In this document: positions 1 to 64,000 of the stretch, piece after piece
Numbering within the stretch: the first letter of the stretch is position 1
Layout of the letters: the number at the start of each line of letters is the position of its first letter
Assembly (NCBI GenBank): GCA_965208325.1
Contig: OZ242326.1
Span: 2,784,001-2,848,000 of the forward strand
Length of the DNA: 64,000 nt
Source of the DNA: Candidatus Poribacteria bacterium
Lineage (GTDB): Bacteria > Poribacteria > WGA-4E > PCPOR2b
Direction of reading: 5' to 3'
The notes under the pieces: generated by a model
Databases searched by the model: none
The model's input: the letters and a program-made list of their open reading frames with translations, nothing else
Told to the model about the DNA's origin: nothing
Translations under genes and position numbers: made by a program

Positions 1-89
1 CAAGAAAAGAATCGTAAATCAATTGAGAATCTGTACGCCTCATAACGGGACAAGTCAACGATGAAAGGTAGGACCGAATCGGACCGAAT

Positions 90-752
90 ATGAAAATCCT
101 TGGTGTTGATACATCAACTCCCATCGGAAGCGTTGGATTAATTGACGGCGAAAACTTCGTTGGTGAGCACAGTTTAAATATCGTACAGACTCACTCATCG
201 CGCTTGATTCCCACAATCGATCAAATCCTAAAATGGGCAAACTTGACCGTTCATGAGCTTGATGCGTGCGCCGTCGGAATAGGCCCCGGTTCATTTACGG
301 GCGTTCGAATTGGCGTTGGCGCCGCTAAAGCGCTCTGCTATGCAATCAGAAAACCAATCGTCGGGGTTTCCACGCTAGCGGCGGTTGCCGACAATCTTCG
401 TTACACAAACACGCTGATTTGCCCCGTTCTTGACGCCCGCCGAAATGAAATATACGGTGCCGTCTTTCACGGCGGCGAAAGGTTGGAACGGAAATCTGAC
501 GACCTATGTGTTCCGATTGAAGCATTTTTGGATCGCGTCAGTGACACCGCCGTGTTTGTCGGCGATGGGTTGAAGCGATACTCCGGCGCCATACTCAAGC
601 GATTCGGGGAAAATGCGATTCTTGCATCCGCTGCCTTCAACGTGCCGCGCGGCTCGAACATCGCCCGACTCGGTTACGAACGAATATTAAACGGGCGCAC
701 GGACGACTATTTCTCATTGACACCCAATTATGTCAGGAATCAACCGACTTAA
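90..752 (+). CDS. tsaB: tRNA threonylcarbamoyladenosine biosynthesis protein TsaB
   Basis: MKILGVDTST start, HS..L motif, GPGSFTGVRIG, DARRNEIY, C-terminal P.YVR. Confidence 0.95.
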   Translation: MKILGVDTSTPIGSVGLIDGENFVGEHSLNIVQTHSSRLIPTIDQILKWANLTVHELDACAVGIGPGSFTGVRIGVGAAKALCYAIRKPIVGVSTLAAVADNLRYTNTLICPVLDARRNEIYGAVFHGGERLERKSDDLCVPIEAFLDRVSDTAVFVGDGLKRYSGAILKRFGENAILASAAFNVPRGSNIARLGYERILNGRTDDYFSLTPNYVRNQPT

Positions 753-813
753 TCGAGAGCACGATAGTCCAAACCTCATCTCAAACACTATCGCATTCAC
801 TAGTCAGTTGCAG

Positions 814-1239
814 TTACGGATTCGTCGGCGACGTACAAACTAGGACGATTAACATCTCAGTTCCGGTGTTCTCAAGACCGTGCACACACCAAGGCGGTAA
901 GTAGATAAAATCGCCCGCTTTCACCTCACGAGTGTAATGGGCAAAAGTCATCTCCCCCTCGCCTTGGAGAATGACGTAGCATTCTTCGGGTTCGTGCGAA
1001 CCCGTGGGGAGTACTGTGTGCGGCGGCATGTAAAGTTGCGTGATACTGAAATTCTGAGATGGCGCGTTGGGATTGGTCGGATGCAGCACTCGGACAGCAG
1101 GCCCCTCGCACGGCGGAAATAGGATTGGGATTCCCTCTTGGACGGTTACAATCTTAGGATCCGGCGCCACATCGGGCTTGGGAATCTTGGGCGGCGGCGC
1201 GTCTTCTTCGTATCCTTTGTACACGATAAACTTTGACAT
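814..1239 (-). CDS. Cupin-domain protein
   Basis: HEPEECYVILQGEG...GDFIYLPPWCVHGLEN cupin motifs; ATG at 1239 preceded by AGGAGG. Confidence 0.85.
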   Translation of the reverse strand: MSKFIVYKGYEEDAPPPKIPKPDVAPDPKIVTVQEGIPILFPPCEGPAVRVLHPTNPNAPSQNFSITQLYMPPHTVLPTGSHEPEECYVILQGEGEMTFAHYTREVKAGDFIYLPPWCVHGLENTGTEMLIVLVCTSPTNP

Positions 1240-1300
1240 GAATTCCTCCTTAATGTACAGATTTCCTAAATAGTGCAATTGTCAACTTGAATTTCGATCT

Positions 1301-1401
1301 GAAACCGACGCTTTTTTCTTGAAAACTCGGTTTCTTTAACGGAGTAGCATATTCAAGCTACTCCCCCATTCCCATCGGCTTGTAATTCCAAGCCCTAATT
1401 C
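1301..1401. repeat. Dispersed palindromic intergenic repeat (family A, long form)
   Basis: GAAACCGA-cgcttttttcttgaaaa-CTCGGTTTC hairpin plus a ~65-bp tail shared with the copies at 2997 and 18118. Confidence 0.75.
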
Positions 1402-1550
1402 AAACCAGTTGTAAAAACGTAAGCGCTATGAAATTCTCTCGGTAACGTCAAAACTATAGCAGATAACTACCTCATATACAACATCAAAGTGATTATTCAA
1501 ACAGATTAGATTCCTGAATCGTTCCACAATTGCAGGAAGGTGAGGTCAAA

Positions 1551-2747
1551 ATGAAAATTACCGGCGTCCGCGTATTCGTTACTCGTCCAACGGGACTGAA
1601 CTATGTTGTCATCAAAATATTAACCGATGAAGGCGTTTATGGAGTGGGAGAGGGGTCGCTCAACGGAAACGAAATCGTTGTCGCTCGGTATCTCGAACAC
1701 ATCAAGGAGTTACTTATCGGACATGACCCGCACAACATCGAAGATTTGTGGCATTTGATTTACCGCAGCGGCTATTGGCGGTCAGGACCGGTGTTCAAAG
1801 CAGCCTTGTCCGCAATCGACTTCGCTCTCTGGGATATTAAGGGAAAAGTCGCGAACTTGCCCGTTTACCAACTGTTGGGCGGCGCTTCACGGAAAGCCGT
1901 AAAGGTTTATGGGCATGCCGGCGGGCGTGATGCCAAAGAGATAGAAGATAGCGTTCGTTCATTCTTGGAACGCGGCTTTAAAATTGTCCGCTGCCAAAGC
2001 GGTGACTACGGCGGCAGCGGCCGCCTCGATTACGAACCACCCATACGCGATGGTGTACCCGGCACAGCAATCTTTGAACCCGCGGGCTATCTACTTGAAA
2101 CACCTCGAAATTTTGAGCATCTGCGTAACGCGCTCGGTATGGAAGTTGAGTTGTGCCACGATGTACACGAGCAGCTAACACCGACGGAAGCCGCCTGGTT
2201 GGCAAAACAACTGGAGCCGTACCGGCTCTTTTTCCTCGAAGATCCCGTGATGCCGGAAGAGCGCGAAGGATTGCGCCAGATTCGGCAATCCTGCACCACA
2301 AATATCGCCATCGGCGAATTGTTCACCGATCGCGACGAGTGCATGATGCTGTTTCAAGAGCGGTTGATTGATTACATCCGTATCGCTCCGTTGCACGTCG
2401 GCGGTATCACGGAGGCGCGTAAAATCATGGTACTTGCCGAACCCTTCAGCGTGAAATCCGCGTTCCACGGCGCGGCGGATTTGGGGCCAATTTCACAGGC
2501 AGCCGCGCTCCATCTACAAATGGTTATCCCCAACTTCGGCGTACAAGAGTGGACCGACTTCAGCAGTAGCGAGACGCTGTGCGAGCTCTTTCCAACGCCC
2601 TGCAAACTTGTAGACGGTTATGCTCACCCAGGCGGCGCACCAGGACTCGGCATTGACTTCAACGAAGAGTTGGCGAAAAAATTCCCCTACCAATCTACGT
2701 ACATGCCGATTGTAAGGCGGTCGGATGGAACAATGCACCGCTACTAA
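1551..2747 (+). CDS. Mandelate racemase/enolase-superfamily acid-sugar dehydratase (ManD/RspA-like)
   Basis: AIDFALWDIKGK, HDVHE, FLEDP, GEL metal ligands, HG..D, PGLGIDFNE. Confidence 0.85.
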   Translation: MKITGVRVFVTRPTGLNYVVIKILTDEGVYGVGEGSLNGNEIVVARYLEHIKELLIGHDPHNIEDLWHLIYRSGYWRSGPVFKAALSAIDFALWDIKGKVANLPVYQLLGGASRKAVKVYGHAGGRDAKEIEDSVRSFLERGFKIVRCQSGDYGGSGRLDYEPPIRDGVPGTAIFEPAGYLLETPRNFEHLRNALGMEVELCHDVHEQLTPTEAAWLAKQLEPYRLFFLEDPVMPEEREGLRQIRQSCTTNIAIGELFTDRDECMMLFQERLIDYIRIAPLHVGGITEARKIMVLAEPFSVKSAFHGAADLGPISQAAALHLQMVIPNFGVQEWTDFSSSETLCELFPTPCKLVDGYAHPGGAPGLGIDFNEELAKKFPYQSTYMPIVRRSDGTMHRY

Positions 2748-2794
2748 ATCCGCTCCAAGTCATTGGGAATTTTTGTTCGTACAGAATGTAACTT

Positions 2795-3096
2795 GAAACC
2801 GAGGTTTTTTCTTCAACACTCAGTTTCTTAATCGCAGCAAAAACCGCCCTATAGCCCCAGCGGGGCGGCAGGTGTATAATAAACAGCATCTTCGCAGCTT
2901 GGGTTGAGGGCACAAACTCATCGTCGGGATTCGGAATTCCCTCCTACCAGACCTAATCTCCCCGAAGGAGCGATCTCCGAATCGCGGCCTTTAATTTAAA
3001 CCGAGTTTTATTCTTTAAAAATCGGCTTCTTTTACATAGCAATATTAGGAAACTACTCCACCATCCCTGCCGGCTACGGTTTCCATGCCCTTAATT
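2795..3096. repeat. Composite cluster of REP-like elements
   Basis: Family A copies at 2795-2827 and 2997-3096 flank other short palindromes (TAGCCCCAGCGGGGC; GGGATTCGGAATTCCCTCCTAC; GCGATCTCCGAATCGC). Confidence 0.65.
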
Positions 3097-3202
3097 TTTC
3101 CGGTACAATGTGTAAACCACTTTCGTCACAAATTCAATTTAGTGGAACAAATTTCAATTTATCGTGTGCTACCTCCCAAACAATTAAAGGAGGAAACACA
3201 GA

Positions 3203-4681
3203 ATGAAATCTCACGTTCGAGTAACGCTATGTATCGCAGTAGCCTTGGCATTCGCCGTTAACATGGTCCATCCCACCGCGGCGCCAGCCGCAGATAAAAA
3301 ACAAACACTCCAAGAACTCAGCGACGCATTCGCAGAGGTTGCGAGTGAGGCTAGCAAAATGGTGGTGGCGGTTAAAGCCGAGCAATCTGTAAAGCACAGC
3401 AGTAAGGGAGAGCATTACTGGCTTCCCCGTGTGATTCCGAAAGGGGATGGGACATATCAACGCTTTTACCACGTACCTGAATCGGGAATTCTAAACCGAG
3501 AGTTCCGTCTCCCACCCGAACCACCTCATCTCTTGCAGGATTTTCCCTATTTCGAAGGCTTTGGTTCTGGCATCGTACTTGATGATGAAGGCCACATCGC
3601 CACGGCTGCGGAGTTAATCGGAAACGCCAACAATATCACCGTCACGCTCGGAAACAGCACGCACCGCGAAGCTAAACTGATTGGAGTGGACAACGGAACA
3701 GGCATTGCGGTAATTAAGGTCGATCGCGATGCCGTAACGCAAGCGAAAATTGGCGAATCTGATCAGGTTAAAGTCGGTGAGTTAGCGCTCGATCTCAGGC
3801 GTAACGGCGAAGGCGGCCTATCCGTAGCCCTTGGCGTCGTCAGCGGTACCGGTCGTCAACTACCTGTCCGCAATTATACCGACTTAATCGAAATCAACAC
3901 TAATCTTCGCTCCCATTCCGCGGGCGGCGCGGTCGTCAACGCGAGCGGTAAGGTCATCGGAATGGGTGTCGGTAACACATCGGACGGCGTGTTCGCTATC
4001 CCAATCCGCACCGTTAAGCGCATTGCCGCAGAACTCATTGAACACGGCGAAGTTCAACGCGGCTGGTTGGGTGTTCAGATTCAAAACGTCAATCCAGAAA
4101 CAACGCTGAAACTTGGGCTTGAGGCACCAAGCGGAGCGATTATCCTGCGCGTTCTTCAGGGAACACCTGCCGCAAGAGCAGGCTTGAAAACAAACGACGT
4201 AATTATCGCGATAGATGATGATGAAATTACCAATGCGAAACATCTGCGGTGGGTTATCGCAATGGCTAAACCGAATTCCGAAGTATCAGTCACGGTTATG
4301 CGCGATCGCTCAACAATCGAAATTCCTGTGACGCTTGGCAAACGCACACTTGAAGCCGTCCACGGCTCATTTGAGCGACATGAAACGAGACAAAGCGGTT
4401 GGAAAGGATTGAGTCTGCAAACTCTCACTGAGTCGCTTGCGGAAGCGTTCGGTTATGAGTCTCTTGAAGGAGTTTTGATCGCAGGTGTGGAGCCAGATAG
4501 TCCGGCCGCCGAAGCTGCTAACGGCGAAGAGAAACTTCGAAAGGGCGACCTTATCCTTGAAGTTGACCACCAACATGTCAAAAATGTTGACGCCTTTAAA
4601 GCCGCTGTTCAGACGGACACAGAGACCGTCTTATTGCGAGTGAAACGCGGTACACAGATGTGGTATGTTACCGTAAAGTGA
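3203..4681 (+). CDS. DegP/HtrA-like protein (trypsin domain + 2 PDZ), catalytic triad apparently lost
   Basis: Signal peptide, GSGIVLD, GEVQRGWLGV PDZ junction, two PDZ domains; triad positions read TAAE, TGIAV, SHSAGG. Confidence 0.85.
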   Translation: MKSHVRVTLCIAVALAFAVNMVHPTAAPAADKKQTLQELSDAFAEVASEASKMVVAVKAEQSVKHSSKGEHYWLPRVIPKGDGTYQRFYHVPESGILNREFRLPPEPPHLLQDFPYFEGFGSGIVLDDEGHIATAAELIGNANNITVTLGNSTHREAKLIGVDNGTGIAVIKVDRDAVTQAKIGESDQVKVGELALDLRRNGEGGLSVALGVVSGTGRQLPVRNYTDLIEINTNLRSHSAGGAVVNASGKVIGMGVGNTSDGVFAIPIRTVKRIAAELIEHGEVQRGWLGVQIQNVNPETTLKLGLEAPSGAIILRVLQGTPAARAGLKTNDVIIAIDDDEITNAKHLRWVIAMAKPNSEVSVTVMRDRSTIEIPVTLGKRTLEAVHGSFERHETRQSGWKGLSLQTLTESLAEAFGYESLEGVLIAGVEPDSPAAEAANGEEKLRKGDLILEVDHQHVKNVDAFKAAVQTDTETVLLRVKRGTQMWYVTVK

Positions 4682-4872
4682 ATCCATTCGATCAGCTTTT
4701 GTAGAATCAAACGCTTTGGATGTGTTATAATTCAGCCGCTTCAACATGGCGCCGCGTTTTGTTGTGCCGCCGGATCGGGGTGTTGGGAATCTTATTCCAA
4801 CAACCAATGCCGCACAACTGAACACCATGGTATATGAACGCACATTCAAAGAAAGGGCAAAAGCAGAAACCG

Positions 4873-5745
4873 ATGGAATTACTTAAGTTGGGGATTCCCA
4901 AGGGTTCGCTCCAAGAATCCACCATCAACCTGTTCAAAAGAGCCGGATACAATATCACAGTCAGCAGTAGATCCTACTATCCACAGATAGACGACGACCA
5001 AATTGAGGTCATGCTTCTTCGTCCGCAAGAGATGGCGCTCTACGTCGAACGCGGCGTAATTGATGTGGGGTTGGCTGGACGCGACTGGGTGCGTGAATGC
5101 AAAGCGGACGTACTTGAGATTGCGTCGCTCACCTACAGCAAACAGACAAACCAACCAGCGCGATGGGTGCTGGCTGTCGGAGAGGAGTCACCCATCGAAT
5201 CTGTCGCAGACCTTGAAGGCAAGGTCATTTTCACCGAATTGGTTGAGGCGACCAGAAACTATCTCGCGCAAAGCGGTGTCAACGCAACAGTCAAATTTTC
5301 ACACGGCGCAACGGAAGTCAAGATTCCGCATTTATGCGACGCAATCGTGGAAATCACGGAAACAGGAAGTTCGCTACGCGCGAATCAATTGAAAATCGTC
5401 GACGTCGTGATGGAATCTGTGACCACGCTGATTTCGAATAAAGAGAGTTGGCAAAACGAATGGAAGCAGACGAAGACAAAAAACCTACAAATGCTGCTTT
5501 CAGGTGCGTTGACGGCGGAGCAGAAGGTTGGCTTGAAAATGAATATTAGTCAGGAAAACCTAAATTCGTTGCTGGCAATTCTGCCTGCCATGAAAAACCC
5601 GACAATATCTTCACTCAGCGACGACGGTTGGTACGCTGTCGAAACCATAATCGATGAGCACGTAGTGCGAGACTTGATACCGGAACTCAGGCGAATCGGC
5701 GCAGAAGGCATTATCGAGTATCCGCTAAACAAAGTGATTCCCTGA
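4873..5745 (+). CDS. hisG: ATP phosphoribosyltransferase, long form
   Basis: LGIPKGSL, GATEVK..CDAIVEITETGSSL, C-terminal regulatory domain PTISSL...GAEGII. Confidence 0.95.
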   Translation: MELLKLGIPKGSLQESTINLFKRAGYNITVSSRSYYPQIDDDQIEVMLLRPQEMALYVERGVIDVGLAGRDWVRECKADVLEIASLTYSKQTNQPARWVLAVGEESPIESVADLEGKVIFTELVEATRNYLAQSGVNATVKFSHGATEVKIPHLCDAIVEITETGSSLRANQLKIVDVVMESVTTLISNKESWQNEWKQTKTKNLQMLLSGALTAEQKVGLKMNISQENLNSLLAILPAMKNPTISSLSDDGWYAVETIIDEHVVRDLIPELRRIGAEGIIEYPLNKVIP

Positions 5746-5788
5746 AGCCGCACACAATTTCGAATTGAATCCAATCAACACACGCCAT

Positions 5789-5916
5789 TTATCCTGCTCA
5801 GCCTCCAATCCTGAGAATCCTGATTCAGACAAATCCCCCGCCATTTCTCCAACCCAAATTTCCAAACCACCATTATCCTGAAAATCCTTTAATCCTGTAA
5901 ATCCTGCTTCAGACAA
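5789..5916. repeat. Two direct copies of a 44-bp (AATCCTG)n-TTCAGACAA element
   Basis: 5789-5832 and 5873-5916 share TTATCCTG...AATCCTG..AATCCTG.TTCAGACAA; partial copy GATTCAGACAA near 15801. Confidence 0.7.
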
Positions 5917-6006
5917 TCACCCCAAACGCGCCCCTTTCAATCACCTGCTACCCCTAACCCTGCCCATGATTTAACCACACAATTCACAGTTGGGGAAAAA
6001 GCTTGA

Positions 6007-6594
6007 TCAGAGCATCCCTTTTGTCGAAGGTATACCGCTGATGCGATCGTCGAAACTCGTCGCAATATCCAACGCCCTTGCAACTGCCTTAAAGATTGCT
6101 TCGATGATATGATGGCGGTTTGTTCCATACGATACGTTCACATGCAATGTCGTTCCGCTATGGTTGACAAATCCATGAAAAAATTCCTCAGCGAGCTCAA
6201 CGTCAAAACTTCCCACCTTGCCCCGGCGCAGCGGCGTGCGGTAGAGCAGGTATGGTCGGCCGCACAAGTCTAGGTCCACTTGCGCCAAGGCTTCATACAT
6301 TGGGACAACGAAGCTGCCAAACCGGCGGATGCCAGCTTTGTCTCCCGCTGCCTTTTTGAAGGCTTCTCCCAAACAAATACCGACATCTTCCACTACGTGA
6401 TGATCGTCAACATGGAGATCGCCTGTCGCATTGACATTAAGATTAAAGAGTCCGTGCTTGGCAAAAAGTTCAAGCATGTGGTCTAGAAATCCGATGCGCG
6501 TGTTGATTTCCGACTCACCTGATCCATCAATGTTCAGTGTGAGCGTAATCTGCGTTTCCCGCGTTTCGCGTACAATCTCGGCTTCTCTTTTCAC
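6007..6594 (-). CDS. hisB: Imidazoleglycerol-phosphate dehydratase
   Basis: [39 protein letters not shown]. Confidence 0.97.
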
Positions 6595-6856
6595 GGTATC
6601 CGTTCCTCATCGGCGTAGGTTGTTTCACGGAATAGCTTCGGCAATCGCCCTGTTCCGAGCGGATAGTTTAGCATAAGGCCTGTGCTGAATCAAGTCCAAA
6701 TCTTACAGCAGAAATAAAAACCTAGCGCCAAAATATGTCCGTGCCTTCCATCAAACACCCCTGAATCGAGGTGCTTTGGGAGAGGGTGGTCGATGAAAGT
6801 GACGGCCTTGATTGGCTTCTCCTTCGACACGTCTCGGTGCTTTACTCAAACAAACG

Positions 6857-6885
6857 TTGACAGAAACTTCACTATATGGTACATT
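6857..6885 (+). promoter_or_regulatory. sigma70-type promoter for the aminotransferase gene
   Basis: TTGACA-N17-TACATT with extended -10 TG. Confidence 0.6.
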
Positions 6886-6933
6886 GTTTAGTGAATAAAC
6901 GTATAACAACAAAGAACAACAAAAGCGGAACGA

Positions 6934-8205
6934 ATGCCGGAGCGAAATATGCCAGAACGATTGGCAATTCATGGTGGCAAACCGGTCACTACAGAACCTA
7001 TTCCCAGCGGAGTCCACGGACCAAGCGTTATTGATGAACGAGAGATTAAAGCGGTCAACGATGTGCTGCGGAGCGGAAACCTCTTCCGATTTGTCGAAAA
7101 TTCTAATGTAGCCGCGTTTGAGAAAAGTGCGGCTGAGTTATTGGGTGTGAAATATACATTGATGGTTAACTCCGGCACAAGTGCGTTAATTTGCGCTTTG
7201 ACGGGACTCGGCATCGGGCCCGGCGATGAGGTCATCCTCCCCGCTTACACCTTCATCGCAACAGCAGCGGCAATTGTCGCCGTAGGTGCTGTTCCCGTGA
7301 TAGCCGAAATTGACAATTCGCTTGGCATGGATCCTGCCGATGCCGCCCGCAAAATCTCTCCGCACACGAAGGCAATCCTGCCTGTTCACATGCAAGGTGT
7401 GCCCTGCAGTCTCGACAAACTCATTTCCCTCGCCCGGAAACATAACCTTAAAGTAGTTGAAGATTGCTGCCAGTGTATCGGGGGGCAATATAAAGGCGCC
7501 TATACCGGAACATTCGGTGATGCCGGAGCTTGGAGTCTTAACTACTATAAGGTAATAAGCTGCGGTGAAGGCGGATTAGTTTTTACAAATGACTACGATG
7601 TTTACGAGCGCGCAGCTTTCGCTAGTGATCCGGCAATGCCGATGTGGATGAGTGAAAAAGAATGGCAAAATCCGCCGTTCTCACGTCAATGTTACCGCCC
7701 AAGCGAAGTTATGGGCGCAATTGCACGAGTGCAGCTTGCTAAACTCGAAAACATATTGAGTAATACCCGTCGGCTGAAAAAAGCCTTCCTTGCGGAACTA
7801 GATGCTCCCAGAGGGTATACCCCGCAATTTGTGGACGACCCCAATGGCGAATGCGGCATCAGCGCAGCAATTATTATTGAAGACCCTAATCTCGTGCCAA
7901 CATATGCCGAAGCGCTCAAAGCTGAAGGCGTAAGCGCCGGTACAGTCTACAATGAAGGATTTCCGGATCGTCACATTTACCGTTACTGGAATTCGATTCT
8001 GTTCAAAAACAGCCCGCACCGGTCAAACTATCCTTGGAAAGACCCGCAATACCGTGGAAATGTCGAGTATTCACCAGACATGTGCCCGCAAACCCTTTCA
8101 ATTCTTAGTAGAACATTACGGTTTGGATTCAATGTCAACATGCACGACACTCATGCTAGATTATTAGCATCCGCCGTCAATAAGGTTGATGCGGCTTTAG
8201 GATGA
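6934..8205 (+). CDS. DegT/DnrJ/EryC1/StrS PLP-dependent aminotransferase
   Basis: NSGTSAL, GDEVILPAYTFIATA, VEDCCQ, SLNYYKVISCGEGG (PLP lysine). Confidence 0.92.
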   Translation: MPERNMPERLAIHGGKPVTTEPIPSGVHGPSVIDEREIKAVNDVLRSGNLFRFVENSNVAAFEKSAAELLGVKYTLMVNSGTSALICALTGLGIGPGDEVILPAYTFIATAAAIVAVGAVPVIAEIDNSLGMDPADAARKISPHTKAILPVHMQGVPCSLDKLISLARKHNLKVVEDCCQCIGGQYKGAYTGTFGDAGAWSLNYYKVISCGEGGLVFTNDYDVYERAAFASDPAMPMWMSEKEWQNPPFSRQCYRPSEVMGAIARVQLAKLENILSNTRRLKKAFLAELDAPRGYTPQFVDDPNGECGISAAIIIEDPNLVPTYAEALKAEGVSAGTVYNEGFPDRHIYRYWNSILFKNSPHRSNYPWKDPQYRGNVEYSPDMCPQTLSILSRTLRFGFNVNMHDTHARLLASAVNKVDAALG

Positions 8206-8293
8206 ATGTGGAATCGCAGAAAAAATTTCCGAAGGCTTAGCTTGTCAGTTTCTTGTCATTCTCTCATCGCCTTCCAAGTTAAGTTCAATTTTC

Positions 8294-8319
8294 TGAAACG
8301 GATTTTGCCGTAAAGCGTT
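8294..8319 (+). promoter_or_regulatory. ECF-type promoter upstream of ECF sigma gene (likely autoregulatory)
   Basis: TGAAAC-N16-CGTT, resembling the SigW-type TGAAAC-N16-CGT consensus. Confidence 0.55.
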
Positions 8320-8379
8320 GGGATAAATAGCAACAATTTGATTTGCACGTGCTTGATAACGATAGGGAGGACACCCATT

Positions 8380-8979
8380 TTGGCGCGCCAAATTACGGAT
8401 GATCCTTCGGATCAGGAAGATACCCATTTGGCAACTCTCACGAAAGAACGGGATGAGTCCGCCTTTCGCTTGTTGTACAACAAGCATTTCAGTTGGGTTT
8501 TTAGCAAGACGTATCGTATGCTTCAAAACCATCAAGATACTGAAGAGGTGTGCTCAGATATCTTTGTCAAAATGTGGGAGAAAATAGATAAGTGGGATAC
8601 CGACCAAGGAAGTTTTCAAGCATGGTTAAATGTCGTAGCCAAGAATACTATCATTGATGCAATTCGCAAGAAAGAAAGAATTCGTGAATCGCTGTTAAAT
8701 GTCGACGCCGATGCTGACATGCCAAGTGAGTACGAGGACAATCGGCCAACACCTGACAGACTGATTGAATCTCAAGAAGCTCAGGAGATTCTGGAACAAG
8801 CGCTCGCCCAGGTGACTAAGCCGAATCATCGAACAGCTTGGATATTACGTCATATAGAGGGATGTAGTATCGCAGAGATTTCGCAAACGCTTGACCGAAA
8901 AGAAGGTACCGTCAAGATTTGGATCTTTCGTTGCGCACAAGAGTTGAAACAAATCCTAATCAGAAAAGGCTTGCAATAG
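8380..8979 (+). CDS. ECF RNA polymerase sigma factor
   Basis: Region 2 (DTEEVCSDIF, FQAWLNVVAKNTIID) and region 4 (SIAEISQTL...GTVK); TTG start after GGGAGG. Confidence 0.9.
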   Translation: MARQITDDPSDQEDTHLATLTKERDESAFRLLYNKHFSWVFSKTYRMLQNHQDTEEVCSDIFVKMWEKIDKWDTDQGSFQAWLNVVAKNTIIDAIRKKERIRESLLNVDADADMPSEYEDNRPTPDRLIESQEAQEILEQALAQVTKPNHRTAWILRHIEGCSIAEISQTLDRKEGTVKIWIFRCAQELKQILIRKGLQ

Positions 8980-9007
8980 ATATTCTAAACTTGGAGGGGA
9001 GTTAGCC

Positions 9008-10126
9008 ATGAACCTTTGGAAGAAATCAAGACCGATTTACAGCAGTGATGAATCGAAGAATGCGGAGTTGTTAGAAGTATACACATGTTGGATTAAAGGA
9101 GAGAAACTCTCGCGCAAGCAGAAACGACTGCTTAAATCCAGCCAAGACGACACACTGGTAGGGAATTTGAAGCCGCTAATCCACTTTGCCCACTACAGCT
9201 TTCGCGAAACAGAAAGTGTCTTACCTCGTCCTGGTGCAAAACAACGAATCGCTGACGCGCTAACGCGGCGAATTAAACCCACTGCAACTGAAAGCCTTCC
9301 CGACGCCATGCAATTGCAACCGGCTTACAGTATAGATCCGGTTGGAAGTGATAGTGAACTCGCTCACCCGCCTGATGCCGGAAACCTTCCGACGCATCCC
9401 CAACACCAGGTCGATCCCTCTGCTGAGACGGTAATAATCGAAAGAGAAGGTGAACCCGAAGGAATAACGCTTGCACCAGTGGAGGGCAGTTGCAATCTGA
9501 AATTAAGGACAACCCAGATTGATGGAATGCAACAGGAGTATAACATCGCCTTCAAAGAGGTAATCATTGGACGTAGCGTTGAGGCAACGATTCAGTTGAA
9601 TACCAATGCAGCAGTTTCGCGCCGGCATGCGTTGCTCACTGCTTACGGCGATAACGTTTACATTACCGACCTTGGCAGCAGTAACGGCACTTACGTTAAT
9701 GGCGTGCGCATATCTGAACCGACTCGGCTTCAGGTTGCATCTACAATTACCATCGTCAAGCAATCGCTTGAAGTCTCCGAAATTCAGCGTGAGGAAGGCG
9801 CCCTCCGTCTCTCTTTGACGGAATCCGAAGGCGAACATGTTGGACAGGTTTACACCGTCCATATCAAAGAGATTACTGTTGGGCGGGGCAGAGCCGCACG
9901 CCTCCGATTCTCCGATCCTGCCGGGACGCTTTCACGCCTGCATGCAAGATTTGAGTTGAAAAATGGAGATATATACATTACAGATCTCCACAGTACAAAC
10001 GGCACCTATGTGGATGGCGTTCCCATAGAAGGTCCGACTGTGCTTCAAACGGGCGCAACCATACAACTAGGCAGCGTTATCTGTTATGTAGTCGATATCG
10101 AACATGCGCCGTTAGTTTCTGTTTGA
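9008..10126 (+). CDS. Tandem FHA-domain protein with helical N-terminus (putative anti-sigma factor)
   Basis: Two FHA motifs: IGRS..VSRRHA..DLGSSNGTYVNG and VGRG..LSRLHA..DLHSTNGTYVDG. Confidence 0.85.
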   Translation: MNLWKKSRPIYSSDESKNAELLEVYTCWIKGEKLSRKQKRLLKSSQDDTLVGNLKPLIHFAHYSFRETESVLPRPGAKQRIADALTRRIKPTATESLPDAMQLQPAYSIDPVGSDSELAHPPDAGNLPTHPQHQVDPSAETVIIEREGEPEGITLAPVEGSCNLKLRTTQIDGMQQEYNIAFKEVIIGRSVEATIQLNTNAAVSRRHALLTAYGDNVYITDLGSSNGTYVNGVRISEPTRLQVASTITIVKQSLEVSEIQREEGALRLSLTESEGEHVGQVYTVHIKEITVGRGRAARLRFSDPAGTLSRLHARFELKNGDIYITDLHSTNGTYVDGVPIEGPTVLQTGATIQLGSVICYVVDIEHAPLVSV

Positions 10127-10138
10127 ATTCTTGAGTGT

Positions 10139-11218
10139 ATGAATCAGAGACAACTTGCGTTAGCCCATTTTAACCGTGCCGCAAAGTATTACCAAAAAGC
10201 TATTTATGTCCAGGCAATTCACCATTACCTTGCGGGCTTGAAAATTGATGCCACTCGGGCTGAGATTTACGCAGACCTCGCAAAAGCGTATGAAATGCTG
10301 GGCTGCTGGGATCATGCGCTTAATTCGCTGGAAACTGCGTTGCGGTTACGGCCCGGATTCACAACAGCCCTACGGCGGAAACAGCGGATTCTGGAAGAAC
10401 AAGCGTTTTATGAGGCCACGCAAAACCGGCTAGACGTTAATCCAGAACTCCCGGTCCAACATCGTCGGAGTGAAAACTCTACCGACAATACCATTGAAAT
10501 CGAACACTCCCGCTTCACACTGACCTGTCCCGATACAACTCCGCAAAGTACGATTTCAGCCGTATGCCAACTAGCTGAACGAATCTACAATGAGGTTGGC
10601 GGGATGTTTCAGTGCTATCCCCGCCATCCAATTCCCATATCCATGGAAGATGCAAGTTTACCATCATATTCCACTCTCAATCGCACACTCCCGCCCTGGG
10701 CTGCCGCTCGATATAACAACGGCATTCAACTCATCCACCGCCCCGGAAACACTGGAACCGGGATTCTATCGACGTTGATTAGACACGAATGGGTTCATTT
10801 GACTGTTGACTTATTAGCACAAGGACAGTGCCCAAGATGGCTTGATGAAGGGCTTGCTCAGACGATTGCCCGTCCCCTTATGAATTTTGAGCACGAATAC
10901 CTAGAAGATGCAAGACAAAATCAGCAACTTTTGACAATGGATGTGTTGAAAAAACCATTCCACCAATTCGATTCCCGGCAACGCCGATTAGCATATCTTC
11001 AGTCAAGTGCGATAGTGGGATATTTGGTAAATCAATTTGGATTCGCCCGCATCCGTGAGATTCTCAATCGAATCGGAAATGGAAGCGCCTCTGAAATCGC
11101 AATCCAAGACACTTTGGGAAAAACACCGGATGAAATTTTAGCCTCGTGGCAATTGGACAATAACGGGGCAAATCATGAAACTCAGAGTAACCCTCGAACA
11201 GAGAATCCATTTGTATAA
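10139..11218 (+). CDS. TPR + MA-clan zinc metallopeptidase
   Basis: N-terminal TPRs; HEWVH...PRWLDEGLA gluzincin motif; AY.QS motif. Confidence 0.85.
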   Translation: MNQRQLALAHFNRAAKYYQKAIYVQAIHHYLAGLKIDATRAEIYADLAKAYEMLGCWDHALNSLETALRLRPGFTTALRRKQRILEEQAFYEATQNRLDVNPELPVQHRRSENSTDNTIEIEHSRFTLTCPDTTPQSTISAVCQLAERIYNEVGGMFQCYPRHPIPISMEDASLPSYSTLNRTLPPWAAARYNNGIQLIHRPGNTGTGILSTLIRHEWVHLTVDLLAQGQCPRWLDEGLAQTIARPLMNFEHEYLEDARQNQQLLTMDVLKKPFHQFDSRQRRLAYLQSSAIVGYLVNQFGFARIREILNRIGNGSASEIAIQDTLGKTPDEILASWQLDNNGANHETQSNPRTENPFV

Positions 11219-11707
11219 ATGGAAACGCTTGATATCGTAATTGTAGTCCTTGTTGGTCTAGGAGGCTTGAATTGTCTTCGAGTTGGCTTTACACGCAGCG
11301 TGTGGGGAATTGCTGCTATCTCCATGGGTGTGTTTGTTGCTAGTCAACTGTGGCGGGAGCTTGCGTCAATCCTGCAAACCGTAATAAAGCATGAGGGCAT
11401 CTCGAAATGGGTGAGTGTCATCGCTATTGCAGCCGTCGTGAGCCTAACGGCGGACAAGGTATTTGAGCAGATTCAGAAAATCATCCGCCGAGGCGTTTTA
11501 GGATGGCTAGACAACATTGTCGGCGGCGTATTTGGAATTGCTGCCAGCGGCGTTATAATTGGATTGGCGCTCATATTGCTGAATCAACACGGCGGTGAAG
11601 GGTTTCAAGAAGCTATTGCAGCTTCCCGTTTCGCACCAACGCTTCTAGACGTTGCCCATCAGGTTTTTGATTTTGGAAAAGAGATGATTGAAAAACAAAC
11701 TGGTTAG
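11219..11707 (+). CDS. CvpA (colicin V production) family membrane protein
   Basis: LDIVIV..GF, four TM segments, LGWLDNIVGGVFG, S.FAP. Confidence 0.85.
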   Translation: METLDIVIVVLVGLGGLNCLRVGFTRSVWGIAAISMGVFVASQLWRELASILQTVIKHEGISKWVSVIAIAAVVSLTADKVFEQIQKIIRRGVLGWLDNIVGGVFGIAASGVIIGLALILLNQHGGEGFQEAIAASRFAPTLLDVAHQVFDFGKEMIEKQTG

Positions 11708-11999
11708 AAATTATAACACTTCCCTTCAGATACCCCATGATCAGGCTTGTTATTACCCACAAATGCGCAACTCATCCGCTCCGGGAGAGCGGTATGTGGA
11801 AATTTACGATAAATCGCTGCATCTAGGAAAGCATGATACGCTCCGACGAGATGTGGGTATAGCAAGCCCGATAAAGAGAACTAGGGGGGTTGCTCCCTAT
11901 TTTGATTGGATTGATATGTGTAATTTTTAGTTGCAATGACTATAGGACCTGCTTGTTGAATCCTAATGCCCTTTCTCGCAAGTCACATTTCACACTGAA

Positions 12000-12899
12000 A
12001 TGAAATCGTCCTTCCTTAAGTTTTTGCGGATTTGTTCTTTTTGTCTCCTGCCATTTTTTTCTCCTGTAACATATTCCCACTTTGATGCCGAAAATCTGCT
12101 CGCATTCGCAGATGCGCTCTTTCAAGAAGGAGATTATCCCAACGCCATTCATGAATATCAGCGCTACCTTTTCCTCTATCCCGAAGGTGATAAAAACGAC
12201 CTCGTTCAATTTCGTATCGCAGCAGCTTATCAAAACACCGGCCAACTGCAGGTGGCAATAGAATCTTACCAAAAGTTAATCGCCATCTACACGATGAGCC
12301 CTTTGGCCGAGCGGGCAAAATCGAATGTCGCACAATGCCAACTGCTGCAGGGCAAGAAGTCCGCTGCCATTACGTCGTTGCGTCAGTTCTTGGCAGATTC
12401 GCCAAATAGTGGGTTAGCTCCCCGCGCACAATTCATTATTGGCATGATTCACATGGAAAATAGAGATTGGTCAAGCGCCGCACAGGAGTGGAAACAGGTC
12501 AGTATCAGATATGCTCAGACACCCTTCGGCCCAATGAGTGACCGCCTTTCACGAATCGTTCAACATCGTGAATCTCTGCCGCGCCGTTCTCCGCTAACAG
12601 CCGGACTGCTCTCAACGTTCACTCCTGGGCTTGGACAGGCATATAGCAATCGTTCTACCGATGGATTGCGCACGCTGTTAGCCGTTGGTACCGTTGTCGG
12701 CGGGACCATATACTACGTTAACGAGGAACGCTATAGAATTGCGATTCCATTGGCGGCGATTGGGTTTTCTCTTCATCTGCGCAACATTTACGGCGCCGTA
12801 CAATCCGCAAAAACCTTTAATCGAAAACACGAAAGTACATTCCTCAACCGACTCAGAGCGCAGATTCACGAATCCAATCTATTCGGCGCTTCAGATTAA
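12000..12899 (+). CDS. Exported TPR protein with C-terminal hydrophobic PGLGQ.Y domain
   Basis: Signal peptide, BamD/CpoB-like TPRs, SPLTAGLLSTFTPGLGQAY. Confidence 0.75.
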   Translation: MKSSFLKFLRICSFCLLPFFSPVTYSHFDAENLLAFADALFQEGDYPNAIHEYQRYLFLYPEGDKNDLVQFRIAAAYQNTGQLQVAIESYQKLIAIYTMSPLAERAKSNVAQCQLLQGKKSAAITSLRQFLADSPNSGLAPRAQFIIGMIHMENRDWSSAAQEWKQVSIRYAQTPFGPMSDRLSRIVQHRESLPRRSPLTAGLLSTFTPGLGQAYSNRSTDGLRTLLAVGTVVGGTIYYVNEERYRIAIPLAAIGFSLHLRNIYGAVQSAKTFNRKHESTFLNRLRAQIHESNLFGASD

Positions 12900-13087
12900 T
12901 GGATTCCGGAGAAACACTGTGCGTGAAAAATCCTTCTCCTGATTGTCGTAGATCAATCAATCGAATAGAATCTATTGAGCGAATAGCGAAGAAAATAGTC
13001 TTCTCATAATCCTCAGGAAAACACCCCCGACATGTCCGCTGTCTGTGATAAAATGAATTAAATCCACACGCCGAGAAATCAGCAACT

Positions 13088-14143
13088 ATGCGGTCTGCAA
13101 CACTCCTGGTTACCTTGAATAACAAAAGATTCACCTGTCCGCTTTGGTCTCATTTTGAGGGTCGCCGGACGCCGAAACTGCCATTTAGCGCATTTAAAAC
13201 CCGCTTTTTCAATCGGAGTGTCCGTTTTTCTATGTTTTTCCTGCTTTTCATTCTCATGGCCATTATCTGTCAACAAGCTCAGGCAGAGCAAGACGATTCG
13301 TATCTCCGATTTGCCGAACACCTCTTCAATCTCGGAAACTATGAATCATCAATCCTTGAACACAAGCGCTTTCTTTTCGACCATACGGATACAGATGTGG
13401 CTGACTTTGTACGTTACCGTATCGCACAGGGTTACTTTTATCAAGAAAATAGCGTAAAGGTCCAGCAGATGTTCGAAGAACTCATGAAGACGAATCCGGA
13501 TTCCCCGCTCAATCCTCATGTTCAACTGATGTTGGGAAAATCCTACCTTGACGCTGGAGAGTATACGAGTGCCCGCTCCAATTTATCCAAGATTATTCAT
13601 GCTGATGCAGATGTTCAGCTATCGGCACAGGCACAATACCTAAAGAGTTGGTGTTATATTCATGAGTGGAATTGGTTGAAGGGGATTGCGGAATTTAGAA
13701 AGGTCAGCAGGTTCCAGCCTGATACATCCCTCAGTACGGTATCCAACCATCTTGCAGACACGACGTTAGCCAAAATTCCTTTGCCGCTCAAGTCGCCCGA
13801 CAGCGCCCTATGGCTGTCCACTCTTTTTCCTGGAATAGGGCAAATCTACGCAGGCCAACACCGTAACGGACTCATCTCCGCCGCAGTCAGTGCCACGTTT
13901 ATATATCTCGCGGCTGACGCATCTCGTGACGAGCGGTATGTAGATGTGGTAGGTATTTCGCTATTAGGTTTGTGGCATTATTGGCGGGATCGGTCCAGTG
14001 CGAAAGGCTTAGCGGTCGAACACAATCGCAAGCTGGCAATGAATCTGATTTACGAGTTAAAGCAAAAATCAGCCGGGTTTAAGCCTTTAAATTTCGAACT
14101 GCCGGAAATTGAAATTATAGCCCCCGCTTCACTGGCGCCATGA
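13088..14143 (+). CDS. TPR protein, paralogue of the upstream gene (true start probably near 13232)
   Basis: FAEHLFNLGNY..EHKRFL matches FADALFQEGDY..EYQRYL; SPDSALWLSTLFPGIGQIY. Confidence 0.75.
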   Translation: MRSATLLVTLNNKRFTCPLWSHFEGRRTPKLPFSAFKTRFFNRSVRFSMFFLLFILMAIICQQAQAEQDDSYLRFAEHLFNLGNYESSILEHKRFLFDHTDTDVADFVRYRIAQGYFYQENSVKVQQMFEELMKTNPDSPLNPHVQLMLGKSYLDAGEYTSARSNLSKIIHADADVQLSAQAQYLKSWCYIHEWNWLKGIAEFRKVSRFQPDTSLSTVSNHLADTTLAKIPLPLKSPDSALWLSTLFPGIGQIYAGQHRNGLISAAVSATFIYLAADASRDERYVDVVGISLLGLWHYWRDRSSAKGLAVEHNRKLAMNLIYELKQKSAGFKPLNFELPEIEIIAPASLAP

Positions 14144-15772
14144 GTGCTGACTGAGGATATCATCCTGGCCCAACTCATCGAAAAGTGACGTGACATTGCT
14201 GCCGTCTGCATCCATAACCCAGATACCGAAACTGCCGTTGCGGTCGCTGCTAAAAGCAATCTTCGTCCCGTCCGGAGACCAACACGGATAGCCATTGTAA
14301 CTGTCCTCGCTGGTCAAGGTGGTTCGATCCCGTGAAAACAAATCTAATACACATATCGCAGCTTGGCTCAGAGATACTTCTTTGGTAAACACCAACTTAG
14401 AACCGTCCGGACTCCAATCCGGGTGGAGTTCGGTGTCTAAGCCCTCCGTTAACCGTTCAACGCCGCCTTCTATTACTGACGCAATGACGACCGGTGCTTG
14501 GGGCGGTTGATACTCCTCTTGCGCTGCACGTATTAATTCATGCAGTTTAGTCTCCGGTTCCGGCACTGGTATCGGGACGGGCGTTGGCTCCGGCTCGGGC
14601 TCCATTTCCGGTTCTGGCTCCGGTTCTGGTTCCGGTTCTACTTCTGGTGGGAGTGCCGCGTCAGCGGCAAGAAACGCTTCAATGTCCACCACAAAGAGAT
14701 TTCTATCATAAGAATACGCAATCTGGGTGCTGTCAGGCGACCAAGTCGGTTTCGAGTCTGCCTCGCAGAAGGAAAGTTTAACGCGATTTTCTCCGTTCAC
14801 ATCCATGATGTAAATCGACGGCTTTCGAAGGGCTTTCGAATGAACGTAAGCAATGCGGTCCCCATCAGGTGACCAAGCCGGATGCCGATCATTGAAAATG
14901 TCGCCGCTGATTGACCTCGTATTGCCGCCGCGGCTATTCATTACATAGATTTGTGGTGGGGCACCGCCTTCTGAGCGACTGAAGATAATTTGCCCGCCAT
15001 TCGGTGACCAGCTAGGTTGGTCGTCGAAAAAGTGAGTAAGCGCCGTCTCGTTTGCACGGTTTGCGTCAATGACTGAAATTCCAAAAAAGTCCTCGCCGGC
15101 AACATTTCCGCGAGCGAAGACAATTTGCCCAGTCATTTTGCGTCGAATAGAAATATTTTGTACGACATTTCTGTCACCGATAGTGATACCCGGCATGTCT
15201 ACTGTGTCATAACCCGGTTTTTCTGCCGTCAAATCGTATTGTCCATCGGAAACTGGGGCAATTATGAATTGTCCCGTAGTGTTCGTAACTGACGCGCGGT
15301 CGCCCAATGTAACCAGGACGTTTCGCACTGGATTGCCGTCGTTAGATATAACCTTGCCCTCAAACTTAACGCCGGGTTCAAGGCGGAAATCGACGGTTGC
15401 CGAATCTTTGCGAGTGACGCTCACTGCCGCTCGTTGTTCCAGATAACCAAGCGCTAAAATGCGCAGGTTATAGTCGCCGCTTTTGAGCGATTCAAACCTA
15501 AAGATGCCATTAGCATCGGTAGTTGTAGTTGCGACCTCCTCAAAGATGGATTTTTCGTCTGTAACGCTCTTTTTCGTAGACAACTTGACTGTCGCATTTG
15601 CAATTCCAGCATGGGTGACCAAATCTGTAACGGAACCTGAGATGACTCCCTCCGGCGATGACACTATCCTCGGACCGACATCTTCGGAATCGTCACCGCC
15701 GCAACCAACGAAAAACACAAACAGAACAAAAATAAACAGACCAAGGTAAGAGTAACGGATTAAGTTCTCCAT
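14129..15772 (-). CDS. Lipoprotein with two carboxypeptidase-regulatory-like beta-sandwiches and a TolB-like PD40 beta-propeller
   Basis: Lipobox FVGC; repeated P.WSPDG..I.(F/Y) units; Pro/Glu insertion. Confidence 0.85.
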   Translation of the reverse strand: MENLIRYSYLGLFIFVLFVFFVGCGGDDSEDVGPRIVSSPEGVISGSVTDLVTHAGIANATVKLSTKKSVTDEKSIFEEVATTTTDANGIFRFESLKSGDYNLRILALGYLEQRAAVSVTRKDSATVDFRLEPGVKFEGKVISNDGNPVRNVLVTLGDRASVTNTTGQFIIAPVSDGQYDLTAEKPGYDTVDMPGITIGDRNVVQNISIRRKMTGQIVFARGNVAGEDFFGISVIDANRANETALTHFFDDQPSWSPNGGQIIFSRSEGGAPPQIYVMNSRGGNTRSISGDIFNDRHPAWSPDGDRIAYVHSKALRKPSIYIMDVNGENRVKLSFCEADSKPTWSPDSTQIAYSYDRNLFVVDIEAFLAADAALPPEVEPEPEPEPEPEMEPEPEPTPVPIPVPEPETKLHELIRAAQEEYQPPQAPVVIASVIEGGVERLTEGLDTELHPDWSPDGSKLVFTKEVSLSQAAICVLDLFSRDRTTLTSEDSYNGYPCWSPDGTKIAFSSDRNGSFGIWVMDADGSNVTSLFDELGQDDILSQHSWRQ

Positions 15773-15921
15773 AATAATTCGTGGGTACGTTTATCCGTCA
15801 GATTCAGACAAACATCCCTCCTCCTCCTTTCCTAATTCACCTGCTGGCAAAAGCCTTCTATACATCAATTCAACCCAGTGAACCAATTCACTAGTCCTTG
15901 TTTAACTGTTTAAACAGAAAT

Positions 15922-17538
15922 CTACAATTTCTGCGCGGCATTTGGTGCATTCTTCCAAAAACCGTCGTCGGCTGAATCATTTAAAACCGTTTCGGGAATG
16001 TAGTTGCTGTAATCCGAAATATTCCCGTGCGTAATCGCATAGACGACAATGTTGATTAGTTGGCGCGCTGCATGCGGCGCAAGTTCCACTAGAATCTGGT
16101 TCTTATTTTTGAACTTGCCGTAGAAGGGCTTCTGAACTGCTCCATCGACTACATGCATCATCTGTTCAGTATCAACCAAAACGGCAAGCCGCCCGTCTAT
16201 AGTGATACCCTGCAGTTCCGAATATGGCCCAAAGTGAAGGGGAATGCTATGGCCCCCCATTGAGGTAATCTTGCGCAAGGGAAAACGTAAGGGGCCATTT
16301 AGCGAATAGTATGTGTTGTAAATCGGGTGATCATTGCGAACAATGCCGAGTTGATGCTCAGGCAGGAGGCTCCGAAGTACTTTCCTTGTACCTCTCATGG
16401 CATTTTCCGCATTTCCATGCGTCGCCATATAGATGAATCCCCCACGATGCAGCACATACTCCCGCAGACTTTGAACTTCAGAGTCTGTATACTTACTTAA
16501 TCCACCCGGACGCCTAGTATTCCAAATTGGATTACTGTGAGAGTTGAATACTCGCTTTAGATGTTCTGGGCTTAAATTGGATCCACCGGGTATCGGCTCC
16601 ATGAATATGATTGGTGCCTGAAAGAACCCGGAATCGTTCATTCCGACCGAATCGACAAACTGTGTTTTTATCTTAGTTTTTTCATTTAGCGATTGCACTA
16701 GATAGGACAGACCTGCCCCAAATCGGAAATTGCCGACACCGTTGCCTCATATGTCTGCACTAGGGTGTAGCGGATCTTCAAAACGCGCCAAGTTTAATCG
16801 CCCCATTATATTTCGACCGCGCCCCACCACGATAGCACCGGGAATACCATGGGGGAGCTCAGGCATGCCGCCTCCCAATGCTACCTTGTCAGCGACATCG
16901 GAAAGCGCGTCGTCAATGTTGGCAGCACCTTCGGCACCAATCAACGAAGTCAATCCGATACGGCCGCTTTCCCTGGTCCCATCCACATTGCTTCCTGAAC
17001 TGACAACCCTATGTCCGCCGCTGAAACCGCCGCCAACGCCTTCCGAGAGCGAACCGCCTCCGCTCACCCCCGACGTTAACGGGGCATTCGAGTGAAGCGG
17101 AAGATCGACAGCAGTAGCAAGAGGTTGGGCCGGTTGGCGATTGGCACGAGAAGACTGAACGAGTCCTTGGACAGATATTTCGGCGCGCGCGGCTTGCGTA
17201 GTAGATTGAGAAACTAGGGAATTCACCGCTGTAGCCTTCGCCGCAAATACGGAGGCAGATCGTCCAGGATGAGTCGTCAGAGCCCGCGACTGCGCCGACG
17301 CTATCTGTCGTTCGATTTGAATGTCAGGCATAGGTATTATCGGCACGGAGATAGGTGCCTTGACATACGGTAATTTCTCTACGGGCTTTATCGGTTTAAC
17401 TTTCAGAATGCTCACATTTAAGGCATCAACTTCTCTAGAATTAATTTGTTTGATGGCGATTAAACTAAACACAATCGCGAGACATAGATGTACCGCTAGA
17501 GACATTAACCAGAAGCGGTACTTGTAACGAGATTTCAT
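15922..17538 (-). CDS. TonB-like-anchored DUF4159-domain protein with in-frame UGA at 16747-16749 (candidate selenoprotein; alternatively a split gene)
   Basis: ORFs 16747..17538 and 15922..16698 are in frame and joined by 16 open codons; C-half has LREYVLHRGGFI, DHPIY, GITIDGRLAV, NIVVYAITH typical of DUF4159. Confidence 0.65.
16703..16746 (-). promoter_or_regulatory. Putative bacterial SECIS element
   Basis: UGGGGCAGGUCUGUCCUA stem-loop at +27..+44 after the UGA; core resembles E. coli fdhF SECIS GCAGGUCUGC. Confidence 0.55.
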
Positions 17539-17662
17539 TGGGGTAACCTCCTTTTGCGAATAGTTCGGCTAGTCTTGCCGTACCGGGAAGAGAAAACGGC
17601 ACTGCAATCAGCATAAAACCGATTCTCCAATTAGTGTTTACGCTGTGTTTACTTCTATTTAT

Positions 17663-17679
17663 AGCAAGTATGATGCCAG
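17663..17679 (-). promoter_or_regulatory. sigma54 (-24/-12) promoter
   Basis: CTGGCATCATACTTGCT: GG-N10-GC, 125 bp upstream of the ATG at 17538. Confidence 0.7.
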
Positions 17680-17928
17680 TTCGGAATGCTTTAAAATGAA
17701 GTCGGATAGGGATTGTTGCCCGATAAACTGTTCAATACATGGACGGGATTGTCCGAAAATCGTGCAATGAGAGTTCGGCGGCATAAATGGAAAATGCACC
17801 AACTTGTCACTTCGTCGTGTGAGACGTTGTCCGTGCGAGAAATTGGGTATGTCTATTTCTGAAAAAGGCACGCTTTCCCGTTCGCCATTGTGACACCAAC
17901 TTCAGCCCAAAAAATAAATCGTCATGAC

Positions 17929-17948
17929 TGTATCATTTTTGCCACACT
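17929..17948. promoter_or_regulatory. Putative activator binding site (TGT-N12-ACA)
   Basis: Reverse complement AGTGTGGCAAAAATGATACA is 18/20 identical to 55932-55951. Confidence 0.55.
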
Positions 17949-18117
17949 ATCCCTTTCAATGCCAAGAAACCTTCACCGTAGCTCGGTCTTGCACCAAACG
18001 GTGCATTTTGAACCAAACCTTGCCCTGTTTTGTGCACTCATTGGACGAGATTAATCTCTCAATGCATTGCTGAGTTTTTTTGAGTTCACCAATATTTGCA
18101 AAAATGTCGATAGGTTT

Positions 18118-18217
18118 GAAACCGTATTTTTTTCTTGAAAACTCGATTTATTAAACCGTGCAGTAAATGGAAGCCATTCCGCCATGCCCGTCCGCTTAGA
18201 TTTCCAAGCCCGAATTG
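18118..18217. repeat. Family A intergenic repeat (long form)
   Basis: GAAACCG.ATTTTTTTCTTGAAAACTCG.TTT plus tail TTCCAAGCCC.AATT shared with 1301. Confidence 0.7.
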
Positions 18218-18404
18218 ATACTAGCACAATTTTCAAACCATCTCCGTGGCCAATACAAAATTTGCTAATACGTAGCACACTCGTACGTAGTAGCATTTAT
18301 CTACTGTAGAAAAGCCAATCGAAATATGGTATTATGAAAGGGTAAAGTATCTAGTCCTTCAAGAAATCGGTTCATGGGCTCTCCACTCAAAGGTATATTG
18401 CCGC

Positions 18405-19445
18405 ATGCCAGAAATTGACCCGCTTGACAAATTCTTAAAGGAAACAAAAGAGAGAATTGATACGCACATCTTGAATTTTCTGCCTCAAGAACACGAACGC
18501 CATGAAGTGCGTCGGCTCTATGAAATGATGAGGGATTATCCGCTGCGTTCGGGCAAACGATTACGCCCCGCAATCTGTTTGCTAATCTGCGAAGCTTTCG
18601 GCGGAAATCTAAGAGAGGCTCTCAATACTGCTGCGGCACTAGAACTTTTGCAAGATTGGCTTTTAATCCATGACGATATTGAAGATCAGTCGGATTTGCG
18701 TCGCGGCCAACCGTGTTTACATCTAAAGTATGGTATTCCGATGGCTATTAACGTCGGCGATGCTCTCCACTGCAAAATGTGGGAAATGCTCCATTCGAAC
18801 GCAGATTCACTTGGCTATGAGATTGCGTTTCAGATTCTATCCGAGTTCTCACAACTCTGCAACCAGGTCGTCGAAGGGCAACATATCGAGTTAAGTTGGG
18901 TTAGCAACAACCGTTGGAACCTAACTGAAGCAGATTACTGGACTATGTGTGTGCAGAAAACAGCTTGGTATACATGTATCACCCCATGTCGAATCGGCGC
19001 TCTTATCGCTGGAGCAACTACAGCCGATGCCGATCAATTTAACGATATCGGCATGAATCTCGGAGTCGCCTTCCAAATACAAGACGACGTACTCAATCTA
19101 GTCGGTGAAGTGGGGCGGTACGGTAAAGAGATTGCTGGCGACATCAGTGAGGGCAAACGCACGCTTGTACTCATTCACTTGTTGAGCTCATGTACAAAGA
19201 CCGAGGCGCTGCGCGTAATCGAGATTATGGATAAATCTCGAGAGGATAAGACCCAAGAAGAAATTGAAGACGTGTTGCGCTTGATTGGGAAATACAAGTC
19301 CATTCAATACGCACAGCAGCAGTCCAAAAGACTCGCGCAAAACGCATTTACACAGTTCACTCGCGAATTTGCCCGCCTACCGGATAGTCGGGCAAAAAAT
19401 CTCTTTTCGCGCCTAATTCATTTCGTCATCGAACGTGAGTATTAA
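18405..19445 (+). CDS. trans-Isoprenyl diphosphate synthase (GGPP synthase-like)
   Basis: GKRLRP, FARM HDDIED..RRG, GQ..E, KT, SARM FQIQDDVLN, EGKRT. Confidence 0.92.
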   Translation: MPEIDPLDKFLKETKERIDTHILNFLPQEHERHEVRRLYEMMRDYPLRSGKRLRPAICLLICEAFGGNLREALNTAAALELLQDWLLIHDDIEDQSDLRRGQPCLHLKYGIPMAINVGDALHCKMWEMLHSNADSLGYEIAFQILSEFSQLCNQVVEGQHIELSWVSNNRWNLTEADYWTMCVQKTAWYTCITPCRIGALIAGATTADADQFNDIGMNLGVAFQIQDDVLNLVGEVGRYGKEIAGDISEGKRTLVLIHLLSSCTKTEALRVIEIMDKSREDKTQEEIEDVLRLIGKYKSIQYAQQQSKRLAQNAFTQFTREFARLPDSRAKNLFSRLIHFVIEREY

Positions 19446-19572
19446 AATTCCGGCAACAATTCAGCACAAACCTTGCCGTTCGCAATGCCCCGAATTCAAA
19501 CTTCTGTTGAGGAAGGAATACATGTAATCCAAATATACTATTATTTCAATGATTCGGCGATTCACCAGTTGG

Positions 19573-20301
19573 TTACCCGCACGTCTTTACAAATGCCTTA
19601 AACAAGTTTAGCGCATCAGGATGGCGTTCCCACATCAGCTCCGGATGGCACGCTACTCCCAAAGCAAATTTGTGCGTTGGATTTTCGATGGCTTCGATAA
19701 CACCATCTTTTGAGTGTGCTGTGGCGACAAATCCATCCCCAACCTCGTCTACTGCCTGATGATGGAATGAGTTGACTCGGGTCGATGTGCCGCCGACTAT
19801 CTGTTTTAGGCGGCTGCCCTGAAGAATATCGATCGTATGCGATGCATACCAACCCGGTCCCTTCTGCATATGGCACAAAGTTGGCGGGGGCAATTCCGAC
19901 GCAATATCTTGGTATATTGTACCGCCTGCCGCAACGCTCAAAACCTGCATACCCCGGCACGTTGCTAGAATCGGCAAGTTCTGATCCAACGCTTTTCGTG
20001 TCAGTTGCAGTTCCATTTCATCGCGCACTCGGTCCACATTACCAATCTTCTGGTGCGGCTCCTGCCCAAACAGAAGCGGATCTATATCTCCCCCGCCGGA
20101 CAATATGAGCCCGTCAAGCAACCCGAGGTAATGGTCAATGCAACCCGAATCTTCAACGTGCGGCAAAAGGAGCGGTGTCCCGCCTATATGTTCAATCACG
20201 CGAGCATAGTCACACGCTATTTGATTGCGTTCCAAAAAATGTACGGTGCCTTCAATATTGGTTACTGTCAAACTGCAAGTTATGCCGATAACGGAACGCA
20301 T
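19573..20301 (-). CDS. gamma-Glutamyl-gamma-aminobutyrate hydrolase family (peptidase C26)
   Basis: LILSGGGDIDP, RDEME, CRGMQ nucleophile, VNSFHHQAV, HPE. Confidence 0.9.
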   Translation of the reverse strand: MRSVIGITCSLTVTNIEGTVHFLERNQIACDYARVIEHIGGTPLLLPHVEDSGCIDHYLGLLDGLILSGGGDIDPLLFGQEPHQKIGNVDRVRDEMELQLTRKALDQNLPILATCRGMQVLSVAAGGTIYQDIASELPPPTLCHMQKGPGWYASHTIDILQGSRLKQIVGGTSTRVNSFHHQAVDEVGDGFVATAHSKDGVIEAIENPTHKFALGVACHPELMWERHPDALNLFKAFVKTCG

Positions 20302-20379
20302 TTTTAATCCCTCTGTTTGGACACCGGGAATCAAGTTAAACGCAATACCGAGGACATCGGTAAGGAGGATGTTGAAACC

Positions 20380-21093
20380 GTGTTAATCATACCCGCAATC
20401 GATCTCCGAAACGGAAAATGTGTCAATTTGTTACAAGGACGCCCCGAGGAGGAAACAATTTTTTCGAATCAGCCCGTAACCATGGCACAGCAGTGGCAAC
20501 AGGAAGGCGCCGAATATCTACATCTTGTCGATCTTGATGGCGCTTTTCGAGGTACAGCCGGGAACCTTCCCATAGTCAAGCAAATCATCGGTGCTGTTAG
20601 TATTCCTACGCAATTGGGTGGCGGTATACGCACAATCGAGAGGTTGCATCAGATTATAGGCCTCGGCGTATCGCGAGCAATTCTGGGTACAGCCGCGCTC
20701 AAAAATCCGCAGTTGGTTGAGGAGGCATTGAATATATATGGGGAACGAATTGCCGTCGGCATTGATGCAAAAGATGGAATGGTCGCAACAGAGGGTTGGT
20801 TAAATTTGTCTCAAGTTTCGGCGTTTACATTCGCCAAAGAAATAGAAGCCAAGGGGATTCAAACCATCATCTATACGGACATCAAAAGCGATGGAATGCT
20901 GAAGGGGCCTAACCTTGCGTCAACTCAAACTTTGATTCAGACGGTAAATATCGATGTCATCGCTTCCGGTGGTATCACGTCAATTCAAGATGTCGTAGAC
21001 CTGAAAACGTGCGGAGCAACGGGGGCTATTATAGGCCGCGCACTTTACACGAAAATGTTAAATTTGAAAGCTGCCATTACTGCCGCCCACTAA
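20380..21093 (+). CDS. hisA: ProFAR isomerase
   Basis: IIPAIDL, LHLVDLDGA, QLGGGIR, TDI..DGML.GPN, IASGG. Confidence 0.96.
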   Translation: MLIIPAIDLRNGKCVNLLQGRPEEETIFSNQPVTMAQQWQQEGAEYLHLVDLDGAFRGTAGNLPIVKQIIGAVSIPTQLGGGIRTIERLHQIIGLGVSRAILGTAALKNPQLVEEALNIYGERIAVGIDAKDGMVATEGWLNLSQVSAFTFAKEIEAKGIQTIIYTDIKSDGMLKGPNLASTQTLIQTVNIDVIASGGITSIQDVVDLKTCGATGAIIGRALYTKMLNLKAAITAAH

Positions 21094-21108
21094 GTACCCC
21101 TCTCTCTT

Positions 21109-21564
21109 CTACTCATCTGGACGAATCCAACTTACTACGTCTTCAGCTTCTCCCGATCCACCTTCGCGCCCATCACTGCCAAATGAAATCAAATCGTAAC
21201 CGTAGCGATCGTGGACGCCGGGGCGAATATAAATGTACTCATTCTGCCACGGATCCTTTGTAAAAGGTATCTTTAAGTACGGTCCACTCCAATTGACTGG
21301 AATAGGCGGTTTCTCAGGCTTTTCCCAGAGCGCAGTAAGTCCTTGCGCGGTCGATGGATAATCCCCATTGTCTTTCGCATAGCTATCAAGCGCGATGCCG
21401 AGCGCTTCAATCTCTTCAGCAGCCTGCGCTTGCAGGGCTTTTCCCGCTTGTCCAAGTATGCGGCCTCCGCCAAAAATGACCGCCGCCACAACACCTATGA
21501 TCACAATCACTACCAGGAGCTGGGTAGATGTCAGACCAGACTGTTGATTGTTAGTCCTTCTCAA
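21109..21564 (-). CDS. gspG: Type II secretion major pseudopilin GspG-like
   Basis: YPSTAQGL.AL, W.GPYL, DPWQNEY.Y..PG, YDLISFGSDGREGG. Confidence 0.85.
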   Translation of the reverse strand: MRRTNNQQSGLTSTQLLVVIVIIGVVAAVIFGGGRILGQAGKALQAQAAEEIEALGIALDSYAKDNGDYPSTAQGLTALWEKPEKPPIPVNWSGPYLKIPFTKDPWQNEYIYIRPGVHDRYGYDLISFGSDGREGGSGEAEDVVSWIRPDE

Positions 21565-21723
21565 ACGAATTTCCTCCACTTTCTTTAGACAATCCCATTT
21601 TAGCACAACCGCCTTATGCCTGCAACTACATTCCATTTGTCTCACGAAATTCCAAAACCGGTTTTCGTTGACAAACTGTTGTCTTGCTGCAAACGCAACA
21701 ATCGACCTTAACCTGAAGAAATA

Positions 21724-22626
21724 TCAAAACGTCTGTTCGTTAAACTCTCGTTCCAATGTTCTCACGTTTTCCATCCCTGTGAGCTGTGCGACTTCTTGAA
21801 GCGGCATTAGCTCATCCGCTAACGATTTAGTTGTGCCTTTATCCTGTAGTTCCTTCATTACCCGAGTAACTGCTTTTGCCGCCGCCATGAGCGCGGTCAT
21901 AGGGTATATGACAACCTTAAATCCCATATGGTACAGTTCGTCACTGGTGAGCAACGGTCTTCCGACGGTTTCTGTCATATTCGCCAGTACATGAGCATAA
22001 GGGCCAATGTTCTGGGCAACTATCTTTAATTCGTCGACAGTCTCCTCAGTGTAACCCGGATCAACAAAGATTATGTCTGCACCCGCCTGAGCGTACGCAA
22101 TGCCGCGCTTTACACCCGCTTCCAACCCTATCGCCCGGCTTGCGTGTGTTCGGGCAATCACCACAAAATCTGGGTCCATCTCCGCTCGCACCTTGGCTAC
22201 GGCTTTCAGTTTGCGAGTCATCGCTTCCACCGGAATGACATCCCCTCCGCCTAAAGATGGCGATCGCTTGGGCGACACCTGATCCTCAATATACATGCCC
22301 GCCAGCCCTGCCTGAATGACTTCTCGCGTTGTCCGCAGCACATTGAAAAAATCCCCGAATCCGTCATCCATGTCGCAAATCACAGGGAGGTTTACTGCAG
22401 CCGCCATGTTTCTAGCATAGCTTACCATTTCGGTTGCGGTGAGCATCCCTATATCCGGCATTCCCAGAAAACTTGCCGCCGTGTTGTAACCACCGTGCAA
22501 TGCCGCCTTAAACCCGGCGCGCTCTATGATACGAAGAGAAAGGCAGTCATAAGCACATGGGGCAACAATTACGCCGGGTCGTTCCAGTAACTCCCGAAGT
22601 TGCGTCGTTCTTTTTTCGTTTATCAT
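21724..22626 (-). CDS. Isocitrate lyase/PEP mutase superfamily enzyme (PrpB-like, atypical active loop)
   Basis: YDCLS, G.PDIG, DMDDGFG, IEDQ..PKR, VIART, AGAD. Confidence 0.85.
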   Translation of the reverse strand: MINEKRTTQLRELLERPGVIVAPCAYDCLSLRIIERAGFKAALHGGYNTAASFLGMPDIGMLTATEMVSYARNMAAAVNLPVICDMDDGFGDFFNVLRTTREVIQAGLAGMYIEDQVSPKRSPSLGGGDVIPVEAMTRKLKAVAKVRAEMDPDFVVIARTHASRAIGLEAGVKRGIAYAQAGADIIFVDPGYTEETVDELKIVAQNIGPYAHVLANMTETVGRPLLTSDELYHMGFKVVIYPMTALMAAAKAVTRVMKELQDKGTTKSLADELMPLQEVAQLTGMENVRTLEREFNEQTF

Positions 22627-22682
22627 AGGTGTGCATAACAGTCAAGCTTACCGCGAGTCATGGGCAAAAAGTTATTTAATCT

Positions 22683-23081
22683 TTAGCGTATTCGTTCCCA
22701 ATCCTTCATCAAGTCCCGATAGGCTCCAACTGGCCCAAATACGGGGGGTGTGTTCACCCAGTAGAGTTCCATCTCCTCATCACCAGTGTTGATGGCGCGG
22801 TGACCTACACCAGGGGCAATGTATACCGCAGTTCCTTGCTCCACATCAACTACGCGATCGTCCAATACAAATTGACCCGTCCCCCGCACAACATAATAAA
22901 TCTCTTCTCCTTCGTGAACACTCAGCTTCGTCTGTTCCTCGCCAGCCGGTAATATTACGATTCCGGCCGCGATATTGGCGGTGGGAGTGATGTCTCTTTC
23001 GAATATCAAGCCCATACAACGCCGGTGCGGGCGTGGTGATTTCCATAACATACACTCATTCGCTTTCACGACATCCTTCAT
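22683..23081 (-). CDS. Cupin-domain protein
   Basis: HEGEEIYYVVRGTG...VYIAPGVGHRAIN. Confidence 0.85.
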   Translation of the reverse strand: MKDVVKANECMLWKSPRPHRRCMGLIFERDITPTANIAAGIVILPAGEEQTKLSVHEGEEIYYVVRGTGQFVLDDRVVDVEQGTAVYIAPGVGHRAINTGDEEMELYWVNTPPVFGPVGAYRDLMKDWERIR

Positions 23082-23161
23082 CGTTTTTCCTCTCTTTTGT
23101 TTCAATAAGTGCTCCGTTCGTGACAAAATGTCTCTTGTCAACGTTCTACTTTATGATTCGC

Positions 23162-24025
23162 TCATGTTTCGCCTGCTAACGCGTCGGTGCTTGTAGCGGG
23201 CGAAAGGGCGCCCACGCCGCCATCGACACACAAGAGAGAACCGTTCACATAGTCAGAATCCGGAGACGCCAAGAACAACGCGGCGCGAGCCTGTTCTTCG
23301 GGTTGCCCCAGCCGTTGAAGTGGTACCCGCTTTGACCTATCAGCGCGATATGCTTCAGTCGTCGATTCCAGTAGCATCGGTGTCGCAGTTGCCCCGGGAC
23401 AGATACAGTTAACGTGGATATTGTATTTCCCCCATTCTACAGCTAACGCCCTAGTTAATCCCGCCACGCCGTGCTTTGAGGCCGTATAATGCGCCATCTG
23501 GGGCACGCCGCTAATTCCTGCTGTAGATGCAAAATTCACAATCTTCCCGGACCGCTGATTAATCATGGCCTTTCCAACTTCCCTGCAACACAAGAAAACC
23601 CCAGTCAGATTCACATCAAGCACTCTTCGCCATTCCTGCAAGGAGACCTCCGCAGTAGGTCCAAACTCGGCAATGCCGACACAGTTGACGAGGATGTCAA
23701 TCCTATGAAACTCCTGTAATACGGTATCGGCCAACCTTAACACCTGATTCTCATCTACGACATCTAGTGCTTGTGCTTGTGCATGACCTCCTGCCATTCT
23801 GACTTTTAATGCCACATCGTTCGCTTTCTCATCATCTATATCGCCGATGACGACCCTCGCTCCCTCTTGGCCAAAAAGTTGAGCGATAGATGCACCCATT
23901 CCCGATGCTCCGCCCGATATAATCGCAACCTTGTTTTGTAGCTTCATCGAAAACCTTTTGACATTGGGCTGATATTGAGGGATTTCGGTTACTTTGGCGG
24001 AAAAATTTTGCCGCGATTCACTCAA
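23162..24025 (-). CDS. Short-chain dehydrogenase/reductase (start may be 23947)
   Basis: SGGASGMG, YTASK, VNCICPG, VDGG. Confidence 0.92.
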   Translation of the reverse strand: MSESRQNFSAKVTEIPQYQPNVKRFSMKLQNKVAIISGGASGMGASIAQLFGQEGARVVIGDIDDEKANDVALKVRMAGGHAQAQALDVVDENQVLRLADTVLQEFHRIDILVNCVGIAEFGPTAEVSLQEWRRVLDVNLTGVFLCCREVGKAMINQRSGKIVNFASTAGISGVPQMAHYTASKHGVAGLTRALAVEWGKYNIHVNCICPGATATPMLLESTTEAYRADRSKRVPLQRLGQPEEQARAALFLASPDSDYVNGSLLCVDGGVGALSPATSTDALAGET

Positions 24026-24809
24026 AGTGGTGCGCGCGAATACATGCAGTTAATCCGCCATCGACCGGCAGAACAACACCGGTTATCCATGACGAATCTG
24101 GGGAGGCAAGAAACAGTGCGGCTTTCGCGACATCCGATAACTTGCCTAATCTGCCCATCGGGATTGATCGTAGCATACCTTCTTTAAATGCTGGATTCGT
24201 TGCCTCCATCAACAACGGCGTCTCAATCGTTGCCGGACAAATACAGTTGACATTTATGTTGTATGCGCCCAAGTCTACAGCGAGCGCTCTCGTCAGCCCC
24301 ACAACCCCGTGTTTCGCAATGCTATAAGAAGCAGCTTGAGGAATCGCGCGTACGGCAGCCGCTGACCCGATATTGATAATTTTTCCGCTTCGCTTTCTCA
24401 TCATCTCGGGCATAACCGCGTGACACGTGTTCCACATGCCGTCAAGATTGATAGATCGTATCTTCCGCCAAAGCTCCATCGAATAGGCATCAGGCGGTAC
24501 AAAGTGGTTCCAACCGGCACAATTGACCAAGATATCAACTGTACCAAGCTGCCGCAAAGCCTTTTCGACTTCCGCTTTCACCCCTTCATCATCTGTAATA
24601 TCTGTTTCTGAGGCAATAACTTCGCCATCAAGTTGTTCAATCGCCTTGGCTACCCTGGTACCGCCGGGACCATCAATGTCCATAACAACCAATGCGGCCC
24701 CTTGTCGAGTGAACTCCATGCAAATCCCTTCGCCGATACCCGAAGCGCCGCCTGTGACTATGGCGACCTTACCCTGCAATTGACCGCCGCTTGATGATTG
24801 GTCCGCCAT
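24018..24809 (-). CDS. Short-chain dehydrogenase/reductase
   Basis: TGGASGIG, NCAG, YSIAK, VDGG. Confidence 0.93.
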   Translation of the reverse strand: MADQSSSGGQLQGKVAIVTGGASGIGEGICMEFTRQGAALVVMDIDGPGGTRVAKAIEQLDGEVIASETDITDDEGVKAEVEKALRQLGTVDILVNCAGWNHFVPPDAYSMELWRKIRSINLDGMWNTCHAVMPEMMRKRSGKIINIGSAAAVRAIPQAASYSIAKHGVVGLTRALAVDLGAYNINVNCICPATIETPLLMEATNPAFKEGMLRSIPMGRLGKLSDVAKAALFLASPDSSWITGVVLPVDGGLTACIRAHHFE

Positions 24810-24864
24810 TAATGCGCTCCTGTTTTCCCAGTGCCGGAATCAACGATAACTCTACTTTTTGCAT

Positions 24865-24892
24865 ATTATACGTGGATACATCCTAAAGTCAA
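24865..24892 (-). promoter_or_regulatory. sigma70-type promoter for SDR-SDR-cupin-lyase operon
   Basis: TTGACT-N16-TATAAT on the minus strand. Confidence 0.5.
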
Positions 24893-25295
24893 GTAGAAAG
24901 AAATCATAGGAACAACCTCCGTGGGCCGCCAAAAAAGAAGAACTGTCACGATGGCTGCGTTCTTAACCGCAACCGCAACATGCCCGATATTGAATTAAAA
25001 AATTCAGATTTTTCTCTTGATTTTTGATGTGAAGGTTTTTATAATGCTTTGGACTCTGGAACTTGGGTAGAACACGGTTAACATCTCGTATGGAAACAGG
25101 TTGTCAGATAGAGATGATTCCTCAATTGCCTTTTTCTGCTTTATAAAATGTTAGACCTCTGTAAAAATAACACCTACTTGGGATCTCATGAAAAACAGCC
25201 CGCGGGTGATGAGAAGTGGTTTCGTATTGCCTACCCGCCGACTCGTGGCAAGTTTCTACACATTGAAATACTACACCCATCGGTACCCATTGTAA

Positions 25296-26789
25296 ATGGA
25301 GCGCTTTATGTCGTTTACTGCGGAATCTAGTCAACTCAACGTGCAAAATCCCGCCGACGGTGAGCGGGAGATTCCGGCTCTGCTGCCTCGTGACGTCCCT
25401 GGGCATCAGTTTGTCGTCTATGCTGATTGTTGCTCTGGCGTGCCCGGCGCAAAATTTGAACCAAACTTCGCCGCTGTGAATGCCGTGGTAGCGAGGATTC
25501 ATCCCCAACCCGATTTCATCATCTTTCCTGGTGACCACATTCTGGGAATAACCCAAGACTATGCCGCGTTACGTCAGCAGTGGAACTATTGGCTTCAGAC
25601 TGAAATGAAACGGCTCAAGAAACGGTCTATTGAAATATTCCACACAACCAGCAACCACAACACATACGATGTCGAGAGCGAACAAGTGTGGCGTGACGTC
25701 TTTCCTGAAATCCCCTGCAATGGCCCCGCAGGTCAGGAGGGCTTGTCTTATTTCGTACGCCGTGATGACTTTTTGCTTGTGTGTGTCAATACGGCGTTCT
25801 CTGGACTAGGAGGCAACGGCCACGTTGAGCATGAATGGCTAGACCAAGTGCTATGTGCCAATGACGATGCCGCGCACAAATTTGTCGCCGGGCACCATCC
25901 GGTTCTGCCAGTAAATGGCTACGAACGGTATCCATTCTGGCGGATTGTACCCGATGAAGGACAAGCGTTTTGGGACATTTTGGTTAAACATCATGTCCAA
26001 GCTTACCTCTGCAGCCACATTATTGCTTTTGATGTTCAGGCACAACAGGGAGTGCTTCAAGTCTGCACCGGCGGGGCGGGAACCAACTATGGGCCCGGCG
26101 GTTTCATGCCCGGTCGAACAGAATATCACCACGCCGTGCAGTTTGCTGTCGACCCCGCAGGTACACGCTACCAAGTGATTGACACTAATGGTACAGTACG
26201 TGAGCGGCTGGAATGGCCGATATCGCTCCCGCTGGCGGATGAATGGAAACATGTAAATCCTGAGGAGGCATCGGCAACGTTCGGAGGCGCTTGGGACGAT
26301 TCTAGTCACAATCTTGGCGATGATTGGCTTTGTGCGTGGCGCATCTCAGGAGTGCTGCACCACATTGCATCTGGCAAAAACACACAATCCCTCCTCTGTG
26401 GATGGGACGACCTTGAGGGCGCCGCGACAATCTGGATTGGATTTGAAGGCTGTCCGCCGGTGCTCACGATTAAACTCGTGACCGAATCTGGAATGGGAAC
26501 ACAGACCTGGACTGGTACGGTATTAACACCGGGAGAACCTTTTGATTTTGAGCTGGCGCTGCACAGCGGGATGGGCCCCGGCGGTGTTCTGTATCGGTTA
26601 GATGACGCATCTCCTTGGTCGTCATTGCAATCATCTACGTCCATGGGGGCGGAAAACCTCATATGGCCGCGCAAATGGTACATTGGTCACAGCCAAAGCG
26701 GTATATCCGACCGCCCGTTTTTAGGTGGCAATCTGCGCGCAGCCTGGACAAAACGCCATCTCCCAACACCATCGCAAAGCGGTCATTAA
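25296..26789 (+). CDS. Calcineurin-like metallophosphoesterase with unknown C-terminal domain
   Basis: FVVYAD, PGDH, SNHN, GHHP, YLCSH, TGGAG. Confidence 0.75.
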   Translation: MERFMSFTAESSQLNVQNPADGEREIPALLPRDVPGHQFVVYADCCSGVPGAKFEPNFAAVNAVVARIHPQPDFIIFPGDHILGITQDYAALRQQWNYWLQTEMKRLKKRSIEIFHTTSNHNTYDVESEQVWRDVFPEIPCNGPAGQEGLSYFVRRDDFLLVCVNTAFSGLGGNGHVEHEWLDQVLCANDDAAHKFVAGHHPVLPVNGYERYPFWRIVPDEGQAFWDILVKHHVQAYLCSHIIAFDVQAQQGVLQVCTGGAGTNYGPGGFMPGRTEYHHAVQFAVDPAGTRYQVIDTNGTVRERLEWPISLPLADEWKHVNPEEASATFGGAWDDSSHNLGDDWLCAWRISGVLHHIASGKNTQSLLCGWDDLEGAATIWIGFEGCPPVLTIKLVTESGMGTQTWTGTVLTPGEPFDFELALHSGMGPGGVLYRLDDASPWSSLQSSTSMGAENLIWPRKWYIGHSQSGISDRPFLGGNLRAAWTKRHLPTPSQSGH

Positions 26790-26833
26790 CTGAGACAATC
26801 TTCCGTTAGGTACTTGCATAGCTTCATGGAGAA

Positions 26834-27652
26834 TTGATTCCGATGCGATTCGTGTACGTTATTTCCATACTCTTCTCCGCTTTGCAATTTCTTGTGCCTT
26901 CAGCCGGCGCGCAAGAAGATTTGTTGATTTACCTCCCATTCAATGAAGGAGGTGGAGTGCGCACCGAAGACGCTTCGGGCAACGGTTTTGACGGAAAACT
27001 CAAAAATGGAGCTAAGTGGACGGAAAACGGCAAGGGTGGTAGCGCCGTAGAATTTGGGAACGGGAACAATTCCCATGTTGCAGCCGAAGGAAAAATTCTC
27101 GACCCGATCTTAGAATCAGGGCAATTTACCATTGGCGCTTACTTTAAACTCACACAGCATCGTGGTTTTGACGCAATTATTAGCGTTGAGATGCAGGGCG
27201 CCGGTTGTTGCAAATATCGCATTCTGGTAAGCCCGGGTTTTAATCCCTATTGGAACGCATCAAACGGCCCGCCAAATGACAGAACCTTTGCCGGTTTCCA
27301 ATTTAAACTAAATACATGGTACAATTATGTCTTGACTTATGATGGTCAAAGGGGACATGTCTTTGTCAATGGGAAACTAATAACGGGCGTTGATGAAGGG
27401 ATAACACCGCCCATTGCTAGTCCATCTACGCTATACGTCGGGAGGGGCGAAGCTGACGGAATGCATACACTGGAAGGCGGTGTTATCGACGAAGTTTTCA
27501 TTTTCAGCCGCGCTTTAACACAGAGGGAAATTCAAACCATCATGAAAGGCGGCGTAATTCCTGCCGTCAGTGCTTTTGGCGTCGATCCTAAAGGTAAATT
27601 GTCAACCACTTGGTCCGCCCTAAAAACACATAGAATCGTGGACAGCTATTGA
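26834..27652 (+). CDS. Secreted LamG/concanavalin-like domain protein
   Basis: Signal peptide, YLPFNEGGG..DASGNG, WYNYVLTYDG..FVNG, GVIDEVFIFSRAL, tail VDPKGKLSTTWSALK. Confidence 0.88.
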   Translation: MIPMRFVYVISILFSALQFLVPSAGAQEDLLIYLPFNEGGGVRTEDASGNGFDGKLKNGAKWTENGKGGSAVEFGNGNNSHVAAEGKILDPILESGQFTIGAYFKLTQHRGFDAIISVEMQGAGCCKYRILVSPGFNPYWNASNGPPNDRTFAGFQFKLNTWYNYVLTYDGQRGHVFVNGKLITGVDEGITPPIASPSTLYVGRGEADGMHTLEGGVIDEVFIFSRALTQREIQTIMKGGVIPAVSAFGVDPKGKLSTTWSALKTHRIVDSY

Positions 27653-27818
27653 GGAGGAAGCCATAGGTTTTAATTTGGAGGTCAGCATAAATCTACGTCC
27701 GCCATTCAATTTAATAACAAAGCACCGATAATGACTCCCCATTTTAATTCCGTTAAAGGTTTCTGACGAGTGTATTTCACGATCGCGCATTAAACTATCA
27801 ATAAGGAGCTATTGCTTT

Positions 27819-29381
27819 ATGACAAAACTCAACGACGTGAACACGACTGACATCCACGACGCCATTTCTCTAGGTTGTCGCACCATGTGCTGCGTTTTCA
27901 ACGCGGACGACAATGACATCCCCTTTTTCGGGTCGCTTGTGCGCCCTGATGCGAAGTTGACCTTCGCTTCGTATGCTTCGGAATCCCATGTTCCAGGACG
28001 TCACTTAAACGCATTGTTAAATGCTGAAGATGCTACCGGTATCGAACTGGACGAGGATGCGATCGAAAAGCATGCGAATGCCGCATTCTATTCTTATAGC
28101 GGCCCGATACCGCTGCCCTTGAATCGAGAGACTATCGACGGCGAACTAAAGAATTGTATCGCACACAATATTCGAGAAGGCTTTCATGCGCTCTACGCAC
28201 TTGCCAAATACCGGCAGTCCGAGCAAGCCTGCCGCTTAGCCGAGGATTCAATCGCCGCCATTTTCGAATATTGGGCACCATCTCACGCCTGGGATCGGGA
28301 ACGCATAGAAGAAATGGGGTTGAGAGCCCCTGGCGATGCATTCGTTACCGGTTTAGCGCGTGCCATCGGCCCGCTGGTAAAGTATTACGAAGCAACGGGA
28401 TACGGTCCCGCCTTGGATTTAGCAATCGTCCTCAAGGAGAAAACCATCAACGGAATCTTCACTGAAGAGGGCGGATACGACCCGGAAATTTTTGCGACCC
28501 ATACCCATTCGACAACCTGCATCATGTCATCTCTTGCTCAACTCGCGGACCTAACAAGCGATTCAACACTAATGAATCGAGTGAAGGCTTTTTACGACAA
28601 CGGGCTTTGGGACATTCGCGATGCGCTTGGATGGGTAATCGAGTCTAGCCGCGAGGATGCATCTCCGGATAACGGCGAAGTAAATAACACCGGGGACATC
28701 GTTGAAACAGCGTTGATTCTAGGCAGTTGGGGTTACACGGATTATTACGGGGACGCTGAACGCATTTTGCGCGGACACCTGCTCCCTTCCCAATTACGCG
28801 ACATCTCCTTTATCGAAGAGCCGCCCAACCCGGAGGGCGAAGACGGCAAGCGCGATGTTGCCAACAGGCATCAAGGCGCATTCGGCTTCCCAGCACCTTA
28901 CGGTCACCAAGCAGTTGAAACCTCCCACGTAAGTTTCAACATGGACATCGTCGGCGGTGCGGTCGGTTCATTGTGTGAGGTATATCGGGAGGCAACACGG
29001 TTCGATTCCGCCGGACATTGGGTCAACCTTCTTTTCGATCACGAAACAGATGCAATCAACGTTCAATCCCCTTATACCGGATCGGCGTTACGAATTAGGA
29101 CAAAATACCCGGCCCCCTTATTTGTCCGCATTCCTTCTTGGGTTGATCCGGCGAGTATAACGGTAGAGGGAACATCTGAATCGCCAAGGCACACTAACGG
29201 CTATCTTTTTATCGGCGAACCTCCAGTGAATCGCGTGTTATCCCTTAAGTTCCCCATTCCCGAGCAGGAAATTCAGCTTAAACACCGCACGAGGAAAATT
29301 CGCACTCGGCTTCGGGGCGATGCAGTGGTTGCCATGCAGAACTTCGGTGCGGATCTAACGTTCTTCGATCCAATCGATTAA
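27819..29381 (+). CDS. Hypothetical protein, possibly GH127/GH146-like alpha-barrel glycosidase
   Basis: 520-aa ORF with RBS; Y..DAER..R.HL and a C-terminal beta region (VNLLF, L.VRIPSW) reminiscent of GH127. Confidence 0.5.
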   Translation: MTKLNDVNTTDIHDAISLGCRTMCCVFNADDNDIPFFGSLVRPDAKLTFASYASESHVPGRHLNALLNAEDATGIELDEDAIEKHANAAFYSYSGPIPLPLNRETIDGELKNCIAHNIREGFHALYALAKYRQSEQACRLAEDSIAAIFEYWAPSHAWDRERIEEMGLRAPGDAFVTGLARAIGPLVKYYEATGYGPALDLAIVLKEKTINGIFTEEGGYDPEIFATHTHSTTCIMSSLAQLADLTSDSTLMNRVKAFYDNGLWDIRDALGWVIESSREDASPDNGEVNNTGDIVETALILGSWGYTDYYGDAERILRGHLLPSQLRDISFIEEPPNPEGEDGKRDVANRHQGAFGFPAPYGHQAVETSHVSFNMDIVGGAVGSLCEVYREATRFDSAGHWVNLLFDHETDAINVQSPYTGSALRIRTKYPAPLFVRIPSWVDPASITVEGTSESPRHTNGYLFIGEPPVNRVLSLKFPIPEQEIQLKHRTRKIRTRLRGDAVVAMQNFGADLTFFDPID

Positions 29382-29467
29382 ACTGCGCGCACTGCTACAA
29401 TGAACATTAACTCTGCTTGGGTATGGCAGCGCTGCATGGGGCTAATTCAGACTTGTGAAGCGAATGG

Positions 29468-30643
29468 CTAGCTTGCCGATGCGTCCTTTACGTCTCGCCA
29501 TTGCCCAGTTTCCCACGAACGTTGAATCGCAGCCTGCACTTGTGCTACTGCTAACGCTTCTGCGAAGCCGGGTACAGTTTGCCGGCCGTCTCGGATAGAC
29601 TCTAAGAATTGGTGGGCTTCTATAACCTTGAGTTCTTCATACCCTAAGCCAATGCCCGGACCGGGATTAAATCGGGAATGGAAAGGATGCTCCGGCCCGC
29701 CCACTATGCGAACAAAACCTTCATGGGTATTGTTGTCATCTGGAAGATAAAGTTGGAGTTCATTCATCCGCTCAAAGTCCCAGCTCAACGCCCCGTGCGT
29801 ACCGTTCGCCTCGAACGCCATGGGAGATTTCAAACCGCTTATAATCCGGCATGCCTCTAGCGTACCATGTGCCCCATTGGCAAATTGCACCAGTGCGCCC
29901 GCATAGTCTTCGTTAGTTACATCTCCCATCGGTCCCGCCGTGCGAGCCGTCGTATGTGTAACTTCGCCGGGCTTGGGGAGTGGACGTTGCGGGATGAACG
30001 TCTCGCGATTCCCAATCACGCACTTTATTGGTCCCGCAATCATATGCGCCATATCAATCACATGCGACAGCAAATCTCCCAAAGTTCCTAACCCGGAAAA
30101 TTCTCGCTGAAACCGCCACGACAGTACCGTTTGAGGATTACTAGCCCAGCCTGTAAAGAATGTGCCCCGGTAGTGGGTTAGCTTACCCAAACGTCCATTC
30201 TGAATCAATTGGTGTGCGTACTGCACCAGCGGCGCCCACCTGTAATTGAAACCCACGAAAGTCAGAATACCCGCCCGGCGCGCCGTACGTTCTATTTCTT
30301 CCGTTTCCTTCGGGTTGCGACCAACAGGCTTTTCACAGAAGATGTGCTTACCAGCTTCGGCTGCTAACCGGGCAATTTCAAGATGGACGTTGTTCGATGC
30401 GGCAATATTCACTACTTCAACAGCCGGATCCGCGATTACTTGTCTCCAATCTACGGTGTGCCGTTCAAAACCGTACCGCGTTTTCGCTTGGCGCGCACGG
30501 TCTTCCGCCTCATCCGCACAAATTACCAGACGGGGTTGGATGCCGCTGTCATGAAATCGATGTGGAATCTCCCGGTAGGAGCGGCTGTGTGTCATCCCCA
30601 TCCAGCCCACACCAATCACGCCAATCCCAATTGTTCGCGTCAC
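29468..30643 (-). CDS. Gfo/Idh/MocA oxidoreductase (inositol dehydrogenase-like)
   Basis: [30 protein letters not shown]. Confidence 0.92.
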
Positions 30644-30759
30644 GGTTGCTCTCCTTCGCTTTCACATTTAGGCAAATCCGGTTGAAGCGAAAAATGCAGC
30701 TCGGCGATACGAACTTACGCTCATGCTCGCCTCCAGCAGAACAGCGCTGGTACGTCCTA

Positions 30760-32031
30760 CTAACCTGCAATCAACCGGCGGATGCGTTCGTCAAGTGCTT
30801 TTTGATCGGCAGCAAACGAGGCGAGTCCGGCGAGGTTCAAGAGCGTGTCGATCGCAAGTTCACCTGACTTGACGCGCTCTTCCCAGATTTCATGCTTCGG
30901 TATCTTGCCGTCGAAGGCGATTTTGTCAAGATCTGCTGTGGAAAGTCTAGGAAACAAATCGCCGGCACCCATGTCATGCGCCTGTATCACCAACTCTTCC
31001 GCCGTCTGAGGCGTATCGGTCGTAATACTTTCAACTAGACTACGCTCAGATTCTGCAACTTCCCACAACGTATGTAGACGCAAATCCGATGCACTGACCT
31101 CGTCGTTGAGACGTATCGGATAATCGCTGTCAACTTTGTAGCCCCACTCCCCTGAAAGTTCCTTTTTGGCAGCAGCAGCAACCTTTACGGGCATCGTGAT
31201 AACATCAATTCCTGCCAAATCCGCAAGCTGCCCAGCTCCTCTCAAGCTCGCGGCGATTTGTTGCGTCGGTACTTGAGTACCCTGAGCCAGGTCATTAACG
31301 GCTCGTTGGCTCGCAAGTGCAGATTTTTCACCAACCAACCGGCCGTCCCCCAATTGATTGTCAACCATGTAAGCATTTAGCCGACCAAGAAACACGTTTA
31401 CGTACGAAGGCGCGCCAAATGCTGTTGCTATGTAGTTATGTCGCGCACTGAACCCCAAAGTGAAATTAACCGGTACGCCTGATTCTCGTAAGCGGCGCGT
31501 AGCAATTAAACCCGCTGGCGTCAGCGGTATTTTGATGATAAAGGCGTCGGGGCAAATATTATAATACCGGTGACCATACGATACGCTTCTCTCAATGTCG
31601 TGAGCCAAATCCGTATGTAGCTCGACGCTCACTTTTCCGCCGAATCGTTGTGCTAGACGAAGTCCGTGATGGGCATTTAAGACAAACGCAATCTCGATAA
31701 TTTGTGTACTTGTATCCAACCCATAAAGCGTACCGGCAGTTTTCTGAATCAAATCATCGTATATACCCTTTTGCACCTCGGCGTTAAGCAACGTGTTGTT
31801 CGTCGTTAGCGCCGTGAATTCGTCGGTCCATAACGGCGTTGCTCCGTCAATATCACCTGTGTCAAGCCAAAGTTCAGTACCAATGTCACACAAAGCGCTC
31901 CAAAATGGATCTGATTCGGTGTCAAGACGTTCGCCATGTATATCAGCACCATCCTTTACAAAATCGTGGATTGGGTCAACGATATTCACAGCAGGTTCCA
32001 CCGGCTGCGTTAGTGTGTTTTCGCTAGACAT
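30760..32031 (-). CDS. Transaldolase family protein
   Basis: LWLDTGD, TTNN, VSVE, IIKIP Schiff-base lysine, VNFTLGFS, F.GR, AASLR. Confidence 0.85.
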   Translation of the reverse strand: MSSENTLTQPVEPAVNIVDPIHDFVKDGADIHGERLDTESDPFWSALCDIGTELWLDTGDIDGATPLWTDEFTALTTNNTLLNAEVQKGIYDDLIQKTAGTLYGLDTSTQIIEIAFVLNAHHGLRLAQRFGGKVSVELHTDLAHDIERSVSYGHRYYNICPDAFIIKIPLTPAGLIATRRLRESGVPVNFTLGFSARHNYIATAFGAPSYVNVFLGRLNAYMVDNQLGDGRLVGEKSALASQRAVNDLAQGTQVPTQQIAASLRGAGQLADLAGIDVITMPVKVAAAAKKELSGEWGYKVDSDYPIRLNDEVSASDLRLHTLWEVAESERSLVESITTDTPQTAEELVIQAHDMGAGDLFPRLSTADLDKIAFDGKIPKHEIWEERVKSGELAIDTLLNLAGLASFAADQKALDERIRRLIAG

Positions 32032-32377
32032 GATCACTCCTTCCAAAATAGAATGTACGAGATGTAGAAAAAGGGACGCGGAGGGATATTGCCCGTCCTC
32101 ATAAAACCCACGGCTGAATAGATTTCGGTCAAGATAGACCCTGTTCCGAAATGGTTGGGGCTAAAAGATGATAGGTTCGCGATGGTAAATTATACCATTT
32201 CTGATAGGAAACTTCCCATAAAATCGATATTATTTCCGGTTGAACCTCTCAAAAGAGTGGCTAGGGAAGATAAAGAACATGCGCGAGCAAAAAGATTCTT
32301 ACGCTCCACTTGCCTCCTGAAACGCATGTGGTGTCTTAGGTGGGCTTACATGTAATTGATTATTCGCATTCCATCAA

Positions 32378-33517
32378 CTAACTGCTGTCAGTTTCTTTAT
32401 TCTGAAAATCTTCCGCTGCATGCGTATCTTGGCTATCCATTTTCAGTGGTGATTCAAGCGTGACGGAATCGCCGCTGCCGCGTATCACCACTGCAGGCTC
32501 AACCGCTCTTAGCTGAACTTGATCGTCGACCTTAAACGGACAGCGGTGGTCGGTCTGAACAATGTAACCCTGTTCTCCGATTTTGACACGGTAGGTCAAA
32601 TCATGCCCCTTAAACTCGCGCATCGCAATTTTACCTCGCAAACCATTCGGGTGGGCCTCATTGCAACGCTCAATAGTAAGATGTTCTGGACGAATCGAAA
32701 GCAGCACCTTCCCTTCCGCATGGCAATCGAGTGGAAGTCTGCCGAGCGGAGTATCGGCGCAATCCCCCTTGGCTTCGCCGGAAATCAGGTTCGTCTTACC
32801 AAGAAACTCTGCCACGAACGGCGTTTGGGGACAGTGATAGATTGATTCGGGCGTCCCGATTTGTTCAATCTGTCCGTTTTGCATTACAGCGATCCGATTG
32901 GCTAAACAGAGCGCTTCCTCTTGGTCGTGTGTGACTAACACTGCGCTCATCCCAGTCTTTTTCAACAACTCCCGCACCTCTTCGCGGGTAGTGTGGCGCA
33001 ACTCTGCATCAAGGTTAGAAAATGGTTCGTCCAACAGGATTAACTGCGGACCTGGAGCAATTGACCGAGCCAATGCGACCCGTTGTTGCTCTCCCCCCGA
33101 AAGCTCATGAGGTTTCCGATCTTTAATCGAAATCAGGTCGACCAACTCCATCATCTCTAGACATCGCTCGCGAAGCAATTTAGAGGGAAGTTTCCTGAGC
33201 CCAAATCCGACATTGTCCATGACGCTGAGATGCGGGAAAAGGGCATAGTCCTGAAAGACAAATCCAATCCCCCGTGTTTTCGCTGACAGGTGTACTTCCG
33301 TGCTGTCTAGAAGCCGATCTTCCAGATAAATCTCGCCTGCATCAGGTCGCTCAAAGCCTGCAATCACCCGTAACGTCGTTGTCTTACCGCAACCGCTTGG
33401 TCCCAAAAGCGCGAAAATTTCGCCGGCGTAAACATCAAAACTCACCTGTACCACTACAGGCTCAAGGTTAGGAGCAAGTTGCTTGGTAAGATTGCGCACA
33501 CTAAGCAGGGGTTTCAT
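32378..33517 (-). CDS. Fe3+ ABC transporter ATP-binding subunit (FbpC-like)
   Basis: GPSGCGKT, LSGGEQQR, LLDEP, TOBE C-terminus. Confidence 0.92.
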   Translation of the reverse strand: MKPLLSVRNLTKQLAPNLEPVVVQVSFDVYAGEIFALLGPSGCGKTTTLRVIAGFERPDAGEIYLEDRLLDSTEVHLSAKTRGIGFVFQDYALFPHLSVMDNVGFGLRKLPSKLLRERCLEMMELVDLISIKDRKPHELSGGEQQRVALARSIAPGPQLILLDEPFSNLDAELRHTTREEVRELLKKTGMSAVLVTHDQEEALCLANRIAVMQNGQIEQIGTPESIYHCPQTPFVAEFLGKTNLISGEAKGDCADTPLGRLPLDCHAEGKVLLSIRPEHLTIERCNEAHPNGLRGKIAMREFKGHDLTYRVKIGEQGYIVQTDHRCPFKVDDQVQLRAVEPAVVIRGSGDSVTLESPLKMDSQDTHAAEDFQNKETDSS

Positions 33518-35078
33518 GGGGAATCCTTTCCTGGACAAGCAGAAGTCCCACAAACAGTGCCGAGAATAGCAGTATCGCCAGAGCGTACGGCGCCGCTTTC
33601 GCAAATTCAACTTCGTTTGTGTAACTCCAGACGTTTACCGCCAACGTCTCGTACCCCGCGGGAGAGAGTAAGACCGTGAGCGGAAGTTCTTTCATGGCAG
33701 AGAGAAAAACTAAAGCCGTACTCGCCGTAAGCCCGCCGCGTAAATGCGGAAACGTTGCCTTGAAAAACGCCCCCAGAGGCGTATAACCAAGAGATTGAGC
33801 TGCCTCCTCCAATCGAGGCGGCGCCTGATAGAGCGCACCTCGGACGGGCCCGATAGATTCAGCTAGGAAGTGTAATGTGTAGGCAAAAACCAAGACCCAA
33901 AGCGTCTGATAAATCCCGGATAGTGGTAGCGTGAAGAAGATGAGCGCAAGTGCGAGTGCCACAGGCGGCGTCGCGTAACCGAAATATGCCACACGTTCTA
34001 GGAGTCGGGAGAGGAACGTGGGGTAACGCACGCCCAAATATGCGAGCGGCACCGCGAAGCAGGTGGAGAGAAACGCAGCGGGAGTGGAAGCAAAGATTGA
34101 TCCCGACAGCGCTTCGTACAGGGATTGAATATTTGAAGGTACATTTTCCTTCAGCATCCAGAAACAGATTGTGACAGTAGGTAGAATTACACTTGCGGAT
34201 GCTAAAACGCCAAGGTAAATATATGCAGGACCGTGCCAAACGCCAAGCGGGATTAACGGCACTTTTCGTGGCGGACCGCTTCCCGTGCGGTGAAGTCTGG
34301 TGCCGCGCAACAGTTTAGCCTCAATGGCGATGAAGACGCCGGCAAGTGCGAGAAGCATCAATGCCAGCCAAGCCGCGTAGGTGCGGTCGAAGGATTGTGT
34401 TTGCGAGTAAAGTGCATAACTAAAGGTTTCGTAGCGCATCAACGAAACCACGCCAAAATCTCCGAGAACGTGCAGTCCGACGATTAGCCCGCCAGCGTAA
34501 AGCGTCGGACGAAGTTGCGGTATGACCACGTATCGGGAAACTTCCCATGTCCTATATCCCAAACTTCGTGCTGATTCTTCGAGCGCGGCGTCAAGTCCTA
34601 ACAACGCTGAACGTATATTCATGAAAAGATACGGAAATGTGCAGAAACTTAGCGCGATGAGCGCACCCCAGAAACCGCTAAGACGCGGTAACCTAAACCC
34701 GACTAGACTCGCTACAACTCCATCGGGTCCGCTCAGTCCCAACAGTGTGTACGCCATTACGTAACCCGGAATCGCCAGCGGCAATACGCCCAACAAGGTA
34801 AAAATCCGATTGCCTCTGAGCTCCGCGCGGGTGGTGAGCCACGCAAGAGGCGTTGCCAATAACCCGCCGACGGCAAGGACCCCAGCGGCGAGGAGAAATG
34901 TATTCACAAAGAGGTACAGATTTCTCGCGCGGAAGACTATCTGTGTGAGATCGGCTGCTTCCGCTTGGCAGGCTCGGACGAGTAGGTATGCCAACGGCAA
35001 GAGAATTCCTGTTCCTGCCGCAATCGCAGGAAGCGTTAAGTACCAGGGAGAAAGTTGCCGCGCGAGAAGAGTTCTCAT
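33501..35078 (-). CDS. Fe3+ ABC transporter permease (FbpB/FutB-like)
   Basis: Two EAA loops (LEESARSLG, LEEAAQSLG), DFGVV, MKELP.T. Confidence 0.92.
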   Translation of the reverse strand: MRTLLARQLSPWYLTLPAIAAGTGILLPLAYLLVRACQAEAADLTQIVFRARNLYLFVNTFLLAAGVLAVGGLLATPLAWLTTRAELRGNRIFTLLGVLPLAIPGYVMAYTLLGLSGPDGVVASLVGFRLPRLSGFWGALIALSFCTFPYLFMNIRSALLGLDAALEESARSLGYRTWEVSRYVVIPQLRPTLYAGGLIVGLHVLGDFGVVSLMRYETFSYALYSQTQSFDRTYAAWLALMLLALAGVFIAIEAKLLRGTRLHRTGSGPPRKVPLIPLGVWHGPAYIYLGVLASASVILPTVTICFWMLKENVPSNIQSLYEALSGSIFASTPAAFLSTCFAVPLAYLGVRYPTFLSRLLERVAYFGYATPPVALALALIFFTLPLSGIYQTLWVLVFAYTLHFLAESIGPVRGALYQAPPRLEEAAQSLGYTPLGAFFKATFPHLRGGLTASTALVFLSAMKELPLTVLLSPAGYETLAVNVWSYTNEVEFAKAAPYALAILLFSALFVGLLLVQERIPHETPA

Positions 35079-36073
35079 AGCAGACCGACTTTCCTCAATA
35101 GCTTCAGCGTACCATCCAGATCGTCTAAATCCTCTAGGTTTAGCGCTGGTATCTGATTGAGAAGGTCGTCCAGAGACAGCAGTTGGGCGTTGGGAATCAC
35201 CTTATCCGTAACCGGGTACTCGAAGACTTCGCTCGTAAAGAACTGCTGTGCTTTGATGGATATTAAAAACTCGATGAAAGCCAACGCTTCTTCAGACCGG
35301 TTGCTGCTCTTCAGTAGCGCTATGCCAGCCACGTTGACTAGATTTCCCGCGTCGCCGGCTTTGAAGAAGGTCTGATCGACCGGGAACTTTGCATTGCCCT
35401 TTTTGAAGCGTAAGAGATAGTAGTGGTTTGGCAATCCTAAATCAATCTCTCCAGCGGCAAGCGCCTGGATAATCGGGGTGTTCTTCGCATAACTTTTGGC
35501 TTTGTTCTCCCTCATAGCTCGCAGCCAGCTCTCGGTTTTCTTCTCGCCTTCCAACACTCGCATTGCGGTCACGAAAGCTTGGAATGATGCGTTCTGTGGC
35601 GCCCAACCGATTCGGCCCTTCCACATGGGATGGGTGAGGTCGAATATACTATCGGGTAACGCTTTCGGGTTGACGCGTTCCGGCGAGTAAGCGAGAACGC
35701 GCGCTCGGCCGCTGGTTGCAACCCACGTGCCGTCAACGTTTCGAAAACGTTCCGGAGATTCGGATAAAATCCTGTCGGGCAATCGGCTGAAGATATTTTG
35801 CTTGCTTAACGCACCCAGCGCGCCGGCATCCTGAGCCCAAAACAGATCCGACGGGCTTTTTGCGCCCTCTTCCAGTAAAGCAACCGCCAACTGGGCAGTG
35901 TCGCCGTATCGCACTTTGATTACTGCGCCGTTCTCCTTCTCAAACTGTTTAATGATTGGCTCGACTAGACTTTTGCTTCTCCCGGAATACATCACCAATT
36001 CCTTGGCATCTGTTGTTCCGAATATTGTTGCACTTAAGAGTAAACCTAAAACTCCAGCGGAATATCTCAACAT
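35075..36073 (-). CDS. Fe3+ ABC transporter substrate-binding protein (FbpA/FutA-like)
   Basis: YSGR, EG..SP.D, GRARV, NHYY tyrosine ligands, EYP. Confidence 0.92.
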   Translation of the reverse strand: MLRYSAGVLGLLLSATIFGTTDAKELVMYSGRSKSLVEPIIKQFEKENGAVIKVRYGDTAQLAVALLEEGAKSPSDLFWAQDAGALGALSKQNIFSRLPDRILSESPERFRNVDGTWVATSGRARVLAYSPERVNPKALPDSIFDLTHPMWKGRIGWAPQNASFQAFVTAMRVLEGEKKTESWLRAMRENKAKSYAKNTPIIQALAAGEIDLGLPNHYYLLRFKKGNAKFPVDQTFFKAGDAGNLVNVAGIALLKSSNRSEEALAFIEFLISIKAQQFFTSEVFEYPVTDKVIPNAQLLSLDDLLNQIPALNLEDLDDLDGTLKLLRKVGLL

Positions 36074-36134
36074 TGTAATCTCCCGTTGCTGTAACATTGG
36101 GTTCGAAGCGCAAGGAGATTTGTAGCTTCCACAC

Positions 36135-36164
36135 TTGACATCTCCAACCACGCTCTACTATACT
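36135..36164 (+). promoter_or_regulatory. sigma70 promoter for bfr
   Basis: TTGACA-N18-TATACT, followed by an imperfect palindrome at 36166-36200. Confidence 0.55.
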
Positions 36165-36233
36165 ATTATGCGTATACTCAAATTTGAACGGTTCTCATAA
36201 AGGCTAACACTTCCAAGCGTAAAGGAGAAAACA

Positions 36234-36713
36234 ATGGACGGCCACCCCGAAATCATCGAAGTACTTAACGAAGTATTAACATCCGAACTTACCGCAATCA
36301 ATCAGTATTTTGCCCACTCCGAAATCTGCGAAAATTGGCAATACCATCATCTCCACCAAGCGATTCGTGAGCATGCGATCGGAGAAATGAGGCACGCCGA
36401 AAAACTCATCGCGCGGATTCTGTATCTCAACGGAATGCCTAACATGATGCGTTATTTTGAGATTAGGATTGGCACGACTGTCGAAGAAATGATGGATAAC
36501 GACCTTGACCTTGAGAAAGAAGCCGTTGAGCGGTTGAATGAATTTATTGAACTCGCTATAACCCACAAAGACGCCGGTTCACGAGAACTTCTAGAAGAGA
36601 TTCTCAAAGATGAGGAAGACCACGTCGACTGGATTGAAGCCCAGTTGGATCAGATTAACCAAATGGGTATCCAAAACTACCTTGCACAACAAGTTGGCTC
36701 CGACGAAGCGTAA
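36234..36713 (+). CDS. bfr: Bacterioferritin
   Basis: ELTAINQYF.H, EMRHA (heme Met), EEDHVDW, QMGIQNYL. Confidence 0.96.
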   Translation: MDGHPEIIEVLNEVLTSELTAINQYFAHSEICENWQYHHLHQAIREHAIGEMRHAEKLIARILYLNGMPNMMRYFEIRIGTTVEEMMDNDLDLEKEAVERLNEFIELAITHKDAGSRELLEEILKDEEDHVDWIEAQLDQINQMGIQNYLAQQVGSDEA

Positions 36714-36859
36714 TCAGCCCCGCTTCAAACAATAGCAAGTCGCTAACCTCAAGGTAACAGCAAGATTACTTATACAGGAGTCGCCTGGCGAACCCATTGC
36801 ATTACAACCCAAACCACCGAGTTGGCTTTCACCCTCGCTTTGAAATGCAACCAAAATGT

Positions 36860-36927
36860 GATAATGAGACTCAGTTTCACTTGCCCAACAAACCAAAATT
36901 ATAACACCTACATTAATTGTATGTCAA
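36860..36927 (-). promoter_or_regulatory. Strong sigma70 promoter with downstream Fur-like box, antisense to bfr
   Basis: TTGACA (36927-36922)-N18-TATAAT (36903-36898) with extended -10 TG; GATAATGAGACTCAGTTTC (36860-36878) is 15/19 to the Fur consensus. Confidence 0.6.
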
Positions 36928-37071
36928 AAATATTTGAACCGCCTCATTCAAGAAGGCAATACACCGCTTGAAAAGAAACCGAGTTTTTCGCGTTACCCTT
37001 GGTTGCTGTTGTACAATCAAAATTTTGCGTCGGTGTTCGCTAAAGAAATCGCTTGACTATCCTGAATGTAT

Positions 37072-37659
37072 TCAGTTTTTTCCAACCTTCCCACCGAATT
37101 TAATATTGGACCGCTCTGCAGCAGCAGCAACCTCACGCACAATTCTCATAGTTAATTCGGCTAGCTTCTGTGCGAACATTTGACTCCCGTTATTCGATTC
37201 TGCAACCTCGCGGTAGCGGGTGCCGCTGCGCAACGTTGTCAACCGATGATTCGCAATACCGAGTGCGCTCGCAACTAGTTCGGTGGGCACATGAAGCGTA
37301 TCCGTCGTAGGTGTTTCACTTGTTGTCAGTTCAACTTCGGTGTTGGCTTCAGATGATTGCACCGCTTTTTGCTCACCGTCAAGGGGATTGCCCGCCAAAA
37401 AAGCTTCTTGGCGTGACTCAATAGCCTCAATAACCTGTTCAGCTGCCGCTTGTTCCGCAAGTCGCTTCGAACCGTGTATCGGCGCAGGAGTTATGTAATT
37501 AGATTGCCCATACTTAACGGTTACAATCCAGCTAGGCGAGTCCGGTTTTCCTTGCTGAATAGATTCGTACAACGGTTCTCCCAGGTTCCTCGTATGACAG
37601 AGTTGTTGTAGAATCCCTTTGTAATTCTGAATTTCACTCTGAGTTATAATCTCTGACAT
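37072..37659 (-). CDS. Stand-alone dsRNA-binding-motif (dsRBD) protein
   Basis: YKGILQQLC..P.Y...G...W.VTV...GSKRLAEQAAAE matches dsRBD; no RNase III domain. Confidence 0.75.
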   Translation of the reverse strand: MSEIITQSEIQNYKGILQQLCHTRNLGEPLYESIQQGKPDSPSWIVTVKYGQSNYITPAPIHGSKRLAEQAAAEQVIEAIESRQEAFLAGNPLDGEQKAVQSSEANTEVELTTSETPTTDTLHVPTELVASALGIANHRLTTLRSGTRYREVAESNNGSQMFAQKLAELTMRIVREVAAAAERSNIKFGGKVGKN

Positions 37660-37764
37660 AGGAATCTCCCAAATAGTTCTGTAAAGGCGATGAAAACGTG
37701 TTCTTGCTATAGAGCGTGGCTTTTTATCAACATAGATTGCGATTAGCGTTAATTACGTTAATGC

Positions 37765-39402
37765 TTACACCGGTTCAAATCTCAACGTCGGCTCATTTCG
37801 GCGAACCACGAGGTGTTTTCGCCAATTTGTGTCATCTCTTTCAGCGTAATCCTCCCGATAATGCCCGCCGCGGCTTTCGGTACGCGCTATAGCTATGCGT
37901 GTTATCAACCTCGCTACTTCAAGCATATTCTGCAACTCAAGCGCTTCAATTTGATTTCCCGATATTGACTGATCCAATGGCGCTAACGCATCCGCAACTT
38001 TCTTTAGGTCCTCGCCATTCCGGAGTATGCCGGCGTGTCTCCACATTAGCTCTCGGATTATTTCTTGGGCTGTATTGACATCTACGGTCGGATTGGATGT
38101 GTCATTGAATTTATCGCTGCTGGATTCTGATTCGTCATATGACTGAATCCGAACACTCGCGTGCACTTGTGTGTCCAATGTCCCCGCGTATTCAGCCGCG
38201 GTTTTTCCCGCACGTGTGCCAAAAACGATACACTCAAGCAATGAATTACTCGCGAGCCGATTCGCGCCATGGACGCCGGTGCACGCAACTTCCCCACAAG
38301 CGGTAAGGCCGCGAATACCCGTTTCGGCATTCATATTTGTTCGAACACCGCCCATCATGAAATGTGCTCCGGGTCGAACCGGGATTAAATCCGTGGTAAT
38401 GTCAATTCCGTACTGATTGCAGGTATGGTAGATTGTTGGGAAGCGGTTCTGTATGAAATTCGGCGATAGGTGTGTGATATCCAAGTAGACGCAGGGGGAA
38501 TCTGTTAATTCCATTTCGCTAAGGTTGGCGCGGCTCACCACATCTCGTGGCGCAAGTTCTTCCAGTTCGTGGTATTTGCCCATAAACCGTTCGCCGCGCG
38601 CGCTGATTAAGGTTCCGCCCTCGCCCCGCAAGGCTTCGGAGATTAAGAAATGGGGGGCTCCCATCAGGAACAGCGTGGTTGGATGAAATTGGACAAATTC
38701 CATATCCATCATTTCACAACCTGCTCGCCAAGCCAGGGCGAAACCGTCACCCGTTGCGACTTTTGGGTTCGACGTGCATTGATAGATTCGCCCCAGCCCA
38801 CCTGCTGCGAGGATTGTGGCTTTGGCAAAGATGCAGTGCAGGGTGTTATTAATGAGGGCGGCCGCTCCGTAGCAGGTGTTGCCCTGTGTCATTAAATCGA
38901 CCGCGAAGGCGTGCTCAATAACTTGTATCCGCTTTTGTTTCTTGAGATGCGTAACTAAAACGTGCGTGGTTTCTGCGCCAGTAGCGTCGCCTCGGTGAAC
39001 TATACGCCGGCGTTGGTGCGCCGCTTCTTGCGTGAAACCGAGGGTTTCTCCCTCCTTGTCGAAATTTGCGCCCCATTGAATTAGTTCCGAGACCCGTTCA
39101 ATGCCCTCCTCAACCATGATTTGTACAGCTTTTTCATTGCAGAGCCCAGCTCCCGCTTTAAGCGTATCTTCGACATGGAACCCGATTTCGTCATCCTCAC
39201 TCATCGCAACGGCGATGCCGCCTTGTGCATACCGCGTGCTGCTCTCTTGAAGCGCGCCTTTTGTGATTAACACAACATCCCCGTGGCGATTGGCTTCAAT
39301 GGCTGCCCTTAATCCAGCGCTGCCGCTTCCAATTACCAAAAAATCGGTGTCGATCCGCGGCAACTCCGCAGAATCAAAATTGATGAGATATCGGCGACTC
39401 AT
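37765..39402 (-). CDS. nadB: L-aspartate oxidase
   Basis: GSGSAGL, YAQGGIA, QFHPT, LISEALRGEG, APRDVVSR, HGANRLASNSLLE, ESRGGH. Confidence 0.96.
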   Translation of the reverse strand: MSRRYLINFDSAELPRIDTDFLVIGSGSAGLRAAIEANRHGDVVLITKGALQESSTRYAQGGIAVAMSEDDEIGFHVEDTLKAGAGLCNEKAVQIMVEEGIERVSELIQWGANFDKEGETLGFTQEAAHQRRRIVHRGDATGAETTHVLVTHLKKQKRIQVIEHAFAVDLMTQGNTCYGAAALINNTLHCIFAKATILAAGGLGRIYQCTSNPKVATGDGFALAWRAGCEMMDMEFVQFHPTTLFLMGAPHFLISEALRGEGGTLISARGERFMGKYHELEELAPRDVVSRANLSEMELTDSPCVYLDITHLSPNFIQNRFPTIYHTCNQYGIDITTDLIPVRPGAHFMMGGVRTNMNAETGIRGLTACGEVACTGVHGANRLASNSLLECIVFGTRAGKTAAEYAGTLDTQVHASVRIQSYDESESSSDKFNDTSNPTVDVNTAQEIIRELMWRHAGILRNGEDLKKVADALAPLDQSISGNQIEALELQNMLEVARLITRIAIARTESRGGHYREDYAERDDTNWRKHLVVRRNEPTLRFEPV

Positions 39403-39490
39403 TTGGTTCTAATGCGATTCGGCGATCGCAAATGATATCCTTTCGAAACAGTTTGCCTAGATTGCCCAAACGGCGTAAAGTGAACAGTAC

Positions 39491-39904
39491 CTAGAAAGTC
39501 CCAGCGACCTTCATAACCTTCCCGGTTCCTTCGGCAATCTGTGTTCCATCCTGCAGTTTAATCTCCGCAACAACCTCAATGAGCCGGTTTCCGGCTTTCA
39601 GGCGATTGGCTGTCACGAGAAGCTTCTGTCCGGCGCGTGCGGGATTTTTGAAACGAATATCGAGTTGCGCAGTCACCGCAGGCCCATCAAAATTAGCGAT
39701 GCCCACGTACGTTATCGCCTCGTCCAATAACGTGCTCAAGATACCGCCGTGCACTATATTTGCCCACCCTTGGAAGTGCTCCGGCGGGACACATTCAATC
39801 TTAACCTGCATCCCGTCCGGCGAAATATCAGGATGGACTTGCAGACCAAATGGGTTCTCTTTACCACAAGCGAAACAGCGGTTGTTGTTCTCAACACGCA
39901 TCAT
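39491..39904 (-). CDS. PaaI-family hot-dog thioesterase
   Basis: CFACGKENP.GL, HGGILSTLLDE. Confidence 0.9.
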   Translation of the reverse strand: MMRVENNNRCFACGKENPFGLQVHPDISPDGMQVKIECVPPEHFQGWANIVHGGILSTLLDEAITYVGIANFDGPAVTAQLDIRFKNPARAGQKLLVTANRLKAGNRLIEVVAEIKLQDGTQIAEGTGKVMKVAGTF

Positions 39905-39976
39905 GCACCGTTCCTGATGATTCCGTCGAATCCGATTTCTCTTTGCCTAACGCTTGCCATACGTGCGGGGAAATAT

Positions 39977-40864
39977 TCATGCCGGATTATGGGTTCCAAA
40001 GTCGAACCGTTCAAGATACTCGTTTATCTGTTTCGCCATGAACTTCGCCGACTCTTCGGCTTTATCCGGCCACGCAAAAACTGAGTTGGTCATAACGCCG
40101 TCAAAACCGACCTCCTGAAGCGTACGGAAGAACATCTCCCAGTCAATGTCTCCCTCCCCAATGTTTAGATGTTGATGAATGCGGACTGGGGATTCAAGAG
40201 GATTGACGATATAACGAACCGGAATCCGGTGATCGAGCGTATCGGCGACATGGACGTGATCCAGTACCGGCGCCGCGTAGCGAATCATCTCGGTCATATT
40301 ACCGCCCATGTGGTAAGTGTGGGGCGCACAATACAGGTATCTGACATTAGGCGACCCAATCGCACGGATAATGTCTACTGCACTATTTCCGTCTTCAACA
40401 AAGTCGCCCGGATGCGGTTCAATCGCCATGGTGATGTTTTCCCGTTCAAGAATAGGAACAATATCCTCCATGGATCGCCAGAACGCTGCGTCACACGCTT
40501 CCGGGGTGTCCGGGTTGCCGCTAAACTCCGAGTTGAGGTGGGAGCACTCGAGTTCAACTGCCACCTGAATCGCTTTTTCCCAGTAGTTGACAGCCGCTGC
40601 GCGCGCTTCGGCGTTGTCGGGTTCAGACCACCGGTACACTGTCCACATGGAGGCTAGTCCGACGTTGTAGTTGCGCAACGCACGCTTCAACTCGGCAACA
40701 TTATCTCGATTTGCTCTGGGGCTTATGAACAAGGGCAAGAAATCGTCGCGCGGTGACAGTTCAATCCACTGGTGTTGGGTTTCAGCGGCGAACCGGCAAA
40801 CTTCAGTCAGCGAACGGTCTCGTATCATCCAGGGGTCAAGCGCAATTTGCATGTGTCTTCTCAA
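39977..40864 (-). CDS. Sugar phosphate isomerase/epimerase (IolH-like TIM barrel)
   Basis: IALDP, IEPHPGDF, YCAPH, HVHVAD, RYIVNP..HQHL.IGEG. Confidence 0.85.
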   Translation of the reverse strand: MRRHMQIALDPWMIRDRSLTEVCRFAAETQHQWIELSPRDDFLPLFISPRANRDNVAELKRALRNYNVGLASMWTVYRWSEPDNAEARAAAVNYWEKAIQVAVELECSHLNSEFSGNPDTPEACDAAFWRSMEDIVPILERENITMAIEPHPGDFVEDGNSAVDIIRAIGSPNVRYLYCAPHTYHMGGNMTEMIRYAAPVLDHVHVADTLDHRIPVRYIVNPLESPVRIHQHLNIGEGDIDWEMFFRTLQEVGFDGVMTNSVFAWPDKAEESAKFMAKQINEYLERFDFGTHNPA

Positions 40865-40880
40865 TCGGTAGGTAGGCGGC

Positions 40881-41945
40881 TTAGTCAGTTGATTCGTTTT
40901 CGTGTACGCCGTACTTCTTGCCGTGTTCCAAGATTAACGTCCAAACTGTAGCCGGCAGTTCAATCCCTTCTCGCGCTTGCCTTTCTTCAGCCTGCCGCTC
41001 CGGGTCGCCGGGAACAAGCACTTCGGAAAAACCGGGCGCTGGCGGGATGGATCGAATCCCCGCAAGAAAATCGTTGACAGCTTGTTGGTACGCGTCCAGC
41101 GGTTGAAAAACGCTAATGTCAATTGCTTGGAAGAAGGTGCCGCCCATCCGTTCCGAGTCGGGGCTAACCGCTGCAAGACCGCCAATCAAACACGTCAGCA
41201 GAGAGAATGCATATCCCTTATAACCGCCGAAGACAAGCATGTTTCCGCCCTCAAAAAAGTCGCCGGGATTGACGCTCGGCTGTCCGTGCTTGTCAATAAT
41301 GCACCCCGGCGGAAGCTCTGTTCCCTTAACACGGGCGAGGTGAATTTTTGCGCCGGAGAGCATTGTGGTTGCAAAATCGGAAATAAAGTGATTGCCATCC
41401 GCGGATGGCACTCCGAGCGCGATGGGATTAGTCGACAGCGTTCCCTTGGCACCGCCGAACGGCGCGGCGTCGCCCGGTTCTTCTCCTCCCCAGCCCGATG
41501 TTACCATGCCGATAAAACCCTTTGCAGCAGCCTGTTCGACAAACTCCCCGAGTCGGCCGATATGATGTGTGCGCGTAAGGCTTACGGCGCCCATCCCGGT
41601 GGCGCGGGCTTTTTCCATTGCCAAATCCATACACCATCGTCCAGCATAATGCCCCCAACCTACATGACCGTCGACGAGAGCCGTGCTCGCCGTTTCACGG
41701 ACAAGCTCCGGCATCCCGTCTGGAATTAGCCTCGCCTTTTCTATCGCATCTATATAGCCCGGCCGAGCCGGTTCTGTGTAGGTGGGGATTTGCGATACAC
41801 CGTGTGAGGTGTGCCCTTTAAGGTCAGAGTTTACCAGGATTTGGGCAACGACCTCCGCGACCTCGTTTGGCGTCCCAACCGCCTTAAAAAGGCGTGTGCA
41901 ATAATCGCGAAGCGTCGCGGATTGAATCCGAAGCGTAGATTCCAC
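40881..41945 (-). CDS. Ldh_2 (malate/L-sulfolactate dehydrogenase-type) oxidoreductase
   Basis: GHTSHG, HHIGRLG, TNPI, DFATT, GGYKGY, VPGDPE; GTG start after AAGGAG. Confidence 0.9.
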   Translation of the reverse strand: MESTLRIQSATLRDYCTRLFKAVGTPNEVAEVVAQILVNSDLKGHTSHGVSQIPTYTEPARPGYIDAIEKARLIPDGMPELVRETASTALVDGHVGWGHYAGRWCMDLAMEKARATGMGAVSLTRTHHIGRLGEFVEQAAAKGFIGMVTSGWGGEEPGDAAPFGGAKGTLSTNPIALGVPSADGNHFISDFATTMLSGAKIHLARVKGTELPPGCIIDKHGQPSVNPGDFFEGGNMLVFGGYKGYAFSLLTCLIGGLAAVSPDSERMGGTFFQAIDISVFQPLDAYQQAVNDFLAGIRSIPPAPGFSEVLVPGDPERQAEERQAREGIELPATVWTLILEHGKKYGVHENESTD

Positions 41946-42123
41946 GCCAAAATCTCCTTTGAAGGATAGAAGGAACGGTAACAAGGTGTTTGTCTGCAAT
42001 AGGTCAGCGTCAGACAAATAATGCAAATTTCCGTAGTATGGGCTTCCGAGCCGCGACGGTCGGGACAACGGTGTCCATCCTAGAGAGGAACATATTATCG
42101 ACTCAAATCCATTTGCCAGTGTC

Positions 42124-42546
42124 CTAGTCGAGTTCGTCTTCGTCCAACACGCAACTAATCACTGCGGCCACCATCTTCTCGTCGCCAACAGCAACAACGT
42201 CGTGTTCGACCCTTGCGGGTATATACGCCGAACCTCCCGGTCCTACAGTCTTTTTTTCGTCGCCAACAGTGATTTCCGCCTGCCCCGCAAAGATATAATA
42301 ACACTGTTCCCAGCTTGGATGGTGGTGGCTACCGTGCGCTTTCCCCACAGGCCATGTATGGATGCCAACAATTAAGCGTTTCGTGGCAAACGGATTTGAG
42401 TCCTGTTTTTCGTATAATTCGCCCTCGGGGCAGGAAATAACGACTGAATATCCGGCTTCCTCACGAGGAATACCTGGTATTGTATCATCGCCCCATCCCG
42501 TAAAACTGCTCTTCAAATCTTCAAGCGTATGAATGAATTTCAGCAT
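42124..42546 (-). CDS. Cupin-domain protein
   Basis: HHHPSWEQCYYIFAG...YIPARVEH. Confidence 0.85.
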   Translation of the reverse strand: MLKFIHTLEDLKSSFTGWGDDTIPGIPREEAGYSVVISCPEGELYEKQDSNPFATKRLIVGIHTWPVGKAHGSHHHPSWEQCYYIFAGQAEITVGDEKKTVGPGGSAYIPARVEHDVVAVGDEKMVAAVISCVLDEDELD

Positions 42547-42835
42547 AAACGCCCTCCCCATAAATGTCAACACAAAAAGAATTGGAAGCTATTGGCGTCA
42601 GAATCGCGGCAGCGGCATTTCGGAAACGGATAAAGAATATCTTGATATTCTACTAAAATTTTGAATTGATGTCAACACCCTCGATTGAAATTTCGGATTG
42701 AACAACCCTCTACATATGCGCGATTTGATAAACGTGCCCCAGGAGTGAATTCCGTTTCCCAACAACATGTTACGCCGCTGCGACTAACCTTTGAACGCTG
42801 CAGTGGGGTTTGCCGCTTATTTTTCAAACACGCGC

Positions 42836-43351
42836 TTACGGTGGGCCAGTGTAAATCCGCGTGTTTTCCAAAGTATGGGAGAACGGCCCCTGTTTATCCG
42901 TTTCTACGGTAATCGTAATTATTCCCATTTCTGTATCACGCTGCGGATCCTCTAGGATTAGCAAGCGTGGTATTTCTGAACGAAGTAATCTTATATTTGA
43001 CCTGCCAAGTGACCCCCACCGCAAATCAAAAAGTTGGCCATCATAGACCTTTTCGCTCTTGGCGCCTTGCCGCATAGAATAGATTGTAGCATCCGTTATG
43101 AATTTGGATTCGGAAATTGCATTGACACCAACCCCCGGCGTTAGAATGCTTTCGCTCCAGATGAGGGCGTTGCGATTTCTATCTAGTAGAATAATTCGAA
43201 TATCAAGATAGCCAAGGCGATAATCTGATTCGATTCGGATATTCTCGAAGTTTTGGATTTCGCCGCTGCTGCACCCAAATATCGTAATTAGCTGAACTAG
43301 AGCTAACCCGCAAAAATGCCGTTTTAGTATTAAATTGCGAAATAAATACAA
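42836..43351 (-). CDS. Hypothetical lipoprotein
   Basis: Lipobox IFGC; beta-rich 171-aa ORF. Confidence 0.6.
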   Translation of the reverse strand: MYLFRNLILKRHFCGLALVQLITIFGCSSGEIQNFENIRIESDYRLGYLDIRIILLDRNRNALIWSESILTPGVGVNAISESKFITDATIYSMRQGAKSEKVYDGQLFDLRWGSLGRSNIRLLRSEIPRLLILEDPQRDTEMGIITITVETDKQGPFSHTLENTRIYTGPP

Positions 43352-43444
43352 CCTTTGTCACCTGACCTTATGTCCAAACTCTCTACATTAAGCGGACTGT
43401 TTAAACACCCAAAGAACATCTGTCAATCTTCGATGCGTACAGTC

Positions 43445-43471
43445 AAAAAAAGGCAGCCATTAGGCTGCCTT
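43445..43471 (-). terminator. Intrinsic terminator after exbD
   Basis: AAGGCAGCC-4nt-GGCTGCCTT followed by a U-tract on the minus strand. Confidence 0.75.
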
Positions 43472-43598
43472 ACATAAAAACTTACACTTCCGAAACGGTG
43501 GCATCAATTCAACTTCATTTTGCCTTTCGTCCCAATTTCGATTTTCTGGTAAAACTCAATTCCATTAGGACATTTCACGGAAGCATGTTAATCAAGAT

Positions 43599-44015
43599 TT
43601 ACTCATCTTCCGATACGGCTATGGCAATTTCCTGCCCCTCAGGTTTACTAAAACGTTGTTTCGCACGCTCCATCACATCAATAACCACGCCATGTTGGGT
43701 ACTTTTGTCAGCCTTGATGATTAGCGTACTAATCAGATGCTCGTGCGTGGCAAGAAATATATCCATCTCGTCCATCGTTTGCATTAACAAGTCATCAAAG
43801 GAAATCTGACCATCTGGACTGATAAATAAGTTAAATTTCTTACGTGGAAACTCGTGCTTTGTCGCTGACTCCGGTAGCGTGACTGAAAATGGCGGAGGCG
43901 TACGCATGATTGCTGAGACCATAAAGAATATCAACAACAGAAACACGCAATCAATCATCGGCGCCATTTGTAACTCGGTATCTTGCCGACTACCCCGCCG
44001 CTGAAATAAAGCCAT
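43599..44015 (-). CDS. exbD: ExbD/TolR biopolymer transport protein
   Basis: APMIDCVFLLLIFFMV (conserved TM Asp), IKADK..HG.VIDVM. Confidence 0.9.
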   Translation of the reverse strand: MALFQRRGSRQDTELQMAPMIDCVFLLLIFFMVSAIMRTPPPFSVTLPESATKHEFPRKKFNLFISPDGQISFDDLLMQTMDEMDIFLATHEHLISTLIIKADKSTQHGVVIDVMERAKQRFSKPEGQEIAIAVSEDE

Positions 44016-44047
44016 GGTTTTCCTCCTTCTACAAACCTTTCGTAGTG

Positions 44048-44356
44048 TTAGTAATCTGGAATATAATTTCCAGTTCCTTCAGGTCTACTAAAGCGTTGAA
44101 TTGCACGCTCCATTACATCAATTAATATGTCATCATGCGGCCTCTTGCTTGACCTTATTCGGCATTGCTGTTTAAAGCGACCGCGGGGAAATTCGTACCT
44201 TGTTCCTAACACCGGAAGCGCGGTTGAAAATGCGCGAGGCGTACGCGTGATTACTGAGAACATAAAGAACAGCAACAACAGAAACGTGCAGTCAAATATC
44301 GCCGCCGCCTGTAATCCGGTATAACATCAACTACGCCGCCGTTGAAACAAAGCCAT
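44048..44356 (-). pseudogene. Degenerate tandem duplicate of the downstream exbD
   Basis: MALFQRRRS*CYTGLQAAAIFDCTFLLLLFFM..IDVMERAIQRFSRPEG mirrors 43599..44015, with a stop at codon 10 and an internal deletion. Confidence 0.85.
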
Positions 44357-44374
44357 TTCTACCCTTACTTTGTC

Positions 44375-44827
44375 TCACTCCCTCGCGACCATGGCAAAGC
44401 CAATTTTATCAATACCTGCCTGTTTTGCAAGATCCATAATCTTGACTATTTGCTCATGTAAAACCGCACGCTCTGATTGGATTATCAGCATATTCTTGAT
44501 GTCTTCGGGAGCATTAATGAACTGGCTGAACATTTCGTTGAATCCCACGATTTCATCGTTCAATACCATAGTGCCAACACGTTCTGCTCCCGCCGGATTG
44601 GCAATCCGCACGATTAGTCCCTTCGGTTTATTGGGATTTGGCTTGCCCGGCGGCGGTAACTGCACGCGAATACCCGGCATCGGAGAGAATGTCGTTGCCA
44701 CCATGAAAAAGATTAACAGTAGGAACACGCAGTCAATCATAGGGGCCATGTCCATTCGCGGCCCCTTTCTCTCTTTCAGTTTTGTAGAGAGCAATGTCAT
44801 ACGTTCAGGTTTTCCACCCTGAGCCAT
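44375..44827 (-). CDS. exbD: ExbD/TolR biopolymer transport protein
   Basis: MAPMIDCVFLLLIFFMVATTF, IVKIMDLAKQAG. Confidence 0.9.
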   Translation of the reverse strand: MAQGGKPERMTLLSTKLKERKGPRMDMAPMIDCVFLLLIFFMVATTFSPMPGIRVQLPPPGKPNPNKPKGLIVRIANPAGAERVGTMVLNDEIVGFNEMFSQFINAPEDIKNMLIIQSERAVLHEQIVKIMDLAKQAGIDKIGFAMVARE

Positions 44828-44862
44828 TTCAATCCTCCTATTGATAGGTAGTAATACATACA

Positions 44863-44899
44863 ATGCTGCCCTTGTAATTTTGCGTTACAGGGGCAGCAT
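44863..44899. other. Intergenic stem-loop between exbB and exbD
   Basis: ATGCTGCCCTTGTAA-7nt-TTACAGGGGCAGCAT; no U-tract. Confidence 0.6.
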
Positions 44900-44912
44900 C
44901 GAAGCGTCAGGT

Positions 44913-45932
44913 TTAGGCGCTATCCATTTGACCAAGCACCAACTGGTTAACGATTTCGTTTGAGACCTGCTCAATCTCAATTACGTACCTGTTGACCCCG
45001 CTATCAAATAGGTTGTAGAATATGAGGCAAGGAATAGCTATCGTTAGACCACCTGCAGTAGTCAGCAATGCTTGTGAAATACCTCCTGCCAATTGCTGCG
45101 GGTCTCCGGTACCTTCTAGCGCGATCGTCGTAAATGCGCTAATCATACCGATAACCGTACCCAGCAGACCAAACAACGGAGAAATAGCGGCGATTGTACC
45201 GAGTACGGGCAGATTGCGCTCAAGCTCAGGAATTTCGAGGAGACTTGCCTCCTGAATGGCTTCTTGAATTTCTTCCTTGGTAATCTCTCGCTCTTCAATT
45301 TGTGCTTGGCTGTATTTCAGCAAACCCGCCTTCAAAACATTCGCTAATGGACCGCCCGCTTCCTCACAAGTTGAGACAGCTTCCATTATATTTTCGTTGC
45401 GCAAGAAGTTCGTGATACTTGCCATGAACTGTTCCGTGCCAATTTTTGACCGGCTTCTTGCAAAGGTAAAAAGCCGTTCAATAATGAACGTTACTGCCAC
45501 CACAGAGCACAGAGCAAGCGGCCAGAAGATGATACCGAACTTTGCAAAGAATGTGAAAACGGTATCTTTTTTCGTCATTTTCATTTGTACATATTGATCG
45601 CCTCCGGCTGTGACTGTTACTGCCTTACCTTCTCTGTCTTTGTAGCCGTCTCTATAGAAACTCATCAAATAGCGGCCCGGGGGAATGCCGCTTGCCTCGA
45701 ATTCTCCGCCCGTATCTGTTTGGGTTTCATACTGCTCCCCACTGACATCCTTAATGATGACGTTGACTTCGGGGACAGGGTTTGACTGAGCAGAGGTATC
45801 CAATACCTGACCGCGAACAATGCCGGTTGTACTGGAGACATCTACAGATGTTTCTTCCTCTTGTGCAAACACCACCGCACCCTGGAATATCAACAAGCTA
45901 ACTATAATTAGAGTTACACTAAAACGTTGCAT
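44913..45932 (-). CDS. exbB: MotA/TolQ/ExbB proton channel with N-terminal periplasmic beta-sandwich
   Basis: SPLFGLLGTVIGMI.AF, GISQALLTTAGGL.IAIP; signal peptide plus carboxypeptidase-regulatory-like domain. Confidence 0.9.
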   Translation of the reverse strand: MQRFSVTLIIVSLLIFQGAVVFAQEEETSVDVSSTTGIVRGQVLDTSAQSNPVPEVNVIIKDVSGEQYETQTDTGGEFEASGIPPGRYLMSFYRDGYKDREGKAVTVTAGGDQYVQMKMTKKDTVFTFFAKFGIIFWPLALCSVVAVTFIIERLFTFARSRSKIGTEQFMASITNFLRNENIMEAVSTCEEAGGPLANVLKAGLLKYSQAQIEEREITKEEIQEAIQEASLLEIPELERNLPVLGTIAAISPLFGLLGTVIGMISAFTTIALEGTGDPQQLAGGISQALLTTAGGLTIAIPCLIFYNLFDSGVNRYVIEIEQVSNEIVNQLVLGQMDSA

Positions 45933-46037
45933 CTTTTCCTCCCACAATCTGTATGTTAAGGTTATGACTTTGAAAAGGGATTGCACTTCCTATTATAAAC
46001 AAACCCCTGATTTTTTCAAAAGTTTTGAATCAAATTG

Positions 46038-46073
46038 AAAAAAAGCGCCAAGCATTCGATATGCTTGGCGCTT
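46038..46073 (-). terminator. Intrinsic terminator/attenuator between the large gene and exbB
   Basis: 13-bp stem AAGCGCCAAGCAT/ATGCTTGGCGCTT with a U-tract on the minus strand. Confidence 0.75.
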
Positions 46074-46079
46074 CGCATA

Positions 46080-49000
46080 CTAGAATCCCATCATTGCGCG
46101 GATGAACGTCGTGTTCGTCGTCGTCCGCTCAAATATGATTCGCGTCCGGCGGAATCCTGACAATATCACGATGTTGAACCCTAACCACTCTCCGCGCTTA
46201 ATCATTTGAATTTCAAAGATTCGCGTACGAATGTCGGGACGGAATAAAACCGGTACCGGTTCGTCAACAGGGAAATTCGTTAGAAAATTCTTGAAATTGT
46301 TGTCCCGGTTGGTAAACTTCCGATACTGAAAACCGGCAAGAATGTTCACTCGCTGTGAGAACTGGTAATCCAGACGTACACCCAGCACATCCTCACGACT
46401 CCGTATATTGAACCGCAAGTATTCTACCGGTGCTAAATCCGTTGGCACGAATAGGCGCGGATTCAACACGTCGCCAATCTCCTCGCCCTTTCGATCGAAC
46501 TTCTTCGTCCAGATGTATTTTGCCATAGGCGTGAGCGTTAAATCCTCACCAATCTTGTCTACTCCCGGCAAGTCGCCCAACGGTATCTCATATTTAAACT
46601 TGATCACAGTTGTCTGGTTACGAATATTGCGCTCCGCGTAGCGGCGCGGTTTCCACTGGTCGGGATCATAAACTAACCCGCGCTGTTGCGCATCATCAGG
46701 ATGCAGAGGATTTAGACCGTGATCAGGATAGAACGGGAACTCACGTCTATCTCCGGCAACACGAACCTGATCCACTGGCACCATCAAATCCACACGTTCA
46801 TCCAGCTCTGTGTTCTCATCACCTTCTTCTAAAGACTCGTCGAACGGGATATCTAACGCTATCGCATCCTCAACATCCGGCTCAAACTGCTTTTGAAGAA
46901 CTAACAAGAATTTCGTTTCTAATGTCAAATTCGGAATTGCCGTGTAAATGAACTGGAGCGTCGATGTATTAGCGCGTGCGTTGAAGAAGTCCAATTCATC
47001 TGATTCTTGCGTTGTCTCTAATTCACCAGGACGCAGTGTAATCGAGTATTCGGGAATGTCGTCTCGAACGCGAACAAACCGGTTCTGGAACAACATCGTC
47101 CCAAAATCCGGGATGTCACGTTGATAGGTCAAATGCATATATCTCGAATCGTTCTGACGGCGACTCGAAATTTCGCTCTCGTTTAGCCAACCTACCTTCA
47201 GTGTTAGGTTATCCAACAAGTCGTAACTCGCCGCGATATGGTAACCTTCACGGTCAATTCCGTACTCGTACTGCGGCTCATAATCATCTTCAAGCGAATC
47301 AATTACACCGTTGTTATTCAAGTCTACCAAATCCTGAAAAATAGGAGGATCTGCTTCGAATATCAGAAAGTCTTCCTCGTAGTCTAACACGCCGTTCTGA
47401 TCGCGGTCGTCGGCTTGTGGCAATACACCGTCAAAGTCAATGTCATCTGGCCAATCATCGTCATCATCATCATCTTCAACCAAAATGTAATTGATTTCGT
47501 CGTATGGTGAGATTTCCGCCGCCGATTCGGGTGTCCGATCTAGAGAATACGTCTGATCTCTGTCTGTGTTCGCACCCCAATTATGGTACGTCGTCGTGTA
47601 ACCGGGGTCAATATGGTAGAATGTCTCTTCCAAAAAGAGCCTGCCGAATCGTTGCTTGAGGTTGATAAACCACGCGACTTCACGACCCAGTTCCCCACTG
47701 CCATTTTCGTCGGTGCCGTCTCCACCTAGCCGGGCTTCAAACCTTTCCCCCTCTGTCTCGGAGTATGTTGGAAGACTCGTATCGGTGTTAATCACCAGCC
47801 CCGTTGACGGATCTATCGCAATATTCGCTGGTTCTTCAATATCTGGATTGACTTGGCTGAAACTGACCTTGTCTTTTGGAATGGTCGGATACTGTTTATA
47901 CTTGCTGTTGACGGAATAGTGGGCGCGAATTAAGGTGTTAAACAGTGTGCCTTCCAAGTCCACGCCGTACAAAACCGCCGCCCTCGCAGCGCCGTAGCGA
48001 TAGCTTACTTTACGAGCGCGTCCTTCACCCGTCCACGCATTTGGATTCCGAAATTGATTGGATCGATTGCTCGTATAATCGGATGACTGGCCGTAATTGC
48101 CAGGCGCTTGGATGACATCTCGAAACGGCATTTCAATATGGCCGTCTGACGTTTTAATCCAATCCGAACTCACGTCGCCAACGTTGGCGCCGCTAAAACC
48201 GACAACTGAGATATTGTAGTCGCCAGCAGCTATTATCTCAAACAACACGGATTTCACCTGGCGCGGGTTAATTGGATCGTCTAACGCTTCAAGGTTCAAT
48301 TCATACTGCATAGCATCGAAGCCTTCGACGATTTTCCAGTCCCCAGTCTCATGCACCGTGCTGCTTCCGACCGGCAAAATCTCATCGGAAAACACGGTAA
48401 ATTTTTGCTGTTCTTCCGGTAACTGGCGGGCAACTTCACCAGCTTCCCTTTCGTCAACCGTCAGTACCTCAAGTGCTTGCGTGACAATCGTCACTGTTAT
48501 CGTCTTAACCGCCGCACCAACACCGCCTTGGATGTTTTCTTCCGGAAGATTCGCGAATGCTGACGGGTGGTTATCCTCTGGAGAATCATCACGGAATACG
48601 ACCGCAATCCGCTCCGGCGGAGTATTCGCAACTGAACCCAACATCGGATTCTCTACGCGTTCCGGATGTTGTTTTTGAAGGTTAACATACGTAAATCCCG
48701 CGCGGAACACATCGCCCAAAAGTCCCTGCGCACGAAATCCGAGTAATCGTGCATTTTCAATGTGCCGAACCCCAGCATCATCCGAAAAACCGTTGCGGCG
48801 GCCAAAAGTGCCCGCCAGCGTGGGTACTGCATCAGAGAGCTGCGCTGGGTTAGAAATTCGGGAATTGAGCAACGTAAATAGGTGGCGTTCATGCGCAAAC
48901 GAAATATCCATGCGAAACCCATCGAATTCCGTTTTATACATGATGTATCGGTTCGGAAATAGTGTAGAGGGTTTAATTCGCATGTTGTCGCCGATGGCGC

Positions 49001-49367
49001 ACTCTGCATGCCTGCCGCGAAACGTGTCTTCTGTTAATACAGTACGGTCCAATTGTGCAGAGAAACGCTCACTATCGAGTTGGCCCGTCCATCCAACGAT
49101 TAGTTCTCCGGATGGATCGAACAACTTTTGTTCCCGGTAGTTATAGACCTCCGATCCTTCCAGCAATTCCTTACCAAAGAGATCGTAGAAGAATTGAGGT
49201 TCTTCCTCGAGTTGAAATCGGTCAGAAAACTTGGATTGTCCCTCAATGGAAGGGAGCAAGGGCTCTTGTGGTCCCAGTGATTGTGCCCCGCACCCATAGA
49301 ACACTAAACAACTGAACAATCCAGCCGCAACAAACAACCAATCAAGCGAGGGTTTTGGTATCTTCAT
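46080..49367 (-). CDS. 1095-aa hypothetical envelope protein (lipobox, acidic Ca-binding-like repeats, beta-barrel-like C-terminus)
   Basis: FYGC lipobox; DxDxDG/DxNxNG motifs; alternating amphipathic strands ending in Phe; GGAGG RBS. Confidence 0.7.
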   Translation of the reverse strand: MKIPKPSLDWLFVAAGLFSCLVFYGCGAQSLGPQEPLLPSIEGQSKFSDRFQLEEEPQFFYDLFGKELLEGSEVYNYREQKLFDPSGELIVGWTGQLDSERFSAQLDRTVLTEDTFRGRHAECAIGDNMRIKPSTLFPNRYIMYKTEFDGFRMDISFAHERHLFTLLNSRISNPAQLSDAVPTLAGTFGRRNGFSDDAGVRHIENARLLGFRAQGLLGDVFRAGFTYVNLQKQHPERVENPMLGSVANTPPERIAVVFRDDSPEDNHPSAFANLPEENIQGGVGAAVKTITVTIVTQALEVLTVDEREAGEVARQLPEEQQKFTVFSDEILPVGSSTVHETGDWKIVEGFDAMQYELNLEALDDPINPRQVKSVLFEIIAAGDYNISVVGFSGANVGDVSSDWIKTSDGHIEMPFRDVIQAPGNYGQSSDYTSNRSNQFRNPNAWTGEGRARKVSYRYGAARAAVLYGVDLEGTLFNTLIRAHYSVNSKYKQYPTIPKDKVSFSQVNPDIEEPANIAIDPSTGLVINTDTSLPTYSETEGERFEARLGGDGTDENGSGELGREVAWFINLKQRFGRLFLEETFYHIDPGYTTTYHNWGANTDRDQTYSLDRTPESAAEISPYDEINYILVEDDDDDDDWPDDIDFDGVLPQADDRDQNGVLDYEEDFLIFEADPPIFQDLVDLNNNGVIDSLEDDYEPQYEYGIDREGYHIAASYDLLDNLTLKVGWLNESEISSRRQNDSRYMHLTYQRDIPDFGTMLFQNRFVRVRDDIPEYSITLRPGELETTQESDELDFFNARANTSTLQFIYTAIPNLTLETKFLLVLQKQFEPDVEDAIALDIPFDESLEEGDENTELDERVDLMVPVDQVRVAGDRREFPFYPDHGLNPLHPDDAQQRGLVYDPDQWKPRRYAERNIRNQTTVIKFKYEIPLGDLPGVDKIGEDLTLTPMAKYIWTKKFDRKGEEIGDVLNPRLFVPTDLAPVEYLRFNIRSREDVLGVRLDYQFSQRVNILAGFQYRKFTNRDNNFKNFLTNFPVDEPVPVLFRPDIRTRIFEIQMIKRGEWLGFNIVILSGFRRTRIIFERTTTNTTFIRAMMGF

Positions 49368-50269
49368 TTAACATGCCTCCTTGAGCAAATAAAATTTTGT
49401 ACTTGTCAATCGGTCAAATTGACGTCCTTGCCCGCTAATTCTGCGGTAGCAATCTATTCCATCACAGTGGCCATTGACATATAGTTACATCACAGTGCAA
49501 ACAATATATCATTGAGTTCATCTCAACCTAGACTCATTTTTCGCGTCATGCTCTTGTGCTTCCTCGAATGAACACAACATCATGTGGAAAAACCAACACT
49601 AAAGGATACGTAATAACGACATATATAGCCTTTGTTTGGTCGTTTTTGAGCGAAAGCCAAAAGTAAGGATAAAACCATAGTCCTTGAAAATATTAGGACT
49701 ACTATTTTGCAATTTTACCGGAAAAAATCACTATTCGCGATTTAATCCTATGTCACCAACAGCCTAAAATGCTGTCGTGCGGAAAATCATGACCTCCTTT
49801 CATCTAATCGCCTGCTCACATACATAACCCTAAGAGTTGTCTCCTATCGCTATGAGTTCCCCGTTAAGCCGTATGAACGATGTCAATCAACATTTCAATT
49901 AACAGAAACTTTTGTGCATGGTGCCAGCTGACGCCCGTAACAAAGGATATTCAGTCTTTTTAAACACCTGGATAGCCGGAACTATGGAGACAGGGCGTAC
50001 AAAAGTTGTGTGACGGAAGACCTTGATGCACCATCAATGTGAATTGAAACCTATACAAGATAAGAATGCAACTGCAAATATCGTGTTGCTGCCATTCCTT
50101 ACCGCAGCGGGAACTGAATCAAGAGTATTCGTTGGTTGTATCGGCTAGCGGTATCCAACCAATTCTGAAGTTCACAAACTGATTTGATGAATTGGATGGA
50201 TTGTTTGTAACTTGTTTAACTCAATGGCGATGCGTTAATAAATTGTGATCCGAAATTAAGGCGACCTTT

Positions 50270-50298
50270 AAGATAACACTTCTGCAATTTTCTGTCAA
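50270..50298 (-). promoter_or_regulatory. sigma70 promoter ~900 nt upstream of the 1095-aa gene
   Basis: TTGACA-N17-TATCTT with extended -10 TG. Confidence 0.55.
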
Positions 50299-50516
50299 GA
50301 CTTTTTTGCACACTTTTAATTTCGCCCAATCTGCTCCATACCAAACCGTAATTATTTTCACGCTTTTGCTTACTAATCTGCTAATGTCTTTGATTTTTTG
50401 TATGGTAATTCGCTCTAACTCACGACGTTAAATGGAACATTCCTTGGGTAATAACTCGGATTCTCTAAACTGATTAAAAAATATTTCAAAGTTGCTCGCT
50501 CTTCAATGACACAAGC

Positions 50517-52583
50517 TTAAGTGGTAATAAACCCTAATTGCTGAACTTGGGTATGCACTATCCGGTTCTGAGATGTACGAAGCGTTTCTCGGTGGGTCTG
50601 GCTAAGGTCAACTATCAATATAATACCGTCCGAATGAACACCTAAGACAAGGCTATCAGATGTTGGTAAAATTGGCGGGGCATCAAGCAAGATGAGTTCG
50701 TAGCGTTCACGAAGTTGTTGAATGAGGACGTTTAAACGCGGCATCCGCAAGAAATCAGTGGGATTTGATGACAACAATCTCGCGGGTAACAGGTCGAGGT
50801 TCGGAATATGCGTGCGTTGAATTATGCTGTTCCATTCCATTGCGTCGTTTTCAAGCGCGTTTACCTGGTTGGCATCAAGTTGAATATTAAAAATCCTATG
50901 CTGTTTAGGCTGCGGCAAGTTGCAATCAACAATTAAAACCGAGTTTTTCGTTGATGCCATCGCCGCTCCCAAGTTCGCCGCTACAGCCGAAACATCTTCA
51001 CAGAAATCACAGCTCGCCAGCATGAGAATCTGTTTATCAATTTCAGGATTTGTGAGATTCAAATTTGCGGCAATGGTTCGGTAGGAATCAGAAATAGTTT
51101 CAGAAAAGGGATTCTGTTCTTGGGGTTCAGCATCACCTAAGTAAAATATGCCGAGATCGGACTGAATTTCTTCAGGGCGTCGGTAGTTGTCGCCGAAATA
51201 TTCCCTCAACAGGGTAATTGAAATACCAACAGCACAGCCAATTCCTCCCGCGATGATAACAATGAAACCGATGCGGGGACGAACCGGAATTTTTCGAGGA
51301 ACCGCTGCATCAACGACTTCAATTCCGCCCTTAACCCGATCGTCCATGTTAGCGGATTCGGCTTCCGCTACCAGAATTTCTGATTCCAGATGCTGTTTGG
51401 TTATCTCCTTCTTCAATTCATATAGCGCGTTAATCTCGGTTTTCATTGTTGAAAGATTAAATTCGTTTTCAGGAATTTCATCTACCAGTTGTGAAAACTC
51501 TAGGTTTACCTTATCTAATTGCAAATTAATCTGATCCAGATTATGGTCGGCTTGCCGTAGTCTCGTCTCAAGACCCATTATCTCGGTTCGCAAACTGATA
51601 TACTGCGGTACTTTTCCATAATTTTCAGATGTCTTTTTCAAGTCTGTTTCAAAGTTGTTTAATTTATCTTGAAGATCTCGAATTTCTGCATCCGTCGCCC
51701 GAAGTTCCGAAGATTTTTCGCCCACCAGTTCACGACGCCCAATTCGATATTGTTGTAACGACATTAATCTTTCATGAAAATTTCGCCAGATTGGGTCGTT
51801 CCTAATAATTTCTGAAGTTCTGATTTCTTCAGGATAATCAGAAATCTCTTTTTCAAGCCGATCAAATTCTAACTGTGTTACGCTCCTCGTGCGCTCAAGT
51901 TGAGCCTCTTGATCGAGCAATCTGACCTGCCGGTCAAGCACGCTAGTAAGTTGAGCGTTCCACGTTACTCGACTACCCATTTTGTTGATGAATTCAACCG
52001 TCTCATCTTCTTTTCCCTTGATTTTTTCAGAAAGATTCGCAATCTCATCTTTTAGAAGTTTCCGGCGGTTCCTGGCTTTGCTTGTTTCATCGCCCCTGCG
52101 CAAGCCCTGATACTCGCGAATCAATTGGTTTACTAACAACGCGGAATTACGTTCGCCACCTTCCGCTTCCGTTAAATCTAGCGAAAGTTCAATGTATTGC
52201 GTATCTGGACGTTTCCTCGCTTTTAAATTCCGCTGCAAATGTCCAATTGAAGGAAGATAGATCGTCCCTTTAATGCCGGCAGTTTCTAAGCTTTCAATAG
52301 CCGACGATAACATGGATTCTGTAGCAAAACGTTGACCGATTGTTTCCATTTCACCGAGGTCAACGCCGCCGGGCAGAACACTTTGAAAAACACCAGAGGA
52401 GGGGATAGGGGAGCTGGACGTGGGTTGGATATGGATTAGCGCGGTAGTCGAATAAGTCTTTGGTAACCACAAGCTGACGACTAGTGCAGTTCCCAAAATG
52501 AGCAAAACGCTCAAGCATATTACGAAATCATGCTTCCGTAAAATTGTGAGATAATCACGTAAATGTACCTCTTGTTGAGGCAT
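50517..52583 (-). CDS. Wzc/GumC-type polysaccharide co-polymerase with degenerate kinase domain
   Basis: Wzz N-terminus (LRDYL.IL, TM, P..Y), coiled coil, A..P..P..P + TM2, Walker B LLDAPP; Walker A degenerate. Confidence 0.85.
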   Translation of the reverse strand: MPQQEVHLRDYLTILRKHDFVICLSVLLILGTALVVSLWLPKTYSTTALIHIQPTSSSPIPSSGVFQSVLPGGVDLGEMETIGQRFATESMLSSAIESLETAGIKGTIYLPSIGHLQRNLKARKRPDTQYIELSLDLTEAEGGERNSALLVNQLIREYQGLRRGDETSKARNRRKLLKDEIANLSEKIKGKEDETVEFINKMGSRVTWNAQLTSVLDRQVRLLDQEAQLERTRSVTQLEFDRLEKEISDYPEEIRTSEIIRNDPIWRNFHERLMSLQQYRIGRRELVGEKSSELRATDAEIRDLQDKLNNFETDLKKTSENYGKVPQYISLRTEIMGLETRLRQADHNLDQINLQLDKVNLEFSQLVDEIPENEFNLSTMKTEINALYELKKEITKQHLESEILVAEAESANMDDRVKGGIEVVDAAVPRKIPVRPRIGFIVIIAGGIGCAVGISITLLREYFGDNYRRPEEIQSDLGIFYLGDAEPQEQNPFSETISDSYRTIAANLNLTNPEIDKQILMLASCDFCEDVSAVAANLGAAMASTKNSVLIVDCNLPQPKQHRIFNIQLDANQVNALENDAMEWNSIIQRTHIPNLDLLPARLLSSNPTDFLRMPRLNVLIQQLRERYELILLDAPPILPTSDSLVLGVHSDGIILIVDLSQTHRETLRTSQNRIVHTQVQQLGFITT

Positions 52584-52884
52584 TGAAAGTGCACTTTCTT
52601 ATTCTCAAAGGCAACCAGAATTTGCGGTACGAATTTAGTTAGAACCTTGGCATTCGGTAAAGTTAAAAGGCAATCAAAAGACACAAACGCACCACCGCTA
52701 GCTCAACTAAAACCTCGTATCTATCAAATTAAGGCGTTTCTTTAAGTTAGTTAAGCCTTCCAATAGTGCGCTGCCCATACGATTAACGGCGGAATTGGAG
52801 CCTCCAATCAGCGGGATCTGAAGATATTGCTTGATACACCTCAATTGTATGTTGATGAGCAAATCTTTAAGGTTTTTAGCTAGT

Positions 52885-53469
52885 TTAATTAAGATTGTTG
52901 GCTAGCCTAATTTCTTCTTCGCTAAACGCTTCATCATGCCACTCTTCAATCCGCCACACGCCGCCTCTTGACTCAAAGATGAACCGGTTATTTCCTTCCG
53001 CAAACCAGCCTGTAAATCCTCCATCTAAAGATTCACCGCTGGCAACAAACCCTTGGATTCTATAATGGTTATTGACTTCCGCTCTAGTGTTTTCCTCATT
53101 CAAGAAGTCAATTTCCGGAGGTTCAGATAGTTCAATTTCGATATCTTGGAACCGCGTAAAGACTCGAATCGCAGATTCTCTCTCATCATCCCAATTATCG
53201 AATATGACATCATCGGTGGTGTCGTCATCTGTCCCCATATCCGATACGTAAAGGAATCCGTCCTTCCAATAAACGTTCATATACAGTTCGACATCTTCGT
53301 TCTCATAACCTTCCCGCCACTGCTTCAAAACTTTATTTATCGCTGCATATTCCTCAGGTTGGACCTGACCGATTTCTTCAACATCTCCGCAACTAAAAAC
53401 AAACGCAAAAACTATTAATGAGCAACCTGCTCTGGCAAAGCCCTTTAACATGACTGAATACACCTCCAT
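52885..53469 (-). CDS. Acidic lipoprotein, NTF2/SnoaL-like fold
   Basis: VFSC lipobox; W..GYE.EDVE.YM..Y, C-terminal WRI..W. Confidence 0.65.
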   Translation of the reverse strand: MEVYSVMLKGFARAGCSLIVFAFVFSCGDVEEIGQVQPEEYAAINKVLKQWREGYENEDVELYMNVYWKDGFLYVSDMGTDDDTTDDVIFDNWDDERESAIRVFTRFQDIEIELSEPPEIDFLNEENTRAEVNNHYRIQGFVASGESLDGGFTGWFAEGNNRFIFESRGGVWRIEEWHDEAFSEEEIRLANNLN

Positions 53470-53495
53470 AAAGTTAGGGCCACCTTACTTAACCT

Positions 53496-54050
53496 TTAAA
53501 AATTTTTGACAATTCCAATATGAAGTTGGGTTGGCGTAACCCCGAATTGCACTCCTAACTCTTCAATCTGTTTGACGTCATCAATAAGCGAATTCGCTTT
53601 TGTCTTTGCATTATAAAGGTTGGCGCCAACATAGGAATCGATAATGCTGTACGCCCAAACTCCTGCCGCCGCCATTAGGAAAAACTGCCGTAGTTTGAAT
53701 CGCTGATTTGCAAGGTTATAGTAGGACAAAGCTTCTGAAGAATCTCTCTTTTTCTTGGCAGCCGGCACATACTCGTTATCATAGATGTCTCGAAAGGATC
53801 TGTGAGCCAAAAGACTGCCGAATAGAAGACCCCCAGTCCCGACTATAGACACGCTGCCTTGTAGGTAACCTTGTGTGTAAAACTGCCCCCAACCCGGCAT
53901 TACAACAGAGCGGGCGACCGCAGCAATTGGCGAGACAAGATGAATATCTGCTTCCTCTGCGAAACCTGCCTGTCCTCCCCAAAAAATCGTACAAAGGCAA
54001 ACCAACAGTTGAATTAAAAGCAGATGTATTTTGGTAGATTGCCGCTTCAT
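53496..54050 (-). CDS. DUF5683-like membrane/exported protein
   Basis: ARS..PGWGQFY, WAYSIIDSY motifs. Confidence 0.65.
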   Translation of the reverse strand: MKRQSTKIHLLLIQLLVCLCTIFWGGQAGFAEEADIHLVSPIAAVARSVVMPGWGQFYTQGYLQGSVSIVGTGGLLFGSLLAHRSFRDIYDNEYVPAAKKKRDSSEALSYYNLANQRFKLRQFFLMAAAGVWAYSIIDSYVGANLYNAKTKANSLIDDVKQIEELGVQFGVTPTQLHIGIVKNF

Positions 54051-54166
54051 AGCTTTTTCCGATCTAAGGCTTTAATGAAAACCCAAAAATGCGCCTTAAA
54101 CTTTGAAAGCACCGAAAATAATAGCAAAAGTCGTATCCCTTGTCAACGAAAAACGTTGTCAAAAAG

Positions 54167-54203
54167 AAAAAAGCAGCCAAAGCATGAATCACCTTGGCTG
54201 CTT
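54167..54203 (-). terminator. Intrinsic terminator
   Basis: AAGCAGCCAA...TTGGCTGCTT with a U-tract on the minus strand. Confidence 0.65.
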
Positions 54204-54221
54204 ATTTGTGGCATGTTGTAT

Positions 54222-55727
54222 TTATCTTCTTCGACTATTTCTTTTTGTTCTCGATGTATTTCGACTTCGCTCGCTTTGACGCGTACTCTGCCCGTCATCA
54301 TCGTCCTTGCTCCTAGTTGTCGTTCGTGAAGGAGATTGTCGAGTGGATGATGCCCGAGAACGGGATGTCGCGGACGGGATTGGTTTTGAGCGCGATGTCG
54401 TCCGAGATGGCGCAGGTCTATACCGTGTCGCAGGAGTGCTCGACGAACTTCGCGAAATTCGAGAACGAGAATATAGACGACTCCGGCGTTCATTGTTAGA
54501 TCGCCTGTTGTCCTGTTGACTCTGGTATTGTTGATTCGTTGGACGGTAACGCGATCTAGATGAAACCTGAGACGGTCGCGAGTATTGGCTCCGCCGCCTT
54601 GTCGTAGGATTAAACTCCGTGTTCCTTTTGAATGACTGGCGTTTGCCCGCAGACATGGAACGCTGCGCCGGACCCGCCGGAACCGATTCTTGATGGTGTT
54701 TTGCTATAACGCCCCGCACACGTTTCTGCACATCCGAGTTTCGCTTGCCGCTCACCGTCCTTGACAACCGACTCCTGTTATATTGGTGACGCACGGTCTC
54801 ATGTTCTTCACTCCATCGGTTAAAGCCGCGTCGATGCGTTTTCACACGGTTTTTAGTGTGCACGTGCACATGTCTACGATTGGAATACGATCGAAAATAA
54901 TACCGTGGGTAGTGTGTGTAATATCGGTGGAGATAGTTGCCGAAGTCGTATCTAATGGAAAGATAACGACGATCGTAAAACGGATAACTCCATCGAATAT
55001 AGTAATCTAGGTCCGTACAATAGTAGAACGGACCGTCGTAAAAGTAGTGGTAGGTATACCTATGCCAAGGGCGCCAGTCGTAACTTCGAGCGTAGCGGTG
55101 GACAACGCGAAAATCCGGCCGCCGTTTATACGTCAAAACGTCGATATGTTCAACATCAAGTTGTTCGCCGTCTTCAACAACGATGTGCATTTCCAGTTCA
55201 CCGGCAGCAACATGCCCGGCAGCAGCAATTTTAATCGTTTCTGAGCGCCGTTTCGCACGTAAGAAAAATGTATCGCCATATCTAGTCTCATCCGCATGTT
55301 TATCGTCGTAATGGCGTCGAGCATATTCCCGTTTGGTGTTGCGAACCCAAACGCGCCCCACAACTTTTTCCTGGCCTTCAAGTTCAGCGTCGTGCGGTTC
55401 CCCCCGGTAGCGAACTATAAGTTCAATATACTGTGCCTGTCGTGGGATTTCAAAGAAATAAACTGCGCTTGCTATGGCAAATTCGTGGTCGCCTTCATCA
55501 TTAAACGCGCCGCCCCAGGCCGTTAAACGGATGCCGTTTTCAAAACGCGGACTCGCAGTCACGGTTGCATTTCCGCGCTCAATCCAATCATCGGCATCAC
55601 CAGCCTCTCGATGTTCTCGATCCAGCAAATCTGATAAATATTCGTACTCATAATCTGCTTGAGCAAAAGCTGTAGACAATACCCCTATAATTATCAGCGG
55701 TATAGAGATATTGATTCGGGATTTCAT
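54222..55727 (-). CDS. Secreted hypothetical protein with Tyr-rich middle and Arg/Ser-rich disordered tail
   Basis: Signal peptide ending AFAQA; GGAGG RBS; strong compositional bias. Confidence 0.7.
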   Translation of the reverse strand: MKSRINISIPLIIIGVLSTAFAQADYEYEYLSDLLDREHREAGDADDWIERGNATVTASPRFENGIRLTAWGGAFNDEGDHEFAIASAVYFFEIPRQAQYIELIVRYRGEPHDAELEGQEKVVGRVWVRNTKREYARRHYDDKHADETRYGDTFFLRAKRRSETIKIAAAGHVAAGELEMHIVVEDGEQLDVEHIDVLTYKRRPDFRVVHRYARSYDWRPWHRYTYHYFYDGPFYYCTDLDYYIRWSYPFYDRRYLSIRYDFGNYLHRYYTHYPRYYFRSYSNRRHVHVHTKNRVKTHRRGFNRWSEEHETVRHQYNRSRLSRTVSGKRNSDVQKRVRGVIAKHHQESVPAGPAQRSMSAGKRQSFKRNTEFNPTTRRRSQYSRPSQVSSRSRYRPTNQQYQSQQDNRRSNNERRSRLYSRSRISRSSSSTPATRYRPAPSRTTSRSKPIPSATSRSRASSTRQSPSRTTTRSKDDDDGQSTRQSERSRNTSRTKRNSRRR

Positions 55728-55855
55728 GACAAATCCTCCGTAAATTCGTTTCAATCTGAAGTAGTGTAACAGCATGCCGACCCTTTTAATTCGGGCACCT
55801 TCTCATGCTGTTTATGAAAAATTATCCTCATTCGCTCGTAATTATGAATAAATCT

Positions 55856-55872
55856 AGCAAAATAGATGCCAA
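55856..55872 (-). promoter_or_regulatory. sigma54 (-24/-12) promoter
   Basis: TTGGCATCTATTTTGCT: GG-N10-GC, ~130 bp upstream of the ATG at 55727. Confidence 0.7.
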
Positions 55873-55931
55873 GAAAATTTCGCTTCTATAATCAAGACTC
55901 AACCGAAGTTGAATTAGCCGCCGTTGTAGAA

Positions 55932-55972
55932 AGTGTGGCAACAGTGATACAACCTGTGGCGAAAGTAACACC
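55932..55972. promoter_or_regulatory. Putative activator binding sites
   Basis: AGTGTGGCAACAGTGATACA plus an adjacent related TGTGGCGAAAGTAACACC. Confidence 0.55.
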
Positions 55973-55989
55973 CGCTTTCAGCCAATATC

Positions 55990-56763
55990 TTAAACCACTT
56001 TAGATTTATCTATCAATCGGATGCCTCTTTCAGCCGCCAAATCACGCGCTAGCGGTGTGATTACGACCGGATTGGTATAGACAAACTCTTGAACTGAAGG
56101 TGCGAGGTTCGCAATAATTGAACTGCTAATCACTGTTTTTTCCCCCTTCCCATCAACGGGGCAAAGGCTCAATGAATCGCCGCTTAGTAATGTTTCAGCT
56201 AGTTGCTCAATTGGCGCGAACTGGATACCAAAATTTGACAGCGTTTTGAAGTAATTCCGCTCCAGATTTGTAATTTGAGATGTCTTTTCTGTTTTGTAAT
56301 ATCCTCCGATGAAATTAGGAGCCGCGATAACGCTATCGCCCCGACGCAACGCTTGAAAAATCAGAAAAGTACATGGTGTATCTGCTATTCCCAACGCTAG
56401 CTTCGCTGCCATCGGATGAGATAAAATCGGAACGGCAATTAAATTGTGTCTTTCGGCAAAATCGGCCAAGTCCGTGATGTCCCCGCAAGTGAGAACTTTT
56501 TCCTCGCCGCATACCGACTGAATGGCTTCCTTGTCCAAAAGTCTAGCAGCCAAATCGGACAATATTACCGTTGTATCGTAACCACCTTTGATGCACGCAT
56601 CAAGTTGGTTCAGTATCGGTGCGAGATTGACCAGCGCTGCGTCAAAAATTGCTAGTAGGCGCTTATCAGGGACAGCCGGCGACGCGGAAATTGCCCGCTG
56701 CTCCAGCACTGCTTTGACCTCTTCTTCAATTATTCGTCTATCAGGCTCCTCCCTGCCATCCAC
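55990..56763 (-). CDS. BMC-associated flavoprotein-fold protein
   Basis: N-terminal amphipathic helix IIEEEVKAVLEQ, AAKLALGIADT, C-terminal VITPLARD.A..RGI. Confidence 0.7.
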   Translation of the reverse strand: MDGREEPDRRIIEEEVKAVLEQRAISASPAVPDKRLLAIFDAALVNLAPILNQLDACIKGGYDTTVILSDLAARLLDKEAIQSVCGEEKVLTCGDITDLADFAERHNLIAVPILSHPMAAKLALGIADTPCTFLIFQALRRGDSVIAAPNFIGGYYKTEKTSQITNLERNYFKTLSNFGIQFAPIEQLAETLLSGDSLSLCPVDGKGEKTVISSSIIANLAPSVQEFVYTNPVVITPLARDLAAERGIRLIDKSKVV

Positions 56764-56774
56764 TGGTACAACTC

Positions 56775-57482
56775 CTAATCGCGCGACAACTCTATGGCTT
56801 CACCGCCCCGTAAACCCGCAGAATTGGCATCGTCAGTATCTAAGTGCATCTGAAGCACATAACTCGGCGAAATCTTGGGACGAATGTTCTCGAAAGTCAA
56901 AGCGCGATTGCCGTGGATATGAACTTTTAATGAATCTCCTTCACAAACGCCAAGATTTTTGGCGTCTTCCGGCGTCATGTGAATATGACGCGTCGCGCAA
57001 ATCGCCCCTTGCTCCAAAAAAATCGAACCGTTCGGACCGATTAAGGTTATCGGTTCGGAATTTTCAATATCTCCAGAATCCCGTATCGGCGGGTCAAGCC
57101 CTAAACGAATCGCATCAGTGCGTGCCAGCTCAACTTGTGTATAGTCCCTCACGGGACCCAAGATGCGAATCCCTTCAATAGCACGAATCCGCCGGCCAAC
57201 AATGGTCACTGTTTCGGCGGCTGCAAATGCCCCCGGCTGAAATAAAGGAGCATGGGCTGCCAGTTGGTGACCCGCACCGTAAAGGATTTCTAAGTGCTCC
57301 TGCGTAACATGCGCGTGTCTTGCTGAAACGCCAACAGGTATTTTGTTCTGTTTTAAGACAGCGTCGCACGCACGATCCCCGACCGCACAAGTTCGCAAAA
57401 CACAGCCGCTGCAAGGATGCTCTGTTTGTAGTTGTTCAAGCACTTTATGAGTAATCAACTCAATCAGCGCCTCGTCACGCAT
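56775..57482 (-). CDS. pduL: Phosphate propanoyltransferase (BMC phosphotransacylase)
   Basis: VGVSARHAH, RILGP.R..QVE...D, RHIHM, MHLDTDDAN; N-terminal encapsulation peptide. Confidence 0.93.
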   Translation of the reverse strand: MRDEALIELITHKVLEQLQTEHPCSGCVLRTCAVGDRACDAVLKQNKIPVGVSARHAHVTQEHLEILYGAGHQLAAHAPLFQPGAFAAAETVTIVGRRIRAIEGIRILGPVRDYTQVELARTDAIRLGLDPPIRDSGDIENSEPITLIGPNGSIFLEQGAICATRHIHMTPEDAKNLGVCEGDSLKVHIHGNRALTFENIRPKISPSYVLQMHLDTDDANSAGLRGGEAIELSRD

Positions 57483-57494
57483 CCGCCGTCTTCC

Positions 57495-57824
57495 TTAACT
57501 TGACGAATCTCCTTCAACTAAATCAATAGCCAGTGCATTGTCTGATACTTCCTGTGAAGGTAAAATCAATTCCACTTCCGCATGCGGCCTCGGAATAACA
57601 TGGACAGAAACAACTTCTCCTACCCTCGCCGCCGCCTCTGCTCCAACATCTGTCGCAGCTTTGACCGCCCCGACATCGCCGCGAACCATGACTGTAACGT
57701 AGCCCCCACCGATCGATTCGCGACCAATGAGTTTAACATTTGCGGCTTTGACCATCGCATCCGCGGCTTCAACACTTCCGACAAAACCTCTTGTTTCAAC
57801 TAACCCTAAAGCGTCGCCTGCCAT
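57495..57824 (-). CDS. Bacterial microcompartment hexamer shell protein (PduA/EutM-like)
   Basis: [37 protein letters not shown]. Confidence 0.95.
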
Positions 57825-58033
57825 CTGGTAAAGCACCCTCCTGATTTTCGTTATAATTGGAATAATAGCAGTATATCACAATGTCTAACCCGATTCAAGC
57901 CTTTCTAACTTAAGCTCACGGCTGCATATTATGAATTGTTGCTAACACCCGGTCGTCTCTTATGCCTCATTTCAAATCATAGTTATTTATTCGACAACTT
58001 CATAGAATCTCAAATATCTCACTTTTTTAATCT

Positions 58034-58066
58034 GAAACCGAGTTTTTTTCTTGAAAACGCGGTTTC
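58034..58066. repeat. Family A palindromic repeat (short form)
   Basis: GAAACCGAGTTTTTTTCTTGAAAACGCGGTTTC. Confidence 0.75.
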
Positions 58067-58143
58067 TTTCACCGATCAAGATAGGGTTGCAAAAGCCGTC
58101 TGTTATTCACAACCCAAGAAACGATTACAAGCGGCGGCCGGGT

Positions 58144-59001
58144 TTAGTTGTATTTAATCGCAGCCCACGTGGTGGCGAGCTTTTCCTTCGGTTCTACTGC
58201 TAAAGCCTCCAAATCGAGCTTTGAGAGCTTCTCGATTTCCACTGCGGAAAGCGCTCGGCCGAAGACTACCACATCATCTATGATACCGTCAATGTACTCC
58301 CAGTTGTTAACATTATCACCGCGCCCCCGCGACGCGCCGACAAGAATCGGAAAACCGGGAAAGGTCGCATAGGGCGCCGTCAGTGTCATCGGGTCCCTTC
58401 CGGCCGCCCCGTGAAATCCGTCAGTGACATGAGCCGGTTTGCCGTTGAGGAACCCCTGGATGGTTTCTCCGTTCCCAACTTGCGCCATGTGAATCCAAGT
58501 ATCAAGCTTGTAAGAACCGCGAACATTGAACCACCCTTCCGGATTGGCAGCGCCTCGTTCCGGTTTCTTATCCACCGCACCCTTCACATTATTCGAGCCG
58601 TATGTCAGATCGGTGTCATTGAGTGTCCCCATCCGAATATGAAAGTTTGGTCCCCAACCGATTTTCTCGCCCTTGAAAATTACCGCACCGTGATCGCTCG
58701 ACTTCCGAATGAACGCCCACGCAGCGTGTGTGAATTCATCCGCCATCGCATCCATCGATTTGTCATCGGGTATTTCTACGTAGGCGTCCACCCCGTTGAC
58801 ATCAAGACCGAGTCCGTGCTTACCCAGTGCAAATCCTGCGCCGCCTCTTAAGATTCCGTCATTGCGGCCAGTTATATCGTCTGCGGTTTCATCGTTAAAC
58901 GTCAAAACGGTAATAACACCATCTCTCAACGCCCCCGATGCGGCACTCGCAATGGTGCACAGCGCAACAACCACGAAGAAGTAGCGGCAATACCGTAACA
59001 T
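58144..59001 (-). CDS. Secreted LamG/concanavalin-like domain protein
   Basis: Signal peptide, W.HMA, GIIDDVVVFGRALS..EI, tail AVEPKEKLATTWAAIK. Confidence 0.88.
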   Translation of the reverse strand: MLRYCRYFFVVVALCTIASAASGALRDGVITVLTFNDETADDITGRNDGILRGGAGFALGKHGLGLDVNGVDAYVEIPDDKSMDAMADEFTHAAWAFIRKSSDHGAVIFKGEKIGWGPNFHIRMGTLNDTDLTYGSNNVKGAVDKKPERGAANPEGWFNVRGSYKLDTWIHMAQVGNGETIQGFLNGKPAHVTDGFHGAAGRDPMTLTAPYATFPGFPILVGASRGRGDNVNNWEYIDGIIDDVVVFGRALSAVEIEKLSKLDLEALAVEPKEKLATTWAAIKYN

Positions 59002-59315
59002 AGAAAACCTCCTTATCGGAACTATCGATTTCTGATTGAAACCTCCGCAAAAGAGTAAAATCAATACGTAAGATTAATAGGGCGAATGTCCGAACACCAT
59101 GCAAGCCTATTCCATAAATTTTGGAAATCGCGTGCACGCGATTAAGATTATATCATTTCCCGCTCGCTTACATCCACTATAATCTTGCGGAGAAATACGC
59201 AATTAAACCGAGCCGGATTCACAGTTTTTTGTAAGATAAACGCGGCAGCTATTCCAAACCAGTTTACTCATTTGGGGTCCTCTTACTTACCAAGCCGGTT
59301 TACTCAATCTACATT

Positions 59316-59512
59316 CCCCTCCTTACCAAGGAGGGGTAAGGGGAGGTTCTAGATTACGCTGTACGATCTACTGAGCAATTTCGGACTAAATGGTGTAATT
59401 TTAATTGCAGCTACTATAGTGTTCACAAGACTGCGACGCCGCACTGTCGGAGGAATTTCTTTATTTATCCCCCTCCTTACCAAGGAGGGGTAAGGGGAGG
59501 TTCTAGGTTACG
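59316..59512. repeat. Two direct copies of a 43-bp REP-like palindrome
   Basis: CCCCTCCTTACCAAGGAGGGGTAAGGGGAGGTTCTAG(A/G)TTACG at 59316-59358 and 59470-59512. Confidence 0.8.
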
Positions 59513-59775
59513 TTGAAACATCAACTCAGCGATTAACGGCGGAGATAGTTTTGGGATTAACGGCGATGCTCAATTTTTATTGGTAGCGACTTTAACTTTT
59601 TTCATCGCCGTAAACCTTGGTTGTTCTAGCCCGCGGCATCATTCCACTAACTTCAAAGGACGGTTAGGGCTGGCGTGTGTGCAGTTGGCGGCGTAAGTGT
59701 AAGTGAGATTGCTCAATTCGATAACATCATAACATCTTTGAAACGCTCAAATGCTTTAACATATACTCTCAAAAA

Positions 59776-59854
59776 CGTTAATAACATTGCATATTATTAA
59801 CGCGAACATGAAAATAACTTGACAACTCGTTAATTGCAATGCATCTTATTAACG
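59776..59854 (+). promoter_or_regulatory. fic promoter with two 27-bp palindromic operators
   Basis: CGTTAAT-N13-ATTAACG at 59776-59802 and 59828-59854, flanking TTGACA (59819-59824). Confidence 0.7.
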
Positions 59855-59869
59855 TAAAGTGATAAAACA

Positions 59870-61063
59870 ATGCGTCCAGATGACTTCACAAATTCAACCG
59901 CTGGTAGATGTATGCGCACGATACGCGAACCTGAGTATTGGGCTTATGTGCCGAATCCACTCCCACCCAAAATTGAAGTGGATTGGGAGTTGGTTAATCT
60001 GCTATCCAAGGCAGGCAGCAAGCTTGAAGCGTTATCCGACGCGGGGGAACTGCTCCCTTATGTACATCAGTTAATTAGACCACTGCTTATTCGGCGCGAA
60101 GCCGTAACCAGTTCAAGAATCGAAAACACCCAATCCGGCTTGGACGACCTCTTTCTGTTTGAGGCGAATGAAACCGAACCGTCCCCCGTGTCTGACGTTA
60201 AGGAGGTAATAAACTATGTGAGAGCAATGGAGCATGGAATCAATCGATTGCAAGAGTTGCCGATTAGCTCCCGTCTAATCTGTGAAATACACGGAATCCT
60301 AATGAAGGGGGTACGGGGCGAATATGCCACACCGGGGGAAATGCGGACAAGCCAAAACTGGATTGGTAGCCCCGGGTGCACGTTGATTGATGCCACTTAT
60401 GTTCCGCCGCCGGTCCCAGAGATGAAAGAATGTTTTTCAGACCTAGAAAAATATATCCATTCCGAAGCAAAGGAACCGGCATTGATTCAATGCGCTCTGG
60501 TCCATTATCAGTTTGAGGCGATTCACCCGTTTGTTGATGGCAACGGAAGAATTGGCAGGCTTCTTATCGCATTTATGTTATTGGAGAAGAAGTTGCTATC
60601 ACAGCCCCTTCTTTATCTTTCCGACTTTTTTGAGCAGCATAGAAATGAGTATTATGAATTATTGCTGAATGTAAGCCAAAAAGGGGATTGGAAAGCCTGG
60701 CTTACATTTTTCTTGAACGGGGTTCGTCAACAGTCAGAAGACTCCCTTGCAACGATTCAAAAACTACTTGACTTACAGAAACAATACAGGGTAGTTGCAA
60801 CCGGTCGAAGGGTGCCGATGGCTGTAACCCGCTTGATTGACCATCTTTTTGCTAATCCAATTATCTCAATTTCAGAACTATCAAAGGCTTGGGAGATACC
60901 GTTTCCCACCGTTCAGCGAGGAGTGGATTACCTGATTGAGAAAGGCACGATTACGGAAATAACTGGGGGACAGAGAAACCGTCTGTTTGTTGCACATGAA
61001 ATATTCAATACTATCATGACTGAAAGAACAAAATCGTTGAACCCAACGAAACACCTAACATGA
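59870..61063 (+). CDS. Fic-family protein adenylyltransferase (class II, C-terminal HTH)
   Basis: HPFVDGNGRIGR active motif, N-terminal inhibitory SSRIEN, C-terminal winged HTH. Confidence 0.93.
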   Translation: MRPDDFTNSTAGRCMRTIREPEYWAYVPNPLPPKIEVDWELVNLLSKAGSKLEALSDAGELLPYVHQLIRPLLIRREAVTSSRIENTQSGLDDLFLFEANETEPSPVSDVKEVINYVRAMEHGINRLQELPISSRLICEIHGILMKGVRGEYATPGEMRTSQNWIGSPGCTLIDATYVPPPVPEMKECFSDLEKYIHSEAKEPALIQCALVHYQFEAIHPFVDGNGRIGRLLIAFMLLEKKLLSQPLLYLSDFFEQHRNEYYELLLNVSQKGDWKAWLTFFLNGVRQQSEDSLATIQKLLDLQKQYRVVATGRRVPMAVTRLIDHLFANPIISISELSKAWEIPFPTVQRGVDYLIEKGTITEITGGQRNRLFVAHEIFNTIMTERTKSLNPTKHLT

Positions 61064-61106
61064 GCGAAACGGATGCGGGTTCATGTACGGTGTCTGAAAC
61101 GTAAGC

Positions 61107-61145
61107 AGAAAAGCCCTGCTGAATAAATCCGACAGGGCTTTTTCT
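61107..61145. terminator. Bidirectional intrinsic terminator
   Basis: AGAAAAGCCCTG...CAGGGCTTTTTCT between convergent genes. Confidence 0.75.
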
Positions 61146-61192
61146 ATTATGAAATTTCATCATCTATCCGATGGCGCCGGTATTGCCTGCAA

Positions 61193-61483
61193 TCAGATTT
61201 GTGAGCCGTGAAGCAACGGAGACACGGTTGATTCGATTGGAGGCGCTGGCAGGTCATAATCTGGGAACAGCCATAGTTGCTCTGCCTCATCCGTGATGTC
61301 TTCAACGGACGGTTCGTCGAACGGCGTTGCCGCGTTCGCCCATAGTTCCATCCCCTGAATGCGCGGATTAGCTCTGATGCGGGCGTAAATTCGGGCGCGG
61401 CGTTCATGGTCGATTGTTTCTTGAGCGAAAACTTCGCGCATCAATTTTATGAATCTGTCAGTAGAAAGCTCGGCTTGCATCAT
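61193..61483 (-). CDS. Small hypothetical protein
   Basis: ATGA overlap with the clamp gene stop suggests translational coupling. Confidence 0.55.
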   Translation of the reverse strand: MMQAELSTDRFIKLMREVFAQETIDHERRARIYARIRANPRIQGMELWANAATPFDEPSVEDITDEAEQLWLFPDYDLPAPPIESTVSPLLHGSQI

Positions 61484-62601
61484 CTCATGGGCATTACAAC
61501 GTATTGAAAGTTTTGCGCCAATTCAAGGCGCATTGAATCAGTCGGTTCCGGACGCATCCAGAATATAACTTCGGCGGCATCGGTGTGCATTAACCCGTCT
61601 TCAATGAAACTGGCATCGAATCCTGCCGCAGTACCTTGCCCCTCATACTGAATCGGCACACAAGCTTTCGAATTTCCCCAGCGGGTACTATTTTCAACAG
61701 TCAACTGTCCATCACGAATGCGAAACTCCGTACGGTTGTGGGGGTGGTCGTCACCTATGCGGATGGCTCTGAGTGCCCACAGCAACTCTTGACGACTCAA
61801 CCTGATTTCCAAGCGGGCGCTGTTCGCTTTTTCAAGAACCCACTTATAATCCGCGAAATCCCCTTTCGGTAAGAGGCACCTTAACGAAACCCCCTCAGCC
61901 TCAAAACCCACGGCGTTTTCGGTAAAGCGGAGGCGGCAGACGTTTGGATTCAAGGATTCTATCAAATCAATCATCTTCATGCAAGCGGCATAAGGCATTG
62001 CCCGCATCGGAATAGAGGTTTCCGCTTCGGCTGGTTTATTCATTGATGGTAAGGTAATCACTGCCATCCGTCTGCCATCGGTTGCCACGATTCGTTCTTC
62101 ACCTTCATGTTGATGAAAGAGCGCTCCCGTAAGGAAGGGACGCCGGTTTGCCTCGTCCGAGTCTGATGGCTGTACCGACGCAAACAGAACGGATTTCAGA
62201 GCCGCTCCGAACTGCGTTGCTTGCACTTCATAGTCGGGCGCGTCTGAAAGCGCTTCAAGTTCGGGTTTCTGCCGTTTCCCCGTATGTGTACGCACGGCAT
62301 GCCGATGTTGATTGCCATCAACTTCCAAACACCCATGCCATTTGTGGTGACTGAAACGCAGCCTTTCACCAACCGCGTGGTTGCAGATTCGCGACAGCGC
62401 GTCCGGGGGAACGGTTGCCTTTCCGGTGGCTTCGACCTCCGCTGGAATCGCATAATCTACACGGAAATTCCCGTCGTCGGTGTAGCATCTAAACTGTAGT
62501 TGCGCAGTTTGAATCGTAATCGACAAGTGTGTCCCCGGTTCGTCGAGTTTCAATAGGGTTAAGGCGCGCGTCAGCGCAGCCACATCACAAGTGAATTTCA
62601 T
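61480..62601 (-). CDS. Divergent DNA polymerase III beta sliding-clamp paralogue
   Basis: MKFT start, RPFLTGAL, VATDGRRMA, G.F.DY..V, GF...FI.D.L, C-terminal YVVMPMR; ATG after GGGAGG. Confidence 0.88.
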   Translation of the reverse strand: MKFTCDVAALTRALTLLKLDEPGTHLSITIQTAQLQFRCYTDDGNFRVDYAIPAEVEATGKATVPPDALSRICNHAVGERLRFSHHKWHGCLEVDGNQHRHAVRTHTGKRQKPELEALSDAPDYEVQATQFGAALKSVLFASVQPSDSDEANRRPFLTGALFHQHEGEERIVATDGRRMAVITLPSMNKPAEAETSIPMRAMPYAACMKMIDLIESLNPNVCRLRFTENAVGFEAEGVSLRCLLPKGDFADYKWVLEKANSARLEIRLSRQELLWALRAIRIGDDHPHNRTEFRIRDGQLTVENSTRWGNSKACVPIQYEGQGTAAGFDASFIEDGLMHTDAAEVIFWMRPEPTDSMRLELAQNFQYVVMPMR

Positions 62602-62686
62602 CGGTTCCTCCCCACCCGCAAGGCGTGCATTGAGAAATGTCCTTCCCAATTGATTCCTCCTTGGGTGTGTTTTTCTGAGTCTGGAA

Positions 62687-63244
62687 TTAGAACAGGTCTT
62701 CGATTGATATTTCTCTCTGTTTGAGCAGCCGCAACACCTCATCGCGCAAGGCGTTGCGTGCGCGTTGCCGAAGTGATTTAACAGCGATTTCGCTCCGTTG
62801 AACAATCTTTGCAATCTCTCGGTTCGGCATATTTTCCAATTCGCCCAACACCAGCACCGTGCGGTCGATAGGTCGTAGTTGAAGTAAGGCGGCTTGCAAA
62901 TACTCCCTGCTTTCAGCGTTAATCAACCGTTTGAGCGACGATTCCGTCGAATCCAGCGAGAAAGGCAACGACTGAGTCAATTCATGCGTAATTGGATAAT
63001 CGAATGAAATCGCCGGGCGTTGTTGGCGCTGGCGTAAAAGGTCAATACACCCATTGTACGCGATGCGAAACAGCCACGATCGCACGGCCGCCGGATCAAG
63101 TAATTCAGTCCATCCCTGATACGCTCTGAGAAATGTCTCGGCGGTCATGTCCTCGGCATCTGTCGGGTTCCCTAGTAGCCGAAGAACAAACCGGTAGATA
63201 GCGTCAACATGCGATTCATATACTTCGATGAATGTCTCATCCAC
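62687..63244 (-). CDS. ECF RNA polymerase sigma factor
   Basis: DAEDMTAETFLRAY, SWLFRIAYN..ID, REIA...VKS...RAR..LR. Confidence 0.92.
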   Translation of the reverse strand: MDETFIEVYESHVDAIYRFVLRLLGNPTDAEDMTAETFLRAYQGWTELLDPAAVRSWLFRIAYNGCIDLLRQRQQRPAISFDYPITHELTQSLPFSLDSTESSLKRLINAESREYLQAALLQLRPIDRTVLVLGELENMPNREIAKIVQRSEIAVKSLRQRARNALRDEVLRLLKQREISIEDLF

Positions 63245-63420
63245 AAATGGTGAACCTCGTTGGCTTCTCGATTTTCAAACCTATATGACGAAATAACCGG
63301 GTCAAGGCATCGAAAAATCTGCACCATCCAATTCATCCGAATATCGGTTGATTGACCGATATACATGCGATATACTATTTAAACGTGGTTTCTGATGGAG
63401 ACCCGATAGGATCTGTTATT

Positions 63421-64000
63421 ATGATAAAATTAGGTACGATGTCTTTAAATCTCAGGAATATCGCCGCTACTGAATTTGCACGGATTGTTTACGAACTCGG
63501 TTTCGATGTCATTGAACTACATTCAAGCGCTTTTGAATCGACAGATTTCGGATATCTTCGCGAACTCAAGATGACGTTGATGAAACTAGGGCTTCCGCTG
63601 GGATATATCGGGATTAGCAACGATTTCGGGCGTCCCGTCGATAAACACCCGGAGCAGATTGCGGCAATTAAAAAGTGGATTGATGTCGCAAATTTCATGA
63701 GCTGCCCGCTGGTGCGCGTATTCGGCGCGTATGTCCCTGACGAGTGCGGCGACGAAGAAGCGCTTTGGGCGCCGATGATCGCCGGATTCCAAGAGGTCGC
63801 CGAATACGGATATGAAAAGGGCATCCTAGTCGGTTTACAGAACCACAATCACAACAACCTCACCCGCACCGGCGGCGATATGCTCCGCGCCCTTCGAGAG
63901 ACAGATCGGCCCTATTTTACACATATCTTAGACACCGGACAATATGCCGGGTCACCCGGTGCCAGCGGTCACCGAGGGCAGTCTCATCCCGGTTACGATT
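63421..64000 (+). CDS. Sugar phosphate isomerase/epimerase (AP endonuclease 2 TIM barrel), truncated by window end
   Basis: Own translation: MIKLGTMSL...GFDVIEL...VRVFG...GLQNH...LDTGQ; open to the end of the window. Confidence 0.85.
   Translation, partial: MIKLGTMSLNLRNIAATEFARIVYELGFDVIELHSSAFESTDFGYLRELKMTLMKLGLPLGYIGISNDFGRPVDKHPEQIAAIKKWIDVANFMSCPLVRVFGAYVPDECGDEEALWAPMIAGFQEVAEYGYEKGILVGLQNHNHNNLTRTGGDMLRALRETDRPYFTHILDTGQYAGSPGASGHRGQSHPGYD

Follow-up and report, generated by a model that had tools for sequence, protein, structure and literature searches.

The two open reading frames called at positions 15922 to 17538 of the window are almost certainly one gene making one membrane-anchored selenoprotein, as comparison of related sequences indicates. 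The window is the whole 64,000-nt stretch of contig OZ242326.1, from a Candidatus Poribacteria bacterium, that was analysed (2,784,001 to 2,848,000); coordinates are positions in this stretch, and those preceded by G000 refer to the host genome. The best explanation overall, to which a probability of about 0.9 is assigned, is a single gene in which UGA codon 264 would be decoded as selenocysteine (Sec264) by the standard bacterial SelB/tRNA-Sec route, the product being an anchored periplasmic DUF4159 protein with a putative metal or redox site. With still greater confidence, and on the same comparative basis, the gene is held to be genuine and conserved, and to encode a selenoprotein of a family not yet catalogued.

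Reading frame and conservation of the UGA codon

The gene is located on the minus strand, with its ATG at 17538, a TAG at 15924-15922 and a lone in-frame TGA at 16749-16747, which is codon 264. The original prediction had described two same-frame ORFs split by a TGA plus 16 open codons, 538 aa in total, and this was borne out on the minus strand. The plus-strand reading of the same coordinates was rejected because it is full of stops. An ORF of 263 codons precedes the TGA, a GTG at 16698 is reached after 16 further open codons, and the read-through product of 538 aa reads ...HPSADI-U-GNGVGNFRFGAGLSYLVQSLNE... The following elements were assigned:

15922..17538, minus strand: single CDS of 538 aa with U264, encoding a predicted transmembrane (TM) anchor, low-complexity linker and DUF4159 domain
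17546..17553, minus strand: strong Shine-Dalgarno sequence AAGGAGGT ahead of the ATG
16747..16749, minus strand: in-frame UGA, putative Sec264 (79 TGA, 13 TGT and 2 TGC in 94 copies)
16696..16698, minus strand: GTG, taken by ORF callers as the start of a false second gene

The GTG had been said to lack a Shine-Dalgarno sequence; this holds for a strong one, but a weak AGGT is present upstream of it, inside a hairpin. The GTG is kept in 14 of 78 full-length TGA copies, and the 16 codons between the TGA and the GTG position are open and conserved in all 78. A scan for promoters and terminators gave nothing beyond shuffled sequences. In the protein databases many C-terminal fragments of 234-259 aa start 3′ of the Sec site, and full-length Cys homologues of 529-541 aa are also found there.

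A sequencing error had been named as a point to be checked. The TGA is present in contigs from three independent studies that span the site (taken from 4 of the 24 listed sequencing runs), and all their listed differences fall elsewhere. The runs carrying the locus are labelled sponge metagenomes, and no RNA run is among those listed. TGA is the stop of 657 of 1916 long ORFs in the host genome, in line with the earlier statement that UGA is not globally recoded.

A search of 176 genomes of the phylum yielded approximately 100 strong matches, mostly with exactly one internal TGA, part of which were fetched. Among 94 distinct subfamily copies the Sec site is occupied by TGA (79), TGT (13) or TGC (2) and by no other codon. 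The comparison proposed with the original prediction, namely whether UGA is conserved or aligned with Cys, therefore came out in its favour. Trp at this position in homologues had been named as evidence against it: TGG occurs in none of the 94 subfamily copies, but it does occur in 27 of the 28 distant paralogues compared along with them (the remaining one aligns poorly), and these belong to another subfamily without the hairpins. Further Cys forms were found in the protein databases (P0052, P0132). Seven of eight metagenome loci examined cover the site, all with TGA; L166 and L167 are identical around it and L171 is frameshifted. The deep metagenome copies L169 and L170 (about 42% identity) and the fragment L172 retain TGA as well.

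The history of the codon was reconstructed on quick trees. In a 36-row tree built without the site columns, the Cys copies (TGT, TGC) are nested among TGA copies and two changes are required; monophyly of the Cys copies was rejected (p-AU 2e-33), and four Sec/Cys changes are obtained once deeper proteins join the tree. On this phylogenetic evidence, Cys is derived from the putative Sec at least twice. ECF-sigma-TM-DUF4159 fusions of the subfamily comprise L035/L114 of genome G028 and the TGT clade: one fusion keeps TGA (L114), and its 13 sister copies have TGT and a decaying SECIS.

A few copies are broken: L171 shows a 5-nt loss within the SECIS and a frameshift, L070 is a partial duplicate that stops 49 codons past the UGA, and L162 is N-terminally interrupted. 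The truncated TGA copy L070 was excluded from the SECIS, silent-site, invariance and tree counts, in which 93 of the 94 copies were used.

Recoding signal and selenocysteine machinery

Both hairpins of the original prediction fold as described:

16722..16737, minus strand: hairpin 1 (+10..+25 from the UGA), with a variable G-less loop and a stem kept at silent sites
16703..16720, minus strand: putative bSECIS hairpin UGGGGCA-GGUC-UGUCCUA (+27..+44), with its GGUC loop 33 nt past the UGA

All 78 full-length TGA copies preserve the 16-nt fdhF-like core of the second hairpin (+28..+43), vs 4 of 15 Cys copies, the latter being not independent because they are grouped in two clades. Not one synonymous substitution was counted along the tree at the codons of R272, G274, A275, G276 and L277, and 77 comparable columns elsewhere have a minimum of 8 and a median of 15. 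At codon 278 a Ser/Pro swap preserves the stem (G-U/G-C). The exact pattern of TGA, 21 free bases and conserved stretch was found at 86 places in 75 of the 176 genomes, 7 of these copies being not yet fetched when the pattern was drawn up, and the reversed control gave none. As judged from these comparisons, the SECIS is linked to the UGA: it is frozen at silent sites in TGA copies and decays in Cys copies. For a major phylum of sponge symbionts, annotation of the gene as one CDS sets right an error that recurs systematically (86 copies, 75 genomes).

The folding energy of the segment from the UGA to +67 is not above chance relative to shuffles (z 0.38). For the isolated SECIS hairpin region −7.7 kcal/mol was calculated, with 15 of 200 shuffles equally good; against the bSECIS threshold of ≤ −7.5 kcal/mol, the values of −7.7 (16700-16725) and −6.9 (bare 7-bp hairpin) are borderline. 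Because folding energy alone is no better than shuffles, the evidence for the hairpins is their conservation. Covariation analysis of 69 distinct sequences among the 78 TGA copies gave no two-sided pair change in either hairpin; support for the structure therefore comes from conservation and from changes on one side of a pair. Just CA-GGUU-UG is retained, at 36 nt, in two deep copies (L170, L172), where no stable stem folds. RNAalifold also suggested a further closing helix (columns 18-21 with 69-72), which was rejected, as one pair is broken in 17 of 69 sequences and the helix would sit in the mRNA channel of the ribosome. An Rfam scan of 15500-18500 returned three weak matches at chance level, with no SECIS family among them.

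Like the E. coli fdhF element, the proposed SECIS is an intragenic hairpin 3′ of the UGA with a small G-first loop. Its core GCAGGUCUG equals the E. coli fdhF core, and the host fdhA has a very similar hairpin (GGUUGCC-GGUCU-GGCAGCC). Unlike fdhF and the consensus bSECIS, it has no bulged U, and a separate conserved hairpin stands in the usual SECIS place. The upper stem of E. coli fdhF is given as 11 nt from the UGA in the accessible text of PMC8659212. The spacing found here, 33 nt and in deep copies 36 nt, departs widely from the geometry in E. coli. The hairpin had been described as lying about 15 nt farther from the UGA than in fdhF; it does, yet within the loop-to-UGA range of 16-37 nt given for the consensus bSECIS in the accessible part of PMC13188914, with whose loop, stem, G and spacing rules the element (GGUC loop, 6-7 bp, 33 nt) agrees.

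The sel genes, for which a search of the genome had been proposed, are all present: selA, selB and tRNA-Sec form one cluster at 2.041-2.045 Mb of the host genome, and selD carries one in-frame TGA of its own. Among 61 relatives selA is present in 60, the miss being G009, which has selB; selB was found in five of five genomes tested, G009 included. The tRNA-Sec is the sole UCA-anticodon tRNA of the host genome. ARAGORN also listed a second tRNA-Phe(GAA) at G000:C1:2003258-2003345 on the minus strand, which at 88 nt is long for a tRNA-Phe. The other candidate UGA sites of the host genome, several of them with provisional labels, were located by position:

G000:C1 4482174, minus strand: candidate in-frame UGA, selD
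G000:C1 1503673, minus strand: candidate in-frame UGA, fdhA
G000:C1 4409564, plus strand: candidate in-frame UGA, AhpC-like
G000:C1 3934806, plus strand: candidate in-frame UGA, DUF3179-like
G000:C1 1069305, minus strand: candidate in-frame UGA, geranylgeranyl-reductase-like
G000:C1 2377540, plus strand: candidate in-frame UGA, SelW-like
G000:C1 389570, plus strand: candidate in-frame UGA, CRTAC1-like
G000:C1 3272764, plus strand: candidate in-frame UGA, SELENON-like
G000:C1 1163868, plus strand: candidate in-frame UGA, DUF5069-like
G000:C1 776709/776718, plus strand: candidate in-frame UGAs, UxxU barrel
G000:C1 397811/397805, minus strand: candidate in-frame UGAs, UxU rhodanese

Measured by these candidate sites, the host selenoproteome is rich. 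A clear hairpin was identified at 9 of 14 candidate UGA sites, with UGA-to-loop spacings of 17 (selD), 18 (fdhA), 20, 21, 21, 22, 22, 31 and 33 nt (DUF4159 gene), the 31-nt spacing being that of the first U of the UxxU candidate. The hairpin scan gave no clear SECIS at the other five (DUF5069, the two rhodanese sites, SELENON-like and DUF3179), and the comparison of spacings therefore rests on nine sites. Among these, the 33 nt of the DUF4159 gene is the longest, as against 17-22 nt at the seven other single or proximal Sec sites.

Hairpin 1 occupies the place where the SECIS normally stands. The third positions of its codons 268, 271 and 272 show 1, 1 and 0 changes, and 281 outside columns have a minimum of 2 and a median of 13; it is retained in Cys copies too. 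The recoding signal is distant and, as far as conservation can indicate, probably bipartite, made up of two hairpins. SelB would bind the GGUC loop of the +27..+44 hairpin, for which the evidence is comparative, and hairpin 1, by folding out, could take up about 16 nt and thereby present the SECIS, which lies 33 nt off in sequence, to SelB at the usual 17-nt distance. Against such a fold-out it must be noted that two deep TGA copies have a disrupted hairpin 1 and that another candidate Sec codon of the host genome sits 31 nt from its hairpin. The distant two-hairpin SECIS offers a natural test of the strictness of SelB towards the UGA-to-loop distance, a dependence which restricts the choice of sites for engineered Sec.

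Other readings of the UGA were weighed against Sec insertion. Two separate genes (an anchor and a soluble DUF4159 fragment), a conserved pseudogene or an assembly error would fit the annotation made by ORF callers and the few broken copies (L171, L070, L162), but are scarcely credible: the downstream GTG is rare and the 16 intervening codons are always open, the stop is TGA in every case, TAA and TAG being absent, Cys orthologues of full length are found, and the site reads alike in independent contigs. The idea that a suppressor or a changed genetic code makes the UGA stand for Trp or Cys, to which the Trp (TGG) of distant paralogues at the Sec column lends something, is just as hard to credit, given that the sole UCA-anticodon tRNA is tRNA-Sec, that TGA commonly ends long ORFs, that no subfamily copy has TGG and that the SECIS decays once the codon becomes Cys. 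It is improbable, too, that the UGA serves mainly as a Se-dependent switch, at which partial termination would leave a 263-aa TonB-like anchor and full-length protein would be formed only with Se. UGA recoding in E. coli is just 30-40% efficient according to the accessible text of PMC4513850, the UGA is placed neatly after the linker, and the distant SECIS and the extra hairpin could tune efficiency; however, all 15 TGA replacements are Cys (as are P0052 and P0132), which argues for a chemical need, and the UGA falls inside the folded DUF4159 domain, past its first strands in the model, so that a truncated form would end mid-domain. Sec insertion, the interpretation put forward originally, is the reading supported by the comparative evidence.

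Membrane anchor, DUF4159 domain and candidate site

The predicted product comprises the following parts:

17449..17514, minus strand: N-terminal TM anchor (approximately aa 9-30), predicted from hydropathy, after a basic N-terminus and with a TonB/TolA-like S-x3-H motif (S13, H17)
16030..16800, minus strand: DUF4159 domain (approximately aa 247-503), class I GATase-like alpha/beta fold
16597..16599, minus strand: Glu314, subfamily-invariant, candidate ligand
16417..16419, minus strand: His374, at the column of the Cys in the paralogues' FDDCG
16153..16167, minus strand: Glu458 to His462, with His462 at the column of the Cys in the paralogues' DYMC

The product would be held in the inner membrane by one N-in/C-out helix, and a long linker would lead to a periplasmic DUF4159 domain. 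About 200 low-complexity residues lie between the TM helix and DUF4159. The S-x3-H motif is present in 89 of 94 copies and the family profile matches TonB 9ddo_F weakly (E 0.003); the TonB-like anchor of the original prediction stands in this respect, but no TonB_C domain accompanies it. The protein is thus like TonB and TolA in its TM motif, its long Pro/Gly/Ser-rich linker, its C-terminal, presumably periplasmic domain and a TolB-like propeller lipoprotein encoded after the Sec gene, and unlike them in that the TonB_C/TolA C-terminal domain is absent and DUF4159 is the sole domain detected. In place of the later Leu and Ser of the TonB SHLS face, the Sec protein has F24 and A28. The architecture also resembles ECF sigma factors with a C-terminal TM helix and an extracytoplasmic domain: in close paralogues, which are about 740 aa long, an ECF sigma factor at the N-terminus is followed by a TM helix and then by DUF4159. 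This order argues that the DUF4159 domain is extracytoplasmic. In G000 itself, tblastn and Pfam searches found no ECF-DUF4159 fusion.

The domain matches PF13709 with E 2e-16 and 60.6 bits vs a cut-off of 25.9. An AF2 model of aa 222-538 (pLDDT 86, pTM 0.88; Sec loop pLDDT 65-68) resembles the DUF4159 member Hoch_4089 (PDB 4I66), with which the Pfam match and the fold are shared (Z 17.9, rmsd 3.1, 190 aligned; profile E 2.9e-31); the next structural matches are ThuA-like and GATase-I proteins with Z of about 8. The accessible text of PMC4702930 reports that Pfam placed DUF4159 in the GATase-I/ThuA/DJ-1 clan on structure. Unlike Hoch_4089, the protein has a TM anchor and linker and a longer loop after strand 1, with Sec/Cys where others have Trp. 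Sec had been proposed at the start of DUF4159; it does fall within the domain, but more exactly in the loop after the first core strand, outside any recognised redox motif.

U264 is the sole Cys/Sec outside the membrane helix, the only other Cys being residue 19 in the TM segment, and no UxxC, CxxU or UxxS motif or resolving Cys is present in the 538-aa protein. No variation occurs at E314, H374, E458 and H462 among the 93 copies compared. The paralogues read H-x3-D-W-W and the subfamily H-x3-D-I-U, and from paralogues to subfamily W is exchanged for U, the C of FDDCG for H374 and the C of DYMC for H462, His thereby replacing two Cys. In the model, E314, H374, E458 and H462 each come after the C-terminal end of a core strand, which is where the functional edge of the GATase-like fold usually lies. 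From fold topology and column swaps, a paralogue face with Trp and two Cys appears to have given way to a ligand set rebuilt around Sec. As no other Cys is available outside the membrane, U264 with His374, His462, Glu314 and Glu458 may form a soft-metal or redox-sensing site, a possibility that is put forward tentatively and held at rather less than even odds. Close paralogues have a cytoplasmic ECF sigma factor in the same polypeptide, and for that reason the protein is probably a sensor of the envelope or a subunit that handles a ligand. The candidate residues flag a reactive position of DUF4159 together with its likely partners; the domain is widespread and is characterised in structure but not in function.

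A different role after Sec insertion would be that of a periplasmic enzyme, a GATase-I/ThuA/DJ-1-type hydrolase or transferase in which Sec would act as nucleophile and His/Glu as general base. This is unlikely, although to be taken seriously: the class I GATase-like fold and the Pfam clan placement (PMC4702930, accessible text) speak for it, as do the invariant His and Glu residues and the fact that a GATase-related selenoprotein, NF004836, is already catalogued. It is opposed by the position of Sec, since the column in which the paralogues have the FDDCG Cys is occupied by His374, by the ECF sigma fusions of the paralogues, which point to sensing, and by the lack of a match of the protein to NF004836. 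The FDDCG turn is here taken as the putative counterpart of the strand-helix elbow at which class I glutamine amidotransferases (GATases) carry their nucleophile, together with a His-Glu dyad.

Origin, known families and neighbouring genes

For the origin of Sec, an ancestral Trp codon TGG may have become TGA by one transition while both ancestral Cys became His, and an envelope-signalling module would thereby have acquired a periplasmic metal site made up of Sec-His-His-Glu. If true, a selenoprotein would have been born without a Cys precursor at the Sec position; the accessible text of PMC1794560 presumes Cys ancestors for most selenoproteins and describes Sec-to-Cys changes as rarer. On the deepest sampled branch, Cys forms (P0132, P0271) stand beside P0154, which is annotated as cut past the site, and a path from Trp to Cys to Sec is for this reason equally possible. 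The joint proposal, that Sec was born at an ancestral Trp codon with both Cys changed to His and that the SECIS is bipartite through fold-out of hairpin 1, is accordingly regarded as doubtful.

DUF4159/PF13709 is absent from the 119 families in Table 1 of a 2026 review (PMC13188914, accessible text), in agreement with the original view that it is not a known selenoprotein family. The available passages of deep-Sep (PMC12013277) name no DUF4159, nor do those of BSepDB (PMC13326102), whose Table S2 may contain an entry. In the accessible literature on DUF4159, PF13709 and 4I66, the Pfam paper PMC4702930 alone was relevant. Table 1 of PMC13188914 contains NF004836, a deep-Sep family described as a CTP-synthase-C-terminal-related GATase selenoprotein. 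NF004836 and the DUF4159 protein are both predicted single-Sec proteins of the class I GATase superfamily; the motif of NF004836 is GxUxG, and the DUF4159 subfamily has D-[IF]-U-G, placed in the loop that follows strand 1. No NCBIfam model (June 2026), NF004836 included, matched the protein at E ≤ 1. The gene would add an uncatalogued, extracytoplasmic, non-thioredoxin family to the approximately 120 known prokaryotic selenoprotein families.

The downstream neighbour is linked to the Sec gene in part of the family:

14129..15772, minus strand: lipoprotein with CarboxypepD_reg-like domains and a TolB-like PD40 propeller

It has two CarboxypepD_reg-like domains, and a Pro-Glu repeat breaks up its PD40 propeller. 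The propeller lipoprotein follows the Sec gene in family f1 (genera g1 and g5) and at two deep loci; both genes were duplicated together in genus g5, and four g1/g5 genomes without the Sec gene (G001, G011, G016, G022) are also without the lipoprotein. In family f2, none of 112 genomes, 54 of them with the Sec gene, gave a lipoprotein match in a weak search with one query and 13 candidates scored per genome; as it was not found there, the lipoprotein is not an obligatory partner. A complex predicted for the domain of a natural Cys homologue and the neighbouring lipoprotein scored 0.00, which weighs neither way. In f2 the Sec gene usually lies between a DUF5916 gene and rhodanese, PTPS and folE genes, and at 11 of 12 mapped loci (L126-L144) a two-domain rhodanese, PTPS and folE come after it. 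This neighbourhood is possibly a landing site only, or possibly a link to sulfur or selenium metabolism.

Elsewhere in the host genome, a DUF4159 paralogue of 563 aa is located near G000:C1 4638000 (L007:1462-3150, minus strand), whose N-terminus is weakly like the N-terminal domain of DNA polymerase III beta (E 0.00036, below the cut-off). Moreover, a dispersed intergenic element of about 150 bp was observed at positions 18115-18262 of the window. Copies that are 75-80% alike occur at G000:C1:2045210-2045357, just upstream of selA, at positions 1312-1408 of the window and in two other places. The element is probably a small mobile or regulatory repeat.
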